Assembly (NCBI GenBank): GCA_016870135.1
Contig: VGCF01000001.1
Location: forward strand, 9,033-73,032
Length of the DNA stretch: 64,000 bases
Direction of reading: 5' to 3'
From: Alphaproteobacteria bacterium
GTDB taxonomy: Bacteria; Pseudomonadota; Alphaproteobacteria; Holosporales; Holosporaceae
Shown: piece by piece, positions 1 to 64,000 of the stretch
Numbering within the stretch: the stretch's first letter is position 1
How the letters are laid out: every line of letters starts with the position of its first letter
Translations under genes and position numbers: made by a program
The notes under the pieces: generated by a model
Told to the model about the DNA's origin: nothing
Seen by the model: the letters and a program-made list of their open reading frames with translations, nothing else
Databases searched by the model: none

Positions 1-526
1 GGCCTATATTCCCACCAACATCATTTCCATCACGGACGGACAGATTTTCTTGGAAAGCGATCTGTTTTATCGCGGAATACGACCAGCCATTAATGTGGGT
101 CTGTCTGTCAGTCGTGTAGGTGGAGCGGCACAAACCAAGGCCATGCGTCAACTGGCAGGCCCATTAAAGCTAGAGCTCGCCCAGTACAAAGAATTATCGG
201 CGTTTTCTCAGTTTGTTTCTGATATGGATGCGGCAACCAATCGGCAATTAAATCGGGGAAACTGTTTGGTGGAGTTATTGAAACAGCCGCCGTATCAGCC
301 TGTCTCTTTGGGGGATCAGTTGGTACAGCTGTTTATGGGCGTCAATGGGTATTTGGATGATGTGCGTGTGGATGATTTATCCCGTTGGGTTCAAGAAGGA
401 TTATTGTCTCTGGCTAAAACCATGCCAGAGGTCATAGACGTCTTAACCACCCAGTCGGTGATGACACCAGAAATTGCTACGCGATTGCGTGGGTTTTTTG
501 ATCAGTTTAAAAAGGAGCGCATCTAG
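1..526 (+). CDS. atpA: F0F1 ATP synthase subunit alpha, C-terminal part (5' end outside window)
   Basis: Frame 2 is open from base 2 ([44 protein letters not shown]...), a conserved alpha-subunit segment. Stop at 524-526. atpG starts 2 nt later. Confidence 0.95.
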
Positions 527-528
527 CC

Positions 529-1491
529 ATGTCCGGGTTAAAGGAATTAAAACGGCGTCAAAAAACAGCCATGGTGATCGAGCGCATGACGGGCGCCATG
601 AAAATGATTTCAAGAGCACGTTACACGGCCGCACAAAACGAAATGCGGCAAAAAGGGGATTTGATACAGGTTTTACAACACATGATCAAACGCATCACCA
701 CACAATTGGAATCAGAGGATCGTACCGCGGTGTCTGTTTTTGCGGACAAGGGTTCAAAACATGCCCCGTGGCTTTTTGTGGTCATGACGTCCGACAGTGG
801 TTTGTGTGCCGGATTTAATCAAAAAATGATAAAGGCGGCCCTGCAGTGGCTGGATCAGCATAAAAACGAATCGGTTCAGGTGTTATGTTTGGGGAAAAAA
901 GGGGCATCTGCCTTACAAAAAAAGGGTGACATTACGTTTTTTACAGAATGGAATGACTCAGTCAATCCATCTGATCGATCCGCATCAGCCAGCCGCGCAG
1001 CACACACTGCATCAGCAGTCGCCGTTCATGATTCGCTCTCTGGGATTTGTGACCTGTTTAAAGGTGGAAAAATCAGGGGCTGTTCCATGCTGTACGGAAA
1101 ATTTTTTAATATTTTAAAGCAAGAAGCTGAAATTGTACAAATTTTACCTTCTTTGTTACTGGAATCAGGGCCAAGCATTCAAACATCTAAGGCAGACGAT
1201 CATGATTCTGGGCAGGCTACCACAGGTGTAAATACGTATATGATCATCGAACCTAATGGCCAACGTGTTCTTGATGGAGTGTTGGACCTGTGGATTCGAA
1301 CCATGATGAAAAACACGGCTCAAGAGCATAAACTAAGCGAACATGCCGCACGCATGAATGCCATGGATTCGGCCAACAGCAATGCAAAAGACATGATTCG
1401 ACGCTTAAAAATACAATACAATCGATTGCGCCAAGACCGGATTACCAAAGAAATCATTGAAATTATATCGGGATCAGATCTGGGGGCCTAA
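529..1491 (+). CDS. atpG: F0F1 ATP synthase subunit gamma
   Basis: 320 aa. The N-terminus (LKELKRRQKTAMVIERMTGAMKMISRAR) and C-terminus (YNRLRQDRITKEIIEIISGSD) are typical gamma-subunit helices. Lies directly after atpA. Carries internal Ser/Ala-rich insertions. Confidence 0.9.
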   Translation: MSGLKELKRRQKTAMVIERMTGAMKMISRARYTAAQNEMRQKGDLIQVLQHMIKRITTQLESEDRTAVSVFADKGSKHAPWLFVVMTSDSGLCAGFNQKMIKAALQWLDQHKNESVQVLCLGKKGASALQKKGDITFFTEWNDSVNPSDRSASASRAAHTASAVAVHDSLSGICDLFKGGKIRGCSMLYGKFFNILKQEAEIVQILPSLLLESGPSIQTSKADDHDSGQATTGVNTYMIIEPNGQRVLDGVLDLWIRTMMKNTAQEHKLSEHAARMNAMDSANSNAKDMIRRLKIQYNRLRQDRITKEIIEIISGSDLGA

Positions 1492-1769
1492 GAATCTTGC
1501 GGGATGCTTGCACCCGTCAAGCCCTTGGGGGATAAACGAGGGTTATCCCATCCCGTTTCCATTGCCTTGTCCCATGAAACGGCGTATTGACCCCATTATC
1601 AACTGATACAGAGGGCAGATTAACTCACGAAGACTGAGCTGTGGGGCATTGTGTGGGCCCAAATGAACAGGGGGTTTTTGGCTGAATGGATGGGGCATGG
1701 CGCATATTCCTCCTGGAGTTAAGGGTGCGTTTCTGGTATCATTATTCCTGTATTGATGCCATTAATGAG

Positions 1770-2762
1770 ATGTTTATGATTGGTGATAGGGCGGGTCATG
1801 TTTTGTCCCACATTGTTCATATTTTTTTAGAAACACGATTGCCCGTACCGTCTCATCGCATTGCTGAAATCATGGGGTTATCCTCTGCAACCATGCGATC
1901 GGTTATGGCTGATTTAGAAAAACAAGGCTTTTTATCCTCTGCTCACAGTTCAGCTGGGCGCATACCGACGGAAAAAACCTGGCGTTTGTATTCCCAAAGT
2001 CTGGTCAATCAATGCAGCACGCAAACCTTGTCCGATGGCGATTGGGCGGTGCTGCGCGCACTGGAATACAGCGACAGCACCATAGTCAGTCAAACGCTGG
2101 CCGATTTATGTCAAGGGGCAGGCATTTTCTTTGCCGCGCCACCCGATTTGGTTATTTCCTCCATAAAATTTTTACGGCTCAGTCCCAGCAAGTCATTAAG
2201 CGCATTGGAAATGATGTGTGGAAAAACAGAGTATCGGGTTATTTCTATTCCAGTCCATATTACAGCAGAGCAATTGACCGAAGCATCGGATTTTTTGAAC
2301 CAATTGGTCCATCAACGCACCATCAGCGATGCCTTGCTTCATGTCGAGAAAACCTTGGGTCAAACATCAGAATATTTGTTCCTGTTATCCATGCACTTGC
2401 TGCGTAATGGGGTGGGGGATTTAGAGGGACGTTTGGATATCAAAGGGCACGGTTATTTATTAGACGCAGTGTGTGATTCCAACAGCGCCAGCGCGTTCAA
2501 AACGCTGTTAACATGGATTGAAAAACAGCATTTAATGTTTTCTATGCTGCATCAAGTGATTTTAAAGCGCCAATTGCAAGTTTTTTTCGGACCCCATGAT
2601 GGTTTTGCGAATATTTCAGGGTGTTCGGTGGTGGTTGCGCCGTATCAATGCAGTGAAAATAAGGGTGTGGTAGGTATTATTGGTCCATTACATATGGACT
2701 ATCGTCGCGTTATCCCTATAATTAGTGGTATGGCTAAAATCGTAGAGAAAAGATTTAAATGA
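1770..2762 (+). CDS. hrcA: heat-inducible transcription repressor HrcA
   Basis: Winged-helix N-terminus (VLSHIVHIFLETRLPVPSHRIAEIMGLSSATMRSVMADLEKQGFL) and C-terminus GIIGPLHMDYRRVIPII. Stop overlaps the grpE start (ATGA). The track ORF begins at 1686, but an internal Met at 1770/1776 fits HrcA length better. Confidence 0.88.
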   Translation: MFMIGDRAGHVLSHIVHIFLETRLPVPSHRIAEIMGLSSATMRSVMADLEKQGFLSSAHSSAGRIPTEKTWRLYSQSLVNQCSTQTLSDGDWAVLRALEYSDSTIVSQTLADLCQGAGIFFAAPPDLVISSIKFLRLSPSKSLSALEMMCGKTEYRVISIPVHITAEQLTEASDFLNQLVHQRTISDALLHVEKTLGQTSEYLFLLSMHLLRNGVGDLEGRLDIKGHGYLLDAVCDSNSASAFKTLLTWIEKQHLMFSMLHQVILKRQLQVFFGPHDGFANISGCSVVVAPYQCSENKGVVGIIGPLHMDYRRVIPIISGMAKIVEKRFK

Positions 2763-3388
2763 AACACTTCACCGCATTGCAAGAGAGCGATCCATCCCAA
2801 GAAGCAACCCAAGACGAAACGGTTGACAATGGGGACAAAACGCAAGTAAAGGATGGATCAGAGATTAATCTGGATTCGCCTTGTACGGCCCAATGCGATC
2901 ACCCAGAGCATCAAAAACACACGGAAGATTTTTGGAAAGAACAGTGTTTGCGCACCGCAGCAGAAAGCGAAAATTTGCGACGACGCTTGGAAAAAGAAAA
3001 GCAAGACGGCATCGACTATGCCTTGTTTCGTTTTTCAAAGGACATCATTGGTGTGGCGGACCAATTATCATGGGCTGTGGCCAGTGTGGTCACCCCAGAA
3101 GGGCAACAGGATTCTCTGTATCAAGGCATCAGCATGACTCTGGCGGAATTAGAGCGCGTATTAAACAGCTTTGGCATTGTCAAAATGGACGCCTTGAATC
3201 AACCATTCAGCCCCCACCAGCATCAAGTGGTCCAGGAACAAGAACAGGCCGATGTGGCACCTGGAACCATTATTGCGGTATTGCAAAATGGGTATATGTT
3301 AAAAGAACGCTTGTTAAGGCCAGCCATGGTCACTCTGGCCAAAGCCCCATCAGAGCCACTCTGCGGCGTAACGTCTAACCCCCTCTAA
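2759..3388 (+). CDS. grpE: nucleotide exchange factor GrpE
   Basis: 209 aa. Has the GrpE coiled-coil and beta-domain pattern (AESENLRRRLEKEKQDGIDYALFRFSKDIIGVADQL ... PFSPHQHQVV ... VLQNGYMLKERLLRPAMV). Shows the hrcA-grpE synteny typical of Alphaproteobacteria. Confidence 0.92.
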   Translation: MKHFTALQESDPSQEATQDETVDNGDKTQVKDGSEINLDSPCTAQCDHPEHQKHTEDFWKEQCLRTAAESENLRRRLEKEKQDGIDYALFRFSKDIIGVADQLSWAVASVVTPEGQQDSLYQGISMTLAELERVLNSFGIVKMDALNQPFSPHQHQVVQEQEQADVAPGTIIAVLQNGYMLKERLLRPAMVTLAKAPSEPLCGVTSNPL

Positions 3389-3527
3389 CTCATGTACCGC
3401 TGAAACAGCTCCCTGGTCAGCGGGGATCAACCAATTGGTTTTGGGGGGTTGGCTCTTGATCCACAGCGTTTTTTGCTGTGCGAGTGCAAAGACATTCTGT
3501 GCAACCCCCTGTTAACCCTTAACTAAT

Positions 3528-5378
3528 CTATAGGGGGAGGGTTTGCCCATACAGCCATGTTCTGGTTTCTTGGGGCAATTGGGGTGCCAACGTGTCATAA
3601 ACTTGTTTGTGGTACTGGTTTAGCCACAATTTGTGCTCATAAGACAAGGCGTCAACATCAATCAAACGACGATCAAAGGGGGCCATTGTGAATGGCTTTA
3701 AATAAAACTGCTGAGTTTCTTCTCTGGCATCCTGTTGCACCCCAGACAACAGAGCATCTTGGGTATGGATCACCGGTTTTCTACGCTCTTTTTCCATGAC
3801 ACACACCACGTTTTCTAAACGAATGCCACCCAAACCCGCCTGATAGTATCCAGGTTCGACAGAGAAAATCATATGCGCTGTGATGGCGGAGCGGTTTTCT
3901 CTGGCCGAAATGGAAGGTGGCATTTCATGAACAAGACCAAAACAGGATACACCGTGCCCTGTGGAATGGGCATAATCCCACCCTTTTTGCCATAAAAAGC
4001 TGCGCGCAACGGCATCCAATTGGCATCCCGTAGTGCCATAGGGAAAAATCATACTGGATAAATGAATATGTCCTTGTAACACGGCTGTATATTTTTGCTG
4101 CCAGCTCTTGGATGGATGGTCAGAGCCCAACCACACGGTGCGTGTCACGTCGGTGGTGCCATAAAAATATTGGCCACCAGAATCAATCAAATAAAGACCA
4201 TAGGCCAGAGGATCGGATTGCAAACACGATGGCGTGTAATGCATCATGGCGCTGTTGGTCCCCATGGCTGAAATGGTGGGAAAACTGTGGCCTTTATAAG
4301 AGGCGTGTTGCTGGCGAAAGGTTTTCAGCATTTCACAGGCGGACCATTCTGTTTCCAAACCAGACTCAAGACGTGGGTCATCAATGGCTGATAACCAATG
4401 GAGAAATTGTGTTAATGCCACACCATCCAAAATGTGGGCTTGGGTGATATGGCTTAATTCCCATGGGTTTTTAATACTGCGATGCTGTGCCATCTGTTCC
4501 ACAGAATCAGCAATCCAATGAGGACGCACCAATCCTTTGGGTGTTTTTTTGGGATCATAGCGTATGGCTTGGTCCAACGGATGATCATGGGATAATCGGG
4601 TGGATTGGGCATGACTTAACAGGTTTAATGATTCAAAATCCACGACTTGGATGGCTGGATCCAGACCCTCTATGGATCGCGGCATCGACGTGTATAGTGT
4701 CCCTGAAAAAAGGGCCTCTTGCGGGCTTGACCGTTGACCATCTGATTCGTTGCGTTTGATCAACAAATAAGCGTCAAAAAAGGGCGTATAGTCATGATCG
4801 CTGCTGCGTAAATTGGTTAACCAGGCCACATCGGCGGCAGAACACATCAACCAATATTTTTGATGATGATTGGTCAGCACCGATCGACATTTTTCTTGAA
4901 AAGATACGGTGTTGGGGATGGCATAAATGGGCGATTTGGACTGGATGGGTTCTGTTTTGATTACACCATCTAATGCCTGATGCCAATCATCGATCAGGAT
5001 CCATCCATGGGCGCTTGCCGCCTGTGCATATTGGGAACTTTCATCGTGACTGTGGGTCCAAGGCGATACAATCAGGCGTGTTCCTGCAGGACATTGGTTG
5101 GGTAATTCTTGCAACGGATGATCACACGTTATGATGGTGCACTCTGGGCATTCTTGTTGGGCTTGTAAGGTATAACGGCTGTCTACGTATAAAAAAAAGC
5201 AATCGCGTGTCATCAGCCCATAGGCACTTGATCCTGTAAAACCCGTTAAATGATATAAAATATCTTCTTTTCTTGGTGCAGGATTGAGAAAAAAAGCCGT
5301 ACGACGTGGAATGCCATAGGCATCGCCACCCAGTGTGTTGAATAGGTTCTGACACTGGGCAGAAAAACAGGAGTTCAT
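3528..5378 (-). CDS. aminopeptidase P family (M24) Xaa-Pro aminopeptidase
   Basis: 616 aa. M24 pita-bread catalytic region (DSGGQYFYGTTDVTRTV ... HSTGHGVSCFGLVHEMPP ... FSVEPGYYQAGLGGIRLENVV) with long creatinase-like N-terminal domains and a C-terminal extension. Confidence 0.85.
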   Translation of the reverse strand: MNSCFSAQCQNLFNTLGGDAYGIPRRTAFFLNPAPRKEDILYHLTGFTGSSAYGLMTRDCFFLYVDSRYTLQAQQECPECTIITCDHPLQELPNQCPAGTRLIVSPWTHSHDESSQYAQAASAHGWILIDDWHQALDGVIKTEPIQSKSPIYAIPNTVSFQEKCRSVLTNHHQKYWLMCSAADVAWLTNLRSSDHDYTPFFDAYLLIKRNESDGQRSSPQEALFSGTLYTSMPRSIEGLDPAIQVVDFESLNLLSHAQSTRLSHDHPLDQAIRYDPKKTPKGLVRPHWIADSVEQMAQHRSIKNPWELSHITQAHILDGVALTQFLHWLSAIDDPRLESGLETEWSACEMLKTFRQQHASYKGHSFPTISAMGTNSAMMHYTPSCLQSDPLAYGLYLIDSGGQYFYGTTDVTRTVWLGSDHPSKSWQQKYTAVLQGHIHLSSMIFPYGTTGCQLDAVARSFLWQKGWDYAHSTGHGVSCFGLVHEMPPSISARENRSAITAHMIFSVEPGYYQAGLGGIRLENVVCVMEKERRKPVIHTQDALLSGVQQDAREETQQFYLKPFTMAPFDRRLIDVDALSYEHKLWLNQYHKQVYDTLAPQLPQETRTWLYGQTLPL

Positions 5379-5782
5379 GGATCACAACAATACAAGGGAT
5401 AAGATTAGAATAACAGATTCAATGGGCGTAATGCACGCGCTTGACCTCCGTACGATTACAAATGCCTATTCCCATAACTATGGTGGGATAAACCCGTGCA
5501 TTTACCAATAATTTTACGATTTTTTTACAATACAAGATGTACCCTGACCCTGAATCATTCGAAAAGTATGCTTTCCAATGGATTTTTCACCCAATGTTAT
5601 TCAGGTTTTACAAAAAATAATTGACCAACACTTACAAAATTGTTCCAACGATAAAGAAGAGCGCACCCTCTTGATCGAATGCCTGCAAGAGCTGGGAAAA
5701 CACGCCGCGTGTGCCCATCACGTCTCGCGCCCGAATCAAGTCCCCTTGCTGTATTCACGTCGAAAATAAACCGTTTTTGAAG

Positions 5783-6181
5783 CTAAGCTTGACCCAGTAT
5801 ATTTTCTATGTGGGCAAGCACTTTTGGTGATCTGGACAAAGAAACCACCATAAGATCAAAGCGAATGGTGGACCATGGTTCATCACGGATATGGTTTTGT
5901 AAAAACCATTCTCCGGCTTGCCAAAGGCGTTTTTGTTGTCGTAATGTCAGGGCATACAGACCGTCATTCAGTTTTTCACGATTTTTAACCTCTATAAACA
6001 CCAATGCATTCCCACGATGCATCACCATATCCAATTCGCCATATCGGGTTTTATACCGTTTGTGCCACAATACATACCCCATGGTCTGTAAATATTCTGT
6101 GGCCAGATGTTCTGCAGCTACACCCTTTTCATAGGCTGTGGCCCTATTGGATGTCATAGGGGGATGGTCATACCGATTCAT
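5783..6181 (-). CDS. yraN: YraN family (UPF0102) endonuclease-like protein
   Basis: Motif GVAAEHLATEYLQTMGYVLWHKRYKTRYGELDMVMHRGNALVFIEVKNR is typical of UPF0102. The track ORF extends to 6262. A Met at 6181 (or 6157) is the more plausible start. Confidence 0.8.
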   Translation of the reverse strand: MNRYDHPPMTSNRATAYEKGVAAEHLATEYLQTMGYVLWHKRYKTRYGELDMVMHRGNALVFIEVKNREKLNDGLYALTLRQQKRLWQAGEWFLQNHIRDEPWSTIRFDLMVVSLSRSPKVLAHIENILGQA

Positions 6182-7550
6182 ACGGACAATACCAAACGAT
6201 GAACAGAGATGCACCCAACAGACATAAAAGCCAAAACTTTGACAACGCAGGTGTGCTGGCATCAGGATCTAAAATGGCTCTGTACTTGTATGCCTTGACC
6301 ATGGGTAACAGGATGATGACAAGGGATAGCCAGTGGACGATAAAGCCAAACTCTCTCCATATTTCGTCTATCGTTGGTATTTCTTTTAACAGACTCATCT
6401 CCAGAATATCCTCGTCCAAGGCAAAAGAATGAACCCACAATATAAACATGGACAACCACAACAACCACCGATCGCGCACAAATCCCGGTTGAAACAGGGC
6501 ATAAGCATGTAATACCATCATCATCATGATCCCAAGTTTGATATAAAACACCATAAACAGTTTCGGCGCGGGTAATGCGTTTGCGGATATTGTCAAAGTT
6601 GACAATATCCGAACGGCCTCAAAAAACAGCCAAATCATGCTGCGATTCATAATGGAACAGGGTTTCCACAGGGCAATCTGTTCTGGCAAGGCCCCAGGGC
6701 ATAACGCCGTCTTATCGGATGTTAAGGGCGGAGAATAAGTGTATTTGCGATTGACAAAGTACATAATAATCCAAAGCGGCGGGAAAATGTACCCAAGCGC
6801 CATACCAGCATTTCTCCAAAATCCAGGAATGCGCCACGATTGTAAGGTGATGAAGAAAACGGATGCAGAACATAGGAGCAGTAGCACATCCAAAACGGAT
6901 TTTTTAACAACAGTGTAGTCAAAAAAAATGAAAACAATGGCTGGTAACAGCAACAACAACCAACGCATAAAATACATAAATTTTTCAAATAATGGCGCCT
7001 GATCAAAAGCAGCCGTGTTCTTTTTCGTTAAATAGGGGATTGCCATCGCCCATACAATAAGCCCAATTGAGAAGGGAATGACAAACCGGAGAAAGTCAAA
7101 TACAAAAGGGCTTAAAACATTGCGCCATTGTGTATACATCTCTTGGGGAATACCCAACCGTACCCCAACCATTATGCCCAAAACGCCGCCCAATAGGGCC
7201 AATCCCTTGGCTGTTTTTCCATCTGGCCAGGTAAATAAAAACACAATGGCCGAAAATATCATGCCGATAGCAATCGTGTCCCGCGTGGTGTCGTATGTGG
7301 CACCTTGTGCAACTTGATCGGTCATAAACAGTACAGGATTGATCCACCATAACCCTGCGGATAGGGCCAAAAAACATGCAACAGACCACCCCAAAACACG
7401 CCGAGAATACAACACATTGGGATTACCCAACAGCGTGATGCCACTGCCAATCCAAGGTATACCCAACCATAAAATCAGCCACGGCATGGTGCCCATATAT
7501 GCGCTCATATCTAAACTCCCATTGATACATGAATAGGTCAATTTTTCCAC
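6168..7550 (-). CDS. polytopic integral membrane protein, function unknown
   Basis: 460-aa ORF with about 10-12 hydrophobic segments across its length. I recognise no family motif. Confidence 0.6.
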   Translation of the reverse strand: MEKLTYSCINGSLDMSAYMGTMPWLILWLGIPWIGSGITLLGNPNVLYSRRVLGWSVACFLALSAGLWWINPVLFMTDQVAQGATYDTTRDTIAIGMIFSAIVFLFTWPDGKTAKGLALLGGVLGIMVGVRLGIPQEMYTQWRNVLSPFVFDFLRFVIPFSIGLIVWAMAIPYLTKKNTAAFDQAPLFEKFMYFMRWLLLLLPAIVFIFFDYTVVKKSVLDVLLLLCSASVFFITLQSWRIPGFWRNAGMALGYIFPPLWIIMYFVNRKYTYSPPLTSDKTALCPGALPEQIALWKPCSIMNRSMIWLFFEAVRILSTLTISANALPAPKLFMVFYIKLGIMMMMVLHAYALFQPGFVRDRWLLWLSMFILWVHSFALDEDILEMSLLKEIPTIDEIWREFGFIVHWLSLVIILLPMVKAYKYRAILDPDASTPALSKFWLLCLLGASLFIVWYCPYESV

Positions 7551-7647
7551 ATTTTTGTTGCAATTTGTTTAATCGTTCAAAAAAACCACTTGATATTTAA
7601 AAACAGATCTGTATTACATCGTCTCATTATACTGTGTAATACATCGG

Positions 7648-9078
7648 TTACACAGACTGTTCCAGGGCAGACATCCGTTGTTCCAAGGCGGGAATCAGCG
7701 CCGACAGTTTCATGCTGTTTGCCCCCTTGATTAAAATGGTATCTCCGGGCAGGAGGGTTTTCACCACATGGGGAATGATGTCACAGGCATGCTCAGCATA
7801 ACCCAAAAAATGGGGAATTTCTGTTAACAATGGGGCAAATTCCTGGCCACACAACCAAACACCGTCTGCCTTGCACGCCTGAATGAAGGGGACTAAATCC
7901 CGATGACAGGCATAACTGTGCTGGCCCAATTCTCGCATTTGACCTAACAAAACATAACGTTTTCCATCGGATGGGTGGACGAGCGGTTCTGTAGATGTCA
8001 AAAAGGTTTGCAATGCCGCTTGCATAGAGGCCGGTGCCGCATTATACGAATCATCGATCACCTTTATTCCGCCAACGATGCGCACGTTTCCCCTGCCATC
8101 ACAAGCGCTGATGCTTCTCATGTCTTGCATGACTTTTTCCATATCCGCCCCCAGTGCAAAGGCACCCGCCACAATGGCCAAACTGTTATACAGAGTGTGA
8201 TATCCAGGCAATGACCAATCATAAGCCCAGGGGGTTCCGTTGATGGTGATATGGATGCGCCGTTGCCCCATCAGACCATCTTCGGTGGATTGCCACTGGA
8301 TGTTGGATTCAGGGTGTTCACCAAACGTGATCCATTGTGTGACGTGACGTGCCATCTGGCCATGGCGCAACAAGGCCTCATAATGGGGGCTGTCTCTGGG
8401 AATGATGCCAATCAGTGGGGCGGGGGCCGAAAAAATTTCCGATTTGGCCAACACAATATCATCCAGAGTATCAAAAAACTCTCCGTGTTGATAAGATACT
8501 TGGGTAATCAGGGCGATGTGAGGACGAATGCTGGCAACCAGTTGGGTGATTTCCCCGCTGTGATTCATGCCGACTTCGAAAATACCAAACCGCGCCTCTT
8601 TAGGTAATCGCGCCAGAGACAACGGTACGCCAAGATGGTTGTTTAAACTGTTGCGTGATGCGCTGGTCAAGCCTTGATTGGATAAAACATGGGCCAATCC
8701 TTCTTTGACGCTGGTTTTTCCCACGCTGCCCGTCAGTGCCAAAACGGTGCCGTCAAATCGAGATCTGGCCGCAACCGCCAGTTCTGTTAAGGCACGATGC
8801 GTATCCGTCACCACCACTGTGGGGTAATTTGGATCCGTAACCAGGGACCCTAAATCATCCACGATCACGGCACAGGCCCCCAAAGCCCAAGCGTCCTGTA
8901 TAAAATCGTGTCCGTTCATTTTTGGTCCACGTAATGCGATGAATAGATCGCCTGGCTGTAAGGTGCGCGTATCAATGGATATGCCCGTGGCGTTCCAATG
9001 GGCCGGGCCTTCGCCCTTGATGATGGTTATCACATCTGATCCTGTCCATAACCCATGGGGTAAAGTATTGAGCATCAA
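7648..9078 (-). CDS. murF: UDP-N-acetylmuramoyl-tripeptide--D-alanyl-D-alanine ligase
   Basis: 476 aa. Mur ligase P-loop (LALTGSVGKTSVKE), then FEVGMNHSGEI and a DDSYNAAPASM C-terminal domain typical of MurF. Confidence 0.92.
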   Translation of the reverse strand: MMLNTLPHGLWTGSDVITIIKGEGPAHWNATGISIDTRTLQPGDLFIALRGPKMNGHDFIQDAWALGACAVIVDDLGSLVTDPNYPTVVVTDTHRALTELAVAARSRFDGTVLALTGSVGKTSVKEGLAHVLSNQGLTSASRNSLNNHLGVPLSLARLPKEARFGIFEVGMNHSGEITQLVASIRPHIALITQVSYQHGEFFDTLDDIVLAKSEIFSAPAPLIGIIPRDSPHYEALLRHGQMARHVTQWITFGEHPESNIQWQSTEDGLMGQRRIHITINGTPWAYDWSLPGYHTLYNSLAIVAGAFALGADMEKVMQDMRSISACDGRGNVRIVGGIKVIDDSYNAAPASMQAALQTFLTSTEPLVHPSDGKRYVLLGQMRELGQHSYACHRDLVPFIQACKADGVWLCGQEFAPLLTEIPHFLGYAEHACDIIPHVVKTLLPGDTILIKGANSMKLSALIPALEQRMSALEQSV

Positions 9079-9217
9079 GCCGTATCAATGCGGGGATTTA
9101 ATGGAATCATACCAAAATTTACACCAGATAAAAAGCAGCGTTAAAATCAATTTAAAGAGAAATATCCGGTGATGATCTGTATGAAAAAGCAGGTTAAAGC
9201 GTGTCAGTGGATATCGG

Positions 9218-10015
9218 TCAATCCATCAGGGCAAGCACAGGCATTTTGTGGAATAAATCCAGGGTGTTGCGTACCGTGGCGTTAGCAATGTCCGTCACAG
9301 AACATCCACGCAATGCAGCGATGGCTTTTGCCGTTTCCATCATATAGGACGGCTCATTGTCTTTTCCCCGATACGGATGTGGTGCCAACCACGGGGCATC
9401 GGTTTCCACCAACAAGGCTGACAGGGGCAATTGCGTGGCCAGTTGATGCACATCCGGCGCATTTTTAAAGGTCACAATGCCAGAAAGACCGATTTTCCAC
9501 CCCCAATCGATGGCTTCTTTGGCGCAATCCACCGAGCCTGTAAAGCAATGCAAAACCCCCTTAACCGTTTTGCCACCCGATTGCGCCCGCACATCACGCA
9601 TGATGGACAAAAACGCCTGATCCGTGTTTCGCGTGTGCACCACCAACGGCAATTGTGTTTCGATGGCCACACGGATGTGATGACGAAAACAACGTTCTTG
9701 CTGGTCCATGGGGGGGGATGATTCCTGGGCATCCAGTCCTGTTTCACCAATGGCCACAATTTTAGGATGCTGGATGGCTGTTGTTAACCAATGGTCTATG
9801 GCATGGTCAGGCAACGTGTGAATTTCCAGAGGATGCAAACCAACCGTACCATATACACCGTCATATTGCTTGACAATGGGCAGCAAAGCCTGAAACGTCA
9901 TCGGAGAAGTGGAAATGCTGATCCATTGATGAATACCGCGGGACTTGGATCGATCCAGCACGCTGTCAATGTCTGAAAAGCGATCTAAATGGCAATGGCT
10001 GTCGATCAAATACAT
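9218..10015 (-). CDS. tatD: TatD family metal-dependent hydrolase
   Basis: N-terminal IDSHCHLD, then AIGETGLD, HTR, HCF and ETDAPW motifs of the TatD amidohydrolase fold. Start placed at the Met of MYLIDSHCH. Confidence 0.88.
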   Translation of the reverse strand: MYLIDSHCHLDRFSDIDSVLDRSKSRGIHQWISISTSPMTFQALLPIVKQYDGVYGTVGLHPLEIHTLPDHAIDHWLTTAIQHPKIVAIGETGLDAQESSPPMDQQERCFRHHIRVAIETQLPLVVHTRNTDQAFLSIMRDVRAQSGGKTVKGVLHCFTGSVDCAKEAIDWGWKIGLSGIVTFKNAPDVHQLATQLPLSALLVETDAPWLAPHPYRGKDNEPSYMMETAKAIAALRGCSVTDIANATVRNTLDLFHKMPVLALMD

Positions 10016-10179
10016 GGATAGGGGAAAATGGGTGTTTGGGCACAAGAATACCCAATTTTCGCGCCGCGTGCTAGATCCCTGTTGATACCGCAGAACCGAA
10101 ATATGTCGCGGGCATGCCGATCCACAGGGTCTTCGCCATTGATTGGTTATGTCTAATCAAACGGTAAGCGCATTGATCG

Positions 10180-10494
10180 TTATACGGAAAAGGAATCCCC
10201 ACACCCACAGGAATGACTGGCCTTTGGATTGATAATCACAAAATGGGATGACATCATTTCTTCCTGATAATCAATGGTTGATCCCCCAATAAAATGCAAC
10301 GACAAAGGGTCTGTGATGATGCTGCTGTTATGCTGGGTGAACCGCACATCTTTTTCCGATGCCTCCGATTCCATGGTAAAAATATACCGCATGCCTGAAC
10401 AGCCGCCGCCTTTGACCTGAACGCGCAAAACCCCTTGGTTTTCGGCAATCTTTTGGGCAGCTTTTGGGGTCAGATACAGGACATCACTTGTCAT
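10180..10494 (-). CDS. iron-sulfur cluster insertion/assembly protein, IscA/ErpA (HesB) family
   Basis: 104 aa. GGGCSGMRY motif and C-terminal SCGCGDSFSV cysteine signature of A-type carriers. Confidence 0.9.
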   Translation of the reverse strand: MTSDVLYLTPKAAQKIAENQGVLRVQVKGGGCSGMRYIFTMESEASEKDVRFTQHNSSIITDPLSLHFIGGSTIDYQEEMMSSHFVIINPKASHSCGCGDSFSV

Positions 10495-10571
10495 AACATC
10501 TCTTTTGGGATCGATTATTTTTTTATCCTAACATAATTCCAGGCCGAGAATACCTATTTTTCTGGTGGCGT

Positions 10572-12230
10572 TCACAGGGTTTCTTGCGCATCAATCGATG
10601 GCCTATTGGATGGCATGGTTTTTAACATATGGGTCATATACAGTTCTAGAAAGGGCAGGGCATGATTAGAAAACTGATCCCATGCTTTGGTCAATTGTAC
10701 GATATCTCCAGAACGAAGGGCGTGCTCTAGGGGTAAGCAGGCTTTTTCCATGATGTCATCGGGATACAGATTTAAAACACGCCGCACTTCGTTTAATGCA
10801 TCTTGGGATTGGTGAGATTTTTGTACCCATAGGCGATCCAGAATGTCGTCACCACTGTTCGCAAGTTCCTCTTCGATGCGGTCATAACTGACATGGCGTG
10901 CCGCATTAATGTGCAACAGTTCCTGCTTACCACTGGATGCATCCTGAGCCATGACACACAACAAGCCATCGGTATCCAAGGACAGGGTGATTTTAATCTT
11001 GGCTTGGCCTTTGGGCTGTGGTTCTATACCTGATAAGTGAAAAACCCCCAAGGATTGGCATCCCGATACCATATCGCGCTCGCCCTGCAGTACATGAATT
11101 TTAATGGATGTCTGTCCGTCTTGCTGGGTGGTAAAAAACAACTCTTTTTCAGCCGGTAAAGGCGCATTGCGTGGAATCAGGCGTTCTACGACTCCGCCAA
11201 AAGTCTCGATCCCCAGGGACAGTGGATTGACATCAAGCAGTAAAAAAGATGACTCATGAACCAAATTATAGGCATAATTTGCCGCACCGCAGGCCACGGC
11301 TGTTTCAGGATTTAACAGGGTGCTGGCAGGACGCCCCAAAAATTCCGTTATTTTTTCTGTTACAAAGGTGCCATGGGTTGACCCACCGACTAAAAAGATC
11401 TGGCATAAATCATCGCACGATATATTTAATTGATCACAGGTTTCTTGGCATACCGTTAAGGTGGATTCAATCAGAGGGTGGACCACTTGTTTCCAGGAAT
11501 CATTGCCATAAATAGAGGACAAATCGCGTCCAGATTCTTTTAGGCTGCGGGCCTTTTCTGCGCCCATGGGATCATCGGGAAACCAGACATGACCCAAGGC
11601 ATAATCGACATCATCGCCCCCCAAGGTGGCATGCCCTCCTGTACCCAAGACACGGAATAACCCTTGTTTTAAGCGGAGAATAGAAAAGTCAAAGGTTCCT
11701 CCACCCAAATCATATACCCCGTACAATCCATCCGTTTCTACGTCGTAACACAGGGCAGCGGCGGTGGGCTCGCTTAATAAGCGCAACACCTGCCAACCCG
11801 CTGTACAGGCCGCATGCTTGATGATTTGTCGACGACTCTCGTCAAAATAGGCCGGAACCGTTACCACGGCCTCTGAAATATCATGGCCCAAATAATGGAT
11901 CAGATGTTTTTTTATCCCTAAAAACAGATCCACGGCCACTTGAAAAGGACTGCGTCCGTTAAAACATTCGTCCATGATGGGGTCGTAGGCCGAGGCATCC
12001 AACCAGCGCTTGATGGATCGAATTTCTTGGGGACCTTTGGCCGCATCGCCCACTAACACCTGATCACCCACATAGGCCACAATGGATGGAATCAAAGGAC
12101 CAATCATTTGGGGTTTTCTGGCCTGCTCACATAACGCCACACCGCAAAATGTCGTTCCAAAATCAATACCAACGGCCTGGGTGATGGTGCTGCGATGAAC
12201 ACGATCTTGGTCCTGAATATCAACGAACAT
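10572..12230 (-). CDS. hscA: Hsp70-family Fe-S assembly chaperone, HscA-like
   Basis: 552 aa. Actin-like ATPase motifs (GIDFGTTFCGVA, DLGGGTFDFS, FLVGGSTH) followed by a substrate-binding domain. Sits adjacent to the A-type carrier gene. Confidence 0.8.
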   Translation of the reverse strand: MFVDIQDQDRVHRSTITQAVGIDFGTTFCGVALCEQARKPQMIGPLIPSIVAYVGDQVLVGDAAKGPQEIRSIKRWLDASAYDPIMDECFNGRSPFQVAVDLFLGIKKHLIHYLGHDISEAVVTVPAYFDESRRQIIKHAACTAGWQVLRLLSEPTAAALCYDVETDGLYGVYDLGGGTFDFSILRLKQGLFRVLGTGGHATLGGDDVDYALGHVWFPDDPMGAEKARSLKESGRDLSSIYGNDSWKQVVHPLIESTLTVCQETCDQLNISCDDLCQIFLVGGSTHGTFVTEKITEFLGRPASTLLNPETAVACGAANYAYNLVHESSFLLLDVNPLSLGIETFGGVVERLIPRNAPLPAEKELFFTTQQDGQTSIKIHVLQGERDMVSGCQSLGVFHLSGIEPQPKGQAKIKITLSLDTDGLLCVMAQDASSGKQELLHINAARHVSYDRIEEELANSGDDILDRLWVQKSHQSQDALNEVRRVLNLYPDDIMEKACLPLEHALRSGDIVQLTKAWDQFSNHALPFLELYMTHMLKTMPSNRPSIDAQETL

Positions 12231-12846
12231 AGGAATACCTCCCCAATAACAGCATGCGGTTCTTGATGATCAGCTTACACAGGACAGCCCCATTTGACCA
12301 GACATCCAATCGTCTGCTTTACCCCCCGTTTGCATAGAGGGCAAGAACGATAGGCATCTTTGATATGGTTTAGCAAAAAAACCATGCTTTTAAACTATTT
12401 GAATAGATTGAATAGACAAAGTTCAAACAACAGTTCGAATAACAGTTGGAATAAAAAATCCTCTCTATTCGAAAAAACTTTCAATTTTTTTAAACGCACA
12501 TTTTTTTTAAACGCATGTTTTTTAACTGTAGTTTTTTTATTATTAATATTTTATATAAAAACGTTTAAAATGTCAACATTGAATCCATGATCGTTGCAGT
12601 CATCGGGCAGACCCTTTTCAAGCAGAGTACAAAAAACCAAGAGGTGATGGGCAAGGCAGGAAGTGATGGGCAAGGGGGGAGAAAGACACCACCCAATGTT
12701 GTGGCGTACAAACGATAGCCATAAGAAATCATGGCGCAGACCCTTTTGCAGACCCTTTTAAAAGTTGTGGTGTACAAACGATGCAAAGTTGCAAAGTGGA
12801 GAAAAAAGACGTGTGGGTTATGATGGTGCACACAACGATGATTGAC

Positions 12847-12923
12847 TGGCGGGGGCGACGGGGCTCGAACCCGCGACCTCCGGCGTGACAGACCAGCACT
12901 CTAACCAACTGAGCTACGCCCCC
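12847..12923 (-). tRNA. tRNA-Asp (anticodon GTC)
   Basis: The reverse complement folds as a cloverleaf: GGGGGCG TA GCTC AGTTGGTTA GAGT G CTGGT CTGTCAC GCCGG AGGTC GCGGG TTCGAGC CCCGT CGCCCCC G CCA. The anticodon loop is CT-GTC-AC. CCA is encoded. Confidence 0.93.
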
Positions 12924-13047
12924 ATCTAATCTCTTTAATTTTGACCCACTTTGTTCCGGGCGTCAAGCGTCTTTTGTTAAAAACTTTTTCACCCCACATG
13001 CTGGCCAATGATGGTATGCTGGTTCATCTGTTTTAACAAGAAAATTC

Positions 13048-13614
13048 ATGGTTTTGTTCAAAGAATCACACACCCAATGCGTGGACACCCGTTTTTGCCC
13101 CTTGGTCATTTGTGGCAGCGCACACAAAGAAGGCAACACGATGCATACGGTCCAAGACTTATTGGGCGATGTCCCTATGGTGCATTTATGTGAACGAAAT
13201 ATCGGACCGTATCATGATGAAAGCGCCCACGAAGACGACGATTTTTTGCCTCTGATTCGCCTGCTGGTCAACCATAATCCCCTGGTTTTTGCCACACCTG
13301 TGTATTGGTATAGCATGAGTGGTCGCATGAAAACCTTTTGGGATCGGATTGCGGATTTGCTGTATCACCACAAAGAACTATCTGACCAATTGCAAGGTAA
13401 AACGGCCGCTGTGGTGGCGTCCTCTGCCAGCGGCAAGCCTGATGGCTTTGAAATGCCTTTGGAAAAAACTTTTGCCTATTTAAGAATGAATTATGCGGGC
13501 TGTTGGGATTATATTTTCCCCCTGGAAAAAAACCACGATCACAACCAATGGCAAAAATCATTGGCTCTAGCCCAATGGGAATCATTGAAACAACAGGCGC
13601 TGAATGTGAACTAA
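13048..13614 (+). CDS. flavodoxin-like fold NAD(P)H-dependent FMN reductase family protein
   Basis: 188 aa. Contains ICGSAHKEGNT and FATPVYWYSMSGRMKTFWDRI, typical of the FMN_red/flavodoxin_2 family. Confidence 0.75.
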   Translation: MVLFKESHTQCVDTRFCPLVICGSAHKEGNTMHTVQDLLGDVPMVHLCERNIGPYHDESAHEDDDFLPLIRLLVNHNPLVFATPVYWYSMSGRMKTFWDRIADLLYHHKELSDQLQGKTAAVVASSASGKPDGFEMPLEKTFAYLRMNYAGCWDYIFPLEKNHDHNQWQKSLALAQWESLKQQALNVN

Positions 13615-13753
13615 GATAATGGGCTGAAACAAAAGATATAATAAAAGGAAAAAACTAAACAACATTTCAATAAAAAAAGCGTTAACTTTTTAGTAAACAT
13701 TTTCACCTACTCTGTATAGGTATCAAACAAAACTAAAAAAATGGAGATTAAAA

Positions 13754-14473
13754 ATGAAACATTGTTTATTTGGTGGTGCTTTTAACGCAGCCCATGATCA
13801 TCACCACGATCATCACCACGATCATCACCACGGTCACCACCACGGTCACCACAAAGCCATCAATCTGTTCATGGAAATTGTTGGTCCAAAATGGCGTCAG
13901 GTAGAACGTGTCATGGGTCAATTGCATTGCCCAGAACTCAGCCACACCCAATTGCAAGTCATTCGCGCAGAGGTTGCCTTATTGTGCTCTAACAAGCACC
14001 ACAAGCACAGCGTCAAGCACGCCTTGCACCACTTTTATCATGAATTTGGCGCCCACCATGTGGCCATACACAATCCTTATGTGCAGTTCGGTCCAATCGT
14101 TGCGCGAAAAATCATGCAATTAAAATTGGAATTGTGCCGCCTGAAAACAAAACTGATTCACAAAACCGATTCGATGCGTCAAATTGCATTGTTCAAGGAA
14201 TCCTTCTTGTTGGCCTATGATCGCTTGGGCAGCAAAATGAGTGCATTGCATTCTGCTGATTTGACCGTCAATGAACTAGAGCGCATCAAGCATGAAGTCG
14301 AAAAAGTATCCGAAGTCATTTGCCACAGCAAAGATGCATTTTACAGTTGCGTCGGTGGATTTGGAAAGCATATCGACCCCAGCGTCATTGCCATGGCCGA
14401 AGGGCTAAAGATGCAGTGGCATTCCTTAAAAGAAATGTTGCATCGTAAAGAAAAAGAAATTGCGCGCGCCTAA
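13754..14473 (+). CDS. histidine-rich hypothetical protein
   Basis: 239-aa ORF with GGAG 8 nt upstream of the ATG. The N-terminus is HDHHHDHHHDHHHGHHHGHH. The rest is helical with further HH/HxH and Cys pairs. No signal peptide and no family I recognise. Confidence 0.7.
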   Translation: MKHCLFGGAFNAAHDHHHDHHHDHHHGHHHGHHKAINLFMEIVGPKWRQVERVMGQLHCPELSHTQLQVIRAEVALLCSNKHHKHSVKHALHHFYHEFGAHHVAIHNPYVQFGPIVARKIMQLKLELCRLKTKLIHKTDSMRQIALFKESFLLAYDRLGSKMSALHSADLTVNELERIKHEVEKVSEVICHSKDAFYSCVGGFGKHIDPSVIAMAEGLKMQWHSLKEMLHRKEKEIARA

Positions 14474-14503
14474 AAAATTGCGTGCATCGTTGCTCTTGCT
14501 GTA

Positions 14504-14523
14504 CTGGGGTCTTTTGACCCCAG
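14504..14523 (+). terminator. stem-loop downstream of the His-rich gene (possible terminator)
   Basis: CTGGGGTC-TTTT-GACCCCAG gives a perfect 8-bp stem, 31 nt after the stop. No U-tract follows, so intrinsic-terminator function is uncertain. The equivalent position in repeat unit 2 is degenerate. Confidence 0.3.
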
Positions 14524-14570
14524 GTGGGCAAAATTGTATCAATCATCATCACGTATAGAGGAAGTTCCAT

Positions 14571-14765
14571 ATGTTACTCGATCAGGAGCAAGAAGAAAAA
14601 AAGCTTTCCAACCCACAAAAAGACACCCATATTGATATCAAAAAACTGAACAAGCTGATTGGCCTCACCAGAATTTTTGTATTATTGCGCTGCATTAGTT
14701 TTTTATTTGTTGCTATTGCTTTAATTATAATAATTATTGATAAAATGATTCACAGATTTCTTTAA
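14571..14765 (+). CDS. small tail-anchored membrane protein, cassette ORF A copy 1
   Basis: 64 aa. SD-like AGAGGAA lies 7-8 nt upstream. Charged N-terminus MLLDQEQEEKKLSNPQKDTHIDIKKLNKLIGLTRI, then one hydrophobic segment. Paralog at 15133. Confidence 0.55.
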   Translation: MLLDQEQEEKKLSNPQKDTHIDIKKLNKLIGLTRIFVLLRCISFLFVAIALIIIIIDKMIHRFL

Positions 14766-14837
14766 CTACAATAATTATTGATAAAATGATTCACAGATTT
14801 TAATATAAAAGAAAAAAGCGCAACGATGTCAAGCGTG

Positions 14838-14936
14838 ATGGTCCCTGTTCCCGATTTGACAAGACCACAGATAAAGACCGTGGCCAAGAATCCCAAAAAC
14901 CAAGCGATCACGCAGAACATCCAGCAATACAGGTGA
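14838..14936 (+). CDS. small basic hydrophilic peptide, cassette ORF C copy 1 (an in-frame ATG at 14826 is also possible)
   Basis: Encodes MVPVPDLTRPQIKTVAKNPKNQAITQNIQQYR. Between the two copies, 3 of the 4 nucleotide differences are synonymous in this frame. No clear SD. Confidence 0.4.
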   Translation: MVPVPDLTRPQIKTVAKNPKNQAITQNIQQYR

Positions 14937-14941
14937 CGCGC

Positions 14942-15079
14942 ATGATATGCACACTGATACTGACGCTGTTTAAATATTATCTAGTTTTTTTAGTTGTTTC
15001 TATTGTTTTGATTATTTTTTCTTTTGCCGATGAAATAATTATCGATAAAATGTTCCCGTTTTGTACTGATGTCTTTTGA
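14942..15079 (+). CDS. small hydrophobic peptide, cassette ORF B copy 1
   Basis: 45 aa: MICTLILTLFKYYLVFLVVSIVLIIFSFADEIIIDKMFPFCTDVF. The ATG lies 5 nt after the ORF C stop, and AGGTGA (containing that stop) serves as an SD. Confidence 0.45.
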   Translation: MICTLILTLFKYYLVFLVVSIVLIIFSFADEIIIDKMFPFCTDVF

Positions 15080-15132
15080 CCCTAGGCGGGCAAAATTGCA
15101 TCAACCATCATCACGCATAGAGGAAATCCCAC

Positions 15133-15333
15133 ATGTTACTCGATCAGGAGCAAGAAGAAAAAAAGCTTTCCAACCCACAAAAAGACACCCATATTGATAT
15201 CAAAAAACTGAACATGCTGATTGGCCTCACCAGAATTTTGCACGTATTGTGCGTTATCATTATTTTAATTTTATTACTCATTATTTTGATTTCCTGGATA
15301 GCAACAATATTATTCTATCTTCACGCCCATTGA
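15133..15333 (+). CDS. small tail-anchored membrane protein, cassette ORF A copy 2
   Basis: 66 aa. The first 107 nt differ from copy 1 at one position (K28M). Same AGAGGAA SD. The hydrophobic tail has diverged. Confidence 0.55.
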   Translation: MLLDQEQEEKKLSNPQKDTHIDIKKLNMLIGLTRILHVLCVIIILILLLIILISWIATILFYLHAH

Positions 15334-15560
15334 AACCATGCCATCACCCCTCACGCTTTCTGACTACACAAATGCCCCTTGGCAGTTACCTATTCCCAGT
15401 CTTTACAACCATTAAAGATGATGGATTCATTCGCTAAACTTTGGATCAAATTTTGGTTCAAATGCGCCAGAGTCACCTAATCCTCCATGGCACGCTTGTA
15501 ATAAAATGGTCTATGATATTGGGATATACATTGTTAATGAGCTTGCGTACCGTATCCTTT
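15310..15560 (-). repeat. inverted copy of the rnhB 3' end plus its downstream spacer (partner at 41417-41706)
   Basis: The reverse complement of 15310-15560 aligns with 41417-41706. I count about 20 mismatches and three indels (15, 3 and 21 nt) by manual alignment. Confidence 0.9.
15477..15560 (-). pseudogene. rnhB 3'-terminal gene fragment (non-functional relic)
   Basis: Reads KGYGTQAH*QCISQYHRPFYYKRAMED*. The intact RNase HII tail is KGYGTQAHQQCISQYGLSQHHRPFYCKRAMGE*. The fragment has an in-frame TAA, a 15-nt deletion and nothing upstream of the KGYGT motif. Confidence 0.85.
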
Positions 15561-15570
15561 AGGGTGTAAT

Positions 15571-15597
15571 AAGGATGATAAGGATGATAAGGATGAT
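15571..15597 (+). repeat. 9-bp tandem repeat (AAGGATGAT)x3
   Basis: aaggatgataaggatgataaggatgat sits directly at the junction of the rnhB-derived insert and ends 0 nt before the ATG at 15598. Confidence 0.9.
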
Positions 15598-15723
15598 ATG
15601 AAAGAAGAAAGGCACAATGAGCGATGGCCCCCTGTTCCCGATTTGACAAGACCACAGATAAAGACCGTGGCCAAGAACCCCAAAAACCAGGCGATCACAC
15701 AGAACATCCAGCACTACAGGTGA
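15598..15723 (+). CDS. small basic hydrophilic peptide, cassette ORF C copy 2
   Basis: Encodes MKEERHNERWPPVPDLTRPQIKTVAKNPKNQAITQNIQHYR. AAGGA of the 9-mer repeat lies just upstream. Conserved with 14838-14936, mostly through synonymous changes. Confidence 0.45.
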   Translation: MKEERHNERWPPVPDLTRPQIKTVAKNPKNQAITQNIQHYR

Positions 15724-15728
15724 CGCGC

Positions 15729-15833
15729 ATGATATGCAGACTGATAATGACGCTGTTTAAATATTATTTAATTTTTTTATTTTTTACGATTGTTGCAGTT
15801 GTTGTATTGTTTTTTATCATTTCTCGCTGTTAA
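15729..15833 (+). CDS. small hydrophobic peptide, cassette ORF B copy 2
   Basis: 34 aa: MICRLIMTLFKYYLIFLFFTIVAVVVLFFIISRC. Same AGGTGA-N5-ATG arrangement as copy 1. It is the 3' part of the 69-aa track ORF 15624-15833. Confidence 0.45.
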   Translation: MICRLIMTLFKYYLIFLFFTIVAVVVLFFIISRC

Positions 15834-16022
15834 TTTCACATCAATAGGTAAATGCAATGGATGATTTGTGATTTGCACCATGATGATGGTCTAAACGATC
15901 TGAACATCCAAGTCATCAACCTTTTCCATCACAGCGTAATTCAGCTATGATAAGTATCATAGGGGGCTGGTTGGGCCGCTGAGGTTTGCAAACCCTTTGT
16001 TCAATCATGACAATATAGGATT

Positions 16023-16808
16023 ATGGCTAAAAAAAAGAAAGCAACGGGTAAACGATCTAAAAAATCGTCCTGGTATCCGAAAACTGTTGGTTTTTTAGGC
16101 CTATTTGGCCTTGTTTTGGCGGCATATTGTTATTTCAGTCCTCAATCCAGTTCTATTCCCACGATACAGGGCAGAGATTACCCAAAACGCACACGTGGCC
16201 TTCCTGTAAAACACACCACGTATGCCGTGTATGACCGTTTGGCAGGACAATCAAAAAGCGATGCCACACGCTTGTTACCGCCAGATGAAGTTCCCGATTG
16301 GAATCCTATGGAATCGGAAGAAAAGCCAGATCTGACCCCTGTACCTCAAAGCATTAGCACCTCTGTATCTAAAACCAGTAACGCCTCTGCCTCTGAAAAA
16401 CGTCTTGATACCAATGCGGAAAAACCCCAAACGATACCAACGGATCATAAAGCAACCACAAGGCCAACGCCCGCTTTGAAACCAGCGGGTAAGGCCCAGC
16501 CCCCGGCAGCCAATAAAAAGAACGGGGGTAAGAACGCAGGCAAGCATGATTCAACCAAAAGGATCAAAGCCACAGCATCGGGAAAACTTGCAGGAACTAG
16601 CCTGCGTTTGCAAATTGGATCCATTCAATCAGAGGTCCAAAAAGCAGAAAAAATGATTCAAAATATACGCAAAAAAGGGAAAATCCCACCCCATATGCGT
16701 CCCATGATACAAAAAGCCACCATCAAGGGAAAAACCGTATATCGCGTGATTTTGGTTGGCCATTGTTCGGAAAAAGCTCTAAAGGAATATCAACGGCATC
16801 TGGGATAA
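16023..16808 (+). CDS. SPOR domain-containing membrane-anchored protein
   Basis: 261 aa. Lys-rich N-terminus plus one TM (VGFLGLFGLVLAAYCYF), a Pro/Ser/Thr-rich linker, and a C-terminal SPOR-like fold (LRLQIGSIQSEVQKAEKMIQNIRKKG ... KGKTVYRVILVGHCSEKALKEYQ). Confidence 0.75.
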   Translation: MAKKKKATGKRSKKSSWYPKTVGFLGLFGLVLAAYCYFSPQSSSIPTIQGRDYPKRTRGLPVKHTTYAVYDRLAGQSKSDATRLLPPDEVPDWNPMESEEKPDLTPVPQSISTSVSKTSNASASEKRLDTNAEKPQTIPTDHKATTRPTPALKPAGKAQPPAANKKNGGKNAGKHDSTKRIKATASGKLAGTSLRLQIGSIQSEVQKAEKMIQNIRKKGKIPPHMRPMIQKATIKGKTVYRVILVGHCSEKALKEYQRHLG

Positions 16809-16930
16809 CACTTCTGTTTGGCGCGTTTCACTCGTTGGCTGTCTGAGTCATCGCCCTGACGAACGCTCTATGGAATCCATGGGGGTATTTCAAAATCAAT
16901 ACCTGAAATAAAACAATCCCCATACCCAAG

Positions 16931-18964
16931 TCAAGGCGTTTCATCTACATGGTTGGGCATTTTGCATCCCAGGGAGATATCGGCAGCAGTCCACCCCCGG
17001 TATTCCAAGGCCCGTTTGATTTTTCCAGCCTGCTCAAAAGCCATATCCGACGCGGCCTTTGTCATGGCGTGATACAATTGGGCATCAGACCATGTGGCCC
17101 ATGACTCATGATCGCTGTTGCTGTACTCGATGTGCAATAATGGTGATTTTACGGATCTAGGGGTGATGCCGTGTTTGACGTTGTGTTCCCACTGAATTTG
17201 TCGACGGCGTGTGGTTTCCTCCAGTGCGGCCTGCATGGACAACGTTACTTTGTCCGCATATAAGAGGACGTGACCACGCACATGACGCGCCGCCCGACCC
17301 ATGGTTTGAATCAAGGATGTTTTGGATCGCAAATAACCTTCTTTATCTGCGTCCAAAATGGCCACCAGTTGGCATTCAGGGATATCTAGACCTTCACGCA
17401 GCAAGTTAATGCCCACCAAAATATCAAAAATGCCTTTGCGTAAATCTGCAATCAGCGCAATGCGTTCCAACGTATCAATATCGGCATGCATGTAACGCGC
17501 TTTGAATCCCACCTCTGTAAAATATTCAGACAACTGTTCGGCCATGCGCTTGGTTAACGTAGTGACCAATATACGGCCCCCCTGGGCAAGGGTTTTTTCA
17601 ATCTCAGAGCGCAAGTGTTCTATTTGATTGTGACTGGGATGAATGGTGTATTCTGGGTCCAATAATCCCGTGGGTCGGATGATTTGTTCCACAATGCATT
17701 CCGATTGTTCCAGTTCCCACGGCCCAGGTGTAGCAGATACAAACAGGGTGGCGGGACGCATATCATCCCATTCTTCAAATTTCAATGGACGATTATGACG
17801 GCACGATGGCAAGCGAAATCCGTAATGGGCCAAGGTGTTTTTGCGCGTCTGGTCGGCCAGATACATACCGCGTAATTGAGGAATGGCGACGTGACTTTCA
17901 TCCGCGATTACCAGAGCATTTTGGGGTAAATATTCAAACAGGGTAGGGGGAGGTGCACCAAACGGTCTGCCCGTTAAATAACATGAGTAATTTTCAATGC
18001 CGGCACATATTCCTGTGGTTCGCAATGTTTCCAGGTCATAAGTGACGCGTTCTTGTAAACGTTGGGCCTCGATCAATCGCTGGTCTTCACGCAATTGGAT
18101 AAGACGCTGAGCCAATTCCTTTTCAATATGAATGATGGCCTGTTGTACGGTGGGCCCTGGGGTTACAAAGTGGTTATTGGGATAAATGGTGACGTCGTCC
18201 AATGCGGCAATTTTTCCACCAGTCAGCACGTCGATTTCATGAATGCTTTCAATCTGTGATCCAAAAAAGGAAAAGCTCCAGGCGCGATCTTCGTAATGGG
18301 CGGGGAAAACGTCGACGCGATCGCCACGAACGCGAAAAGCGCCCCGTTTGAAATCGATGTCATTGCGTTTGTATTGTAAATCCGATAATTGGCGTAAAAA
18401 ACCCATCAAGGGCACGTGTTGATCGCGCGCAATGGGCACAGCCAACCCTTGATAAGACTCAATGGCGCCCAATCCATAAATGCATGATACGCTGGCCACC
18501 ACCACCACATCTTGACGTTCCAGCAAAGCACGGGTGGCACTGTGGCGCATGCGCTCTATTTGTTCGTTAATGGTGGCTTCTTTTTCAATATACGTATTGC
18601 TGCTGGGCATATAGGCTTCTGGACGGTAATAATCATAATAAGATACGAAATATTCCACTGCATTATGGGGAAAAAAGGTCTTCATTTCTCCGTACAGTTG
18701 AGCAGCCAGCGTTTTGTTCGGCGCCAAAATTAACGTGGTGCGTTGAACGTTTTGAATCACATTGGCCATGGTAAAAGTCTTTCCAGACCCTGTAACGCCC
18801 AGTAAAACCTGATTTTTTTCACCATTTTCTATGCCCGATGTCAGGGCAGCAATGGCATTTTCTTGATCACCAGCGGGTTCAAACGGGGCGTGCAATTGAA
18901 AAACGCCTGGACGACGTTGTATGGTTTTACCATACCCTCTGAAAAGTTCTAAACAATCGGTCAT
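16931..18964 (-). CDS. uvrB: excinuclease ABC subunit B
   Basis: 677 aa. Walker A GVTGSGKTFT, DESH box (ADESHVAIPQL), helicase motifs (GINLLREGLDIPE, QTMGRAARH) and a C-terminal UVR motif. Confidence 0.96.
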   Translation of the reverse strand: MTDCLELFRGYGKTIQRRPGVFQLHAPFEPAGDQENAIAALTSGIENGEKNQVLLGVTGSGKTFTMANVIQNVQRTTLILAPNKTLAAQLYGEMKTFFPHNAVEYFVSYYDYYRPEAYMPSSNTYIEKEATINEQIERMRHSATRALLERQDVVVVASVSCIYGLGAIESYQGLAVPIARDQHVPLMGFLRQLSDLQYKRNDIDFKRGAFRVRGDRVDVFPAHYEDRAWSFSFFGSQIESIHEIDVLTGGKIAALDDVTIYPNNHFVTPGPTVQQAIIHIEKELAQRLIQLREDQRLIEAQRLQERVTYDLETLRTTGICAGIENYSCYLTGRPFGAPPPTLFEYLPQNALVIADESHVAIPQLRGMYLADQTRKNTLAHYGFRLPSCRHNRPLKFEEWDDMRPATLFVSATPGPWELEQSECIVEQIIRPTGLLDPEYTIHPSHNQIEHLRSEIEKTLAQGGRILVTTLTKRMAEQLSEYFTEVGFKARYMHADIDTLERIALIADLRKGIFDILVGINLLREGLDIPECQLVAILDADKEGYLRSKTSLIQTMGRAARHVRGHVLLYADKVTLSMQAALEETTRRRQIQWEHNVKHGITPRSVKSPLLHIEYSNSDHESWATWSDAQLYHAMTKAASDMAFEQAGKIKRALEYRGWTAADISLGCKMPNHVDETP

Positions 18965-19087
18965 TGTGCTCTGTTACACCCCGCCTGAATGCTGATGATG
19001 ACAGGGTAACACATTTTTCCACAGGGCATGGGGTCAAGAGAATCCCCCCTCTGTGGGATGGGTTACCACGGGATTTAAGATTAAGTA

Positions 19088-19861
19088 CTAGGAATGTTTT
19101 TTTGAAAATGGAGAAATGCTGTTAATGCTGTTAATGCTGGGATGAACAGAAATCACATTGCTTGGCACCTGGTTCTGCTTGTTGGGTTCGCGCAAAACAT
19201 AACCCCGACCCCAAATGGTTTCAATATATTCACGACCCACTGGCCCCAAAATATCCTGCAACTTTCGACGGATTTTACACATAAAGACATCGATGATTTT
19301 TTCTTCCGGTTCATCCATACCGCTGTAAAGACGGTTTAAAAAGTTGTTTTTGGTCACGGTGGCCCCTTTACGCACCAACAAAAATTCCAGTATTTGATAC
19401 TCTTTGCCAGTTAATTGTAATGGACGCCCCGCCACTTCGATATGCTGAGTATCTAGATTCAGTTGTATTTCACCCACACGAATAATGGCAGATGAGTGAC
19501 CCTCTGCCCGTCGGGCTAATGCCTTGATGCGCACGATTAATTCTTCGCTGGCAAAGGGTTTTGTCATGTAATCATCGGCACCAAAACCCAAGGCTTTGAC
19601 TTTGTCCTGAATGGATTGAAATCCAGATAACACCAAGATCGGAGAACTGATGGCCGAATCGCGTAATTTTTGCAACAATTCATGGCCATTCATATCTGGC
19701 AAGCCAATATCCAGAATAATGACGTCATAATCATAAATTTTACCGATTTGAAAGGCTTCTTCTCCTGTTGTAATACAGTCGCAGAATAAATTTTCATCGC
19801 GTAAAAAGCGGGTAATTAGCTCGCCAGTGACTTGATCGTCTTCAACCAAAAGAATTTTCAT
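19088..19861 (-). CDS. ctrA: cell-cycle response regulator CtrA (OmpR-type winged helix)
   Basis: Receiver domain (MKILLVEDD ... DVIILDIGLPDMNGHELL ... LSGFQSIQDKVKALGFGADDYMTKPF). The output domain closely follows the CtrA pattern (LTGKEYQILEFLLVRKGATVTKNNFLNRLYSGMDEPEEKIIDVFMCKIRRKL ... YIETIWGRGYVLREP). Confidence 0.85.
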   Translation of the reverse strand: MKILLVEDDQVTGELITRFLRDENLFCDCITTGEEAFQIGKIYDYDVIILDIGLPDMNGHELLQKLRDSAISSPILVLSGFQSIQDKVKALGFGADDYMTKPFASEELIVRIKALARRAEGHSSAIIRVGEIQLNLDTQHIEVAGRPLQLTGKEYQILEFLLVRKGATVTKNNFLNRLYSGMDEPEEKIIDVFMCKIRRKLQDILGPVGREYIETIWGRGYVLREPNKQNQVPSNVISVHPSINSINSISPFSKKHS

Positions 19862-20284
19862 TTTTTTTTCCTTAGTAAGTGTTATCTATGTTATAGCAAA
19901 CGAATTCTTTCAAAAGGTTTAATATAATCATGGTTCCTTTTTTTAAACGCATTCTATCATCAGGTCAATATGCTTAAAATGCAGTTTTTTGTATTTTTTC
20001 TCTCGTAAATCATTGTTTTCTTTGGATTTTTTAGATTTCGGGTGATTTTCCGTCCGAGGTGTTAATATTTAAAATTGCTTATATATTTTTTTATTTTTTT
20101 ATAAAAGCTTTTAACTTAAAAAAGTGTACATTTTTAATATTGCGAATTGTTTAATTGTACGCCAGTTGTGTAAAAAATGAAGAGGCTGGGCGATCACAAA
20201 AAGAAAGGAATGGAATCATGGGCTATTGGATTCATTTTATGTTGACAAGAGGTGCGCAGATGATTTATATTATTGAAGTAGATT

Positions 20285-20357
20285 GCCCGAGTAGCTCAGT
20301 TGGTAGAGCAAAGGTCTGAAAAACCTTGTGTCGCTGGTTCGATTCCGGCCTCGGGCA
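20285..20357 (+). tRNA. tRNA-Phe (anticodon GAA)
   Basis: Cloverleaf: GCCCGAG TA GCTC AGTTGGTA GAGC A AAGGT CTGAAAA ACCTT GTGTC GCTGG TTCGATT CCGGC CTCGGGC A. CCA is not encoded. Confidence 0.93.
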
Positions 20358-20611
20358 CGAAAATATGCATTTTATTTAAAAACACTTTTATTCATTTGTA
20401 TAAACTGTATAAATAACCTGTCGGAAAAATATAAAGTACATTTTTTTGTATATTTTGTTAAAAAATGATTTTACTTTTTTGTAAATGAAACCAAAAATTT
20501 TGAAAATGGTGGCCAGAACTCTTAAAGGTTTTTCCACAATGGTCCTGAATTCGAAAGTTTTTACAAAATAGGGTATAGTAAGTCATGGTTTTTTTAGATC
20601 CTGTGGTGCCC

Positions 20612-22222
20612 ATGCGCATAACACTGAACAAAAATAATGGTTTACAACGGGGGTATGTTGCCCTGTTTCTTTTGCTGTCAGGCCCTGTTTTTTCTGATCC
20701 TAAATCCACCCAATCTATGGTGCAAAAGCAGATGCTGGATCGGTCAAAATCGTCTAATCAGTCAGAGGCCCAGTGGATGGCCTTTTTACTGCGCTGTATG
20801 AAAATCATTCAAAAGTATTATGTTGACCCTATTGATCAAGAAGCATTAATCCATGGCGCCATCAGAGGAATGTGTTATGCGGCTGATCCCCATTCTTTCT
20901 TTTTCAGCGAAAAGGAATGCGCCCGTTTAGAAGAACAGTACAAGGGGGCTTTTGGAGGCATCGGCGTGGTGATGAATGTGGATCGTTTAGGTCGAATGCA
21001 AATTGTGTCTTGTCTGGATTATTCGCCGGCTGCCACAGCAGGCATTTTATCAGGGGATGTGATTATTGCTGTTGATGATGTGGTTTTGGGTCAATTCGAG
21101 GGAATTTCCAAGGTTTCCGAACGCATGCGGGGCAAACCAGGCACCATTGTTAAATTAACCATAGAACGCAAAGGTCAGACCAGGCGACTGAGTTTCAAGA
21201 TAAAACGCACGAATATCATATCCGGTCTTTCTGTCAAACATCATATCAGCAATGGTGTCGCCATTATTCGTATGGCCAGTTTTGATGGCCAAACCCCAGA
21301 TTTGTTGAAAAAAGCTATTTTAGATATCCAAAAAACCTTGAAAAACGAGCTGAAAGGGTATGTGATTGATCTGAGAAGAAATTCAGGCGGTATGTTTGAT
21401 TCCGCCGTTCAATGTTGCCAGTTGTTCATTGATAAAGGGGTTTTGGTCCGTTCCAAGGGGCGCCCTGAAATACCAGAAGAGGTGACGTATGCTGTACCAG
21501 GATTGGCCCTTGTGCACCACCCTACGCCGCCCGTGGTGATTGTGATTGATGAGGGAACGGCTTCGGCTGCAGAAATTATGGTCGGGGCATTGCAAGATTA
21601 TAAAAAAGCGATTGTTCTGGGGGTGTCTTCCTATGGTAAAGGATCCACCCAAGAGGTTATTCCATTGGATGGCCATTCTGGCGCCATAAAATTAACCATA
21701 TCCCGTTGGTATACACCGTTAACCCGCAGACCTATCCAGGGTCACGGCATTGTTCCCGATATTGTCACAGAGCAAATGCCTTGGACACCAGCCGTACAAA
21801 AGCCTGATTTGGTGATCAGAGAGCGCAATGTATCTGGAACCTTGCGTCCCAAAGCATTGAATACTGACCCTGCACAATCTGCCGCGTCTTTGGATGATCC
21901 AAACCAGACCCCATCATCTTCGAATGAACAAAAACCTGAACCCCCCTATGATCATCAAATGACCCGTGCCATAGAATTGGTTTCTACCATCCATCTGTTA
22001 GGACAAGGACAGTTTTTTACCGCACGCAAACAGTCTGCTCCGTCTACAATTCATCCCCATCACGTCAATGGGAGATTGGACAATGGGGTAGTGGAAAAAC
22101 CACAAAGGGAAAAACCAGCATCACCCCAATCTATGAAAAAGACAGAATCAACTCAGGCAGAATCACTGCAATCTATGACAAAACCAGCATCGCCCCAATC
22201 TATGAAAAAGGGTACAGATTAA
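20612..22222 (+). CDS. ctpA: carboxy-terminal processing protease (S41 family) with PDZ domain
   Basis: PDZ segment (GIGVVMNVDRLGRMQIVSCLDYSPAATAGILSGDVIIAVDD) and S41 core (DLRRNSGGMFDSAV, IDEGTASAAEI, SYGKGSTQ). Signal-like N-terminus from the Met at 20612. Repeat-containing C-terminal tail. Confidence 0.88.
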   Translation: MRITLNKNNGLQRGYVALFLLLSGPVFSDPKSTQSMVQKQMLDRSKSSNQSEAQWMAFLLRCMKIIQKYYVDPIDQEALIHGAIRGMCYAADPHSFFFSEKECARLEEQYKGAFGGIGVVMNVDRLGRMQIVSCLDYSPAATAGILSGDVIIAVDDVVLGQFEGISKVSERMRGKPGTIVKLTIERKGQTRRLSFKIKRTNIISGLSVKHHISNGVAIIRMASFDGQTPDLLKKAILDIQKTLKNELKGYVIDLRRNSGGMFDSAVQCCQLFIDKGVLVRSKGRPEIPEEVTYAVPGLALVHHPTPPVVIVIDEGTASAAEIMVGALQDYKKAIVLGVSSYGKGSTQEVIPLDGHSGAIKLTISRWYTPLTRRPIQGHGIVPDIVTEQMPWTPAVQKPDLVIRERNVSGTLRPKALNTDPAQSAASLDDPNQTPSSSNEQKPEPPYDHQMTRAIELVSTIHLLGQGQFFTARKQSAPSTIHPHHVNGRLDNGVVEKPQREKPASPQSMKKTESTQAESLQSMTKPASPQSMKKGTD

Positions 22223-22341
22223 ATCCGGGCTTGTGCCTTGGGGCGAGAAGCCCCTTGGTCCACCATCCCATCCACTGGAATAGGTCAGAAAGACCTGTCC
22301 TTATGTTCGGCCAATAGAGCGCTAAGCGCAGGTAAAGAGAT

Positions 22342-22998
22342 CTACTGGTCATCGTTATGAAAATCTGTCAATAACTGTAACAGGCTGTCACAATTACCGG
22401 CTTTGACTTTTGGGTGCTCGTAATGATCGGCTTGTTGGCTGACAGAAACAGGCAAACATCCTGCGTAATGGGCGCACATCATATCCACAACCGAATCACC
22501 CACAAACCAGATATCACGAGACGCTGACATATTATTTTGCGCCAACGCATGGAGCAGGGGTGTTGTAGATGGTTTATCTTCGGGTGTATCCCCAGACCCA
22601 ATGGCGCAATAAAACACATGGGATAAATTCAAATGTTGGATTTCTTTGCGCAGTCGATTACCACCTTTGTTGCTGACAATGGCCATAGGAATTTTTTTAC
22701 GATGCAACCATGTTACCAGAGAGTGCGCTTGGGGCATCAACTTTAATTCAGAATAGGTTGTATGGTTAAAAAACACGGATTCTGCTACGCCAATATCGGA
22801 TGGAGAAACAATGCTGGCCAGAAAAGATCGAATGGTTAGAGAGGGCTTTTGGTAAAATTCATCCAGAGTCATGGGCTTGCGATTAAAGGCAGAACACACA
22901 GCATTCAGTGCCTGCAAGGTATCATGGGTGGTGTCAACCAAAGTATTATCCCAATCAAATAATACAGCGCTGGGCAGACGGCTTGGTTTTATGGTCAT
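22342..22998 (-). CDS. HAD-superfamily hydrolase (phosphoglycolate phosphatase-like)
   Basis: 218 aa. HAD motif I (VLFDWDNTLVDT), motif II (IVSNK) and motif III/IV (FVGDSVVDM). Confidence 0.8.
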   Translation of the reverse strand: MTIKPSRLPSAVLFDWDNTLVDTTHDTLQALNAVCSAFNRKPMTLDEFYQKPSLTIRSFLASIVSPSDIGVAESVFFNHTTYSELKLMPQAHSLVTWLHRKKIPMAIVSNKGGNRLRKEIQHLNLSHVFYCAIGSGDTPEDKPSTTPLLHALAQNNMSASRDIWFVGDSVVDMMCAHYAGCLPVSVSQQADHYEHPKVKAGNCDSLLQLLTDFHNDDQ

Positions 22999-23109
22999 AA
23001 AAATTCAACATATCCTTTTTATCTAGCATAGAATTATTCCAGGGGAGGTGCAAATCCTGAAAAACCGCTGCGCAGGGTTTCCCTATGGGCAGAGGATCAG
23101 CAGGATGCC

Positions 23110-24990
23110 TTAGTACCACAAAAAAGAGGCCAATTGAGATATTTTTTCACGACAGTTTTTTTGATCATAAGCTCTGACAGGGGAGGGTAAGTCTCCTGAA
23201 CGCAATTGAGACGATGCCATCACTTGAAAAGACTTGATGGTGCGCAAGATGTGATAAATGTTAGAATATTCCAGCTGTGACATGATGCCTCTTTTGTGCA
23301 ATTGTTGAGCAATGGAACGCTGTTGTTGGGCTTGTGCAAAAGACACAGGTGCATTACCCCCTAATCGTGGTGTCATCAAAAAGATCGCCGATGTGATGTT
23401 GTCACTTTGCTGATAATTAGAGGTAAAGTATTGTAGCAATGGGACGTTCTGCAACAATGGAAAACCGCCTTTGCTCTCGTTGCGCTGTTGGGTTTGGATA
23501 CCAGACAGCACAATGGTTTGACCCAGCATGGCTTTGACGGTGGTCGAGACCTTGCTCCTCTGGATTTGAATCAATTGGTTGGATATCCCGATACCAGAGT
23601 TTGGCAGGTTCACAAAATCTGAACCCACCAGCGTAATTTCCAGCACCACTTCTCCTGTTTCAGACAGAGAAACCGGACGAATTTCTATTTTCATACCAGC
23701 ATCAATGGATGCCGTTGCTGCACCGGTCAAGTTCCCTGCTGTGGAACCCGTATACTGAGCTCCCTGCAGAAAATAGGCAGAATGACCAAGGGTTGTTGAT
23801 AAACTGGCGCGCGATACCAATTCCACTTTTGATCGGCCAGAGTTGGCAATATTCAGACTGTACTGCATGGCAAAAGGCGTGATGCCATAGGCCAGAACAG
23901 AGGTGGTGCTGGTGGTGCTGATGTTATTGGCTTTGGCAAACTTTTTAGCAATATTCCACTGTGGCGAAGCACTAAGGTTACCCGCTGTATCCCCAATACC
24001 CCCCAACACAACTTGCAAGCTGTTAAAAATATTTTGCCCCCTGCTTTCTGTTTTTTGATCAGAATAACTGATCAGCGTCGTATCAAAAATCAACGATGGG
24101 GGAGAGTCCGCGCTTGTTTTTGTATCCAGGTTTTTATCGTCATTCCCTTTTTTACTTTCAAAAGATGAAAATTCAGAGTTGGGCCGCAGACCTGATGCCT
24201 CTGTACTGGGTGCTGACCCCCCCATCAACTGAATGCGCGTTCCTGTTTTTTCCCACTGATCCAGACGCTGTTTCATCACAGCAATATCCGATTGGTTTTT
24301 GCCAACCAATTGACTATAGGCATTGAGGTATTGGTCTGCCTTTGCTTTTTCTCCTGCGGCGGCACAAATCATGGCTGCCGATCGAATGATTTCTGGTTTT
24401 TTTGGACACATTTTTGCCGCTTTTTCAATAAATGTCAGAGCCACAGGCAAGTCATAAGCATAGTATGAGGCATAAGCCAGAGAATAGATTACATTTGAGT
24501 TAGAGGAGCATAGGGCATATGCTTCGACGAAATATTTCTGAGCTTCTTTGTATTTCGACATTTTTAACGCATTTAATCCGCGCAAATAATGGGTCAACCA
24601 CAAGGATGGATCCAAATCCATGGCTGTTCGATACGCAATTTCAATGAGCTCTTTACAATCGTCTTGACCGGTATCCAACAAAGATTCATAAATAAATGCA
24701 TTCAATAAGTGCAAAGCCGCATTTCGGGGTTCGATATTGATGGATTGATTAACGTACAGAGAGGCTTCTTTGAATTGGCCTTGCTGGATCAAGGCGTTGA
24801 CTTTGGGTAGAGAGAAAAAAGGAGGGAAGGAAACGGGCCCCTGTTTCAAAAAATCCATGGGTCCAGGTTTACCCGATGGCACGACAACCAGCCGTTGTTT
24901 TCGATTTTGACACCCTTGTTGTACAAACAAAGACAACCCCAGTGCCATCATTGTCTTCCAGAATACACGATCCATCATATACTGTTTCAT
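23110..24990 (-). CDS. TPR-repeat / secretin-domain outer-membrane protein (paralog 2)
   Basis: 626 aa. Signal peptide ending ...FVQQGC. The N-terminal ~230 aa are TPR-like helical repeats. A Ser/Lys/Asp linker follows. The C-terminal secretin-type domain reads IDAGMKIEIRPVSLSETGEVVLEITL ... SKVSTTVKAMLGQTIVLSGIQT ... KGGFPLLQNVPLLQYFTS ... AIFLMTPRL. Ends in FLWY. Confidence 0.75.
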   Translation of the reverse strand: MKQYMMDRVFWKTMMALGLSLFVQQGCQNRKQRLVVVPSGKPGPMDFLKQGPVSFPPFFSLPKVNALIQQGQFKEASLYVNQSINIEPRNAALHLLNAFIYESLLDTGQDDCKELIEIAYRTAMDLDPSLWLTHYLRGLNALKMSKYKEAQKYFVEAYALCSSNSNVIYSLAYASYYAYDLPVALTFIEKAAKMCPKKPEIIRSAAMICAAAGEKAKADQYLNAYSQLVGKNQSDIAVMKQRLDQWEKTGTRIQLMGGSAPSTEASGLRPNSEFSSFESKKGNDDKNLDTKTSADSPPSLIFDTTLISYSDQKTESRGQNIFNSLQVVLGGIGDTAGNLSASPQWNIAKKFAKANNISTTSTTSVLAYGITPFAMQYSLNIANSGRSKVELVSRASLSTTLGHSAYFLQGAQYTGSTAGNLTGAATASIDAGMKIEIRPVSLSETGEVVLEITLVGSDFVNLPNSGIGISNQLIQIQRSKVSTTVKAMLGQTIVLSGIQTQQRNESKGGFPLLQNVPLLQYFTSNYQQSDNITSAIFLMTPRLGGNAPVSFAQAQQQRSIAQQLHKRGIMSQLEYSNIYHILRTIKSFQVMASSQLRSGDLPSPVRAYDQKNCREKISQLASFLWY

Positions 24991-25001
24991 AATGCTCCTT
25001 T

Positions 25002-26852
25002 TTAAAAATAGAAAAAGCTGGTGGATAGGTTGCTTAATCGCTCTGACAATGGCTCTAACTGGTTTTCGGGGATGACCAGCGCATCGCTAGATTGGCAACC
25101 GTTGACTAGGGACATCTTGCCCAAATGATTTAAAATCAAGGCATAAGTCGAGGGACCAGAATAGGTAAATCCAGAGGGATCAGCCATATGCAACTCTTTA
25201 AAGACCTCGTTTTGATCTGGCATTTTGGTGTACGCCGTTTTGGCTTGACCGCCCAACTGAACGCTGAGAAGATATAATATCGTCGCTTCTGCACTGGTAT
25301 TATTCACCGCAGAGAAGAAGTATTGCAAAATAGGGATATTACCCAGAACTGGGAATCTGGAATCAGCAACTTTTTTGATGGTTGTTTTTAATCCACCCAC
25401 GATGATGGTTTGACCGGCATACGCTTTGACAATGGTGGATATTTTAGAACTGTTGACTTGCACCAACTGGTTTTCTAACCCTTGAGACACGGCAGATTGA
25501 GATAACACTCTGCTGCCCCCAGCACCCACAGCCGCTGCTGACGTCATGGTTATATCCAATGTAATCAGACCATCTTCTGTAATATTGATGGGCTTTACTT
25601 CCAGTTTATCCCCTGCATCAATGGTCACCAAAGATCCACCAGCCGGTGCCGCCTGGATAATGTTACCCGCGAAAAAGGCCGCTGGTTTACCCATGAGTGT
25701 AGAAATGGTTGGTCGAGAAGCGTAGGTGGCAATGGATCGCGATGCATTGGCAATATTCAGGGCATAATTCAAGGCCGCCGGCGTGATGTTGTAATTAAAC
25801 GTGTGCCCCTTTAACTGCGCTGATGGGTCGGAATTGGTAGTACTTTTAATATTGACCCCTTGCCTTCCCCACCAAAATAACGGTTTTGCACCTGTAGAAT
25901 TGGCGGTTGATCCCCCCAGCACGACTGACAGAGGATTGGTCACATTTTTGACTTGATCATAGGCATTAAATACGTTGTTGCCTTTTTGCTGATTGTTACT
26001 TTGGTTCACCAACAAAATATACCCATTCAAAATAATGCTGGGCACGTCATCGCTTTCTTTTTTATCGCCTTTATTATCTTCTTTTTTATCGTCCTCCGTG
26101 CCAGCCATCCGTGTAATTTTACTGTTGGCGTGCAACCCTTTCCAATATTCTATTCTGCTCTTGATGTGCAGCAAATCTCCTTTGCTGGCTTTTCCAGCCC
26201 ATTTTTCATAACAGTCAAAGGCGACCTGACTGTCTTGAAAATGGCCGCTGGCCGCGTAAATCACAGAGGCCGTTCGGTAATACAAGGGGTTATTTGCGCA
26301 CAAGGACAGGGCTTTTTTAATAGAGCAATACGCTGTTTTAATATCCCCATTGCGATAAGAGGCGCATGCCAATACATACAACAGTTTAGGCTCATCAGGA
26401 CGCATCATCACACCTTGGGCAAAGTGACGTTGTGCCATAAAGGCGTCCCCCTGGGATAAATACTGTTGGCCCAATAAATAATGGGCTGCGGGATTAGACT
26501 GATCGGCGGTCAGCGCGGCTTGATAAGCCACCGTTGCCATTTTTCCTGCGTTGCTCTCTCCTAACTGGGCTCTGGATTCCCAGATGAACCCTTGGGCAAT
26601 GTGAAGGGCCGAACAGTTTGGATAATTTTCCAATGTTTTATTGATGTAACTGGATGCTTCGCTGAGTTGGTTTTTCTGAACAAAGCCAAGCAACAGTGCC
26701 AAGGAAAAAGAGCTTGGGAACTGAGAATGCAAGTCTTTTAAAAAAGACATTTTATCGGAATAGATCAGTGATTTTTTTGAAACGACTTTATCTGATTTAG
26801 AGCACCCTGCAACGATTAGACAGAGGATGTTGGCCAAATACCATCTTTTCAT
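25002..26852 (-). CDS. TPR-repeat / secretin-domain outer-membrane lipoprotein (paralog 1)
   Basis: 616 aa. Canonical lipobox LIVAGC|S, TPR-like N-domain, KKEDNKGDKKESDD linker. Secretin-type domain reads IDAGDKLEVKPINITEDGLITLDITM ... SKISTIVKAYAGQTIIVGGLKT ... DSRFPVLGNIPILQYFFS ... TILYLLSVQL. Ends in FFYF. There are 11 nt to the downstream paralog. Confidence 0.75.
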   Translation of the reverse strand: MKRWYLANILCLIVAGCSKSDKVVSKKSLIYSDKMSFLKDLHSQFPSSFSLALLLGFVQKNQLSEASSYINKTLENYPNCSALHIAQGFIWESRAQLGESNAGKMATVAYQAALTADQSNPAAHYLLGQQYLSQGDAFMAQRHFAQGVMMRPDEPKLLYVLACASYRNGDIKTAYCSIKKALSLCANNPLYYRTASVIYAASGHFQDSQVAFDCYEKWAGKASKGDLLHIKSRIEYWKGLHANSKITRMAGTEDDKKEDNKGDKKESDDVPSIILNGYILLVNQSNNQQKGNNVFNAYDQVKNVTNPLSVVLGGSTANSTGAKPLFWWGRQGVNIKSTTNSDPSAQLKGHTFNYNITPAALNYALNIANASRSIATYASRPTISTLMGKPAAFFAGNIIQAAPAGGSLVTIDAGDKLEVKPINITEDGLITLDITMTSAAAVGAGGSRVLSQSAVSQGLENQLVQVNSSKISTIVKAYAGQTIIVGGLKTTIKKVADSRFPVLGNIPILQYFFSAVNNTSAEATILYLLSVQLGGQAKTAYTKMPDQNEVFKELHMADPSGFTYSGPSTYALILNHLGKMSLVNGCQSSDALVIPENQLEPLSERLSNLSTSFFYF

Positions 26853-27144
26853 AAGCCTATCGGTCTTTCCTTAGAAAACTTATTGTAAAATCTATCGGTA
26901 ATCGATGGGCAAGTCAATGAATAAAAAGATATATTTTTTACATTATATTTTTGAATAGTTTATTTTTACTAAAAAAAAGTAAAAATGATACTCTAACAAA
27001 AATATTCGATTTTTTTAAAAACACTGCGGGGTTAACGCCTTTGAAAAAGATTTTTTAACTTTTTATGGATCTTATTCTGAATTTTGAAAAAACCCCCAGA
27101 TCCTGTTACTCTAGAGTGACAAAATTGCTCTGGCATCGTTTAAA

Positions 27145-28638
27145 ATGGATATAAGTATCTCGCTGGTTATAGGGTCCGGTTTTGCAGCGTTGTGGATTGT
27201 TCGAGAGCTGTTGGGTTATCGAAAACAACTAGAGCACACCCATTTACGACAACGCTATCACATCCTGGAAACAGAATGGAATGCCAGTCGAAAAGAGGTC
27301 CACCATTTACGCGAAATGAACACCCACCTGCAAACAGTTTTTAAGGAACAAGCATCTGCGATACATGACTCTAGAAAAGACATGGAAAATCGATTACAGG
27401 GGATTTGCAGTCAAACTTTGGTTGGTGCTCAGAAAACATTTTTATCCCATCTGCAGCCTATTTTATCCCAATTCCAGCAATCAACCACGGGGCAATTAAA
27501 AGAGCAGTCATCTTTTTTGACCCAATTGGTTGGCCCATTAGAGCATTATTTACAAGATATGAAACAGCATATTCATGCCCTGGAACAAACCCGTGTGGGG
27601 GCATATTCTGGATTAAAGGAACAAATTGGACATTTGGCAGAGGGGCAAAAAGTGTTGTCCTTGGAAACGAACGCCCTGATGAATGCGTTTCGCACACCGC
27701 ACATTCGGGGTTGTTGGGGGGAAATGCAACTGCATCGTGTGGTGGAATTGGCGGGCATGTTACCCTATTGTGATTTTCAACAGCATCCCACCTTGAGTAC
27801 AGAAAAAAAGCATGGTGTTCGACCCGATATGATCATTCGACTGCCCGGTAAAAAATCCATTATTGTGGATTCTAAGGCCCCCATGACTCATTATCTGGAA
27901 GCTACATCAGCCAAAACATCAGCCGAATATCAATCCAAAATCAAAGAGCATGCCCGTGTTTTGGGGGCACACATCAAGGCGCTGTCCGATAAAAAATACT
28001 GGTCGTATCAAGAACACTCTGTCGAGTTAACGGTGTTGTTTGTCCCAGGAGAAGCCTTTTTAAGCGCGGCCCTGGAAGGGGATGCCAATTTATTAGAATT
28101 GGCCGCGGAAAAAAACATCATTTTGGCTACACCTATGCTGTGCATTGCTCTGTTAAAAACCATTGCCCAAGGATGGCGTCAGGATCTTTTTTCCCAAAAA
28201 ACCCACCGTATTATCGCCATGAGTCAAGATTTATCTGTGCGATTAGAAAAATTTCAAGGCCATTTATTGGGCGTGGGAAAAGCGCTGAAAAATGGTCATT
28301 TGTCCTATCAATCGGCGCTGGGGGTTTTTCAGGACACCATTGTACCCACAGTGGAAAAACTGGGGTCTATTGTGCCGGATACAGAATCGTCTGATGGGAA
28401 CATCGTGACCCAAATAACCGATTTAAAGACATTAACAGAGGCAGAAAACGACAATCTTAGGGTACATCCAGATGGGTATAGTCCAGAGCAGCAAGACGAC
28501 CAGGGTGCAGAAGCCGAACGGGGTATAGACTCTCAAGACGACCAGGGTGCAGAAGCCGAACGGGGCATCCCAACCGTTCTCCCCACCACGCTTGATGGTA
28601 TGCCGTTAAACAGGCATCACCATAGGGCCACGGCATAG
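27145..28638 (+). CDS. rmuC: DNA recombination protein RmuC
   Basis: 497 aa. N-terminal TM plus long coiled coil, then the RmuC nuclease-like core (RTPHIRGCWGEMQLHRVVELAGM ... RPDMIIRLPGKKSIIVDSKAP ... VLFVPGEAFL). Confidence 0.88.
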   Translation: MDISISLVIGSGFAALWIVRELLGYRKQLEHTHLRQRYHILETEWNASRKEVHHLREMNTHLQTVFKEQASAIHDSRKDMENRLQGICSQTLVGAQKTFLSHLQPILSQFQQSTTGQLKEQSSFLTQLVGPLEHYLQDMKQHIHALEQTRVGAYSGLKEQIGHLAEGQKVLSLETNALMNAFRTPHIRGCWGEMQLHRVVELAGMLPYCDFQQHPTLSTEKKHGVRPDMIIRLPGKKSIIVDSKAPMTHYLEATSAKTSAEYQSKIKEHARVLGAHIKALSDKKYWSYQEHSVELTVLFVPGEAFLSAALEGDANLLELAAEKNIILATPMLCIALLKTIAQGWRQDLFSQKTHRIIAMSQDLSVRLEKFQGHLLGVGKALKNGHLSYQSALGVFQDTIVPTVEKLGSIVPDTESSDGNIVTQITDLKTLTEAENDNLRVHPDGYSPEQQDDQGAEAERGIDSQDDQGAEAERGIPTVLPTTLDGMPLNRHHHRATA

Positions 28639-29859
28639 AAAATCCACCACACTGTTCAGCACACAGCGTCCCTTGTTCGATAAGACGAGGGGTGGTAAAA
28701 CGCCAGCAGAGGCAGAGGCAGAGGCAGAGGCAGAGGCAGAAAAGGGTGTTTCTGGTGCAACAACCAGATCCAGATCCGCCTGTATACAGTGGTGGATGCG
28801 TTGAATGAGTTCGGGGTGAAGGCTCTCACCAATATCCAGTACCGCATTCAAATCCAGCCCCTTTTGCAAACGTAATCCCATTAAAAATTGCTCTTGTAAC
28901 CGATCAGATCGCGTTAAGGCCTGATCCAGAATCAGTCCATGTCCATGGGTATTGACGCTGTCCATCCATTGATCCGGCAGGCCTCTGTTATGGGTGGCTA
29001 TTTTCAGTGTTTTTCCCTGGTCGTCTGTTGTACTGATGCGCCCATGGGCCCCTGGCCCCAGACCCAAAAAATCTTGATACGTCCAATACATGGTGTTATG
29101 AATGCTGGTTGCGTCCGGCTTTGCATAGTTTGATACTTCGTAACGCTGCAATCCCAACGGTGAAAAAGCAGCATCCGTCATGGATTCTAGGTGTAAAACG
29201 GTATCATCCGATAATTCTTGATGACGTTTTTTGTAAAAGGGTGTCCCCATTTCGTACGTCAATTGATAAATGGATACATGGTCATCAATCCAAGGCGTGG
29301 CCAGTGTTAACTCTGTACCCCATTGTTGATGATCTTGGTGATTCTTGTGGGCATAAATCAAGTCAAAAGAATAGCGCAAACCCACATGTTTTAAATGATT
29401 TAATGCCGCCTGAATATCAGAAACCCTGTGATTTCTGCCCAAAAATGCCAAGGTTTCATCATGAAAGGATTGAACCCCCATAGAGATTCGATTGATGCCC
29501 GCATGAAAAAAATGCCCTGCTTTTTCTTGATCTGTGGGATTCATTTCCAGGGTGTTTTCCACCTGTTCCGATACATCCCACAAGGTCTTAATGGTTTCCA
29601 AAATACGCCCAACCAACTCAGGAGACATCAACGATGGGGTGCCCCCACCAAAAAATATGCTGACGATTTTACGCTTGCCCACGCGATTTTTCCAATACCT
29701 TAACTCTGCAACAAAGGCTTTTTCCCAGGCTTTTTCGTCCACATGATCCACCACATATCGGTTAAAATGGCAATAAGGGCACAAGGATCTACAAAATGGC
29801 CAGTGAATATAAATAGCCAATGGTTGAACGATGGTGGGCAGGCCCATAGACTGTTCCAA
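28606..29859 (-). CDS. hemW: radical SAM heme chaperone HemW / oxygen-independent coproporphyrinogen III oxidase-like
   Basis: 417 aa. Radical SAM cluster motif (YIHWPFCRSLCPYCHFN), GGGTPS, and a HemN_C-like C-terminus. Contains an (SA)n insertion. Confidence 0.85.
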   Translation of the reverse strand: MEQSMGLPTIVQPLAIYIHWPFCRSLCPYCHFNRYVVDHVDEKAWEKAFVAELRYWKNRVGKRKIVSIFFGGGTPSLMSPELVGRILETIKTLWDVSEQVENTLEMNPTDQEKAGHFFHAGINRISMGVQSFHDETLAFLGRNHRVSDIQAALNHLKHVGLRYSFDLIYAHKNHQDHQQWGTELTLATPWIDDHVSIYQLTYEMGTPFYKKRHQELSDDTVLHLESMTDAAFSPLGLQRYEVSNYAKPDATSIHNTMYWTYQDFLGLGPGAHGRISTTDDQGKTLKIATHNRGLPDQWMDSVNTHGHGLILDQALTRSDRLQEQFLMGLRLQKGLDLNAVLDIGESLHPELIQRIHHCIQADLDLVVAPETPFSASASASASASAGVLPPLVLSNKGRCVLNSVVDFLCRGPMVMPV

Positions 29860-29868
29860 ATGTTCGGC

Positions 29869-30201
29869 CTATTCTGCTTTGTTCTTGCTGGAAAACAGGG
29901 ACAACATGCGTTGGGTAATGAACAGCCCCCCTGTTAAATTCATGGATAGAAAAAAGATCGTTATGGTGGTTAATGCCCGTAAAAATCCAGAGCCAGAAAG
30001 AGCCCCATAAAATGTAACGGCCAAAAACAGGATCATGCTGGACATGGCGTTGGTTAACCCCATCAATGGGGCATGAAAAGCAGAATTAACGCGACAGGCG
30101 GACCAAAACCCAATAAATGTACACAAAACCATAATAAAAACAGATTGTACGCTGGTTTCAGAAAACAACGACCCATACCCCAATGCGCTTGTCAGAGACA
30201 T
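29869..30201 (-). CDS. pntAB: NAD(P) transhydrogenase subunit alpha part 2 (small membrane subunit)
   Basis: About 110 aa from the Met at 30201. Contains HAPLMGLTNAMSSMILFLAV and NLTGGLFITQRMLSLF, which match the conserved PntAB helices. The track ORF extends a further 40 codons upstream. Confidence 0.8.
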   Translation of the reverse strand: MSLTSALGYGSLFSETSVQSVFIMVLCTFIGFWSACRVNSAFHAPLMGLTNAMSSMILFLAVTFYGALSGSGFLRALTTITIFFLSMNLTGGLFITQRMLSLFSSKNKAE

Positions 30202-30393
30202 GATCCATACCTTAAAAGAGATGCTTGATTTGATCATGTCACACCGTTGTCGGTTTTGGCAAGGCTGTGAAGGACTTCTGAAAGAGTCTTGGCCACAGCC
30301 ACAGATACAGGCCTGTTCCATGACGTAACGGATACAACAACACCATGCCTAAATCTAGACCCCCTGAACCCAGACCAATCCAGAATCTCTTAA

Positions 30394-32652
30394 TCATCCC
30401 CCTCTGTTGGACTCATCCCACAATGAATCCAACACCGATTGCCATTGCTCTGCATCCAGAACTGTAATGTTCCAAGACCGAGCTTGCTCTATTTTTTTGC
30501 CACTTTTTTCCCCAGAAACCAAAAAATCTACCCGTTGAGATAATCCACTTAACACTCTGGCGCCCGCATCCTCTGCCCGTTTTTTGGCCTCTGCCCGTGT
30601 CATGTTGGGTAATGTGCCCGTAAAAGCCAGAGTTTTATCAGACAGCAGCGTCTTTTTTGTGGTCGGCGTATCCTCTTCAACGATTTCGATATATTGGGCC
30701 AAATCCTTGACCCATTCCCGTTCAGTGGTCATAAAGGTGATTATGGCGCTTGCCGTGTCCTGACCAATGCCAGAAATGTTCAATAAATCGGTATAGGTAT
30801 TTGCTCCAGTGCTCGCCCCAGCATTCGATGGTGTGGGGTTACATTCTGTGATGCATGCCTGAAGGCAGTGTTCAAAATGATCTCGAGTTTGATAATATTG
30901 GGCCAAGGATTGTGCAGAAACGTATCCCACGGATGGAATGCCCAGGGCATAAATCCAACGGTGCAATGATACGGTGCGTGCCCTGTTCAGGGCCCCTATT
31001 AATTGGGACGCGGATTGCTCTCCCCATCCATCAAGTGGTGTTAAATCCTGCATGGTTAATCGAAATAAATCACCAGGAAGGCGTACCAAACCCTGTTTGT
31101 ATAAAAAGGCCACTTGTTTTGCACCTAAACCATCAATATCTAGGGCATCACGTGAAACCATGTGACGCAATCGTCCAATGGCTTGGCCCCCACAGCGCCA
31201 CCCGGATACACAACGCCACGCCACGGCACCATCTTCTCTGACCAAAAGGCATTGACACGATGGGCAGTGGGTGGGAAAAACAAAGGGCTGGCTGTTTCTG
31301 GGACGATGCTCTGGAAAAGACTGAACAATCTGAGGAATGACATCACCTGCACGCCGAATCAGAACCCGGTCCCCTATACGTAAATCTTTTCGCGCCAATT
31401 CATCCGCATTATGAATGCTGGCCTTGGAAATCATGACACCTGCCACCCAAACAGGCTGAACATGAGCCACCGGCGTGATCACGCCCGTACGACCCACTTG
31501 GGTATCAATGGATAAAATATGGGTCATGGCATCGTGGGCTGGAAATTTTGCAGCCACAGCATATCGTGGGGATCGGGCAGAGTGACCCAAACGTTTTTGA
31601 TCTGACAACGAATCCAATTTATACACCACGCCATCGATCTCATACCCCAATAGAGGTCTTTGCCCAGCAATCCATTCAAAATAATTCTGAACGTCTTTGG
31701 GTGTTTCACAAGCCCGCCAGGCCGTTTTCTGTAAAAATCCCCATTGTTTTATGGCTTGTACACTGTCCCGATATGTCAAAACCCCAGGGTGCAATTCGTC
31801 GCTTAATGTACTGCCGTGGGGCATAAACAACAATGGACGACTGGCCGTAACGCGGGCATCCAGTTGACGCAATGAACCAGAGGCGGCATTTCTGGGATTG
31901 GATAGGGCAGGCAATCCTGCGGCTATACGCTCTGTATTCCATTGATGGAAATCCTTTAACAGGATATAAATTTCGCCTCGAATTTCTATGACCGGTGGAC
32001 CATTGTATCCATGTAATTCATGGGGAATGGAGGGGATATGCCAGATGTTGGACGTCACATCTTCACCCATGACGCCATTTCCCCTGGTGGCACCACGAAC
32101 CAAACGCCCCTGTTCATACCGCAATATTAAGGTTAATCCGTCAATTTTTGGTTCCGCAATCCATGGACCCATAGAATCCCCAGAAACCCCTAAAAATCGT
32201 GCGGCCTTGTCAGAAAAATCTAAAAATCCTTGAAAATCATTGACTTTTTCCAGGGAATAAACGGGCCATAAATGCGTCACACTGGAAAACAGAGGGCTGG
32301 GATCATACCCTATGCGTTCAGATCGACTGTCTGGGGTTTTTAATGCGGGATAATGGTGTTCCAGGGTTTGCAATTGGTAGCGCAAGGCATCATAAGCATC
32401 ATCAGACAGCAGTGGGTCTTGATTTTGGTAATAGGCCAGATCGTTTTCTGCAATCTGTTTCTGCAGATCCTGCCATTGGGCTTGTACCGCGGGCGGAACA
32501 GAGGCACCAAGAGGAGCACCAAAGACAGAAGATTCCTCTTGGGAGACATGGGCGCGTTCTGGTGGCTGTGGTGCTTTTACATTGGAATGTTCTGGTCCTT
32601 TTCCTGACGACGTACTCATGTCACTGTCTCTCCTCGTAATGGGAGTATTCAA
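30394..32652 (-). CDS. ligA: NAD-dependent DNA ligase
   Basis: 752 aa. Adenylation site (EPKIDGLTL), OB fold, Cys4 zinc finger (CPSCQCLLVREDGAVAWRCVSGWRC), HhH repeats and a C-terminal BRCT domain. Has a ~55-aa N-terminal extension. Confidence 0.95.
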   Translation of the reverse strand: MNTPITRRDSDMSTSSGKGPEHSNVKAPQPPERAHVSQEESSVFGAPLGASVPPAVQAQWQDLQKQIAENDLAYYQNQDPLLSDDAYDALRYQLQTLEHHYPALKTPDSRSERIGYDPSPLFSSVTHLWPVYSLEKVNDFQGFLDFSDKAARFLGVSGDSMGPWIAEPKIDGLTLILRYEQGRLVRGATRGNGVMGEDVTSNIWHIPSIPHELHGYNGPPVIEIRGEIYILLKDFHQWNTERIAAGLPALSNPRNAASGSLRQLDARVTASRPLLFMPHGSTLSDELHPGVLTYRDSVQAIKQWGFLQKTAWRACETPKDVQNYFEWIAGQRPLLGYEIDGVVYKLDSLSDQKRLGHSARSPRYAVAAKFPAHDAMTHILSIDTQVGRTGVITPVAHVQPVWVAGVMISKASIHNADELARKDLRIGDRVLIRRAGDVIPQIVQSFPEHRPRNSQPFVFPTHCPSCQCLLVREDGAVAWRCVSGWRCGGQAIGRLRHMVSRDALDIDGLGAKQVAFLYKQGLVRLPGDLFRLTMQDLTPLDGWGEQSASQLIGALNRARTVSLHRWIYALGIPSVGYVSAQSLAQYYQTRDHFEHCLQACITECNPTPSNAGASTGANTYTDLLNISGIGQDTASAIITFMTTEREWVKDLAQYIEIVEEDTPTTKKTLLSDKTLAFTGTLPNMTRAEAKKRAEDAGARVLSGLSQRVDFLVSGEKSGKKIEQARSWNITVLDAEQWQSVLDSLWDESNRGG

Positions 32653-32719
32653 CCCCCATATTCCTGCGCCAGAGGATGATACAACCTACAAAACAGGCAG
32701 GCGTTCTGATGGTAAAATC

Positions 32720-33022
32720 CTAAAAACCCGGAATTTGATTGGCCAAGCCATTCATGGGCCCCATAATGTCTGCTTTGGCTTGTTCCAATTGATGAGTGGC
32801 GTTTTGATGCGCTGCAACGATTAAATCCTCTAGGACCTCGTTATTTGGCAGGGAAGGGTCCAAACGAATATTCAGCAAATGCCCCTTTCCACTGATGGAC
32901 AGACGGACCAATCCATTCCCAGATACACCTTCGATTTCCAGGGCATCGATCTTTTTTTGCGCCTCGCCCATCTGTTTTTGTAAACCTTGGGCCTGCTTCA
33001 TTAATTTTGAAAAATCCATCAC
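32720..33022 (-). CDS. ybaB: YbaB/EbfC family nucleoid-associated protein
   Basis: 100 aa. Begins MMDFSKLMKQAQGLQKQMGEAQKKIDALEIEGVSGNGLVRLSISGKG, typical of YbaB. Sits downstream of dnaX. Confidence 0.92.
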   Translation of the reverse strand: MMDFSKLMKQAQGLQKQMGEAQKKIDALEIEGVSGNGLVRLSISGKGHLLNIRLDPSLPNNEVLEDLIVAAHQNATHQLEQAKADIMGPMNGLANQIPGF

Positions 33023-33054
33023 TCTGCTTTTTTTTCATTGATGATTGGATTACA

Positions 33055-34695
33055 TCACAACTTTGTGATTTGTTCAATTGTGGCATCAGGAAAGGTGTTC
33101 AAGATGGTTTGAATCCCGGAATTTTGCTTGGCCAAGGCATCGTAATGGGCTCTTTTTTGCTCTTCTTGTGCCATTTGCGACAGGCTGTGCGCCGTGTCAT
33201 TCCACCGGATATGGCATCCTTTTTCCATGTGGTGTTTAAAAAACTGATCAAAGCTGGCCGCAAATGTTTTGGGCATTGCACCGCGCGTTTTGTCCCAATG
33301 CAATACCAAAGCGGCATTATCCCATCCCACCCACGATACATTGGATCGCACATGGGCGTGCAGCAATCCTTCCCGTGCTTGCGCCAACGCCAACAACAGG
33401 TTGTCCAAGGATGCGATACTGGATTGATTCCATACAACAGCAGGGGTTTTGGTCGTTTTTTCAGGATCAGATTCACCCGTGGACTGACCCAGAGGCGAGG
33501 CCTGTGATGGGTGGTGGGTGGGTGACAGGGCGTGGGGATGACTGACCTTGGATTCTGCGATGGGGCGTACTGATGATCCAACGGCTCCTGTGTTGGCTTT
33601 CTGTCCGAAAGGTTCAATAAACGATAAAATTTGGGACTGAGTAGGAAAATGCGTCATATAAGCCATACGCAATGTCACCATTTCCAGCGCCAACAAAGGA
33701 AAAGGGGAAGCAGACACCTCTGACAATCCTTTTTGTCCTAATTGCCACCACTGATCATAACGATCCAGAGCAATGGAGGGGTGTTGTGCGGGATGGTTTA
33801 AACAGGCCATGGTTTTTTCATGAATCCATTGCATACAGTGCGACAGCAACGTGATGGGTTCTGATCCTTGATGATACTGTTGTCGAATCAAATCCACCAT
33901 GCTTGCTCCATTCCCATGGTGTAAACAGTCAAACCATTGTTCCAGCCATTGCGTACGCGGTAAACCCAAAACGGATAATGCATCATCAAGGGTAATGGGG
34001 GATTGTGGAGATGAAATCAACAACACACGTTCCAGAAGGGACAACGCATCACGCACTCCACCCTCACTGTATTGGGCCAGAACATCATAGACAGATTGCT
34101 CTGCGCCATACCCTTCTTGTTCCGCAATATCTTTTAAATGTTTGGCCAAAATATCCGATTTAACACGATGCAAATGCAATTGTTGGCACCGCGATATCAC
34201 CGTCAGCGGAACCTTGTTCACATCTGTGGTGGCGAAAATAAATGTCACATGGGCTGGCGGTTCTTCCAGCGTTTTTAACAGAGCGTTAAAGGCGCTCTTG
34301 GACAACATGTGCACCTCGTCAATGATGTAAATCTTGCAATGGCCCAACAACGGTTTGTACGAACAGCTGTCCAAAATCTGACGAATGTCATCAACACCTG
34401 TGTGACTGGCGGCATCCATTTCCAAAATATCCACATGTTTGTCCTGAATCAGGGCCAAGCAAGAAGGGCACCCATTGCACGGTTCTTGATCGGCATCCCG
34501 AGACGTGCATGACAGAGCCTTGGCCACCAATCGTGCCAGTGTGGTTTTCCCCACTCCTCGAATGCCCGTTAACAATAAACCGCTGCTTAGGCGTCCTTCA
34601 GCCAGAGCATTGCGTAAAATGCGTACAAATAAATCTTGTCCAACCACATCGCGAAACAAGGTCGGTCTGTATTTGCGCGCCAGCCCCATAGACAT
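33055..34695 (-). CDS. dnaX: DNA polymerase III subunit gamma/tau
   Basis: 546 aa. AAA+ clamp-loader motifs (LLLTGIRGVGKTTLARL, zinc module CNGCPSC, YIIDEVHMLS, SRC motif VISRCQ). Confidence 0.95.
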   Translation of the reverse strand: MSMGLARKYRPTLFRDVVGQDLFVRILRNALAEGRLSSGLLLTGIRGVGKTTLARLVAKALSCTSRDADQEPCNGCPSCLALIQDKHVDILEMDAASHTGVDDIRQILDSCSYKPLLGHCKIYIIDEVHMLSKSAFNALLKTLEEPPAHVTFIFATTDVNKVPLTVISRCQQLHLHRVKSDILAKHLKDIAEQEGYGAEQSVYDVLAQYSEGGVRDALSLLERVLLISSPQSPITLDDALSVLGLPRTQWLEQWFDCLHHGNGASMVDLIRQQYHQGSEPITLLSHCMQWIHEKTMACLNHPAQHPSIALDRYDQWWQLGQKGLSEVSASPFPLLALEMVTLRMAYMTHFPTQSQILSFIEPFGQKANTGAVGSSVRPIAESKVSHPHALSPTHHPSQASPLGQSTGESDPEKTTKTPAVVWNQSSIASLDNLLLALAQAREGLLHAHVRSNVSWVGWDNAALVLHWDKTRGAMPKTFAASFDQFFKHHMEKGCHIRWNDTAHSLSQMAQEEQKRAHYDALAKQNSGIQTILNTFPDATIEQITKL

Positions 34696-34717
34696 TGATT
34701 AGACCATTTTGAATAGA

Positions 34718-34810
34718 AAAAACAGAGTGCCTGACCCAAAATGGATCGATTTTGGCTGCTTTTTTTCAAACCTGACCAGGTGAATCGATATTTTGCCCAA
34801 GCACTCTATT
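34718..34810 (-). ncRNA. ffs: signal recognition particle RNA (4.5S, small bacterial type)
   Basis: The minus strand reads AGAGUGCUUGGGCAAAAUAUCGAUUCACCUGGUCAGGUUU-GAAA-AAAAGCAGCCAAAAUCGAUCCAUUUUGGGUCAGGCACUCU followed by GUUUUUUC. It forms a long imperfect hairpin. Domain IV motifs are present (CCUGGUCAGG and AGCAGCCA) with a GNRA apical loop. AGAGUGC, CAAAAU and AUCGAUU pair with GCACUCU, AUUUUG and AAUCGAU. Lies ~25 nt upstream of dnaX, a common synteny. Confidence 0.85.
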
Positions 34811-34908
34811 GTCAGAATATCAAATCTAGGCGATGAGCTCAATAGCACACCCTCTGGATCAGGCGTGATCTGCAGATCTCTTTCCCACAGTCTTGGACCA
34901 AAACAACC

Positions 34909-37578
34909 CTATTTTGATCGGGTGGGTAACAACACAATGCCACCTGCAAGTTTAACGCGAACAGGAGAGTCTTTTTCCTGGAAACGGTTGGTTTTTTCTT
35001 TGACTCTGGGTGGTCGAACTGGGGATAAACGAGGAGACGGATTGTCCTTTGCAAGGGGTACGGATGATGATGGCGCTGAGGAATCTTTTGGTAAAACAGT
35101 CTTGCGTTTTAGCCGTTTTTTCTGATGCTCGTTTGATGGATTGCTTTGGGTTACGTCCGCTTCTTTCGACGATGCTTCACCTGTGTTAACCACAGGGGGC
35201 ATGGTCGCAAGGATCGGTTCAGCAGTCACACCGTTGCTGTGAATTAGCGCGCTGGATGCCGTCGGGGTTGGTCGATCTTTTTTAGCATTTTGTCGTTTGC
35301 GATGGTTAAGAACCTTTTGAGGACTTTCTTGAGGTTTTACACCCTCTGTTTGGGGTATTTTTTGCTCTGCTGTGTGTTGAGTTTCACTCTTTTCAGCCTC
35401 TTGGGGCATGGCGTTTGTGTCAGAACGTGATGGTTGATCGGTCTGTTTCTTGCCCTTTCTTCTTGGTTTGACTTGTGGTTTTTCCGTCGCAATATTTGAT
35501 GCAGATGAGGTGTCTTTTATGGCCGATACAGCAAAGCTCAGGCTTTCTGTCGCTGCGGGGATTGTTGGGGACTCTGGTTCTGCAGGTGCATCGGCATCTA
35601 TGCCTATGGGGTTGGTCAGTAAAAATGGACCATCATCAATGGCCGTGGCCTGGATTTTTGCCTGACGTCGTTTGCGTAATTTTGCCCATCGAGATTCTTT
35701 AACCGGTGAAGCGGATGACAGAGGTAAACCCTCTGGGCTTAATGCTTGGGTCAAGGGAATAGGGATAATGGAGGCTGTTACAGATGATGCTGGGGGGGTA
35801 TCCAGGGGGACAGCGTTATGATGGGTGTCGCTGGGGGTTGCGTTTGCGCAAGTGTTGGGACTGGTCAAGTCTGCTGTATGGCTTTCAGCGGAAATGTCAC
35901 TGTTTTTTCCAGATCTCGAACGATTTCGACGGCGTTTTTTTGGTCCACCAACCGTGGCCGTGGATTTAATCTCGGTCAGCAGAGAGGGATTTGTAATGGT
36001 CAGGGCTCCGGAATCGCATGCAGGATCCACAGAAATCATGATGCTTGTTCCATATTTTTTCTCTATTTCCCATAAAAACTCACGGTGCATGTTCAGCAAG
36101 CACAATACCAAATCGGCCGATCCCGATGCGTCAATGGTTTTGGAATGTTGGGTTGCTGCCATGTGTTCTATGGCGCGTAAAGCCCGCATAGATTGCATGG
36201 GTAATGACAATAGGCGTCCTGCCCCATGACAGGTAGTGCACAAATAGGTGTTGCTTTCCATTAAACTCTGGCGCAGTCTTTGGCGCGACATTTCCAGTAA
36301 ACCAAATTCACTGATTTTTCCAACTTTTAATCGTGCCCGATCCGTGGCCAAGGCATCCTTTAATGCTTTTTCTATAACAGGGCGTTTGTTGGGGTGTAAA
36401 TCGATAAAATCGATCACGATTAATCCTGATAAATCCCGTAACTTTAAATTCCTAGCAATGGCGATGCAGGCCTCTAGGTTGGTTTTCAGAGCCGTATCCT
36501 CGATATTTCTTTCTTGGGTTGATTTGGATGAATTGACATCAATGGATACGAGAGCCTCGGTCTGATTCAACACGATGGATCCCCCAGAGGGCAATAACAC
36601 CGTGTGGTTGTATATGGCTTCGATCTGAGATTCAATGTTAAATTTTTCAAACAAAGAGCCCGTTTCGCTGTGCAATTGTATTTTTTTGGCGTAACTGGGA
36701 AAAACCGCCCGAATATAAGATCGCGCCCGTTTAAAGGCTTCTTCTCCTTGTATGACAACGTGTTGTACATCGCTCGTATAGAAATCCCTCAGGGCACGAA
36801 TCAACAAGTCTTGCTCTGCATACACCAAACCAATGGTATTGACAGGGTGGGCAGAGATTGCCGTCCATGTTTTCATCAAGAATTCATAATCTCTTTTGAT
36901 TTCACTCTTTTTTCGGCCAATGGCGGCAGAACGTAAAATAAAACTCATGCCTTCGGGCACGTTTAATGTACCCAAAATGCCTTTCAGAGCATCGCGTTCT
37001 GTGGAATCCGTAATTTTTTTAGAAACACCACTGGCTTTTGGTGTATTGGGCAGAAAAAATCCGTAACGGCCAGGCAGTGAGATATAGGTGGTCAGCGCCG
37101 CGCCCTTGCTGCCTCTCTCGTCCTTGATCACTTGGACCATAATCAGTTGTTGGCGCTTGATAAAATCGTGTACTTTGCCGTGTACACCCATGGGGCGGGC
37201 AGGGCGCTCGTCATCGTCGTTGACGCTGAATTCTGTGACGGGGTCCAGAGTAATGGATGGGGTGATGGGGGGGGCCAAAGTAATCGAGGATTCGTTGGGT
37301 TCTGGCTCTGCTGGCTTGGCTGGGGTGGATCGTGCAGGGGGGGAATCGGGGCCAACAATTTCAGAAAAAGCCAAAAACCCGTGCTTTTCAAACCCAAAAT
37401 CTACAAAGGCTGCCTGCAAAGAGTGCTCTATACGCATAATGCGGCCAATGTACACATTCCCTTTTTTTAACTTTTTTGTGGACAGCTCATCATCAAAATC
37501 TTCTAGAACCATATCTTTGACAATGGCCAAACGGGTTTCATTCAAGCGTTGATCAATGAGCAGAAATTTTCCCAGCAT
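34909..37578 (-). CDS. rne: ribonuclease E
   Basis: The N-terminal catalytic half matches RNase E/G (MLGKFLLIDQRLNETRLAIV ... GNVYIGRIMRIEHSLQAAFVDFG ... GLIVIDFIDL ... CTTCHGAGR). The C-terminal half is a long Pro/Ser/Lys-rich scaffold. Start placed at MLGKF (37578), not the track start at 37698. Confidence 0.92.
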   Translation of the reverse strand: MLGKFLLIDQRLNETRLAIVKDMVLEDFDDELSTKKLKKGNVYIGRIMRIEHSLQAAFVDFGFEKHGFLAFSEIVGPDSPPARSTPAKPAEPEPNESSITLAPPITPSITLDPVTEFSVNDDDERPARPMGVHGKVHDFIKRQQLIMVQVIKDERGSKGAALTTYISLPGRYGFFLPNTPKASGVSKKITDSTERDALKGILGTLNVPEGMSFILRSAAIGRKKSEIKRDYEFLMKTWTAISAHPVNTIGLVYAEQDLLIRALRDFYTSDVQHVVIQGEEAFKRARSYIRAVFPSYAKKIQLHSETGSLFEKFNIESQIEAIYNHTVLLPSGGSIVLNQTEALVSIDVNSSKSTQERNIEDTALKTNLEACIAIARNLKLRDLSGLIVIDFIDLHPNKRPVIEKALKDALATDRARLKVGKISEFGLLEMSRQRLRQSLMESNTYLCTTCHGAGRLLSLPMQSMRALRAIEHMAATQHSKTIDASGSADLVLCLLNMHREFLWEIEKKYGTSIMISVDPACDSGALTITNPSLLTEIKSTATVGGPKKRRRNRSRSGKNSDISAESHTADLTSPNTCANATPSDTHHNAVPLDTPPASSVTASIIPIPLTQALSPEGLPLSSASPVKESRWAKLRKRRQAKIQATAIDDGPFLLTNPIGIDADAPAEPESPTIPAATESLSFAVSAIKDTSSASNIATEKPQVKPRRKGKKQTDQPSRSDTNAMPQEAEKSETQHTAEQKIPQTEGVKPQESPQKVLNHRKRQNAKKDRPTPTASSALIHSNGVTAEPILATMPPVVNTGEASSKEADVTQSNPSNEHQKKRLKRKTVLPKDSSAPSSSVPLAKDNPSPRLSPVRPPRVKEKTNRFQEKDSPVRVKLAGGIVLLPTRSK

Positions 37579-37883
37579 AGTTCTACCTTTTCCTTGTTCC
37601 AGGGGGTGGCCAAACGATGCATTTTTCAAGCAAAAACAATGTCTCTTTTTCGCAAAAAGGATTGCTTTTCGCCAAAAAAGATAGAGAAACCAAACCAAAA
37701 CTGTAAAAATTTAGATGGTGTGGTTGTTGCGATAAATGCCCATATGGACTTTTAATATGATCTGATTATAACGGGGTGTGGCCTGATGTGCAATATTGTC
37801 GTAAAATGAGAGCCCTATGGTCTACCCATGGGGACAATAGCATGGTATAAATAATCATATTTTGTTCTAAAAATCACAAATTC

Positions 37884-38249
37884 ATGGAATGCTTATTAGA
37901 TTTTAACAGTCGAGAAATTGAGCGATTGACCACAGGGAAAAAACCAATCCCTGTATTTGGCCCTGGTGACAATTTAACCATTTATGTTCGTATTTTGGAT
38001 GGTAAAAGAGAGCGCATTCAAAGATTCGAAGGTTTATGCATTGCCCGACGTAATGCCGGATTGCATTCATCCTTTACCGTACGTCGTGTCACAGGGGGTT
38101 TTGGGCTAGAGCGTGTATTTCCTCTGTACAGCCCCGTCATTGATCATATTGAATGCACACGGCGCGGAAAGGTTCGCAGAAATAAATTGTATTATGTCAG
38201 AACACTCAGCCGTAAAAAGTCCAGAATCAAAGAGCGGGTTTCACGCTAG
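37884..38249 (+). CDS. rplS: 50S ribosomal protein L19
   Basis: 121 aa. FGPGDNLTIYVRILDGKRERIQRFEGLCIARRNAGLHSSFTVRRV ... ERVFPLYSPVIDHIE ... GKVRRNKLYYVR matches L19. Confidence 0.95.
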   Translation: MECLLDFNSREIERLTTGKKPIPVFGPGDNLTIYVRILDGKRERIQRFEGLCIARRNAGLHSSFTVRRVTGGFGLERVFPLYSPVIDHIECTRRGKVRRNKLYYVRTLSRKKSRIKERVSR

Positions 38250-38278
38250 GGCCTTTTTTCAAACCGGAGGCAATCATC

Positions 38279-39646
38279 ATGGCAAACTGTACAAACAACA
38301 GGTTTTTAAAGTCTATGGGGCGGTACGGTTTTGCACCAAAACCCATTGTTTTTTTCGCTCTGGTCATGTCTATTGTTTCCGTTAATGGGGACGAAGCCCA
38401 AGAGGGTGATGCTGGACACAGCGCAACCAAGAGCCGCCCTCAACCATCGGGCAAGCGTCCTCATTCAAAATCTAGGCTCACCAAAAAATCGTCGGGCAAG
38501 GGTGAGGGATCAGACCGTAAAGATAAAAAAGAGGGACAAACAGCTGGCAATAGGGTGAACAACCCTAAACCCCCTAAAACAAGAGGGGCAGATTCTGGTC
38601 AGGGATCAGAGGAAAAAGGGGGTAGGGGGGGAGAGTCTAAAAAACCAGGTTCTGAAAAAAGCAATGCGGCCATGGCGGTTGGTACAACCACTCTAGAAAC
38701 AGTGAGTGACAAAGCCGTTGTGGAGTCCTCTCCATCATCATCTGAGCCAGCATCACCCCATGGGTTTTCATTCGGTGCAGGATCCGGTGCGGGCGCCCAA
38801 GGATACATTGAATGCGTCAGTGGCATCATCGCTCTGACTATGTCCAATCAAGAAGCCAGTATGGGTGTCATTTCTGAAATTCCTGTTTCAGAGGGGCAAA
38901 GTGTTCGAAAAGGCGATATCCTTTTGGTTTCCAGTCATTACTCTATTCGAGAAAAGCAAAAAACTGTGGCTGAACTGGAATATCATTTGGCCAAAACAGA
39001 TCTGGAGATTGCAAAAAACAAGTCCCAAAAGTGTAAAGAAAAACTGGGGCGCCATGAAAAAATGCTTTTCAGTAAGGCTGTTTCTCGTCAAGAATTTGAA
39101 AATATTCAAAAAGAGTCTGCAGAGGCCGATTTGGTTGTAGAAAAACAGAAAATCTCACTTCAAATTGCTGCGCAAAAAGTAGAATTATGTAAAGATTTGT
39201 TGGAACAATGTCACATTCGAGCACCGATGGATGGCGTGATTCTGGCCATCAATGGCAAGGTGGGGGAACAAAGCAGGCCCCATGAAGGTCTGTTAATTAT
39301 GGCTGATTTGACTCGGTTGGAAATTGTGAGCGAAGTGCACGAAAATGATATTTCTAGAATCTTTATTGGTCAAAGAGCGGAAATTTCTTTTCCAAACAAA
39401 ATGCCTCCGATTACAGGCTATGTCAAATATATTTCCAGCATTGTGCGATCAAATACGTTACAAGAGGCCGATCCTAAAAAAAACCAGGACCTACGGGTTA
39501 TAGAGGTGCGCATATCCCTTACGGATGAAGATTCCCTGAACATAAAAAATTTTTTGCGTATGCATACCGATGTTCGATTTTTTGGTCCAGACGACGATCA
39601 AGTCAGTCGATCTATAACGGCCGTTAACCAGGCTCGTGCCGTATAA
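38279..39646 (+). CDS. HlyD/DevB-type membrane fusion protein (periplasmic adaptor) with low-complexity N-terminal region
   Basis: GGAGG lies 8 nt upstream. N-terminal TM, then a ~130-aa Lys/Gly/Ser-rich tract. Next a lipoyl-like hairpin (VSEGQSVRKGDILL), a long coiled coil, then IRAPMDGVILAI ... VHENDISRIFIGQRAEISF ... ADPKKNQDLRVIEVRISL, as in DevB-family adaptors. Confidence 0.75.
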   Translation: MANCTNNRFLKSMGRYGFAPKPIVFFALVMSIVSVNGDEAQEGDAGHSATKSRPQPSGKRPHSKSRLTKKSSGKGEGSDRKDKKEGQTAGNRVNNPKPPKTRGADSGQGSEEKGGRGGESKKPGSEKSNAAMAVGTTTLETVSDKAVVESSPSSSEPASPHGFSFGAGSGAGAQGYIECVSGIIALTMSNQEASMGVISEIPVSEGQSVRKGDILLVSSHYSIREKQKTVAELEYHLAKTDLEIAKNKSQKCKEKLGRHEKMLFSKAVSRQEFENIQKESAEADLVVEKQKISLQIAAQKVELCKDLLEQCHIRAPMDGVILAINGKVGEQSRPHEGLLIMADLTRLEIVSEVHENDISRIFIGQRAEISFPNKMPPITGYVKYISSIVRSNTLQEADPKKNQDLRVIEVRISLTDEDSLNIKNFLRMHTDVRFFGPDDDQVSRSITAVNQARAV

Positions 39647-39683
39647 GGTGTGATCAAGAGGACCGTGCGTTTGGCCATTCATA

Positions 39684-40778
39684 ATGGGGGATATCCCCCA
39701 GAATCCCCCCTGGAAAACGCGCGTCGGTTTCGTTGACAGGGGTTTTTTACACATTTTATTTTATGAACTTGTTTTAATTGAGATATTATTAATGTTCTGT
39801 TTTGACAATCATTTGGTCATTGCTTGTTTTGTAATTCTTGCTGCAGTAAATACAGCCTCTGTTTTTTACCCCAGATTGTGGGCTAAAAATACGTTGGTAC
39901 GAGGTGGTTGGGTGTCAGACCGTTATATTGTGTGCAATCTGGTGTGCTGGTTGGGGGTGTGCTCTGGCCTGATGAATGGGTATGGAGCCATGATTTTGGG
40001 TCTATTTGTTGGGTGTTGTGCGGTTTTTTACGGGTCAAAGACCTTTAGGCGTGGATTTTTACACCATAACACGGTCAAAAACAGGGGTATATCCTTTCTG
40101 ACAGCCGTGGCTTTTTTCTGTATAGTGACCATTTTTTTCGGCGTTTTACATCATCAATTGCCAGGATTTTTCAATGTTTGTGCGTTGTCATATTACAAAG
40201 TTTCAGAACATTTTGTGCCTTATACGATGTGGTTTAATTTTGATCGCACGTTATTAGCCATGGTGCTGTGTATGTATGGGGTGCTTCGTACACAACACGC
40301 TGAATCTTTTCACAGAAACCCAGCCACTGTGGTATGGATTCTTGCAAGCTTTGCAGCCACTATAACGGGGGTGGCGTTGTGTGCTCTCAGAATTGGGTAC
40401 ATCGAATGGGATATCAAGTGGCCAAGCATTCAGGTTTTATGGTCCATAAATAATATCTTTTTTGTTTGTTTGGTTGAAGAAATTTGGTTCCGTGGGTTTT
40501 TGCAAGGTCAAATAAAGCAGGGTTTTACGCGTGTGCTCAGCCCAAACGTCATGGGTTGCAGGCCTCATATTCTGGCTGCAGCTGTGATTTTTGGCATAGA
40601 TCACGCCATCAAAGGTGGCCCGGTTTATGGGGCCTTGGCCGTTCTGGTCGGTTTGTTTTACGGGATTGTTTACGATCAAACAGGGCGTATCCAGTATGCT
40701 TGGGCCGATCACTTTTTGTTTAATCTGTTGCACCTGATCTTGTTTACCTATCCCGCATCCACAGGTATTTTATCATGA
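39684..40778 (+). CDS. CPBP family intramembrane glutamic endopeptidase (CAAX protease/Abi-like)
   Basis: 364 aa, polytopic. Motif 1 is EEIWFRGFLQ, motif 2 is FGIDHAIKG, motif 3 is HFLFNLLH. The start codon is uncertain. The stop overlaps the rnhB start (ATGA). Confidence 0.8.
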   Translation: MGDIPQNPPWKTRVGFVDRGFLHILFYELVLIEILLMFCFDNHLVIACFVILAAVNTASVFYPRLWAKNTLVRGGWVSDRYIVCNLVCWLGVCSGLMNGYGAMILGLFVGCCAVFYGSKTFRRGFLHHNTVKNRGISFLTAVAFFCIVTIFFGVLHHQLPGFFNVCALSYYKVSEHFVPYTMWFNFDRTLLAMVLCMYGVLRTQHAESFHRNPATVVWILASFAATITGVALCALRIGYIEWDIKWPSIQVLWSINNIFFVCLVEEIWFRGFLQGQIKQGFTRVLSPNVMGCRPHILAAAVIFGIDHAIKGGPVYGALAVLVGLFYGIVYDQTGRIQYAWADHFLFNLLHLILFTYPASTGILS

Positions 40779-41515
40779 TAATGGCCAACAACACATTATT
40801 GCATTTTCATCATGAAGACAGCTTGGTCAGGTCTATTGACGGCGTGAACCCATATATTGTGGGGGTGGATGAGGTTGGGTATGGTGCGTGGGCTGGATCA
40901 ATTGTGGTGGCAGCCGTTTGGATTAACCGCCAGATGATATCGGATGATTTCTTAAAAGAACTGAATGATTCCAAAAAATTAAGCCCTAAAAAGCGCAACG
41001 ATCTATGTCAGTCGTTTATTGAGCATCCCCTGTGGGGATCATATGCCCTTGCCCATGTTCCTGTAAGAGATATAATCCAAGGATTGGTGTTAAAACATAC
41101 GCTGCAAGCCATGGTTCAGGCGGTTTACTGTCTGGATGGTTATTTATCTGCGGCATTGCCCAGGCCGTTGGGGCTGGATGCTGGATCTTGGTCTGAAAGA
41201 GAGAAGGGCGCTTCTGCTTATTTTTTAAATACCATTACAGGGGTGGTTGTGGATGGTCAGCACAGCTTGCCTGTACACTGGGCGCAAAAATCATGTCCTG
41301 GTGCCGATGGTCAAAGCTATAGCGTGGCATTGGCGTCCATTGTGGCAAAAGTGGCAAGAGACGATAACATGAGAATATTGCACGAGGAAAACCCTCAGTA
41401 TTCTTGGGATAAAAATAAAGGATACGGTACGCAAGCTCATCAACAATGTATATCCCAGTATGGGTTATCCCAACATCATAGACCATTTTATTGTAAGCGT
41501 GCCATGGGGGAGTAG
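40775..41515 (+). CDS. rnhB: ribonuclease HII
   Basis: 246 aa. Contains GVDEVGYGAWAGSIVVAAV, DSKKLS, ASIVAKVARD and KGYGT..H motifs. Has an internal ~35-aa insertion relative to typical length. Confidence 0.9.
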   Translation: MIMANNTLLHFHHEDSLVRSIDGVNPYIVGVDEVGYGAWAGSIVVAAVWINRQMISDDFLKELNDSKKLSPKKRNDLCQSFIEHPLWGSYALAHVPVRDIIQGLVLKHTLQAMVQAVYCLDGYLSAALPRPLGLDAGSWSEREKGASAYFLNTITGVVVDGQHSLPVHWAQKSCPGADGQSYSVALASIVAKVARDDNMRILHEENPQYSWDKNKGYGTQAHQQCISQYGLSQHHRPFYCKRAMGE

Positions 41516-41706
41516 GTGACTCTGGCGCATTGGAACCAAAATTTGATATAAAGCTTAACGAATGAATCCATCATCATGTTTAATGGTTGTAAAGACAGGG
41601 GGTAGGTAACTGCCAAGGGGAATTTGTGTAGTCATAGAGCGTGAGGGGTGATGGCATAGTGGTATGGGGTGATGGCGTGGTTTCAATGGGCGTGAAGATA
41701 GAATAA
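41417..41706 (+). repeat. partner of the inverted repeat at 15310-15560 (rnhB 3' end plus 190 bp downstream)
   Basis: See the alignment under 15310-15560. This copy also has an internal duplication of GGGGTGATGGC(N10). Confidence 0.9.
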
Positions 41707-42268
41707 GACTTTTGAGTGATTTAGATTTTTTAGTGTTTCAAATCCATATCACGTTTTTGATTCGTGCAATTCGTGCGGATTTTAATGTAATACCAGCCAT
41801 TGTAATGCGTACCAGTTTGATACCCAGATCTATAAAGCGTTTAAGGTCGGAATTCAATCAGTCATACACAGCCAATCCATCGTCAGAAAACGAGTCGCTG
41901 TCGATATACACCACCAAATATTTTCCATAATATCAATTATGCGATCGACAGATGGCACCATGGGGGATAACTTACCTAAGGTTTTACTCTCGTTTTACCC
42001 GTGAGTTCCCTAAGGGTCGTCTCTGGGTTTATGGGTGTTGCGTCTTTGATCTTCAAAATCTTGGGTCATGGATTTTGTTTTGTCCTGTTTTATTCACAAA
42101 TGCCACTGATGCGCTTAGACAGATTGCGGATCGGGCGTGCCATCTGGATCGGTTGCTGATCTTATTTTTTGATCCGATTGTCTGACCTAGAACGATCCAG
42201 ACCCATCATACCTGTTGATATCAGACATTGCGCGATGATCTGGTCTGAACTGGATATCGCCTTTGTCT

Positions 42269-42439
42269 TTATACCGCATCTGTGAATAGGTTTTTAGTGG
42301 TTTCTGTGAATGGGTTTTTAGTGATTTTGTCCTGACATGCTTTACATGCTCCAGGAATCGAATTCACTGCGCCTATGTTTAAAACAGATAGTGTAAACAT
42401 AAAAATAACAAGCCCAGCAGTACTCATTTTTTTGAACAT
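42269..42439 (-). CDS. possible small secreted peptide (hypothetical)
   Basis: 56 aa: MFKKMSTAGLVIFMFTLSVLNIGAVNSIPGACKACQDKITKNPFTETTKNLFTDAV. Signal-peptide-like N-terminus, a CxxC pair, and an internal direct repeat (TKNPFTE/TKNLFTD). No convincing SD. Below the track size cutoff. Confidence 0.3.
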   Translation of the reverse strand: MFKKMSTAGLVIFMFTLSVLNIGAVNSIPGACKACQDKITKNPFTETTKNLFTDAV

Positions 42440-42619
42440 AAGTTTGTTTTCTAGCGTTTATTGTGGTATTATACTTGGAAAAGAGTTAATTTTTAATCAA
42501 AAAATTGTTTAATTTTATCTGTATTCCATTTTGCCGTGTGTCCCAGTATTGAATCAAGCGTGGACACCAGAGACCCACCAGATCAAAAATCTCTGGATCC
42601 AGCCGTACAGAATCAGATC

Positions 42620-44899
42620 ATGCCAGATATTCACACCGATTTACGCCCTGTTCACGTGGTTGTCCCGACACCGTTGTGGCAAGAGTTTACCTATCTTGCG
42701 CCTAAAACTCTTCCCATAGGGGCTGTGGTCTTGGTCTCGTTTGGTGCCCGATTGATGTGGGGGGTCCTTTGGAAAGAGGATCTCCCCTGCCCGCACACCC
42801 CGAAAAAACCCTTAAAAACCATTATTTCAGGTCTAGAGCTGTTTACCTTGCAGCCATTCACATTGTCACCATCCTTAATGCAATGGATGACGTCTATGGC
42901 ACGATACTTGGTTTGTCCATTGGGCCTGATTGTAAAAATGACTTTGCCACCGGCTATACAGTATGCAGAAATGGTTCTGTATACAAAAAATGCCCCTGCA
43001 GAAGATCATGCTGGGGCTGTTTTCCATCCTGGTGCCTCTGGTGGGGGTGTGGGGGGTATCGCAAGCCCTGCTCTACTAGAATCTGTGTTCCCGCAACCCA
43101 AGCAATCCTCTGCGCAATCATCGCCGCCATCCTTATCAGAATCACCGATGATTTATACAGGAACGGTGCGACAATGGGCCAGAACACTGGAACTGTCTTT
43201 GGCCAAGGTGCGATCATTGGTGCACAAAAAGGAATTCGTCCCATGTCACCCCCCCGCCCTGCCCCAAAAGATTATGCCCATAGGTTCATCCGAACCCTTG
43301 ACCCTGAACGCAGAGCAAACAGAGGCCCTGGGTCAAACCCAATCTGGATTAAGTCAATATCCTTGTGTGCTGTTAGAAGGCGTTACAGGATCAGGTAAAA
43401 CAGAGGTCCTATTGGCGTTAAGTCAATCTTTTTGGGATATGGGAAAACAAGTTTTGGTGCTGTTGCCCGAAATTATGCTCAGTTATCCTTGGTGCAATCG
43501 CGTTAAAAAGTATTTTGACATGCCGGTGACATTGTGGCATTCGGCCATGAGTCCGCGTATGCGTCAAGAAGGTTTTGAGAATATTGTAACAGGACAAACT
43601 CGCCTGATCATTGGTGCCCGTTCTGCTTTGGCCCTGCCCTATGCCAATTTAGGGCTGATTATTGTGGACGAAGAACACGAAATGTCGTATAAACAAAGCG
43701 ACTCCCTTTTGTATCATGGCCGTGATATGGCCGTTTTACGTGGCACCAGTGAAAAGATTCCTGTGGTATTGGCTTCGGCCACACCGTCTATGGAAAGCCG
43801 GATGAATGTGGTGCAAAATCGGTATGGCCATGTACGCTTGAACAATCGTTATGGTGGCGCCCAATTGCCCACATTTTCGTGTATTGATATGCGACCTCAT
43901 CCCCCAAAAGAGAATGCTTGGATCAGTCCATTGTTGCGAAAAACCATTCAAGAAACCTTGGACAAAGGCGAACAAACATTGCTCTTTTTAAACCGCAGAG
44001 GATATGCTTGTTTGTGGATGTGTTATCAATGCGGGTATCGTGCAGCGTGTCATCAATGCAGTGCCTGGATGACGGTTCATGAAAAACCAGAACAATTATT
44101 ATGCCATTATTGTGGGTATACCTTACCCATCCCGGATACCTGTCCAGGGTGTCATGATCAAAGTGGAATCTTATTGATGGGACCAGGAATAGAGCGCATT
44201 GTCAAAGAAGTATCCTCTGTTTTTCCAACAGCCCGAACGTGTTTACTCAGCAGCGATCATGTGGGGTCCACCACAGCCATGACTGATATTTTGGATCGCA
44301 TTGCTGGACAAGAGATTGATATTTTAATCGGCACACAACTGATTGCCAAGGGGTATCATTTCCCCCATTTAACATGCATTGGGATTGTGGATACGGATTT
44401 TGCACTGAATGATATGGATTTCAGAGCCAGTGAACGTTTATTTCAATTGTTGTATCAGGTTGCAGGCAGAGCAGGAAGAGCACATCGCGCCGGACACGTA
44501 TTCTTGCAAACCATGCAACCGGATTATCCGCTGTTTCAACACTTACGGCATTACAATTGGGATGAGTTTGTTCAGCAAGAACTGGATAAGCGACGTCTCT
44601 TGGATTGCCCACCCATGACGCGATTAACGGCCGTTATTGTGTCTCATGTAAAACAATGGGAGGTGGAAAAGATCGCTGCAGCGTTGAAAAAACTCTGCCC
44701 CCATCATCCTGATATTCATGTTTTTGGTCCAGCCCCAGCCCCATTAAACCCATTACGTGGCCGATACCGGTGGCGTTTTTTATTGAAAACGAGACCCAGA
44801 GCGCCCGTGTATGCCTTTTTAAAGCAATGGTTGCATACCACAGATTGGCCTCGTGGTGTGGGCATTGATATTGACAGGGATCCCTATTTCTTGTTATAG
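42620..44899 (+). CDS. priA: primosomal replication protein N' (PriA helicase)
   Basis: Walker A (LEGVTGSGKTEV), DEEH box (IVDEEHEMSYKQ), Cys-rich zinc region (CYQCGYRAACHQCSAWMTVH ... CHYCGY ... CPGC) and helicase C motifs. Start probably at the Met at 42620 (the track ORF starts at 42536). Confidence 0.92.
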   Translation: MPDIHTDLRPVHVVVPTPLWQEFTYLAPKTLPIGAVVLVSFGARLMWGVLWKEDLPCPHTPKKPLKTIISGLELFTLQPFTLSPSLMQWMTSMARYLVCPLGLIVKMTLPPAIQYAEMVLYTKNAPAEDHAGAVFHPGASGGGVGGIASPALLESVFPQPKQSSAQSSPPSLSESPMIYTGTVRQWARTLELSLAKVRSLVHKKEFVPCHPPALPQKIMPIGSSEPLTLNAEQTEALGQTQSGLSQYPCVLLEGVTGSGKTEVLLALSQSFWDMGKQVLVLLPEIMLSYPWCNRVKKYFDMPVTLWHSAMSPRMRQEGFENIVTGQTRLIIGARSALALPYANLGLIIVDEEHEMSYKQSDSLLYHGRDMAVLRGTSEKIPVVLASATPSMESRMNVVQNRYGHVRLNNRYGGAQLPTFSCIDMRPHPPKENAWISPLLRKTIQETLDKGEQTLLFLNRRGYACLWMCYQCGYRAACHQCSAWMTVHEKPEQLLCHYCGYTLPIPDTCPGCHDQSGILLMGPGIERIVKEVSSVFPTARTCLLSSDHVGSTTAMTDILDRIAGQEIDILIGTQLIAKGYHFPHLTCIGIVDTDFALNDMDFRASERLFQLLYQVAGRAGRAHRAGHVFLQTMQPDYPLFQHLRHYNWDEFVQQELDKRRLLDCPPMTRLTAVIVSHVKQWEVEKIAAALKKLCPHHPDIHVFGPAPAPLNPLRGRYRWRFLLKTRPRAPVYAFLKQWLHTTDWPRGVGIDIDRDPYFLL

Positions 44900-44987
44900 A
44901 CTCTATTGATTATGGGTTTCCACCCTCTATACGTAAGATGCAGCAGAATCAGAGAAAGTCATCCCATCTCTATCATCGCCTTCTCTA

Positions 44988-45512
44988 TCATCCCATCCAA
45001 TGAACAGCGCGTAGTACATAGGGCAACCAAGGGGTATAGCATTCAGGATTCTGACCAAGACTCCCTATGAGTTCGTCAATAGGCATCCATTTCCAGTGGT
45101 CTAATTCTTCTAGATTGGGGGTAAGGACGCATGTCAACGGCACTTTGGCCATGAACACCTGGTTGTACTCGTGTTCGATCAATCCATTGATCAGATTCAA
45201 ATGATACATGGTCATAGCCACAGGCGTCAGATGATTATGGTGAATACCCAGCTCTTCAAAAAGACGACGTTTTGCGGCATCAGGTATGCTTTCCTGGGGC
45301 ATAGGGTGCCCACAACAGGCATTGCTCCACAATCCACCACTGTGGTATTTGTGGCCAGCACGTTTTTGCAAAATGGTTTTTTTGGGATTTTTGATGCAAT
45401 CCACCAACAAGATGGAAAAAGCCAGGTGCAATAATCCTTTGGCGTGTACATCCATTTTTTCACCACTGCCAGTGGGAACACCTGTTTCATTCACAAGAGT
45501 AATATTATTCAT
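44988..45512 (-). CDS. idi: isopentenyl-diphosphate delta-isomerase, type 1 (Nudix fold)
   Basis: 174 aa. LHLAFSILLVD ... LQKRAGHKYHSGGLWSNACCGHP ... AAKRRLFEELGI ... EHEYNQVF matches the type 1 IDI pattern. Confidence 0.85.
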   Translation of the reverse strand: MNNITLVNETGVPTGSGEKMDVHAKGLLHLAFSILLVDCIKNPKKTILQKRAGHKYHSGGLWSNACCGHPMPQESIPDAAKRRLFEELGIHHNHLTPVAMTMYHLNLINGLIEHEYNQVFMAKVPLTCVLTPNLEELDHWKWMPIDELIGSLGQNPECYTPWLPYVLRAVHWMG

Positions 45513-46174
45513 CCATTCTATTCCAGTATTGCCTTATCATGCATAGAATATCTGTCCTTGTATAGAATATCCATAAGGGGATCACCCCAGAATAATGTTG
45601 AACCAGGCCTGCCACCATAAGCGTCTGTTGAAACGTTGGATATATTCGTCTGTTGAAACGTTGGCTATATTCATATACAGCTTTAAAAGGGTTGATCCTA
45701 TAGTGTTGTGATTCCATGGGCGTTGTGTAAAAACTCTGATTCTGAAACGCTATTTCATTCAAAGTATAATTTACATTAAGTGTTGTATATTAGGCGTGTG
45801 CATTCATGTTTAACATCATCAGCGACGATGACTGTACAATCCAGCTTTGGACGTTTTCCTGGAATATGATTCAAACTGGCCATTTGGATGAAGTTGATCA
45901 AAAACTTCAGCCTTAATTTGAGTATACTGTTGGTTTGTTTTACATTTCAAATAAAGGGACCAATTTTGTTGTATTAGCATTAACTTGAATCTGACGAGGA
46001 CGGATGGGCAAAACAATGGGTAAAAGACCAAAGGACATCCTCTATTAACAGAGGCTGTACAGCGTACCTTTACCCCCTGTGGCATGGTCAGGGCGTACGT
46101 GACGCCCCACAATGAATACAAAGCACCGTGTCATGATGTTGTGCCATTTGATCCTGTTCCTTATCCTTTTTGGA

Positions 46175-47662
46175 TTAGGGGCGCAGTTTTTCCAAAGATT
46201 CAGCCAACAGTGCTTGTATCGCTTGAGGATTGGCTTTGCCCTTGGATTCCTTCATGACTTGGCCAACAAAAAAGGCAAATAATTTATCTTTTCCTGATAA
46301 ATAGGCCGCCACGTTATCGTTTTCTCGGTTTAAAACCGTACAAATCCACTGCTGAACATCCTCTTGATTCGATACTTGGACCAATCCGCGTTGTTCCATA
46401 ATTTTTTCCGGATGTTCACCTGTTTCAAACATGATGCCAAACACTTCTTTGGCCAACAGGTTGGATAATTTCTTGTTTGCCACAGCTTGGATCAAGGCAG
46501 CCATGTTTTCAGGGTGAATGTGAGCATCAGAAAATGATGTATTGGTGCGGTTTAATGCGGCAAATAATTCACCTAAAATCCAGTTGGCCGTTAATTTTGC
46601 CCATGCAGGTTCGGATAAAAACGACACCACTTGCTCGAAAAAGTATGAAACGTCCATGTCTTCTACTAACAAGTCTGCATCATATTCCGACAATCCATAG
46701 ACCTGAACAAATCGTGCATGTTTTGCCCATGGTGTTTCAGGCAACGTCGATGCGATTGTTTGAACATGATCCGAGTCAATGACTAAGGGCGTTAAGTCTG
46801 GATCTGGAAAATAGAAATAATCATCCGCCACTTCTTTGGTGCGCATGGGGCGTGTTTTTCCTGATGCGGGATCATAGGTGCGTGTTTCCTGTATCACTCG
46901 TCCCCCATGTTCAATTTCCCCAATCTGACGATTGATTTCATAGTTCAGAGCGCTGTGCAGAAACCTGAGGGAATTCATGTTTTTTAATTCTACGCGCGTA
47001 CCCAAATCTTCGCCTGGTCGGCGTACAGACACGTTGGCATCCACGCGCAATTGTCCCTTTTCCATATCGCCATGACAAACGCCCAGGTAGCGCATCAAGC
47101 AGCGCAATCGTTTGATATAATCAATGACTTCCTCTGGGCTGGATAGGTCAGGATGAGAAACGATTTCCATTAATCCCACCCCTGCCCTGTTAAAATCCAC
47201 ATAGGATGTCAAGGGGTCTTGGTCATGCATGCTTTTTCCCGCATCTTGTTCGATATGAATGCGTTGAATGCGAATGGTTTTCCAGGCTTTTTCACCACTC
47301 AAAATCTGTAATGTACCGTCTTGAACAATAGGTTTTTGATATTGTGAAATCTGATACCCTGCAGGATTGTCAGGGTAAAAGTAATGTTTGCGATCGAGCA
47401 CAGACACCAACGATATGGTACCACTGATGGCCAGCCCCAGCCGTATGGCTTGGTCCACACATTCTTGATTCAGCGTGGGCAACATTCCAGGCATAGCAAC
47501 GTCTAAAAAGGACACACAGGTGTTGGGATCTTGTCCAAACGCTTGGCTGCTGGATCCAGAAAACAGTTTGGACTGTGAAACGATTTGAGCATGGACCTCT
47601 AATCCGATAACGGTTTCAAAGGCTGCAGATCCGGCTGACGACATAGGGGAAACAGATGACAT
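46175..47662 (-). CDS. gatB: Asp-tRNA(Asn)/Glu-tRNA(Gln) amidotransferase subunit B
   Basis: FETVIGLEVHAQI, NRAGVGLMEIVSHPD, LRVDANVSVR and a C-terminal YqeY-like tail. Start taken at MSSVSP (47662), just after the gatA stop. Confidence 0.93.
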   Translation of the reverse strand: MSSVSPMSSAGSAAFETVIGLEVHAQIVSQSKLFSGSSSQAFGQDPNTCVSFLDVAMPGMLPTLNQECVDQAIRLGLAISGTISLVSVLDRKHYFYPDNPAGYQISQYQKPIVQDGTLQILSGEKAWKTIRIQRIHIEQDAGKSMHDQDPLTSYVDFNRAGVGLMEIVSHPDLSSPEEVIDYIKRLRCLMRYLGVCHGDMEKGQLRVDANVSVRRPGEDLGTRVELKNMNSLRFLHSALNYEINRQIGEIEHGGRVIQETRTYDPASGKTRPMRTKEVADDYFYFPDPDLTPLVIDSDHVQTIASTLPETPWAKHARFVQVYGLSEYDADLLVEDMDVSYFFEQVVSFLSEPAWAKLTANWILGELFAALNRTNTSFSDAHIHPENMAALIQAVANKKLSNLLAKEVFGIMFETGEHPEKIMEQRGLVQVSNQEDVQQWICTVLNRENDNVAAYLSGKDKLFAFFVGQVMKESKGKANPQAIQALLAESLEKLRP

Positions 47663-47675
47663 AGCATTATTCCGG

Positions 47676-49130
47676 TTAAAAGGGTAAATCAGGCATGGAT
47701 GTGTTGGATTCAATGATGTGACCAAATTGGAACAAGCGATCTTCGGCCAACGATGGTGCAATCAGCTGTAACCCCAAGGGCAACCCTGTGTTCGACAAGC
47801 CAGCAGGTACGGAAATGGCGCACACATTGCCCACATTAACAGGAACAGTCAAAACGTCATTCCAATACATGGCCACGGGGTCTGATACCGATGCCTTCAA
47901 GGCAAATGCTGGTGTGGGGGTTGTGGGGGGCAACAACACATCTACCTGTTGAAAGACCTGACGAAAATCGTGTTGGATCATATGGCGCACCTTTTGTGCT
48001 TTGTTGTAATAAGCATCGTAATACCCATGAGAAAGCACATATGTACCCAAGAGAATGCGTCTTTTCACCTCTGGCCCGAACCCTTGACCTCTGGTTTGAC
48101 AATACATGTCCTCTAGATTTTCAATGTTTTTTGCACGAAAACCGTATTTGACACCGTCGTAACGCTGCAGATTGGATGCGGCCTCTGCACAGGCCAAAAT
48201 GTAATAACATGGCAAGGCGTAACTGCTGTACGGCAAGGACACATGCACAATTTCACAGCCATTTTTTTCAAATAATTCCTGACCTTTTTTCCACAAATCT
48301 AGTATTTCGGGATCCATTTGTGCATTCTCGAACCATTCTTTGGGAATACCTATTTTTTTGCCCACCAACGATTGTCCAATCCTTCGAGTAAAATCTGGAA
48401 CAGGATGATTTAAAGACGTTGCATCCTTTTTATCGTATCCCGCCATAACATTCAGTAACAGGGCTGCATCCTTGACCGATCGAGCAAAAGGTCCAGGGGT
48501 ATCCAAAGACGAGGCAAATGCCACAACCCCCCAACGGGAACACCGTCCATAACTGGGCTTTACACCCACCACACCGCAAAATGCTGCGGGTTGACGCACA
48601 GACCCCCCCGTATCGGTTCCCAGCGCCAATAATGCCGATCCATTGGCAATGGCTGCAGCTGAACCGCCTGAAGACCCACCAGCTGTACAGCTCACATCCC
48701 ATGGATTAAGGGTGGGGCCTGTATGAACAGGTGTGGTGGTTGATCCCATGCAAAATTCATCCAGATTGGTTTTGCCTAATAAAACCGCCCCAGCCTGTGC
48801 TAGGTTTTGAGTCACGTGGGATTCATAGGGGGGGATAAAATTATGCAACATTTTGGATGCCGCGGTGGTCAGAATGTTTTGAGTACAATAGGCATCTTTT
48901 ACCGCAATGGGGATGCCTTCTAGGGGGCCTGCTGTACCGTTGGACCAGCGCGCATCGCTGCGTTTGGCGTCTTGCAGTGCCCGTTCTGTTGTTACGGTAA
49001 TATAGGCATTATGACCACGGGTGCGCTGGATTTGATCCAGATAACTTTGCGTTAATTCTGTGGCGGAAAATGCTTTGCTCTGTAAACCAATCAAGACTTG
49101 GTCCAAAGATAATTTCAGTAAGGGGCTCAT
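47676..49130 (-). CDS. gatA: Asp-tRNA(Asn)/Glu-tRNA(Gln) amidotransferase subunit A
   Basis: Amidase signature (GGSSGGSAAAIA ... GTDTGGSVRQPAAFCG). The start at 49130 overlaps the gatC stop (ATGA). Confidence 0.93.
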   Translation of the reverse strand: MSPLLKLSLDQVLIGLQSKAFSATELTQSYLDQIQRTRGHNAYITVTTERALQDAKRSDARWSNGTAGPLEGIPIAVKDAYCTQNILTTAASKMLHNFIPPYESHVTQNLAQAGAVLLGKTNLDEFCMGSTTTPVHTGPTLNPWDVSCTAGGSSGGSAAAIANGSALLALGTDTGGSVRQPAAFCGVVGVKPSYGRCSRWGVVAFASSLDTPGPFARSVKDAALLLNVMAGYDKKDATSLNHPVPDFTRRIGQSLVGKKIGIPKEWFENAQMDPEILDLWKKGQELFEKNGCEIVHVSLPYSSYALPCYYILACAEAASNLQRYDGVKYGFRAKNIENLEDMYCQTRGQGFGPEVKRRILLGTYVLSHGYYDAYYNKAQKVRHMIQHDFRQVFQQVDVLLPPTTPTPAFALKASVSDPVAMYWNDVLTVPVNVGNVCAISVPAGLSNTGLPLGLQLIAPSLAEDRLFQFGHIIESNTSMPDLPF

Positions 49131-49414
49131 GATTTTAAAACCTTTGGAACAGTGAAAAAGGAATCTTTTGGACAAGGGGCGTTCCCCAACACCAATGACA
49201 CCTGGTCACCTTCTGTTACGCTATCCTGGCGCAGCGCCATGGCTGGTTGCTGTGATTCTGGCATGCCACGTACACAAACGCCTTCTAATTGTCCAACCCA
49301 AGACAGAACTTTCGCCAAATCCTGGCCCAAGGATATGGATTCTTCTGGGGTTAAGTGCAACCGAGCCAAACGTTGCATGGTGATGATTGGATTGATGGCA
49401 GGTGTTTCAGACAT
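49127..49414 (-). CDS. gatC: Asp-tRNA(Asn)/Glu-tRNA(Gln) amidotransferase subunit C
   Basis: About 95 aa. LARLHLTPEE ... VLSWVGQLEGV ... LRQDSV ... NAP ... FFTVPKV matches the GatC pattern. First gene of gatCAB. Confidence 0.9.
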   Translation of the reverse strand: MSETPAINPIITMQRLARLHLTPEESISLGQDLAKVLSWVGQLEGVCVRGMPESQQPAMALRQDSVTEGDQVSLVLGNAPCPKDSFFTVPKVLKS

Positions 49415-49520
49415 AAAATACCCCATTTTTACAAAGAGACTTGTTGCAAAGTATAGGATTATCCCACCGTTTTGAAAAGCCCTGCTGTATCAAGCAAGGT
49501 AAAAAAATCCGTTTTGTTGT

Positions 49521-50474
49521 ATGGAGGAATCGGCTACACTGGATAGAGAAAACGTTGAATCCGCAGCCCCGATGATGCCCCTCAACAGTGCCACGATTTC
49601 CGGACGAATAGAGCACAATGTTCCCTTGTCTAAGATGACATGGTTGCGCGTGGGCGGCGAGGCATCGTGTATGTTTCATCCCAAAGATGCTGAAGATTTA
49701 TCGGCATTTTTACAGAAATTTCCCCAAGAAAATCCTTTGATTTTGGGTGCAGGATCCAATATTTTGGTCCGCGATGGTGGTGTAGCGGGATGGGTGATTA
49801 AAATAGGCAAAGGATTTCGGACTTTTCAGGCCAGCGAGCACCATGTGGATGTGGGGGCGGGTCTGTTGGATCGTTATGTGGCCGATCAGTGCCAAAAACT
49901 GGGGTTGTCTGGTCTGGAATTTATGACCACGATTCCCGGCACCATTGGTGGGGGTTTGTCCATGAATGCCAGTTGCTATGGAACGGATTTTGCTGATCGC
50001 TTGGTGCATGCAAACGTTATGGATCCTTTTGGAAAAATCCACATCCTTTTACCCCAAGAATTAAATTACGGATATCGATCTTGCGGGTTGCCATTGGGTT
50101 GGATTTTTCTGGGCGCACGATTGATGTGCACCCCCAGTAATCCCGAAGATATTGCTTTGACCATGGCGGATATGCATCTGCAAAGAGAAAAAACCCAACC
50201 AACCATGGTCAAAACAGGGGGCAGCACCTTTGCAAACCCCCAACAAGGCCCAGCATGGAAATATATTGACCAGGCAGGGTTTCGTGGAAAAAAATTGGGA
50301 CAAGCCATGTTTTCAGAAAAACATTGCAACTTTTTGATCAATCAAGGACATGCCACAGCACACGACCTGGAAACGCTGGCGGAACAAGCCAAGCAAGCGG
50401 TGTTTGATCAAAGTGGTATCGCATTACAATGGGAAATTGTACGCTGGGGCGAAATCATCGCAACAGGACGATGA
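49521..50474 (+). CDS. murB: UDP-N-acetylenolpyruvoylglucosamine reductase
   Basis: 317 aa. FAD-binding domain (WLRVGGEASCMFHP ... ILGAGSNILV ... PGTIGGGLSMNASCYG) and C-terminal GSTFANP / FSEKHCNFLIN motifs. Confidence 0.92.
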   Translation: MEESATLDRENVESAAPMMPLNSATISGRIEHNVPLSKMTWLRVGGEASCMFHPKDAEDLSAFLQKFPQENPLILGAGSNILVRDGGVAGWVIKIGKGFRTFQASEHHVDVGAGLLDRYVADQCQKLGLSGLEFMTTIPGTIGGGLSMNASCYGTDFADRLVHANVMDPFGKIHILLPQELNYGYRSCGLPLGWIFLGARLMCTPSNPEDIALTMADMHLQREKTQPTMVKTGGSTFANPQQGPAWKYIDQAGFRGKKLGQAMFSEKHCNFLINQGHATAHDLETLAEQAKQAVFDQSGIALQWEIVRWGEIIATGR

Positions 50475-50736
50475 ATGGTTGGGACAATGGTATAATGGCC
50501 CCATACGGTTTAATTTCGTACGGGTTGATTGATGGCGGTGATTTATTTTTTTCACCAGACCCATGGCGTTGTGGGCAAATGGCGCAGGAAAAAACAAATT
50601 CAGGTTTATTCACAGATTTTTACCACGCCACTGTGCTGACGATGCACGTTTTCTCTCGATGCAACAGGTCGGCCCAGTTTGTTTCTGCCATCAGGATGTT
50701 TTCTTCTTCTGGCCAATCCCATTGCTTTGATTTTGA

Positions 50737-50898
50737 TTATTTCATTTTGGCTTCTTTAAACATCACATGACGGCGAAGTTTTTTATCGTACTTACGCAAC
50801 ATTAAATTTGTTTTTCCCTTTGTCCGTGCGACATAAAATGTGCCAGAACCCTCTGTGCTGACCAAACGAATTAAGGTTTTTTTTGTGCTTTTTGCCAT
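50737..50898 (-). CDS. rpmG: 50S ribosomal protein L33
   Basis: A 53-aa ORF not in the track: MAKSTKKTLIRLVSTEGSGTFYVARTKGKTNLMLRKYDKKLRRHVMFKEAKMK. This matches the L33 pattern (..L.ST...G.FY...K......L.KYDP...KHV.FKE.K). Confidence 0.88.
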   Translation of the reverse strand: MAKSTKKTLIRLVSTEGSGTFYVARTKGKTNLMLRKYDKKLRRHVMFKEAKMK

Positions 50899-51069
50899 AA
50901 TTGCTTTACAGTGTTATACCAGATTTGTGACCCATAATACCTGAAAAGAACCAGCAATACCACCCCCATTGCTGGGGCAACAAGGACAATAACGGGGATT
51001 TGCTGGCAGGGAAAGAAGTTTTGAGCCTGGCACCAGGATCGTGTTAAACTGGCACTGTTCTGTCATGTT

Positions 51070-54000
51070 TTGCTCACGATGACCTGCTCCTATTATGCTT
51101 TGCGTAATCACACCCCGTATTCCTTGTTAGAAGGGGCCATCCCCACCAAAACATTGATTGAACGCGCATCAGAGCACAACATGATGGCGCTGGGCATTGC
51201 GGACACGGGTCATTTATTTGGTGCCTTGGAATTTTCACTGGCATGTCAGAAAAAGGGCATTCACCCCATCATCGGAACACAATTATCATGGATTCACCCA
51301 TCCAGCCTTACCCCTTATCCTCTGGTTGTTTTTGCACAAAATCACCAGGGTTATCAAAATTTGTGCCGTCTGGTCAGCGCATCCACTGTGGGTCAAAAGA
51401 CCGCATGGCGTGGATCGGTGACGTGGGATCAATTAAAACAGTTTGGGGACAATATCTTGGTGTTGACAGGGGGAATACGTGGTGCCATTACCCAGCATCT
51501 GGAACGTGATTGTGTAGATACGGCCAAAACCATTCTGCACGATCTGGCCCAACAGTTTGATCAGCGCTTGTATATCGAATTACAGCGAGAGGAAGCCCTG
51601 CCCGAAGAGGGGTGCATTGATCCTGAACTGTCGGATAAACGCCTGGATGGGGAACAGCAACTGATACAATGGGCGTTTGATTTTGGATTGCCCTTGATTG
51701 CCACCAATCAGGCCATGTTTTTAAATCCAGACGACCACGAAGCCCATGACGCGCTGCGCTGTGTGGCATTGGGGCGATATATTTACGAAGAAGACAGGCC
51801 GCGAGTCAGTCCCTATTGCTTTTTTCGTAGTCCTGATGAAATGGTGCTACTCTTTGCCGATGTGCCAGAAGCCATAACGAATACCCATCATCTGTGCAAC
51901 GGCTGTTCTTTTTTACTGCGTGCCCAGCCCCCTGCTCTGCCTTCTTTTCCTTGTGGACAACCAGAGCCCAAAGAATTATCTCATCAAGCCCAAGGGGGGC
52001 TGAATCAACGGCTGCAAAACGAGGTCTATCCCCTGCACCCAGTATCTGACCATGATGCCGTGCGTCGTGTATACCAAAACCGTCTGGATTACGAATGCGA
52101 CATGATTGTACGCATGGGATTTTCAGGGTACTTTTTAATCGTTTCAGACTTTATTCAATGGGCAAAAAACAACGGTATTCCAGTGGGGCCAGGTCGTGGA
52201 TCTGGGGCCAGTTCTTTGGTGGCGTGGTCATTATTCATTACAGACGTTGACCCCATTCGATTCGAATTGTTTTTCGAACGATTTTTGAATCCTGATCGCG
52301 TCAGCATGCCGGACTTTGATGTGGATTTTTGTCAAGAACGCAGGGACGAAGTCATCGCCTATGTCCGCGATAAATATGGTGCGGCCCACGTGGCCCATAT
52401 CATTACGTTTGGGACCTTACAATCCCGTGCCGTATTGCGCGATGTGGGTCGTGTGTTGCAAATGCCCTATGGCCAAGTGGATAAAATTTGTAAATTAATT
52501 CCCCATAATCCTGCGGCCCCCGTCAGTTTAAAAGAGGCCATAAAGTTGGAACCTCAACTAGAAACCATGGCAGCAGAGGACGACCAGGTTAAAAAATTAC
52601 TGGATATCGGATTAAAGCTAGAGGGTCTGTATCGTCACGCGTCTACCCATGCAGCCGGTGTGATCATCAGCAAAGAGCCATTAACCGATGTGGTGCCGTT
52701 GTATCAAGACGAGGGCTCTGCCCTGCCCGCCACAGAATTTTCCATGAAATATGTGGAAAGCGCAGGATTGGTTAAATTCGATTTTTTAGGTCTAAAAACC
52801 CTGACTGTGTTGCAAACAACCGTTCAATTGTTACGACAACGTCAGGTTGAAGTGGTGCTGACGGCCATTGCCTTGGATGACTCGGCGACCTTTCAATTGT
52901 TGGCTAGAGCAGAAACTGTGGGACTGTTCCAGTTGGAAAGTGCGGGCATGAGCGATGTATTGCGCCAATTGCAACCGGAACATTTTAACGAAATCATTGC
53001 TCTGGTTGCCTTGTATCGTCCTGGCCCCATGGATGACATCCCCCGTTACTTGGCCTGTCGCCACGGCAAAGAGATTGTATCTTATCCTTATGCGTGTCTG
53101 GAAGACATTTTAAAAGAAACCTTTGGGGTTATGGTTTATCAAGAGCAAGTATTGCAAATTGCCCGTACATTGGCGGGTTACAGTCTTGGTGGTGCCGATT
53201 TATTGCGTCGTGCCATGGGTAAAAAAATCAAATCGGAAATGGATGCGCAACGAAAAACGTTTGTCGATGGGGTGGTTAAAACCTATGGAGGAGATCGCAC
53301 GCGTGCCACCACACTGTTTGACCATATTGCCAAATTTGCCAGCTATGCCTTTCCAAAGGCGCACGCCACACCGTATGCGTTAATTTCCTATCAAACGGCC
53401 TATTTAAAGGCCAACTATCCCGTAGAATTTATGACGGCGTTGATGATTCACGATGCCCACAATGTGGATAAATTGCGTTTGTTTGTGCGGGAATCACGGC
53501 GTATGGGTATAGAGATCCTGCCCCCAGATATTAATGCATCCGACGCGTTGTTTTCCATCGAACAAGGCGAGTGTATTCGTTACGGCCTGGCGGCGTTAAA
53601 AGGTGTGGGTACGGCCGTGATGGAGAAATTAGTGGAAAATCGCATACAAAATGGACCTTTTCAATCGGTTTCCGATTGTATACAGCGCATTGGACCTTTG
53701 GGATTGAATAAAAAGAATCTAGAAAGCTTGATTGCGGCAGGAGCATTTGATGGGGTTCATCCCGGGCAAAGGGCCGCATTGTGGGCCAGTACAGAGCTCT
53801 TGTTGCGTGGGAGCGGGCCATCAGAAACGGGCAGTCTGTTGTTTCCCATGGAAAACAAATGTGTATTCAAAGAGGCCATGCCCTGGTCCATGTACGAAGC
53901 GTTGGATTACGAGCGCCAAGCCATCGGTTTTTACCTGACGGCGCACCCGCTGGAAGGATATCCTGCAGAAAAGTTTGTTTTATCCGAATGCATCACCCAA

Positions 54001-54489
54001 GAAATGGTCACTGAACAAAAAACCTTTCCCATGATGGGCATGGTTTTGGAAATGACGGAAAAAATCAGTAAAACGGGTAAAAAGTATGCCTTTTTGCAGT
54101 TGTCAGACCCCACGGGCGGTTACGAGGTGACCCTGTTTTCCGAACTATTGGCCCAACACAGGGGCATGTTGGTTCCTGGCGCTGCTGTAGCTTTAAAGGT
54201 TTCGGGGCGGGTGGCGGCGGAAAACATCCGCTTGTCGGCCACAGAGGTATACCCCATTGATGTCTATACGCGGGAAAATTCTGTGGTGTTGAATCTGCCA
54301 GAGGACCAAGTATCCTTTGTGTGTGGATTGTTAAGCCAAGCACCGTCTGGAACCACCCGTATAACGGTATGTGTCACCATTCTCTCTCCGGGGGAAAACC
54401 TTCTTGTGCGCATATTATTGCCTAACACCTATCGTTTAACGCCATCGCTGCGCTCGCATTTACAGACATTTTTGGCCCCCTTGTTGTAA
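51070..54489 (+). CDS. dnaE: DNA polymerase III subunit alpha
   Basis: 1139 aa. PHP domain (LRNHTPYSLLEGA), polymerase core (PDFDVDFC, GRGSGASSLVAW, HAAGVII), HhH and OB-fold C-terminus. Confidence 0.96.
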   Translation: MLTMTCSYYALRNHTPYSLLEGAIPTKTLIERASEHNMMALGIADTGHLFGALEFSLACQKKGIHPIIGTQLSWIHPSSLTPYPLVVFAQNHQGYQNLCRLVSASTVGQKTAWRGSVTWDQLKQFGDNILVLTGGIRGAITQHLERDCVDTAKTILHDLAQQFDQRLYIELQREEALPEEGCIDPELSDKRLDGEQQLIQWAFDFGLPLIATNQAMFLNPDDHEAHDALRCVALGRYIYEEDRPRVSPYCFFRSPDEMVLLFADVPEAITNTHHLCNGCSFLLRAQPPALPSFPCGQPEPKELSHQAQGGLNQRLQNEVYPLHPVSDHDAVRRVYQNRLDYECDMIVRMGFSGYFLIVSDFIQWAKNNGIPVGPGRGSGASSLVAWSLFITDVDPIRFELFFERFLNPDRVSMPDFDVDFCQERRDEVIAYVRDKYGAAHVAHIITFGTLQSRAVLRDVGRVLQMPYGQVDKICKLIPHNPAAPVSLKEAIKLEPQLETMAAEDDQVKKLLDIGLKLEGLYRHASTHAAGVIISKEPLTDVVPLYQDEGSALPATEFSMKYVESAGLVKFDFLGLKTLTVLQTTVQLLRQRQVEVVLTAIALDDSATFQLLARAETVGLFQLESAGMSDVLRQLQPEHFNEIIALVALYRPGPMDDIPRYLACRHGKEIVSYPYACLEDILKETFGVMVYQEQVLQIARTLAGYSLGGADLLRRAMGKKIKSEMDAQRKTFVDGVVKTYGGDRTRATTLFDHIAKFASYAFPKAHATPYALISYQTAYLKANYPVEFMTALMIHDAHNVDKLRLFVRESRRMGIEILPPDINASDALFSIEQGECIRYGLAALKGVGTAVMEKLVENRIQNGPFQSVSDCIQRIGPLGLNKKNLESLIAAGAFDGVHPGQRAALWASTELLLRGSGPSETGSLLFPMENKCVFKEAMPWSMYEALDYERQAIGFYLTAHPLEGYPAEKFVLSECITQEMVTEQKTFPMMGMVLEMTEKISKTGKKYAFLQLSDPTGGYEVTLFSELLAQHRGMLVPGAAVALKVSGRVAAENIRLSATEVYPIDVYTRENSVVLNLPEDQVSFVCGLLSQAPSGTTRITVCVTILSPGENLLVRILLPNTYRLTPSLRSHLQTFLAPLL

Positions 54490-54894
54490 ACCTTGCTGTA
54501 AAGTCTATCCATGGTGTTCGGCCATGTTTTTCACCCTTGGCCCAGTCAATGGTGTAGGACTGTCTTTTGTCCCAACTCTCTTTTTCCCACCTCTTTTCCT
54601 CTCATCTCTATTGGATGTCTGTCTCTATGTTCTCTGATCTTTGTCTATACTTGGTCACACCATTGTCACAACTCTACCCACAACAAGGGCTTAGGGTCTA
54701 TTCACATGTGTACATATGTATCTAGGGGGGGTGATTGTTGTCAGAACCGTTCTAATCCCGATCACACCATCACCCACCTTGTTCAAAAAGACATGGGAGA
54801 TATGGATAGTTTTATTCAAAAAGACGGATGTTTTCTAGACCCATGATTCTGCTGTTTTCACATCCATGTTCGATCTCTGCTGCGATGGCGGGCA

Positions 54895-55587
54895 TTAACC
54901 AGCCAAGGCCGTCTGTATCCGTGGGGATGCTTTTTCCGGATATAATGCAGGCGACAATTTATTCAGAACGTATTCTTGAATAGTGTTTTCTACACTTTTC
55001 AGGTGGTTGGCAAAGGCATGATCGGCACCAGGAATCAGATGAAGAGCAATTTTGTGGCCTCTTTTTTGCATGGATAATTGGTGGGTCAATCGAATGACGG
55101 ACTCTTTGGGTGTGATCTCGTCCATATCCCCATGAATCACCAATCCAGGAGCAGGACATGGTGCCAAAAAGTTAAAGTCATACATATTGGCCAGCGGACT
55201 GATGGCCACAAAACTGTGGCATTCAGGACGACGCATCAACAATTGCAGGGCAATATAGGCCCCAAAAGAAAATCCGGCTACCCAACATTGGGCAGGATTG
55301 GGGTTTTTGTTTTGCATCCAATCCAAACAGGCGGCCGCATCGGATACTTCGCCTTCCCCATTGGTAAAGGTTCCCTGGGATTTTCCTGAACCGCGATAAT
55401 TAAAGCGTAAAATATTGAAATCCAAGCGGGCAAAAACGCGAAACAGGGCCTGCATGACAGCATGCTCCATGGTGCCTTCTTGTTCAGGATGGGGAGCCAT
55501 CAAGATAACCATAGGTGCTTTGGGGTCCATGGGTGAACAGTGGTAAGACGCTTCTAGGGAACCTTCTGGTCCAGAGATCATAAGCAC
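54895..55587 (-). CDS. alpha/beta hydrolase fold protein
   Basis: 230 aa. Nucleophile elbow GFSFGA, NYRGSGKSQG, and C-terminal HGDMDE and GADH motifs. Confidence 0.75.
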   Translation of the reverse strand: MLMISGPEGSLEASYHCSPMDPKAPMVILMAPHPEQEGTMEHAVMQALFRVFARLDFNILRFNYRGSGKSQGTFTNGEGEVSDAAACLDWMQNKNPNPAQCWVAGFSFGAYIALQLLMRRPECHSFVAISPLANMYDFNFLAPCPAPGLVIHGDMDEITPKESVIRLTHQLSMQKRGHKIALHLIPGADHAFANHLKSVENTIQEYVLNKLSPALYPEKASPRIQTALAG

Positions 55588-55765
55588 AGTATGAACAGCC
55601 TTTTTATATTTTAAAATGATATTTTAATATGATTCAAAATTTGCGATTTGTCAATAAAAATAAAATATCTATAAAGGAAAATTTGTTTTGGCTGCGCAGT
55701 CAATCTCTTGATTTGTACGGTTGGCCGCGCTCTGTCTGGGTAAAACGCTGGGTAAACCATCCGGA

Positions 55766-56002
55766 TTAGGGCTGTTGGGAGGATGGCCCTTTTTTGGTGT
55801 GAAAGGCAAGGGGTTTGGCAGGACTGGATGGGGTGCTGTTCTTTGGCCCTTGGGTGAGTTGTTCCACAGAAATGGGGATTTCCACCAAACGCGCCATGGG
55901 GGGCATCCAATACATTGCTGCAATAACGGCTAGGGCGATGGCGCCTGCAGTGAAAATCATTAGAGTAATTTTCCAATGGGATATGAAAATCTTGTTGAGC
56001 AT
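55766..56002 (-). CDS. possible small membrane-anchored protein (hypothetical)
   Basis: 78-aa ORF with one N-terminal TM (ITLMIFTAGAIALAVIAAMYW) and a Pro/Ser-rich tail. Weak AGG upstream. Competing overlapping ORFs exist in the same 467-bp gap. Confidence 0.3.
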   Translation of the reverse strand: MLNKIFISHWKITLMIFTAGAIALAVIAAMYWMPPMARLVEIPISVEQLTQGPKNSTPSSPAKPLAFHTKKGPSSQQP

Positions 56003-56054
56003 GGTAACCTAATTGAAGTATAATCTTTTGTATCGGAAACAATGAGAAAAAGCA

Positions 56055-56621
56055 ATGACAAGTTATAATTTTACGTCATTTTATATTCCAAAAACCATTG
56101 CTCTTGTCGGAATGATGGGCGCTGGAAAAAGCACAATAGGCAGTCGGCTGGCCAGAAAGCTGGGTAAACCTTTTTGCGATTCAGACCAGGCTGTTGAAAA
56201 GGCTGCTGGCGGATGCAGCGTATCGGATATTTACGAGCAATGGGGAGAAGCCGCCTTTAAAACGACGGAAAACAAAGTTATTGCCCGATTACTGGATACA
56301 GAGCCCGTCCATGTATTGTCCACAGGAGAAGGTGCGTTTATTCATGATAAAACCCGCACGCTGTTGCAAGATCGAACCATTACGGTGTGGTTAAAGTCGG
56401 ATATCTTGACGTTGGCCAATCGTGTGCAACGAAAAATGCGCCCCCAACTGATCGAGGGAAACACCGAGGCGGTTCTAGAGGCGTTGGTCAAAGAACGCTA
56501 TCCCATTTATGGCATGGCTGATATTTGCGTGGAAAGCGATGACGAGTTTTATCAAGAAGCAGTCGATCGTATCATTATTGCTCTGAAAGAACATTTGTAC
56601 CCCGTATATCCAGCCCCATGA
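56055..56621 (+). CDS. aroK: shikimate kinase
   Basis: 188 aa. P-loop (VGMMGAGKSTIGSRLARKLG), then F.DSD, then STGEGAF. Confidence 0.9.
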   Translation: MTSYNFTSFYIPKTIALVGMMGAGKSTIGSRLARKLGKPFCDSDQAVEKAAGGCSVSDIYEQWGEAAFKTTENKVIARLLDTEPVHVLSTGEGAFIHDKTRTLLQDRTITVWLKSDILTLANRVQRKMRPQLIEGNTEAVLEALVKERYPIYGMADICVESDDEFYQEAVDRIIIALKEHLYPVYPAP

Positions 56622-57883
56622 ACTCTTTTGTTTCGATTTGCATCATTGTGACCATTTGTGTGATGTCTGCGATTTTATCGGCCAGTGAAACAGCCGTCAC
56701 CATGGCATCACGACTGCGTTTAAACCAATTGGCAAAAAAGGGCAAAAAACGAGCAGTGCTGTTGTTATCGTTGCAAGAAAACATGCATACCTTGATCAGT
56801 ACCATTATTTTAACCCATACCTGTCTTTTTTCAGGTATGGCCGCTCTGACCTCTCAGATGATGAGCTCTGTTCTCAGCGAATGGGGGGTGTTTGTGGCCT
56901 CGTTGGTCATGGGGGCGGCGATGACATTGTGTTTAGAGGTATTGCCAAAAGTGTATGCCTATTATTTTCCAGAACAAGTTGGATTATTTCTGGCAGGATT
57001 CATTCAGTTTTTACGCACGATTTTAAGGCCCGTTACCCGGTTCATGGATGCCTTTGCCCACAACATTATACGATTTTTAGGAGTCAATTTATCCGTAAAA
57101 AAAGACACAGTCGAAGATTTGCGTGGCGCCATTGATTTACATACTGGGGCGGAAATAGCCCTGCATGAACGGGCCATGTTGCGCAGCGTATTGGATTTGT
57201 CCTTGGTTACAGTGGATGAGGTAATGGTGCATCGTAAAAACATTTTGTCGTTCAACATTGATTTGCCCCAGGCCGAGCTGTATCGAAAAATCTTCAATGT
57301 CTCTTATACCCGCATCCCATTGTGGAGAGACACCCCTGATAATATTATTGGTGTGGTGAATATCAAGCATTTGGCTCGCGCCAGTCACCAATCGAATCAA
57401 GCGGTTGTGATTTCCGAGATGATGACCCAGCCATGGTTTATCCCCGATACCAGCACCCTGTTTGATCAGCTGCAATTGTTCAAAGCCAAAAGCAGCCATC
57501 AAGCCTTTGTGGTGGATGAGTATGGGTCCTTACTGGGAATGGTGACACTGGAGGATATTTTAGAAGAAATTGTGGGTGAAATTACGGATGAACATGATGC
57601 GGCCTTGCCTGGCGTGCGTATGACCACCAACGGAGATTATATCATTCAAGGATCAGTGACACTGCGCGATTTACAGAGACAGTATGACTGGTCGCTGGAT
57701 AACAGCGAGGCATCCACATTGGCAGGATTAATTTTGAATGAAACACGATCCATTCCTGATGTGGGCTCTGTTTTAACCCTGCAAGGGTTTACCTTAAAGA
57801 TTTTACGTAAACACAACCATCAAATTACATTGATTCGTGTTACACCCCACGATAAACCCAAGGATACCCTGTTGGGGGTATAG
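56618..57883 (+). CDS. HlyC/CorC family transporter (CNNM/DUF21 TM domain + CBS pair + CorC_HlyC domain)
   Basis: 421 aa. N-terminal DUF21 with SASETAV, CBS-pair region (VDEVMVHRKNI ... VVDEYGSLLGMVTLEDILEEIVGEI) and a C-terminal transporter-associated domain. The start overlaps the aroK stop (ATGA). Confidence 0.88.
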   Translation: MNSFVSICIIVTICVMSAILSASETAVTMASRLRLNQLAKKGKKRAVLLLSLQENMHTLISTIILTHTCLFSGMAALTSQMMSSVLSEWGVFVASLVMGAAMTLCLEVLPKVYAYYFPEQVGLFLAGFIQFLRTILRPVTRFMDAFAHNIIRFLGVNLSVKKDTVEDLRGAIDLHTGAEIALHERAMLRSVLDLSLVTVDEVMVHRKNILSFNIDLPQAELYRKIFNVSYTRIPLWRDTPDNIIGVVNIKHLARASHQSNQAVVISEMMTQPWFIPDTSTLFDQLQLFKAKSSHQAFVVDEYGSLLGMVTLEDILEEIVGEITDEHDAALPGVRMTTNGDYIIQGSVTLRDLQRQYDWSLDNSEASTLAGLILNETRSIPDVGSVLTLQGFTLKILRKHNHQITLIRVTPHDKPKDTLLGV

Positions 57884-58141
57884 TCTCGGGGCTTTCCAGC
57901 CTCCCCCCCTGCCCCCTGTGTTTGATCTGTTGGTACAGCCTTTGGGCTTTGGGTCTTTGGGGTCTAGTTGGGGGGACAATGCTGGTGGGGGCACACACAT
58001 GATCTGAAAGCTTGTCTGCTTCATAGGCGACGGCCAACTATACCCCGTGCATTAACTTATCCTCCGCCAAATCCGTGGGGTATAAGGCCTTCCTGCCCCC
58101 TGTGTTTGATCTGTTGGTACAGCCCTTTGGGCTTTGGGTCT

Positions 58142-59701
58142 TTATCGAAACGGGGCCGCTTGAAATCCGCGCAATTTACGAGAATGCAACGCCAAAGGGC
58201 AATACGTTGACAAAATTTCCATGGCTGTAATACCCATCAGCATATGCTCGCGTACCCGATCCTTGTAAAAATTCTGAGCCGATTGCGGCATTTTCAAATC
58301 TCCATGCAGTGGTCGATCCGATACGCACAACAATGCTCCATAAGGAATGGAAAATCGAAAAGCGTTGGCTGCCAATGTGGCCGATTCCATATCAATGGCA
58401 ATGGCTCTGGATCGATGAATCAGGGGGGAAAAGGAGGTGGTGCGCAGCTCCCAATTACGATTGGCTGTGGTTAAAACCGTTCCGGAACGCAACGAGCGAT
58501 ACAGTTGATCCGGATCGGGAAAAAACCGAGTCCCCGCTTGATGCAGGGCCTGCTGCACATCGGATACAGGAGGAATGGGGATATTCAGAGGCAGCTCTTC
58601 GTCCAACACCCGATCTTCGCGCATATAGGCGTTCGCAATCACGAAATCCCCTAACCGCTGGGTATGGTGCAGGCCACCACAATGACCCAACATAATCCAG
58701 CAATGAGACCGCAGCACCGACAAATGATCGGTGATGGTTTTCATGTTGCTTGGTCCTACGCCAATATTAATCAGAGTAATGCCTTGTCGGTCAGCTTTTT
58801 GTAAGTGATAGGCGGGCATTTGAAAGGCCCTGCCCTCATCCACATATTCTTCCGGAATACCCTGGTCTAGGCGATGCCACCGCCCCATAGGTCCTGACCA
58901 AGAGACATACCCCTGTTTTAACCGTTCTTGTTCCTGGGCATAGGCCAAAAAAGAATCGACGTAATGGGAATAGTTAGTCAATAGGATGAAATTTTGAAAC
59001 TGATCCGCCGACGTTCCGCAATAATGCTGTAATCGAGCCAGAGAATAATCAATGCGTGGCGCAGAAAACAATCCCAAGGGTTTGGTGGGTAATGCATCCC
59101 AATCTTTGGCCTCGTCTTCGCAATCTTGCAGACCGTATAGGGACGGCAGGTGCACGCGCATACTGGTGGCATTGGGCCCTGTACCCTGGACGGGCGTCTT
59201 TGCCACGATCTCGGCAGAACTCATAACCTCTAATGGTATACTGGGCAAAAAAGCGACCGGAATATGGCGTGGGCTCTTCCCCACCCCCACCAAGATCTCG
59301 TGGGATTGCATCAACAGTGTAATTTGTTGGTGCAAGTATCCCTCGTACAGAACCGGCTGAGTAATGGTGGTACCATAAAATCCAGGATGACTAAATAGGC
59401 CATACGATTGCAGCAATGTCGAATCGCATACAGGAACATAAATACCCAAATAGGGATAATGGCGCGCGCCTGCAGAACGTTGATCCGAAAATATGGTTTG
59501 GCGTGCTTGGGTGACTTGACGTTGGTACAATTCTTTTAATGCCGAAATCACCTGATCGGCTGTATCAAAAAAAACCATATCTTGAACACACTCGTGCTCT
59601 TGAAAATGCAGTCTGGTGCGGGCATGCAAAGACGGCCAATCAAATGAAGAAAGAGATCGTTCAGGGATCGACAAAGGATCAGTAGCCATGGACTCTATCA
59701 T
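58142..59701 (-). CDS. amn: AMP nucleosidase
   Basis: 519 aa. The C-terminal phosphorylase-like domain has NIGVGPSNMKTITDHLSVLRSHCWIMLGHCGGL and AIDMESATLA, typical of Amn. N-terminal regulatory domain is present. Confidence 0.85.
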   Translation of the reverse strand: MIESMATDPLSIPERSLSSFDWPSLHARTRLHFQEHECVQDMVFFDTADQVISALKELYQRQVTQARQTIFSDQRSAGARHYPYLGIYVPVCDSTLLQSYGLFSHPGFYGTTITQPVLYEGYLHQQITLLMQSHEILVGVGKSPRHIPVAFLPSIPLEVMSSAEIVAKTPVQGTGPNATSMRVHLPSLYGLQDCEDEAKDWDALPTKPLGLFSAPRIDYSLARLQHYCGTSADQFQNFILLTNYSHYVDSFLAYAQEQERLKQGYVSWSGPMGRWHRLDQGIPEEYVDEGRAFQMPAYHLQKADRQGITLINIGVGPSNMKTITDHLSVLRSHCWIMLGHCGGLHHTQRLGDFVIANAYMREDRVLDEELPLNIPIPPVSDVQQALHQAGTRFFPDPDQLYRSLRSGTVLTTANRNWELRTTSFSPLIHRSRAIAIDMESATLAANAFRFSIPYGALLCVSDRPLHGDLKMPQSAQNFYKDRVREHMLMGITAMEILSTYCPLALHSRKLRGFQAAPFR

Positions 59702-59765
59702 TATCTATTTAACTTATCATACACCATTGCATAAAAATCGCCAAATTTTTGCACACGCTCTTGGG

Positions 59766-61106
59766 TTAAGCAAGATTTTTGTTAACAAAAACAGGCACGC
59801 TGCCGTCATGAAACTGGATGGACAGCTCCTCTGTTTTCAGTGCCATGCCGCTGGAAGAACACAGTTTTTTATCCCCAGATAAGACCAATGAAAACCCGCG
59901 TTCCAAGGTTTTTTGGTACGATAATTGGGCCAACAATCGATCATAATTCTCTAACAGGGATTCAAAGGCACCTATTTTCTCGACCATTAATCGCGTTAAA
60001 TGTTGACCAAGATGCATGACGTGGTTCTGGTGGTTGACAATATCTCTGATGGGGCCTTGCCCTAGTTTTTGCCCGATCAATGTCCACCGGTATGTTTTTT
60101 CAGTCATAAAAAGGGAAATGCGCTTGACCAACGCATCAAAAGCCAGATCCAATCGTTGTTCAAGCGGCAACGTCATGGATTTCAGCGCGTAAAAACCATT
60201 CATGACGTGGTCTAGTCGGGTTCTCCCTAAACTGTATTCATGATACAAGGCACGACGCAGTAACGTGATACAGCTGTGGATGTGGTCTTGTACATCGGTA
60301 ATCAGCGGCAACACCATTTCGGCCGCCGCCGTGGGGGTCGGAGCCCGACAATCGGCAGCATAATCCATCAGAGTCGTGTCCGTTTCATGACCAATGGCGG
60401 AAATAATAGGAATGGTGCTCGATGCCACAGCTCTGACAATCGACTCATCATGAAAAGCCCACAAGTCCTCGATGCTCCCGCCGCCGCGCGCAATGATCAG
60501 CACATCAGGACGTACATGGTGTTGGTGAAAGAAGGTCAAAGCCCTTAAAATATCAGGCACAGCATTGCCGCCCTGCACCGCCACAGGGTACAGCAACAAT
60601 CGGCAGGGTAAACGGTCAGAAAAACGCACCAACATATCTTGAATCACCGCACCCGTAGGCGATGTAATCAGGCCAATGCACCCAGGAAATCGAGGTAATG
60701 GCTTTTTTCGCTCTCGTTCAAATAAGCCCTCTTTGGTCAGTTTGGCCTTTAATTGTTCGATCAAATACAACAACGCCCCCTGGCCCGCTGGCTCTGCACT
60801 TTCAATGATGAATTGGTATTTGGATCGCGCACCATAGGTTGTAATACGCCCCCTGCAAATCACCAAAACCCCATCGTGCAGAGGAGTTTGCAGTTTGGTT
60901 CCACGCCAACAAATGGCATCTATCACGCACTGGTCGTCTTTTAGGGCAAAATAAGTATGTCCAGACGTATGCTGTTTACAGCCGGAAATCTCGCCTTGTA
61001 CACAGACCGAAGAAAACCCTTTTTCGATGTGTTGTTTCAAATACCCTGAAATTTGAGTAATGGTTAAGGGTAACGGGGTGTCTGGATATGCCAATAAATT
61101 GCCCAT
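59766..61106 (-). CDS. xseA: exodeoxyribonuclease VII large subunit
   Basis: From MGNLLAYPD: OB fold (LTITQISGYLKQHIEKGFSSVCVQGEISGCKQHTSGHTYFALKDD), then ITSPTGAVIQD, ARGGGSIEDLWAFHDE and ISAIGHETD. The track ORF (to 61424) includes ~106 implausible upstream codons. Confidence 0.92.
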   Translation of the reverse strand: MGNLLAYPDTPLPLTITQISGYLKQHIEKGFSSVCVQGEISGCKQHTSGHTYFALKDDQCVIDAICWRGTKLQTPLHDGVLVICRGRITTYGARSKYQFIIESAEPAGQGALLYLIEQLKAKLTKEGLFERERKKPLPRFPGCIGLITSPTGAVIQDMLVRFSDRLPCRLLLYPVAVQGGNAVPDILRALTFFHQHHVRPDVLIIARGGGSIEDLWAFHDESIVRAVASSTIPIISAIGHETDTTLMDYAADCRAPTPTAAAEMVLPLITDVQDHIHSCITLLRRALYHEYSLGRTRLDHVMNGFYALKSMTLPLEQRLDLAFDALVKRISLFMTEKTYRWTLIGQKLGQGPIRDIVNHQNHVMHLGQHLTRLMVEKIGAFESLLENYDRLLAQLSYQKTLERGFSLVLSGDKKLCSSSGMALKTEELSIQFHDGSVPVFVNKNLA

Positions 61107-61244
61107 CAAAAAACTGTACCCATGGGATAACCATATCACCAGTTTATACCATTTTTTATCGAAATACAGGGTACTTTTTTGCCTTTGACCTTGATACATC
61201 AATGCTTTTATTTTATGATCATAAAAATTCCACCTGGCAAACCT

Positions 61245-62660
61245 ATGAGCACTTTTTCCAGCCTTGCCCAGACCATCCAGCCTCTGGATGCTGCAGAACG
61301 CTTTGCCACCCTTCCCCCAGAATACACCCCCACTAAACGTCTGTTCATCAAGACTTATGGGTGTCAAATGAACGTTTATGATTCTGAACGCATGGAAGAA
61401 GCGTTGGTTCCCCTGGGGTTTCAAGCCACCGATATGGTGGATACGGCCGATTTAATCATCGTGAACACCTGTCATATCCGCGCCAAAGCAGAGGACAAAC
61501 TGTTTTCTGAATTAGGTCGCTTTCGTATTGTTAAAAACAAGCGTAAAGACGCGGGACAATCCACCATCATTATTGTGGCCGGATGTGTGGGTCAAGCACT
61601 GGGAGCCGATATTTTAAAGCGTGCCCCGTATGTGGATGTGGTGGTGGGGCCTCAGACATACCATACCTTGCCTGAAACGGTGATGCGCATTTTGTGGGCT
61701 CAGCCCAATCAACCCAAAATATCCTTGGGTTTTCCAAAAATGGAAAAATTTGATGAATTGCCCCAAGAGCGAGGATTAAAGGGGCCGCAAGCCTTTTTGT
61801 CCATCCAAGAGGGCTGTAACAAGTTTTGTAAATATTGTGTGGTGCCCTATACCCGAGGTCCGGAATATTCCCGGCCCTTGTCGGACGTATTGCAAGAAGC
61901 CAAACATTTGGTGGATTTGGGGGCCAAAGAAATTACGCTGTTGGGGCAAAACGTCAATGCCTATCATGGATTGGATGCGGGTGGTAAAGAAACATCCTTG
62001 GGGCGATTGATTATGGCGTTGGCGGAATGTCCTGGGTTGACGCGTTTGCGATACACCACATCGCACCCAAGGGATGTGGATGATGATTTGTTATGTGCCC
62101 ACAGAGACATCAAAATTTTGATGCCTTTTTTACATTTGCCCGTACAATCTGGTTCTAACCGGGTGTTGGCGCGCATGAATCGACAATATACCCGTGAATT
62201 TTATCTGAACATCATTGAAAAATTCCTCCAGTACAATCCAAAAATGGCGTTTTCATCAGATTTTATTGTAGGGTATCCTGGGGAAAGTGACGACGATTTT
62301 CAAGACACATGTCGTTTGATTGATCAGGTTCATTTTGCCCAAGCCTTTTCCTTTATGTACAGTCCTCGGCCCGGTACCCCTGCAGCCATGGTCAAACAAT
62401 TGGATGAACAGATAAAAAGTCAGCGTCTGCAGCACCTGAATGGGGTTTTGGATGGTCATCGATTGGCCTTTAACCAAACTTTTCAAGATCAAGTGATTCC
62501 TGTGCTGGTGGAACGCGCGGACGAGGATCATGGGTGTATGGGGCGCAGTGAATATATGCATAGTGTGCATTTTACCCATCCATTTTGCGCAGTGGGTGAT
62601 ATATTGAATATTCAAATTCAATCGTCATCCCACAACAGTTTAAAAGGGGTCGTCGTATAG
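61245..62660 (+). CDS. miaB: tRNA (N6-isopentenyl adenosine(37)-C2)-methylthiotransferase
   Basis: UPF0004 domain (FIKTYGCQMNVYDSERM), radical SAM motif (IQEGCNKFCKYCVVPYTRG) and C-terminal TRAM domain. Start taken at MSTFSS (61245). Confidence 0.93.
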   Translation: MSTFSSLAQTIQPLDAAERFATLPPEYTPTKRLFIKTYGCQMNVYDSERMEEALVPLGFQATDMVDTADLIIVNTCHIRAKAEDKLFSELGRFRIVKNKRKDAGQSTIIIVAGCVGQALGADILKRAPYVDVVVGPQTYHTLPETVMRILWAQPNQPKISLGFPKMEKFDELPQERGLKGPQAFLSIQEGCNKFCKYCVVPYTRGPEYSRPLSDVLQEAKHLVDLGAKEITLLGQNVNAYHGLDAGGKETSLGRLIMALAECPGLTRLRYTTSHPRDVDDDLLCAHRDIKILMPFLHLPVQSGSNRVLARMNRQYTREFYLNIIEKFLQYNPKMAFSSDFIVGYPGESDDDFQDTCRLIDQVHFAQAFSFMYSPRPGTPAAMVKQLDEQIKSQRLQHLNGVLDGHRLAFNQTFQDQVIPVLVERADEDHGCMGRSEYMHSVHFTHPFCAVGDILNIQIQSSSHNSLKGVVV

Positions 62661-62826
62661 CCCCATCACCAGCCAGACAGGATGATGGGCAAACGATAAA
62701 AACGTGGCTTTTGGGGAACAGTGGGTGGGTTGATCGAATTATTGATCAAAAACCATTGATTTATAGAGGATTTTTTTAGAATAATGGTCCTAAGGTTAAT
62801 GGTATAGATCAGTAAAAAAAGTGACG

Positions 62827-64000
62827 ATGGGTTATAAAAAAACCATATTGATGGTATGGATGATGTCCACGGTTTTCACCACAGCGCAATGTTCACCAGG
62901 TTTTTCCCCAGGAAAACAGCGCATACCTTTAAAAATGCATCTGGTGCGTGATCAGGTTTTGGCGGAATATGTCGATGTTTTTTTGGACCAAAATCCTGCC
63001 ATTATGGCTGATTTGTCTCATACGAGTAATGACCAATTGCGTCAATGGGCCTTGCATTTGGCCCATCAAATTGAAAAGCGATATCTGTTTTCTCCATCCA
63101 TCATCATTAATCGCATATCGTATCATGCAAAAGGAATTTTTCACTGCTTAGAGCTGGCCCGTAAACAGGCCCAAAGCGCAGCACTGGCCCATCCCATACA
63201 CCTGGATTTGCAAGAATTTTCACCCAAAAGTTTGCGCACCTTATTGCAAGAAAACCGTTTGCACCAAAAAGAATGTTCTGAAAAAATGAATGCGCTGCAA
63301 GAGATGATCATCCAGTCCAACGACGGTACTGACAAAGACAATTATGGCATTGAAGCAGCATTATTAAAGATGGTGGACGAGTTGAATGGACGATATGAAG
63401 CCATATTGAAATCATTTGTGGGCATTCCGCACATCATAACGCGTAAAAAACTGAACGATCGTATGAAAGTATTGCGTCAAGATTGGGGTTCTTTGCAAAA
63501 CTATTTGCCCGCACTGTTGCATCATGGTCAATTGTTGCACACGTTAAATCAATCCATGCATGAAAAAATAGAAACCATTTTTTCCGATGCCCATTTGGGT
63601 ATCACTCCGTACGCCAACAAAGCCATGGGATTAAAGTGGGAAATGATGCGCAAAGCCATTGATGAATTAGAGCATATTCATTCTCAATTGTCGGAAAAAG
63701 ACGCCATTATTGTGGATCAGTTGTGTAAAAAAACGGCCGTGATGCTGTGGGGCGATTGGTTGAATGATTTACAGATGCAAGCCAAACGTGTTCCGGCCCA
63801 GAGCCAGGCCTTATTGGTACAAATGGATCGATTAAAAAATCATTTGGTGTTGTTAATCGCCCATCCGCTGCGTGGTTTGGATCATTTTCAAGCTTTGCTG
63901 AATCCCCACCACAGTGGACTGGTGTTAAGCAAGGCTTTCTTGGATCAGGCCTGTGATCGCCTGTTGCATGTGTTGGAAAACGTCCAAAACCTTTCAGCAT
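62827..64000 (+). CDS. hypothetical secreted/lipoprotein-like helical protein (3' end outside window)
   Basis: Frame 1 is open from the ATG at 62827 to the window edge (391 codons), so it is absent from the track. The N-terminus MGYKKTILMVWMMSTVFTTAQC looks like a signal peptide with a Cys at the cleavage region. The rest is helical and Leu/Gln/His-rich, with no family I recognise. Confidence 0.6.
   Translation, partial: MGYKKTILMVWMMSTVFTTAQCSPGFSPGKQRIPLKMHLVRDQVLAEYVDVFLDQNPAIMADLSHTSNDQLRQWALHLAHQIEKRYLFSPSIIINRISYHAKGIFHCLELARKQAQSAALAHPIHLDLQEFSPKSLRTLLQENRLHQKECSEKMNALQEMIIQSNDGTDKDNYGIEAALLKMVDELNGRYEAILKSFVGIPHIITRKKLNDRMKVLRQDWGSLQNYLPALLHHGQLLHTLNQSMHEKIETIFSDAHLGITPYANKAMGLKWEMMRKAIDELEHIHSQLSEKDAIIVDQLCKKTAVMLWGDWLNDLQMQAKRVPAQSQALLVQMDRLKNHLVLLIAHPLRGLDHFQALLNPHHSGLVLSKAFLDQACDRLLHVLENVQNLSA

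Follow-up and report, generated by a model that had tools for sequence, protein, structure and literature searches.

The locus described here lies in a 64,000-nucleotide stretch of DNA (hereafter the window), whose source, a MAG, was placed among the Holosporales near 'Ca. Finniella' by a scan of a genome collection with UvrB that also supplied syntenic loci. Its genes follow a fixed order in these organisms, comprising an FMN reductase gene, a gene for a His-rich protein, a hairpin, one or more small genes, a gene for a SPOR-domain protein, and uvrB. The neighbours, which also include an Hsp70-family protein, are housekeeping genes. In the window, the small-gene interval contains two repeated blocks that are detected by self-comparison with blastn (E=1e-74 and 1e-67). 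The first block carries the 5' part of a gene that we call A (Table 1), and its match continues to about 14708 and 15270 in the two copies. The second block (14803-15007 and 15596-15794, 88% identical, with a core match of 14843-15007 and 15630-15794) carries the sequence previously divided into ORFs C and B.

A preliminary description of this DNA, made from the letters alone, had proposed a unit of ~562 bp that occurs twice in tandem. The duplication is real, but the units are not uniform. Copies of the A block are spaced by 562 nt and copies of the C/B block by 787 nt, because unit 2 harbours an insert of ~250 bp. The six small ORFs of that description are present, namely A1 and A2 (Table 1), C1 (14826-14936), C2 (15598-15723), B1 (14942-15079) and B2 (15729-15833). 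The shorter repeat that it reported at the end of A1 corresponds to a 41-nt tandem duplication with a 19-nt echo at 15034-15052, and the 3' end of A in the related loci L004 and L005 carries a parallel tandem duplication of ~45 nt. An independent contig, L001, terminates within the A repeat, as is expected if the repeat is real. Searches of the window by tblastn and blastn for further copies of the peptides or of the unit yielded none other than the insert derived from rnhB.

Table 1. Positions, in window coordinates, of the features of the duplicated array and of the source of its insert.
Feature	Position	Strand	Remarks
Strong hairpin	14496..14531	+	Core CTGGGGTC-TTTT-GACCCCAG at 14504-14523; directly past the stop codon of the His-rich gene; left edge of unit 1
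Repeat block 1, copy 1	14500..14680	+	Hairpin, Shine-Dalgarno motif and A codons 1-36; 94% identical to copy 2
Gene A1	14571..14765	+	64 aa; FJX00_00120 (hypothetical protein); charged N-terminus, C-terminal TM helix
41-nt tandem duplication	14715..14796	+	Copies 93% identical; first copy encodes the A1 C-terminus (..IIIDKMIHRFL*)
D1, degenerate copy of gene D	14804..15079	+	Includes C1 and B1; long frame open in alignment with relatives, ancestral ATG lost
Repeat block 1, copy 2	15062..15242	+	Hairpin degraded
Gene A2	15133..15333	+	66 aa; FJX00_00125; last ~8 codons and stop codon within the rnhB fragment
Inserted pseudo-copy of rnhB 3' region	15310..15561	-	Last ~32 rnhB codons and downstream DNA; reverse of 41425-41712, 80% identical
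AAGGATGAT x3 micro-repeat	15571..15597	+	Abuts the ancestral ATG of D2 (15598) on its upstream side; read from the sequence
Gene D2	15624..15833	+	69 aa; P0007; the annotated long ORF; supported by alignment of relatives and codon-position bias versus L097
Source of the insert	about 41425..41712 (match 41416-41714)	+	rnhB 3' end and downstream intergenic DNA; rnhB is 40775-41515

The hairpin at the left edge of unit 1 has a computed RNA folding energy of -23.5 kcal/mol (z=-6.2) and is kept in the related loci L002, L003, L004, L007, L009, L010 and L097. No T-run follows it, and therefore it is not a canonical intrinsic terminator. The second copy (15066-15085) is degraded, with a folding energy of -7.2 kcal/mol (z=-0.4). 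The insert of unit 2 is translated on the reverse strand as PKGYGTQAH*QCISQYHRPFYYKRAMED*, compared with KGYGTQAHQQCISQYGLSQHHRPFYCKRAMGE in rnhB, the gene identified by NCBIfam as encoding RNase HII.

Gene A was described correctly at the outset. Its AGAGGAA Shine-Dalgarno motif is located 8 nt before the ATG, its product is charged at the N-terminus and carries a TM helix at the C-terminus, and comparison with relatives establishes it as a real gene of 61-66 aa. The best 19-aa Kyte-Doolittle windows score 3.0 for A1 (residues 38-56) and 3.7 for A2 (residues 35-53). Homologues of A1 include P0001, which is identical (100%), as well as P0003 and P0004 (each 54% identity, E=9e-6 and 2e-4). The two window copies differ at only 1 of 107 nt in the 5' part of the ORF, versus 10 of the 68 nt directly before the ATG (Fisher p=4e-4). 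They exhibit no synonymous difference over 36 codons at a flank divergence of 15% (p~0.02). Values of dN/dS for A among close relatives range from 0.5 to 1.9.

The preliminary description assigned three small genes to each unit, in which a hidden-frame ORF C (32-41 aa) was thought to be under selection and translationally coupled to a TM peptide encoded by ORF B (34-45 aa), such that the 69-aa ORF annotated over the same DNA would be a chimera. The observations behind this model are accurate. Both units have an open C frame, and its copies differ at four positions (14891, 14903, 14912 and 14927). Read in the C frame, three of these differences are synonymous, whereas in the frame of the 69-aa ORF (hereafter the long frame) each of the four changes the amino acid. 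Moreover, the TGA of C is embedded in AGGTGA, 5 nt ahead of the ATG of B. However, the four differences give an ambiguous signal because the same positions are also first positions of long-frame codons and wobble positions of in-phase antisense ORFs. In addition, the first-position bias extends into the TM part, past the end of the C frame.

Comparisons with relatives show that ORFs C and B both belong to a single long-frame gene, D (69-101 aa); C is the +1 frame over the hydrophilic part of D, and B is its C-terminal TM segment from an internal Met. A long-frame gene of 71-101 aa is present in L002, L003, L005, L006, L097 and L008, and in L010, L088 and L008_2 the long frame is fused in-frame to an A-type N-terminus. 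The frame of the 69-aa ORF is the ancestral coding frame, and the proposal of a chimera is not supported. Decisive evidence comes only from the deep comparison with L097, wherein differences in the D core are distributed over long-frame codon positions 1/2/3 as 18/11/42 and 18/11/40 (chi-square p=1.4e-5 and 4.7e-5), with dN at ~0.29-0.30 and synonymous sites saturated. This third-position bias covers the entire C region. Within its first 14 codons, for example, a manual count for L003 versus L097 gives 1/2/7, and BLOSUM scores favour the long frame in every comparison with L097. Across 10 copies of the core (EHPAVHVAR-MxCKL..FLF), the minimum numbers of changes by codon position are 18/11/25, and the ratio of amino-acid to codon states is 0.60 in the long frame versus 0.84 and 0.85 in the other two. 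Close relatives yield an equivocal 7/0/5 changes on long-frame codon positions and dN/dS values for D of 0.26-0.72; the close-relative dN/dS estimates rest on 4-30 substitutions and are ambiguous or carry little information.

Retention of the two proposed ORFs among relatives points in the same direction. In L002, L003, L004, L006 and L008_1, the C frame is open and begins at the shared ATG. However, L005 and L097 are missing this start codon, and the hybrid genes (L010, L088 and L008_2) contain no C frame. The C-frame stop lies at different places among relatives because of substitutions that leave the long-frame amino acid unchanged. Likewise, the start codon of B is ATA in L008_2, and AGGTGA occurs only in the window copies, at a place where relatives read ACACGTGGCCCGTATG. 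L005 has received from A a tract that is 5 nt shorter, and it retains the long frame but not frame C. Thus, frame selection judged from four substitutions proved misleading, and comparison reveals one ordinary small gene in the annotated frame.

Both window copies of D are altered at their 5' ends. In D1, the ATG has become ATA and 1 nt has been deleted, such that the earliest in-frame start is a GTG at 14933; its 3' end has been substituted at the duplication junction and has 19 nt in common with the 41-nt repeat. In D2, a 7-nt deletion placed the ancestral start at 15598 into frame C, and a new ATG at 15624 is in use. The D gene of L004, like D1, is without a usable long-frame start codon. 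AlphaFold2 models D2 as a helix over residues 29-68 (pLDDT 89-97), with residues 1-28 at pLDDT <55, which suggests a disordered hydrophilic N-terminus followed by one long helix with the TM segment at its end.

Two other coding arrangements were considered. The wobble positions of two in-phase ORFs on the minus strand (14762-14920 and 15534-15707) match the four differences, but these antisense ORFs were rejected, as such ORFs arise automatically opposite a hydrophilic sense frame that is poor in Leu and Ser; they are also closed in the TM part and not kept in L097. A programmed frameshift from C into the long frame was also considered, and inspection of the sequence revealed no slippery heptamer of the form X XXY YYZ.

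Judged by sequence comparison, A, D and the A/D hybrids are one orphan family of 61-101 aa in which A and D are old paralogues. The hybrids, which join the Shine-Dalgarno motif and N-terminus of A in-frame to the C-terminus of D, can be aligned with the A and D types across their full length. Searches return E values of 1e-28 to 1e-47 with a D query and 1e-27 to 1e-42 with a hybrid query, and a joint A/D profile finds all types plus P0011 (E=1.8e-5). Contrary to the initial statement that there were none to recognise, A and the long ORF have homologues in related metagenome contigs and MAGs. In total, the family comprises only six clusters among 1.84 billion representatives, all from one genus-level clade, and it is absent from the next relative, L011. 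A scan of the genome collection with the A alignment gave no matches, and a metagenome scan with the D alignment gave one additional locus only, L007. In related contigs, the interval between the genes for the His-rich and SPOR-domain proteins is likewise occupied, but by a single copy. Gene structure, coding frame, family membership and synteny are direct results of these comparisons.

Hybrid genes exhibit dN/dS values of 0.73-1.39 and a dS of 0.18, versus a dS of 0.39-0.50 in flanking genes; dN/dS in the neighbouring genes is 0.02-0.3, with the exception of a value of 0.65 in one SPOR comparison. Divergence between the paralogues (dS >0.8, up to saturation) exceeds that between species, and the family therefore predates the sampled radiation. 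A de novo origin is not demonstrated by these sequences.

The predicted architecture of the family consists of a charged, disordered N-terminal segment of ~30-45 residues, a juxtamembrane helix, and a single hydrophobic C-terminal TM segment. Kyte-Doolittle maxima (19-aa windows) of 2.6-3.7 fall near the C-terminus across the family, C-terminal tails are short in all but L009 (32 residues), and the 15 residues preceding the TM segment carry a charge of 0 to +4. D-type forms with two TM segments occur in L097 and L008_1. Because there is more positive charge N-terminal of the TM segment than in the tail, the N-terminus is most likely cytoplasmic, with few residues outside. Searches of Pfam, NCBIfam, PADLOC, PHROGs and PDB sequences produced sub-threshold noise only and no known-family match, and Rfam gave no relevant match in the region, both at gathering thresholds and at E<=1.

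Several characterised classes bear some resemblance to A and D. Like DUF883 proteins (ElaB/YqjD/YgaM), A and D are without a signal peptide, have a hydrophilic N-terminal part that is predicted to be cytoplasmic, and carry a single TM helix within the last ~25 residues followed by a very short tail (exceptions are L097, L008_1 and L009). However, they have no Pfam DUF883 match even at E<=1, are shorter (61-80 aa versus ~100 aa), have an N-terminus predicted to be disordered rather than a helical ribosome-binding domain, and are limited to one genus-level clade. The resemblance to small regulatory membrane proteins such as MgrB, AcrZ, KdpF, MgtS and MntS extends to size, the single TM helix and lineage restriction, and such proteins are usually missed or labelled hypothetical. 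This would most likely be the functional class of A and D, despite the lack of homology and an unusually long charged N-terminal segment. As in orphan or young genes, dN/dS is high in A and D, start codons are unstable and hybrids form mosaics of the two types, but the paralogues have diverged further than the species.

We consider it probable that the region reflects a lineage-specific tandem duplication, now decayed in part, of an A-D array that encodes small tail-anchored membrane proteins in a Finniella-like endosymbiont of protists. As to membrane topology, expression and biological role, which we infer, our best guess is that A and D are tail-anchored inner-membrane proteins, and their likeliest role is the putative modulation of another membrane or stress function. 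Across the loci compared, the site downstream of the His-rich gene is a fixed and recombination-prone location for the array in Finniella-like Holosporales. According to the sequence comparisons, the most likely history began with tandem duplication of the segment from the hairpin through A to D, followed by insertion, between A2 and D2, of a copy of the rnhB 3' region in reverse orientation. Slippage and small duplications within the T-rich tracts that code for TM segments would come next, and then the 5' lesions of both D copies, in which D1 lost its start and D2 acquired a new ATG after its 7-nt deletion. Finally, the 5' part of A may have been homogenised or otherwise constrained at the nucleotide level, as suggested by the lack of synonymous differences between its copies despite diverged flanks. 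Three findings run against the array interpretation: purifying selection at the amino-acid level is nearly absent in recent comparisons, D1 and the D gene of L004 are without a usable long-frame start codon, and most differences between D1 and D2 fall on first positions of long-frame codons.

These results document a previously uncharacterised family of small, putatively tail-anchored membrane proteins that is found in Finniella-like Holosporales and restricted to that clade. They also illustrate how such genes evolve, namely by duplication in tandem, formation of A/D hybrids, conversion over short tracts, slippage where T-rich DNA codes for TM segments, and turnover of start codons. Their value for annotating small proteins and for studying orphan-gene evolution in endosymbionts is modest, and they open no long-standing question.

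An unlikely alternative is that A and D are membrane toxins of type I character, repressed by antisense RNA and serving in stabilisation or host addiction. Most type I toxins have an architecture opposite to a long polar N-terminus followed by a C-terminal TM segment. A and D resemble Hok, Ldr, TisB, Ibs, ShoB, Fst and Zor as small, hydrophobic, single-TM products of tandem intergenic copies that vary in number among strains, but their TM segment lies at the extreme C-terminus behind 30-45 polar residues in proteins of 61-101 aa. In favour of this alternative, conservation at synonymous sites is unusually high in places, both between A1 and A2 and among the hybrids with their low dS. One report (PMC8163844) attributes many putative toxin-antitoxin systems to a related Holosporales endosymbiont. 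Nevertheless, type I toxin families gave no match in Pfam or NCBIfam at E<=1, in PADLOC or in PHROGs, nor did Rfam, and the locus, which lies on the chromosome, is syntenic and inherited vertically. A promoter and terminator scan of the region found no enrichment over shuffles (12 promoter-like sites versus 8.0 +/- 3.3) and no antisense element. The holin-like peptides that had also been suggested have no PHROG or Pfam holin match and no lysis-cassette or prophage context.

It is similarly improbable that the region is non-functional repeat DNA in decay, in which the ORFs would be remnants of pseudogenes or would have arisen by chance in T-rich sequence. Recent dN/dS near 1 fits such decay, as do the start losses, nonsense codon or frameshifts in D1, D2, L004 and L005, the pseudo-rnhB insert, the degraded second hairpin, and a C-terminus of A2 that is taken from the insert. 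However, every lineage of the clade has at least one intact family ORF whose Shine-Dalgarno motif and ATG are conserved, at flank dS of 0.4-0.7. Indels within genes keep the frame (30, 15, 3, 3 and 3 nt), those that break it are confined to the first ~12 codons of D, and new ATGs rescue D2 and L005. The strong codon-position signature of the deep comparisons is also at odds with decay, which probably holds for D1 alone.

A further reading, which we regard as doubtful, is that the site after the His-rich gene is a hot spot for the birth and shuffling of taxonomically restricted, tail-anchored micro-proteins, whose modules would be recombined and duplicated and would diversify by positive selection in endosymbionts of protists. 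Such modules would comprise the N-terminus of type A, the hydrophilic segment of type D and a choice of TM tails. D1 and D2 differ at 12 positions, 10 of which are first positions of long-frame codons and thus change the amino acid while preserving its class. This excess would not be expected under simple purifying selection on D; it fits the hot-spot reading, as does a dN at or above the neutral rate of the neighbours. Bacterial tail anchors are able to insert into eukaryotic organelle membranes (PMC5525287), and a role of A and D at the host interface is conceivable. The tail-anchored micropeptides of the preliminary description are close to the array interpretation that we favour.

The original arrangement of a selected ORF C coupled to ORF B is very unlikely and, as a conserved arrangement, largely refuted by the deep comparisons and the losses among relatives described above. 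In its favour, six of the nine lineage-specific changes in the hydrophilic part of D1 and L004, where the long-frame start is broken, fall at third positions of frame C. In a weaker variant of the hot-spot reading, strains with such a broken start (D1 and L004) may use frame C together with internal initiation at B.

In the repeat region two paralogous small genes, A and D, have been duplicated in tandem; the duplication is strain-specific, partly degenerate and broken by a pseudo-rnhB fragment (table). The preliminary description was largely borne out in what it observed and mostly not in what it made of it. Self-blastn matches the copies of repeat block 1 at 94% identity over 178 nt (E=1e-74, spacing 562 nt) and those of block 2 at 88% over 206 columns (E=1e-67, spacing 787 nt). 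The spacings differ because the second unit carries the insert. Recounting reproduced the reported differences between copies (10 of the 68 nt before A, one of the first 107 nt of A, four in the 'C' region) and the short repeats, and G+C drops from about 47% to 32-39% across the region. An independently assembled contig (L001, SRR7985617) is 100% identical to 14452-14600 and stops inside the A repeat, the pattern expected if an assembler had broken at a genuine repeat. A (AAGGATGAT)x3 micro-repeat (15571-15597) lies immediately 5' of the ancestral ATG of D2, and the corresponding place in relatives holds another short duplication, atgagagaagaa x2.

Features of the repeat region and its surroundings (window coordinates)
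Feature	Position	Remark
His-rich protein gene, 239 aa	13754-14473	left neighbour of repeat region
Repeat block 1	14500-14708; 15062-15270	
A1	14571-14765	unit 1
41-nt tandem repeat	14715-14796	
D1	14804-15079	unit 1
Proposed ORF C (two copies)	14826-14936; 15598-15723	hydrophilic
Repeat block 2	14843-15007; 15630-15794	
Proposed ORF B (two copies)	14942-15079; 15729-15833	TM
19-nt echo of short repeat	15034-15052	
A2	15133-15333	unit 2
Pseudo-copy of rnhB 3' end	about 15310-15561	between A2 and D2, reverse orientation; 80% identity to 41416-41714
D2	15624-15833	unit 2; 69-aa ORF, long frame
D2/SPOR spacer	15834-16022	
SPOR-domain protein gene	16023-16808	right neighbour of repeat region
uvrB	beyond SPOR gene	opposite strand
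rnhB (RNase HII)	40775-41515	source of insert

The insert comprises the last ~32 codons of rnhB and about 200 nt of the DNA downstream (source segment 41425-41712), its minus strand translates as PKGYGTQAH*QCISQYHRPFYYKRAMED*, and it is not present in any related locus fetched. A 28-nt stretch of it (15367-15394) is an inverted match, 79% complementary, to conserved sequence just downstream of D2 (15843-15870), a resemblance that could be due to chance or to a shared motif.

A1 and A2 are annotated as hypothetical proteins FJX00_00120 and FJX00_00125 of an 'Alphaproteobacteria bacterium' MAG, and the UvrB of the window is 94-95% identical to those of Holosporales MAGs, one named 'Candidatus Finniella inopinata'. 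Finniella live as endosymbionts in the cytoplasm of ciliates and cercozoan amoeboflagellates, and their genomes measure about 1.8 Mb at 44% G+C (PMC11909080). All relatives fetched share the order FMN reductase, His-rich protein, hairpin, small gene(s), SPOR protein and uvrB, and lineages differ in small-gene content. The close relatives (L002-L007, flank dS about 0.07-0.19) carry one A of 61 aa, then 30 nt, then one D of 71-80 aa. Loci L010 and L088 have a single 77/78-aa hybrid gene, with an A-like Shine-Dalgarno motif, start and N-terminus (MSPDQEKEEKRGTIDASGPVKRSNTEKD) joined in-frame to a D-like C-terminal half (KEHPAVHVA(Q/R)MVCKLVLT..). Locus L008 has a D-type gene with an additional N-terminal TM segment plus one hybrid gene, L009 only an A-type gene (94 aa), and L097 only a two-TM D-type gene (101 aa); L011, whose UvrB is 80% identical, has the His-rich gene and no small gene at the locus. 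All types can be aligned as one family, and its profile matches only 6 clusters among 1.84 billion representatives, every one traced being at this locus. Between hairpin and hybrid gene, L010 (rc 149-265 within 8858-9685) and L089 (2836-2952) have an extra 38-aa ORF, MVFLLLLALIVSCSALIAVNVIIKKNGHAPDVMGDDLC, with a lipobox-like IVSC motif and similarity to the N-terminal TM segment of the two-TM D-type genes of L097 and L008; judged on this similarity, it may be what is left of a D-type gene.

The small genes are an orphan family of predicted tail-anchored-type membrane proteins. Every member has a hydrophobic 19-residue Kyte-Doolittle window (2.6-3.7) near its C-terminus, followed by 1-13 residues (32 in L009), and the net charge of the 15 residues before the window is 0 to +4, being positive in 6/8 full-length members scored. 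An AlphaFold2 model of D2 made with the family alignment has residues 1-28 disordered (pLDDT below 55) and one confident helix at residues 29-68 (pLDDT 89-97). We favour, with reasonable confidence, the reading that A and D encode predicted small N-in tail-anchored inner-membrane proteins, probably co-transcribed with the His-rich gene or lying just downstream of it. A putative type I toxin-like role for these proteins is improbable; the family has no significant match in Pfam, NCBIfam, PADLOC, PHROGs, PDB sequences or Rfam.

Plain decay of the region is likely for D1 and unlikely for the region as a whole. In D1 the ancestral ATG is now ATA, 1 nt is deleted and the 3' end was replaced at the duplication junction, making it probably a pseudogene, judging from these lesions, unless translation starts at an internal Met. 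In D2, a 7-nt deletion moves the ancestral start (MKEERHNE) into the frame of the proposed ORF C (frame C), and the frame of the 69-aa ORF (long frame) begins anew at ATG 15624. The D gene of L004 has TAA at codon 4 (contig coverage only 3x), and that of L005 has a 5-nt shift near the start. These four independent lesions all fall in the first ~12 codons of D, which suggests that this N-terminal extension is dispensable. A1 and A2 are both intact and lack, in frame, the same 30 nt relative to other strains; this deletion is therefore older than the duplication or was propagated by gene conversion. Indels accompany the divergence of their TM parts, the tail of A1 deriving from the 41-nt repeat and that of A2 from the rnhB insert. 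In L004 (3800-3880) and L005 (180-260) the 3' end of A carries an independent tandem duplication of ~45 nt, parallel to that of A1; the T-rich TM-coding tails appear slippage-prone.

The conserved hairpin that follows the His-rich gene folds strongly (-23.5 kcal/mol, z=-6.2) and its duplicate has decayed (-7.2 kcal/mol, z=-0.4), which accounts for much of the divergence upstream of A. The first 36 codons of A have 0 synonymous differences between copies against 15% flank divergence (p~0.02), which points to gene conversion or nucleotide-level constraint. In recent comparisons the small genes have dN/dS of 0.26-1.9, with dN (0.09-0.25) equal to or above the dS of neighbouring genes, whose dN/dS is 0.02-0.30 (0.65 in a single SPOR comparison). 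Deep comparisons show clear purifying selection. Across flank dS of 0.4-0.7 the ORFs, Shine-Dalgarno motif and hydrophobic tails are kept, and indels inside the small genes are in-frame (30, 15, 3, 3 and 3 nt). Relative to the flanks, synonymous divergence is higher for D-type paralogues and lower for hybrid genes, which suggests paralogue sorting and recombination at the site.

Several lines of evidence show that D in relatives is read in the long frame, through the 'C' region and past the ATG of B. Over the core EHPAVHVAR-MxCKL..FLF of 10 copies, minimum changes are 18/11/25 at long-frame codon positions 1/2/3, and the nine codons 5' of the B ATG give 4/2/8. In the D core, differences from L097 are 18/11/42 for the window (p=1.4e-5) and 18/11/40 for L003 (p=4.7e-5), with dN of 0.29-0.30 and saturated synonymous sites. 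The first 14 codons of the 'C' region split 1/2/7 against L097 by our own count, with conservative replacements (D/E, S/T). The amino-acid/codon state ratio over the core of the 10 copies is 0.60 in the long frame vs 0.84 and 0.85 in the other two, and BLOSUM scores in comparisons with L097 (56-60 vs 29-35) likewise favour the long frame. Furthermore, GPVHHSNTEKD of A and GPCSRFDKTTEKD of D are DNA-level homologues in this frame. Frame C lacks a start codon in L097, is nonexistent in hybrid genes, and is broken in L005 by a 23-nt tract identical to A in place of 28 nt of D, the long frame there being preserved via a new ATG. Its stop moves 8 nt between copies via GTG/GTA changes, silent in the long frame, and the AGGTGA motif occurs in the window only. 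The three-ORF cassette of the preliminary description, with a separate ORF C, a coupled ORF B and a chimeric 69-aa ORF, is very improbable given the missing frame C starts of L005 and L097, the ATA (Ile) at the supposed start of B in one L008 gene (L008_2), and the long-frame third-position bias.

The four differences that had suggested selection on frame C lie at its third positions; the same sites are first codon positions in the long frame and again third positions in the in-phase antisense frame. An in-phase antisense ORF was considered and rejected: the absence of Leu codons TTA/CTA and Ser codon TCA from the sense segment is all that keeps this frame open, and the ORF is not conserved in L097. 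The phase bias extends into the TM part, beyond the end of frame C, with 10 of the 12 D1/D2 differences at long-frame first positions (p~5e-4 for the excess over third positions). First-position changes in TM codons (NTN) exchange Leu, Ile, Val, Phe and Met, and the pattern therefore looks like class-preserving amino-acid change; the excess would be compatible with diversification between paralogues.

The His-rich gene, always directly upstream of the small genes, is conserved (dN/dS 0.02-0.16). Its product, possibly metal-binding, has no Pfam or NCBIfam match, and its N-terminus, HDHHHDHHHDHHHGHHHGHH, is encoded by a 12-nt tandem repeat (13792-13851). The D2/SPOR spacer is conserved across the clade, with an invariant TTCAGnTATGAT motif. 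It contains a 32-aa Cys/His-rich ORF (MQWMICDLHHDDGLNDLNIQVINLFHHSVIQL, 15852-15950), which two 12-nt indels have not closed in L002, L008 and L010 and which lacks a start codon in L097, as well as a promoter-like site, TTTCCA-17-TATGAT, at 15923-15951; the spacer could be a 5' leader, a promoter or another micro-ORF.

What the first reader, a model, noticed from the sequence alone, without database searches (positions are those of the whole stretch)
23110..26852. Two tandem, orphan TPR-secretin fusion lipoproteins with no other secretion-system genes nearby
**Seen in the sequence**
- Two adjacent minus-strand genes (616 and 626 aa, 11-nt gap) share one architecture.
- Each has a signal peptide. 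The upstream one has a canonical LIVAGC lipobox.
- About 230 aa of TPR-like helical repeats follow, then a charged or Ser-rich linker.
- The C-terminal domain carries the hallmarks of the secretin family: IDAG.K.E..P....E.G...L.I.., SK.ST.VKA..GQTI...G..T, and (R/G)FP.L.N.P.LQYF.S followed by a hydrophobic strand.
- Each ends with a terminal aromatic residue (FFYF / FLWY), typical of outer-membrane beta-signals.
- I see no N0/N1-type ring-building domains between the TPR module and the secretin core.
- The surrounding ~20 kb on either side contains no T2SS, T4P, Tad or T3SS ATPase, platform or pilin genes.

**Established knowledge**
- Secretins normally need separate small lipoprotein pilotins.
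- In T4P and Tad systems these pilotins are TPR lipoproteins (PilF/PilW, TadD).

**Inference**
- These look like self-piloting pilotin-secretin fusions.
- They are present as a diverged paralog pair, which could form a heteromeric channel or two separate channels.
- I do not recall a characterised secretin with this layout.
Basis: partly seen in the sequence, partly recalled or inferred. Interest (0 to 1): 0.8.

Follow-up and report, generated by a model that had tools for sequence, protein, structure and literature searches.

The report
Orphan TPR-fused lipoprotein secretin pair
Two neighbouring genes of a protist-symbiont bacterium encode outer-membrane pore proteins (secretins) whose usual periplasmic ring domains are replaced by a lipid-anchored TPR module; they belong to a large, unstudied family that is almost never found next to the machines secretins normally serve.

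Summary
Two co-oriented genes, A (25002-26852) and B (23110-24990), both on the minus strand, lie 11 nt apart with a Shine-Dalgarno in the spacer. Each encodes signal peptide with lipobox Cys, ~200-aa TPR domain, disordered linker, secretin core (PF00263, E 2e-17 and 9e-19) and an ~80-aa helical tail. No N0/N1-N3 domain exists. The 64-kb window (Holosporales, near Candidatus Finniella) holds only housekeeping genes.

The pair is not unique. An exhaustive profile search finds about 470 clusters with this layout in Alpha- and Betaproteobacteria, Elusimicrobiota and Rokubacteria, all unnamed. Shared marks are the lipobox Cys, conserved polar TPR residues, a 'P.L..IP..QYFFS' motif and a C-terminal F-L-Y/W-Y/F. 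In 81 lineages the gene is never beside a T2SS/T4P ATPase. About a third carry a periplasmic pentapeptide-repeat protein just downstream. The tandem duplication is specific to the Finniella-like clade and both copies are under purifying selection (dN/dS ~0.08).

Best reading: self-targeting liposecretins forming gated pores independently of a co-encoded type IV filament machine. Function and cargo are inferred, not shown. The 'beta-signal' claim is not supported, and pilotin homology of the TPR is inconclusive. I rate it a new variant of a known kind.

The parts
25002..26852 (-). Gene A: 616-aa TPR-secretin lipoprotein, the divergent paralogue
   Evidence: ORF. PF00263 E 2.2e-17 plus TPR_2 and TPR_17 above cut-off. 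AF2 model pLDDT 78.4, pTM 0.66. dN/dS 0.075-0.079 against L001/L002. Keeps 47 of 63 family-conserved positions.
26802..26852 (-). A: signal peptide and lipobox (MKRWYLANILCLIVAG|C17)
   Evidence: Sequence. Cys17 is invariant in the 20-sequence alignment and present in 99% of 146 sequences.
26124..26732 (-). A: TPR domain, residues ~41-243, 11 helices
   Evidence: Pfam TPR hits. AF2 pLDDT 91-97. Foldseek matches to CTPR and OGT TPR structures. Conserved polar residues N71, H84, N87(Q in A), Y91(W in A), Y110, Y166, D170, R233, W237.
26043..26123 (-). A: charged disordered linker, residues 244-270
   Evidence: AF2 low pLDDT and no secondary structure. Low conservation.
25248..26042 (-). A: secretin core, residues ~271-535 (first barrel strand, beta-lip, gate hairpins, 'RFPVLGNIPILQYFFS' motif)
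   Evidence: PF00263. PDB profile hits to PilQ, pIV, GspD and MxiD. Foldseek E 1e-14 to 1e-11 against secretins of all classes.
25005..25247 (-). A: C-terminal helical extension, residues 536-616, with the FRxGD-type motif and terminal SFFYF
   Evidence: AF2 helices 537-541, 549-557 (pLDDT ~95), 568-579 and 602-613. D590 conserved in 99% and the terminal F-L-[YW]-[YF] motif. No Pfam family matches it.
24991..25001 (-). 11-nt intergenic spacer AAAGGAGCATT carrying the Shine-Dalgarno for B; implies an operon
   Evidence: Sequence. The 11-nt spacing is conserved in L001 and L002. No terminator-like site between the genes on the minus strand.
23110..24990 (-). Gene B: 626-aa TPR-secretin lipoprotein, the paralogue closer to the family consensus
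   Evidence: ORF. PF00263 E 9.3e-19 plus TPR_2. dN/dS 0.075-0.087. Keeps 56 of 63 family-conserved positions. Nests within the main clade in the NJ tree.
24910..24990 (-). B: signal peptide and non-canonical lipobox (…LSLFVQQG|C27)
   Evidence: Sequence. The Cys aligns with the invariant lipobox Cys, and more distant B orthologues have canonical L-SGC or L-SAC.
24235..24840 (-). B: TPR domain, residues ~51-252
   Evidence: Pfam TPR_2 34 bits. Alignment to A. Weak near-full-length match to PilF 2fi7/2ho1, E 0.007.
23356..24099 (-). B: secretin core, residues ~298-545
   Evidence: PF00263 at 386-543. Alignment to A.
23113..23355 (-). B: C-terminal helical extension, residues ~546-626, with LRSGD and terminal SFLWY
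   Evidence: Alignments.
26889..26917 (-). Possible sigma-70-type promoter TTGACT-17-TAGATT, 37 nt upstream of the start of A (weak evidence)
   Evidence: Consensus scan. The number of such sites in the region is not above the shuffle expectation.

Best explanation
**What it is**
- A and B are co-transcribed paralogues of a widespread, uncharacterised secretin subfamily that I call 'TPR-liposecretins'.
- Each is exported by Sec, lipidated at the conserved Cys and sent to the outer membrane by Lol.

**How it most likely works (inferred)**
- The secretin core oligomerises into a gated multimeric pore.
- The N0/N1-N3 ring domains, which in all characterised secretins build the periplasmic vestibule and contact the inner-membrane platform, are replaced by a lipid-anchored five-to-six-repeat TPR domain on a flexible linker.
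- I infer two roles for this TPR. It acts in cis as a built-in pilotin or assembly chaperone, as PilF, PilW, Tgl and TadD do in trans. In the assembled pore it forms a periplasmic docking ring.
- The conserved helical tail ending in F-L-Y-Y/F plays an S-domain-like stapling or docking role.
- The pore works without a co-encoded type IV filament machine and takes Sec-delivered periplasmic cargo.
- In the Finniella-like clade an old tandem duplication gave two specialised copies that act together, either as a mixed ring or as two rings.

**Shown:** domain layout, lipobox, family-wide conservation, orphan context, operon structure, purifying selection.

**Inferred:** outer-membrane location, multimerisation, self-piloting, independence from T2SS/T4P, cargo.
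For: - **Secretin identity.** Secretin domain and fold.
- **Lipobox.** Cys nearly invariant across 146 sequences of 21% mean identity.
- **No N-domain.** TPR modelled at pLDDT >90, followed directly by a disordered linker and the first secretin strand.
- **Low-confidence beta-lip.** The lip region 292-367 is low-confidence in the monomer. This is compatible with the Tgl/PilQ model, in which a TPR pilotin holds an unfolded beta-lip (PMC10653833).
- **TPR size and pilotin resemblance.** The TPR has the size and lipoprotein nature of T4P and Tad pilotins, with weak near-full-length matches to PilW, PilF and TadD.
- **Self-piloting precedent.** Lipid-anchored self-piloting is established for the liposecretin HxcQ (Viarre 2009, cited).
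- **Family size.** About 470 clusters at E<=1e-30, and 150 of 150 top hits show the same one-piece architecture.
- **No machinery nearby.** The 64-kb window has no secretion machinery.
  - In 81 lineages, no T2SSE, T2SSF or PilMNOP family is among the recurrent neighbours.
  - In about 1.02 Mb of locus DNA, no ORF has the T2SS/T4P ATPase Walker-A signature.
- **Candidate cargo.** Large lectin, FN3 and FG-GAP proteins are adjacent in several lineages.
- **Related genome.** The complete genome of a related Paracaedibacteraceae symbiont is reported to encode only Sec and T6SS (PMC8163844).
- **Both copies functional.** Equal dN/dS of about 0.08, an SD in the spacer, and conserved 11-nt spacing.
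- **Specialisation.** Each paralogue has fixed substitutions at sites that are otherwise 80% or more conserved.
Against: - There is no experimental datum for any member.
- The rest of this genome could not be searched. A T4P, Tad or T2SS platform encoded elsewhere is not excluded, and Holosporales are reported to have 'incomplete type IV pili' (PMC9992710).
- TPR similarity to pilotins is no better than to generic TPR proteins.
- The AF2 monomer does not confidently dock the tail anywhere (residues 595-615 have pLDDT <50).
- Covariation between tail and TPR gave no signal.
- How a secretin gate would open without a piston or needle is unexplained.
- Two of 81 lineages have a prepilin-like gene nearby.
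- The lipobox of B in this window is non-canonical.
Confidence: 0.5

Rival explanations
1. Conventional role in trans. A and/or B is the outer-membrane secretin of a type IV pilus, Tad pilus or T2SS whose ATPase, platform and pilins are encoded elsewhere in the genome. The fused TPR simply replaces a separate PilF-, PilW- or TadD-type pilotin.
For: - Best sequence matches of the core are to PilQ and MshL.
- The TPR resembles PilW, PilF and TadD weakly but over nearly full length.
- Holosporales are reported to carry incomplete type IV pili, and some carry Tad pili (PMC9992710).
- Prepilin-like genes lie near the family gene in L056 and L118.
- Orphan secretins that serve a distant machine are known from my own knowledge (XqhA of P. 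aeruginosa); this was not checked here.
Against: - No N0 or N-domains, which are the parts that contact PilP or GspC and build the vestibule (PMC10653833).
- Scores are far below every curated secretin-class cut-off.
- The gene is never adjacent to T4F ATPase or platform genes in 81 lineages or about 1 Mb of DNA.
- The family is roughly equidistant from PilQ, pIV, GspD and SctC, and furthest from RcpA.
- A related complete symbiont genome is described with only Sec and T6SS.
Confidence: 0.2
2. Polymer or giant-adhesin exporter. The TPR is not a pilotin. It is a periplasmic scaffold like the TPR parts of BcsC, PgaA, PelB or AlgK, handing a polysaccharide or a very large surface protein to the channel, which here is a secretin instead of a porin barrel.
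For: - The one-polypeptide 'N-terminal TPR plus C-terminal outer-membrane channel' layout mirrors BcsC and PgaA (weak PgaA model hit, E 0.059).
- Secretins have been implicated in slime export, and a pentapeptide-repeat protein co-purifies with cyanobacterial PilQ (PMC12475490).
- A pentapeptide-repeat protein is the commonest neighbour of this family.
- Giant lectin, FN3 and FG-GAP proteins are adjacent in several lineages.
Against: - No glycosyltransferase or synthase genes are among the recurrent neighbours.
- None of these partners is present in the window or in Finniella-like loci.
- Reduced endosymbiont genomes are unlikely to keep exopolysaccharide machinery. This last point is inference.
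Confidence: 0.15
3. Outer-membrane partner of the atypical Holosporales type VI secretion system. That system is reported to lack recognisable components including the lipoprotein TssJ.
For: - The Holosporales T6SS is described as non-standard, with missing outer-membrane and tube components (PMC11909080).
- A and B are outer-membrane lipoproteins conserved in this clade.
Against: - The family is widespread outside Holosporales and is not next to tss genes in any of 81 lineages.
- A tssJ-like gene was found in a related symbiont.
- No known T6SS uses a secretin.
Confidence: 0.05
4. Decaying remnants of a lost secretion system with no current function.
For: - The genome is a reduced endosymbiont genome.
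- The genes are orphan.
- The lipobox of B is non-canonical.
Against: - Both ORFs are intact.
- dN/dS is about 0.08 in both.
- Synteny and spacing are conserved down to 50% identity.
- Family-wide motifs are retained.
Confidence: 0.03

Closest known systems
Liposecretins (HxcQ of P. aeruginosa; also BfpB, TcpC)
   Same: The secretin polypeptide itself carries an N-terminal lipobox. For HxcQ the lipid anchor makes it self-piloting, with no separate pilotin (Viarre 2009, cited).
   Different: The following rests on my own knowledge and was not tested here. Those proteins keep N0/N3-type domains, lack a TPR module, and are encoded inside their T2SS or T4bP clusters. A and B have a TPR instead of N-domains and are orphan.
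T4aP secretin PilQ with its TPR lipoprotein pilotin PilF/PilW/Tgl; Tad RcpA with TadD
   Same: The combination of a secretin core with a ~200-250-aa TPR outer-membrane lipoprotein is the same. PilQ is the best-scoring solved secretin (56 bits). PilW, PilF and TadD give weak near-full-length matches to the TPR.
   Different: Here the two are one polypeptide. There are no AMIN, N0 or N3 domains and no pilMNOP or tad genes nearby. Scores are far below curated cut-offs (39-50 bits against 284; 35 against 154). A C-terminal tail is present that PilQ lacks.
T2SS and T3SS secretins with an S-domain (GspD/PulD, InvG/MxiD) and their pilotins
   Same: A C-terminal helical extension follows the barrel. 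Foldseek's longer alignments are to S-domain-bearing secretins. The concept of a pilotin binding the extreme C-terminus of the secretin also applies.
   Different: The tail has its own conserved motifs (FRxGD and terminal F-L-Y/W-Y/F). No sequence similarity to S-domains was shown. Binding of the tail to the TPR is only a hypothesis.
TPR-porin exopolysaccharide exporters (BcsC, PgaA, PelB; AlgK-AlgE)
   Same: One polypeptide with a periplasmic N-terminal TPR and a C-terminal outer-membrane channel. AlgK is a TPR lipoprotein.
   Different: The channel here is a multimeric secretin, not a monomeric 16-18-strand barrel. No synthase operon is nearby.
Cyanobacterial PilQ 'nozzle' with a co-purifying pentapeptide-repeat protein (PMC12475490)
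   Same: Association of a secretin with a pentapeptide-repeat protein. In this family a signal-peptide-bearing pentapeptide-repeat protein sits at +1 in 25 of 81 lineages.
   Different: That association involves a canonical PilQ. In the window and in Finniella-like loci there is no pentapeptide-repeat gene next to the pair.
Asticcacaulis sp. AND118 plasmid protein WP_226746377.1, annotated 'tetratricopeptide repeat protein'
   Same: Same lipobox-TPR-secretin layout, with a 307-bit match over family HMM positions 6-591. It is orphan among hypothetical proteins and comes from a cultured organism.
   Different: It lacks the F-L-Y-Y terminus and keeps the canonical 'P.LGD.PLIG' secretin motif. It is a neighbouring subfamily.

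Membership tests
Secretin superfamily (Pfam PF00263) | C-terminal secretin domain above the curated cut-off | tested here: met
   A 63.6 bits and B 68.1 bits against a cut-off of 27.5.
Secretin superfamily (Pfam PF00263) | Secretin protomer fold (double beta-barrel strands and gate hairpins) | tested here: met
   AF2 model with strands at pLDDT 92-96. Foldseek probability 1.0 and E 1e-14 to 1e-11 against InvG, PulD, GspD, PilQ, RcpA and pIV.
Secretin superfamily (Pfam PF00263) | At least one or two N-domains (N0/STN, N1-N3/Secretin_N) before the core | tested here: not met
   No Secretin_N, STN, AMIN or BON hit at E<=1. Only a disordered 27-aa linker lies between the TPR and the first strand. 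The requirement is stated in PMC10653833.
Secretin superfamily (Pfam PF00263) | Heat- and SDS-stable 12-16-mer in the outer membrane | not testable with these tools
This needs biochemistry or cryo-EM.
Type IVa pilus secretin PilQ (TIGR02515) | Score above the curated cut-off; AMIN/N0/N3 domains; pilMNOPQ linkage | tested here: not met
   39 and 50 bits against a cut-off of 284. No such domains. No pil genes in 64 kb.
T2SS secretin GspD (TIGR02517) / T3SS SctC (TIGR02516) / MshL (TIGR02519) | Score above the curated cut-off and location in the cognate gene cluster | tested here: not met
   32-46 bits against cut-offs of 238-351. No cognate genes nearby.
Tad secretin RcpA/CpaC | Similarity to RcpA and linkage to tad/cpa genes | tested here: not met
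   RcpA is the weakest of the solved secretins (33 bits). No tad genes are nearby.
TPR pilotins PilF/PilW (TIGR02521), Tgl (NF033762), TadD | Outer-membrane lipoprotein made of about six TPR motifs | tested here: met
   Lipobox Cys. 11 helices, roughly five TPRs plus a cap, residues 51-242.
TPR pilotins PilF/PilW (TIGR02521), Tgl (NF033762), TadD | Specific sequence membership (curated cut-off) | tested here: not met
   35 and 29 bits against a cut-off of 154 for PilW; 20 bits against 225 for Tgl.
TPR pilotins PilF/PilW (TIGR02521), Tgl (NF033762), TadD | Closer to pilotins than to generic TPR proteins | tested here: inconclusive
   PilF E 0.007 and TadD E 0.055, against designed CTPRs at E 1e-21 to 1e-30 and Tom71, Cdc16 and NlpI at similar or better E.
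Liposecretins (HxcQ type) | Lipobox on the secretin polypeptide itself | tested here: met
   IVAGC in A. The Cys is conserved in 133 of 146 by a relaxed lipobox rule.
Liposecretins (HxcQ type) | Encoded within, and serving, a T2SS or T4bP cluster; N-domains present | tested here: not met
   Orphan context and no N-domains.
TPR-porin polysaccharide exporters (BcsC/PgaA/PelB) | C-terminal monomeric beta-barrel porin and linkage to a synthase operon | tested here: not met
   The C-terminal domain is a secretin. PgaA model E 0.059 on the TPR only. No synthase among the neighbours.
TPR-liposecretin family defined here (profile of alignment A2) | Lipobox Cys, ~200-aa TPR, linker, secretin core with P.L..IP..QY[FL]F, tail with FRxGD, and terminal F-L-[YW]-[YF] | tested here: met
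   Both A and B align full-length. B keeps 56 and A keeps 47 of 63 positions that are 80% or more conserved in the rest of the family.

The most novel reading that the evidence does not exclude
TPR-liposecretins define a stand-alone outer-membrane translocation pathway that does not depend on type IV filament machinery.
- A secretin pore has its N-domain ring replaced by a lipid-anchored TPR ring.
- The pore self-assembles through TPR/beta-lip or TPR/C-tail (F-L-Y-Y) contacts.
- It is gated by, or works with, a periplasmic pentapeptide-repeat rod in many lineages.
- In Finniella-like endosymbionts the partner is instead a second paralogue, giving a hetero-oligomeric pore used at the host interface.
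Probability: 0.3. Interest if true: 0.85.

Novelty: new variant of a known kind. Interest (0 to 1): 0.62.

Why it matters
Every secretin studied so far is the outer-membrane end of a larger machine (T2SS, T3SS, type IV or Tad pili, filamentous phage). Each uses N-domains to build the vestibule and reach the inner-membrane platform.

This family drops those domains, fuses a pilotin-like TPR lipoprotein instead, and is encoded apart from any such machine. It has hundreds of members across phyla. If it is truly stand-alone, it asks how a secretin gate can be opened and energised without a piston.

It would also give a natural one-chain model for pilotin-secretin assembly. In reduced protist endosymbionts it would identify a conserved outer-membrane conduit that current inventories score as 'incomplete type IV pili / GspD'. 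It would correct annotation too, since members are currently labelled 'hypothetical', 'TPR protein', 'PilF' or 'GspD'.

Tried and rejected
- **Word-indexed homology searches.** These suggested a tiny Finniella-only family of 14-23 hits. The exhaustive profile search overturned this.
- **First AF2 run with 20 sequences.** It was mediocre (pLDDT 61.8). The rerun with 146 sequences is the one used.
- **Automatic metagenome scans with alignments A2 and A3.** Both failed because no stretch was conserved enough. I replaced them with a hand-made degenerate DNA pattern for G.P.L..[ILV]P.[ILV]QY[FL]F.
  - This pattern is biased. It captures about half of the family and misses both A and B.
- **Single-linkage clustering of neighbours.** It merged pentapeptide-repeat proteins with TAXI binding proteins. 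I separated them by hand.
- **Tail-TPR covariation by MI with APC on 210 sequences.** No clear signal (maximum z 4.3) and underpowered. This is neither support nor refutation.
- **Phage origin (pIV-like).** No tblastn match in 50,697 phage records and no phage genes nearby. Rejected.
- **Beta-signal reading of the C-terminus.** Rejected, because the motif ends a predicted helical extension and not the last barrel strand.
- **T6SS partner idea.** No linkage to tss genes was found. Kept only as a low-probability rival.
- **Model coordinates.** Not available, so intramolecular contacts could not be inspected.
- **Genome-collection scan.** Spent on a single-protein query, so the rest of this genome could not be searched for ATPases or pilins.

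Full report
**1. Observation**

The window carries two co-oriented minus-strand ORFs: A (25002-26852, 616 aa) and B (23110-24990, 626 aa).
- The 11-nt spacer reads AAAGGAGCATT, so a consensus Shine-Dalgarno lies 5 nt before the ATG of B.
- No terminator-like site lies between them on that strand.
- A and B are 30% identical over about 550 aa, E 1e-80.
- Pfam finds the Secretin domain in both (A 372-529, 63.6 bits; B 386-543, 68.1 bits; cut-off 27.5) and TPR_2 above its cut-off.
- No Secretin_N, STN, AMIN or BON domain appears even at E<=1.
- All curated NCBIfam secretin-class models (PilQ, MshL, GspD, SctC, HofQ) match only weakly, at 32-50 bits against cut-offs of 238-351. The PilW pilotin model covers the TPR part at 35 bits against a cut-off of 154.

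**2. Anatomy**

An AlphaFold2 model of A built on 146 family sequences reaches mean pLDDT 78.4 and pTM 0.66. An earlier model on 20 sequences reached 61.8. The model shows:
- a signal peptide ending at Cys17;
- an 11-helix TPR superhelix at about residues 41-243 (pLDDT 91-97);
- a disordered charged linker at 244-270;
- directly after it, the first long secretin strand at 272-290;
- a low-confidence beta-lip region at 292-367;
- the gate and barrel hairpins at 368-534 (pLDDT mostly 82-96);
- a helical C-terminal extension (537-541, 549-557 at pLDDT ~95, 568-579, 602-613).

Foldseek matches the core to secretins of every class at E 1e-14 to 1e-11: A. caldus 8jvb, InvG, PulD, GspD, PilQ, RcpA and pIV. 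It matches the N-terminal part to generic TPR structures. A profile search of PDB sequences ranks M. xanthus PilQ first among secretins (56 bits), then pIV (52), V. cholerae PilQ (51), MxiD and GspD (~45), with RcpA last (33). The core is therefore a true secretin but roughly equidistant from the known classes.

**3. Context and organism**

All listed ORFs of 120 aa or more in the 64-kb window, apart from ones nested within larger ORFs, were scanned against Pfam. They are housekeeping genes: ATP synthase, HrcA/GrpE, MurC-like, TatD, an Hsp70-like protein, UvrB, an OmpR-type regulator, Ctp protease, a HAD hydrolase, RmuC, a HemN-like protein, PntB, LigA, DnaX, RNase E, PriA, GatAB, MurB, DnaE, XseA and MiaB. 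The window also holds two tRNAs and SRP RNA. There is no T2SS, T4P, Tad, T3SS or T6SS gene.

The closest genomes are Holosporales MAGs, including Candidatus Finniella inopinata at 86-88% identity. B is identical to a MAG protein annotated 'hypothetical protein FJX00_00160 [Alphaproteobacteria bacterium]'.

The tandem pair, the 11-nt spacing and the order RmuC | A | B | HAD | Ctp | regulator | UvrB are conserved in L001 and L002 and in a relative of only 50% identity. A still more distant contig (38-40% identity) also has the A-type/B-type tandem, with different neighbours. In another lineage a second copy lies divergently upstream (L007/L008).

dN/dS against L001 and L002 is 0.075-0.087 for both genes.

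**4. The pair belongs to a large family**

Word-indexed searches found only 14-23 relatives. An exhaustive HMM search of 1.84 billion representatives gave a different picture:
- 470 proteins at E<=1e-30;
- the top 150 almost all 560-700 aa, matched in one stretch from the TPR to the C-terminus.

Named members come from Elusimicrobiota, Rokubacteria, Rhodospirillaceae, other Alphaproteobacteria and Sulfuritalea. All are annotated hypothetical, 'TPR repeat protein', 'PilF' or 'GspD'.

Across 146 sequences with 21% mean identity the family keeps these features:
- the lipobox Cys (99% of occupied columns; 133 of 146 by a relaxed rule);
- polar TPR residues N71, H84, N87, Y91, Y110, Y166, D170, R233 and W237;
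- secretin residues including a 'P.L..IP..QYFFS' motif in place of the canonical IP.LG.LF;
- a tail motif FRxGD (D in 99%);
- the extreme C-terminus F-L-[YW]-[YF].

A neighbour-joining tree places the A-type clade (8 leaves) as sister to a 29-leaf clade in which the B-type clade nests. Of 63 positions that are 80% or more conserved in the rest of the family, B keeps 56 and A keeps 47. Each paralogue clade has its own fixed replacements, for example N87Q and Y91W in A, and P395A and F523T in B.

**5. Neighbourhoods across the family**

Eight individual look-ups showed unrelated, mostly housekeeping neighbours. A custom degenerate DNA pattern for the family-specific motif retrieved 120 metagenome loci.
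- Including the loci fetched earlier, 124 loci carry a family gene, in most cases full-length, and they fall into 81 lineages at 70% identity.
- Outside the Finniella-like clade there is one copy per locus.
- A signal-peptide-bearing (sometimes lipobox-bearing) pentapeptide-repeat protein sits immediately downstream on the same strand in 25 of 81 lineages. That is 21 of the 66 lineages with enough downstream DNA.
- A TAXI/NMT1_3 solute-binding protein sits immediately upstream in 15-18 lineages.
- Several lineages have adjacent giant lectin, FN3, tectonin or FG-GAP proteins.
- A bulk Pfam scan of 289 neighbours lists Pentapeptide (23), NMT1_3 (13), SBP_bac_3 (8), HisKA (8) and others. No T2SSE, T2SSF, pilin, PilMNOP or Secretin_N family is among the recurrent ones.
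- In about 1.02 Mb of locus DNA plus the window, no ORF has the T2SS/T4P ATPase Walker-A signature. Only two have prepilin-like N-termini.
- Neither the pentapeptide-repeat nor the TAXI partner occurs in the window or in Finniella-like loci.
- A cultured Asticcacaulis strain carries a more distant lipobox-TPR-secretin protein on a plasmid, among hypothetical proteins.
- No phage record matches.

**6. Literature**

Nine full-text searches found no description of a TPR-secretin fusion or of this family. Relevant background:
- Canonical secretins have at least two N-domains. T4aP pilotins are six-TPR lipoproteins, and Tgl is predicted to hold the unfolded beta-lip of the PilQ monomer in its groove (PMC10653833).
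- HxcQ is a self-piloting liposecretin (reference).
- A pentapeptide-repeat protein co-purifies with cyanobacterial PilQ (PMC12475490).
- A related complete symbiont genome is described with only Sec and T6SS (PMC8163844).

**7. Interpretation**

Shown:
- the architecture;
- lipobox conservation;
- absence of N-domains;
- operon structure;
- purifying selection;
- a large family;
- systematic separation from T4F genes.

Inferred:
- Lol-dependent outer-membrane targeting by the protein's own lipid anchor, by analogy with HxcQ;
- multimeric gated pore formation, from the secretin fold;
- a cis pilotin or docking role for the TPR, from its size, its lipoprotein nature, weak resemblance to PilF, PilW and TadD and the low-confidence beta-lip;
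- an S-domain-like role for the conserved tail.

The idea that the TPR binds the F-L-Y-Y terminus could not be tested. The AF2 monomer leaves residues 595-615 at low confidence, and covariation was uninformative.

The main rival is a secretin that serves a T4P, Tad or T2SS encoded elsewhere. It cannot be excluded, because the rest of the genome was not searchable. It is disfavoured by the missing N0 and N-domains and by the neighbourhood statistics.

**8. Verdict**

These are real secretins of a new architectural variant, members of a widespread but undescribed family. The tandem paralogue arrangement is a speciality of the Finniella-like clade. Function, cargo and gating remain hypotheses.

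Noticed in passing
L011 11964-12890; L012 5330-6382; L044 6342-7553; L116 2496-3539; L132 2591-3628 and about 30 other loci: A periplasmic pentapeptide-repeat protein (PF00805) of ~270-350 aa lies immediately downstream of the TPR-secretin gene on the same strand in 25 of 81 lineages. It has an N-terminal C..C.LRY motif, a C-terminal Cys pair and a Pro-rich tail. It is absent from the window and from Finniella-like loci.
   Followed up: partly
L012 1476-2636; L047 4503-5594; L111 157-1164 and others: A TAXI-type (NMT1_3, PF16868) solute-binding protein lies immediately upstream on the same strand in 15-18 lineages. In L012 the cluster continues with a CHAT protease and a CHASE2-guanylate cyclase.
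   Followed up: partly
L083 3-5849; L121 4508-12826; L031 604-3648; L100 10429-12021; L009 5287-9879: Very large secreted-type proteins lie adjacent to the family gene in several lineages. They include a Ricin-B lectin (1948 aa), a 21xFN3 plus tectonin protein (2773 aa), a jacalin lectin (1014 aa), an FG-GAP/ASPIC protein and a 1530-aa protein of unknown family. They are possible cargo.
   Followed up: partly
L056 8064-8573 (-); L118 2896-3585 (-): Two loci carry a prepilin-like ORF (N-terminal G-F-[TS]-L-[IV]-E-L, or its AFSLVEL variant in L118) within a few kb of the family gene. In L118 it is at position +2 on the same strand. This is the only hint of a link to type IV filament proteins.
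   Followed up: no
L007 3-227 (-); L008 3-245 (-): In the P0026 lineage a second family copy starts divergently upstream of the first, head to head. Paired copies therefore also occur in a non-tandem arrangement.
   Followed up: no
L134 (Asticcacaulis sp. AND118 plasmid NZ_CP084912.1) 6110-13005: A cultured Caulobacterales strain has a lipobox-TPR-secretin protein (WP_226746377.1, annotated only as a TPR protein). It sits in a cluster with another TPR protein and three hypothetical proteins without Pfam hits. This may be an experimentally tractable relative.
   Followed up: partly
window 13754-14473 (+): A 239-aa ORF with a strongly His-rich N-terminus (HDHHHDHHHDHHHGHHHGHH) and no Pfam match. 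It may be a metal-binding protein.
   Followed up: no
window 14500-15794: This AT-rich region (GC ~0.40) has no long ORF. It contains a segmental duplication: 14500-14708 is 89% identical to 15062-15270, and 14843-15007 is 93% identical to 15630-15794. There is also a 41-nt tandem repeat at 14715-14796. The duplicated small ORFs have hydrophobic tails.
   Followed up: partly
window 38279-40778 (+): An HlyD-family membrane-fusion protein is followed by a CAAX/Rce1-like intramembrane protease. No adjacent ABC transporter or TolC was noticed.
   Followed up: no
window 6168-7550 (-); 55611-56042 (-): ORFs of 460 aa and 143 aa without any Pfam match at E<=0.001.
   Followed up: no
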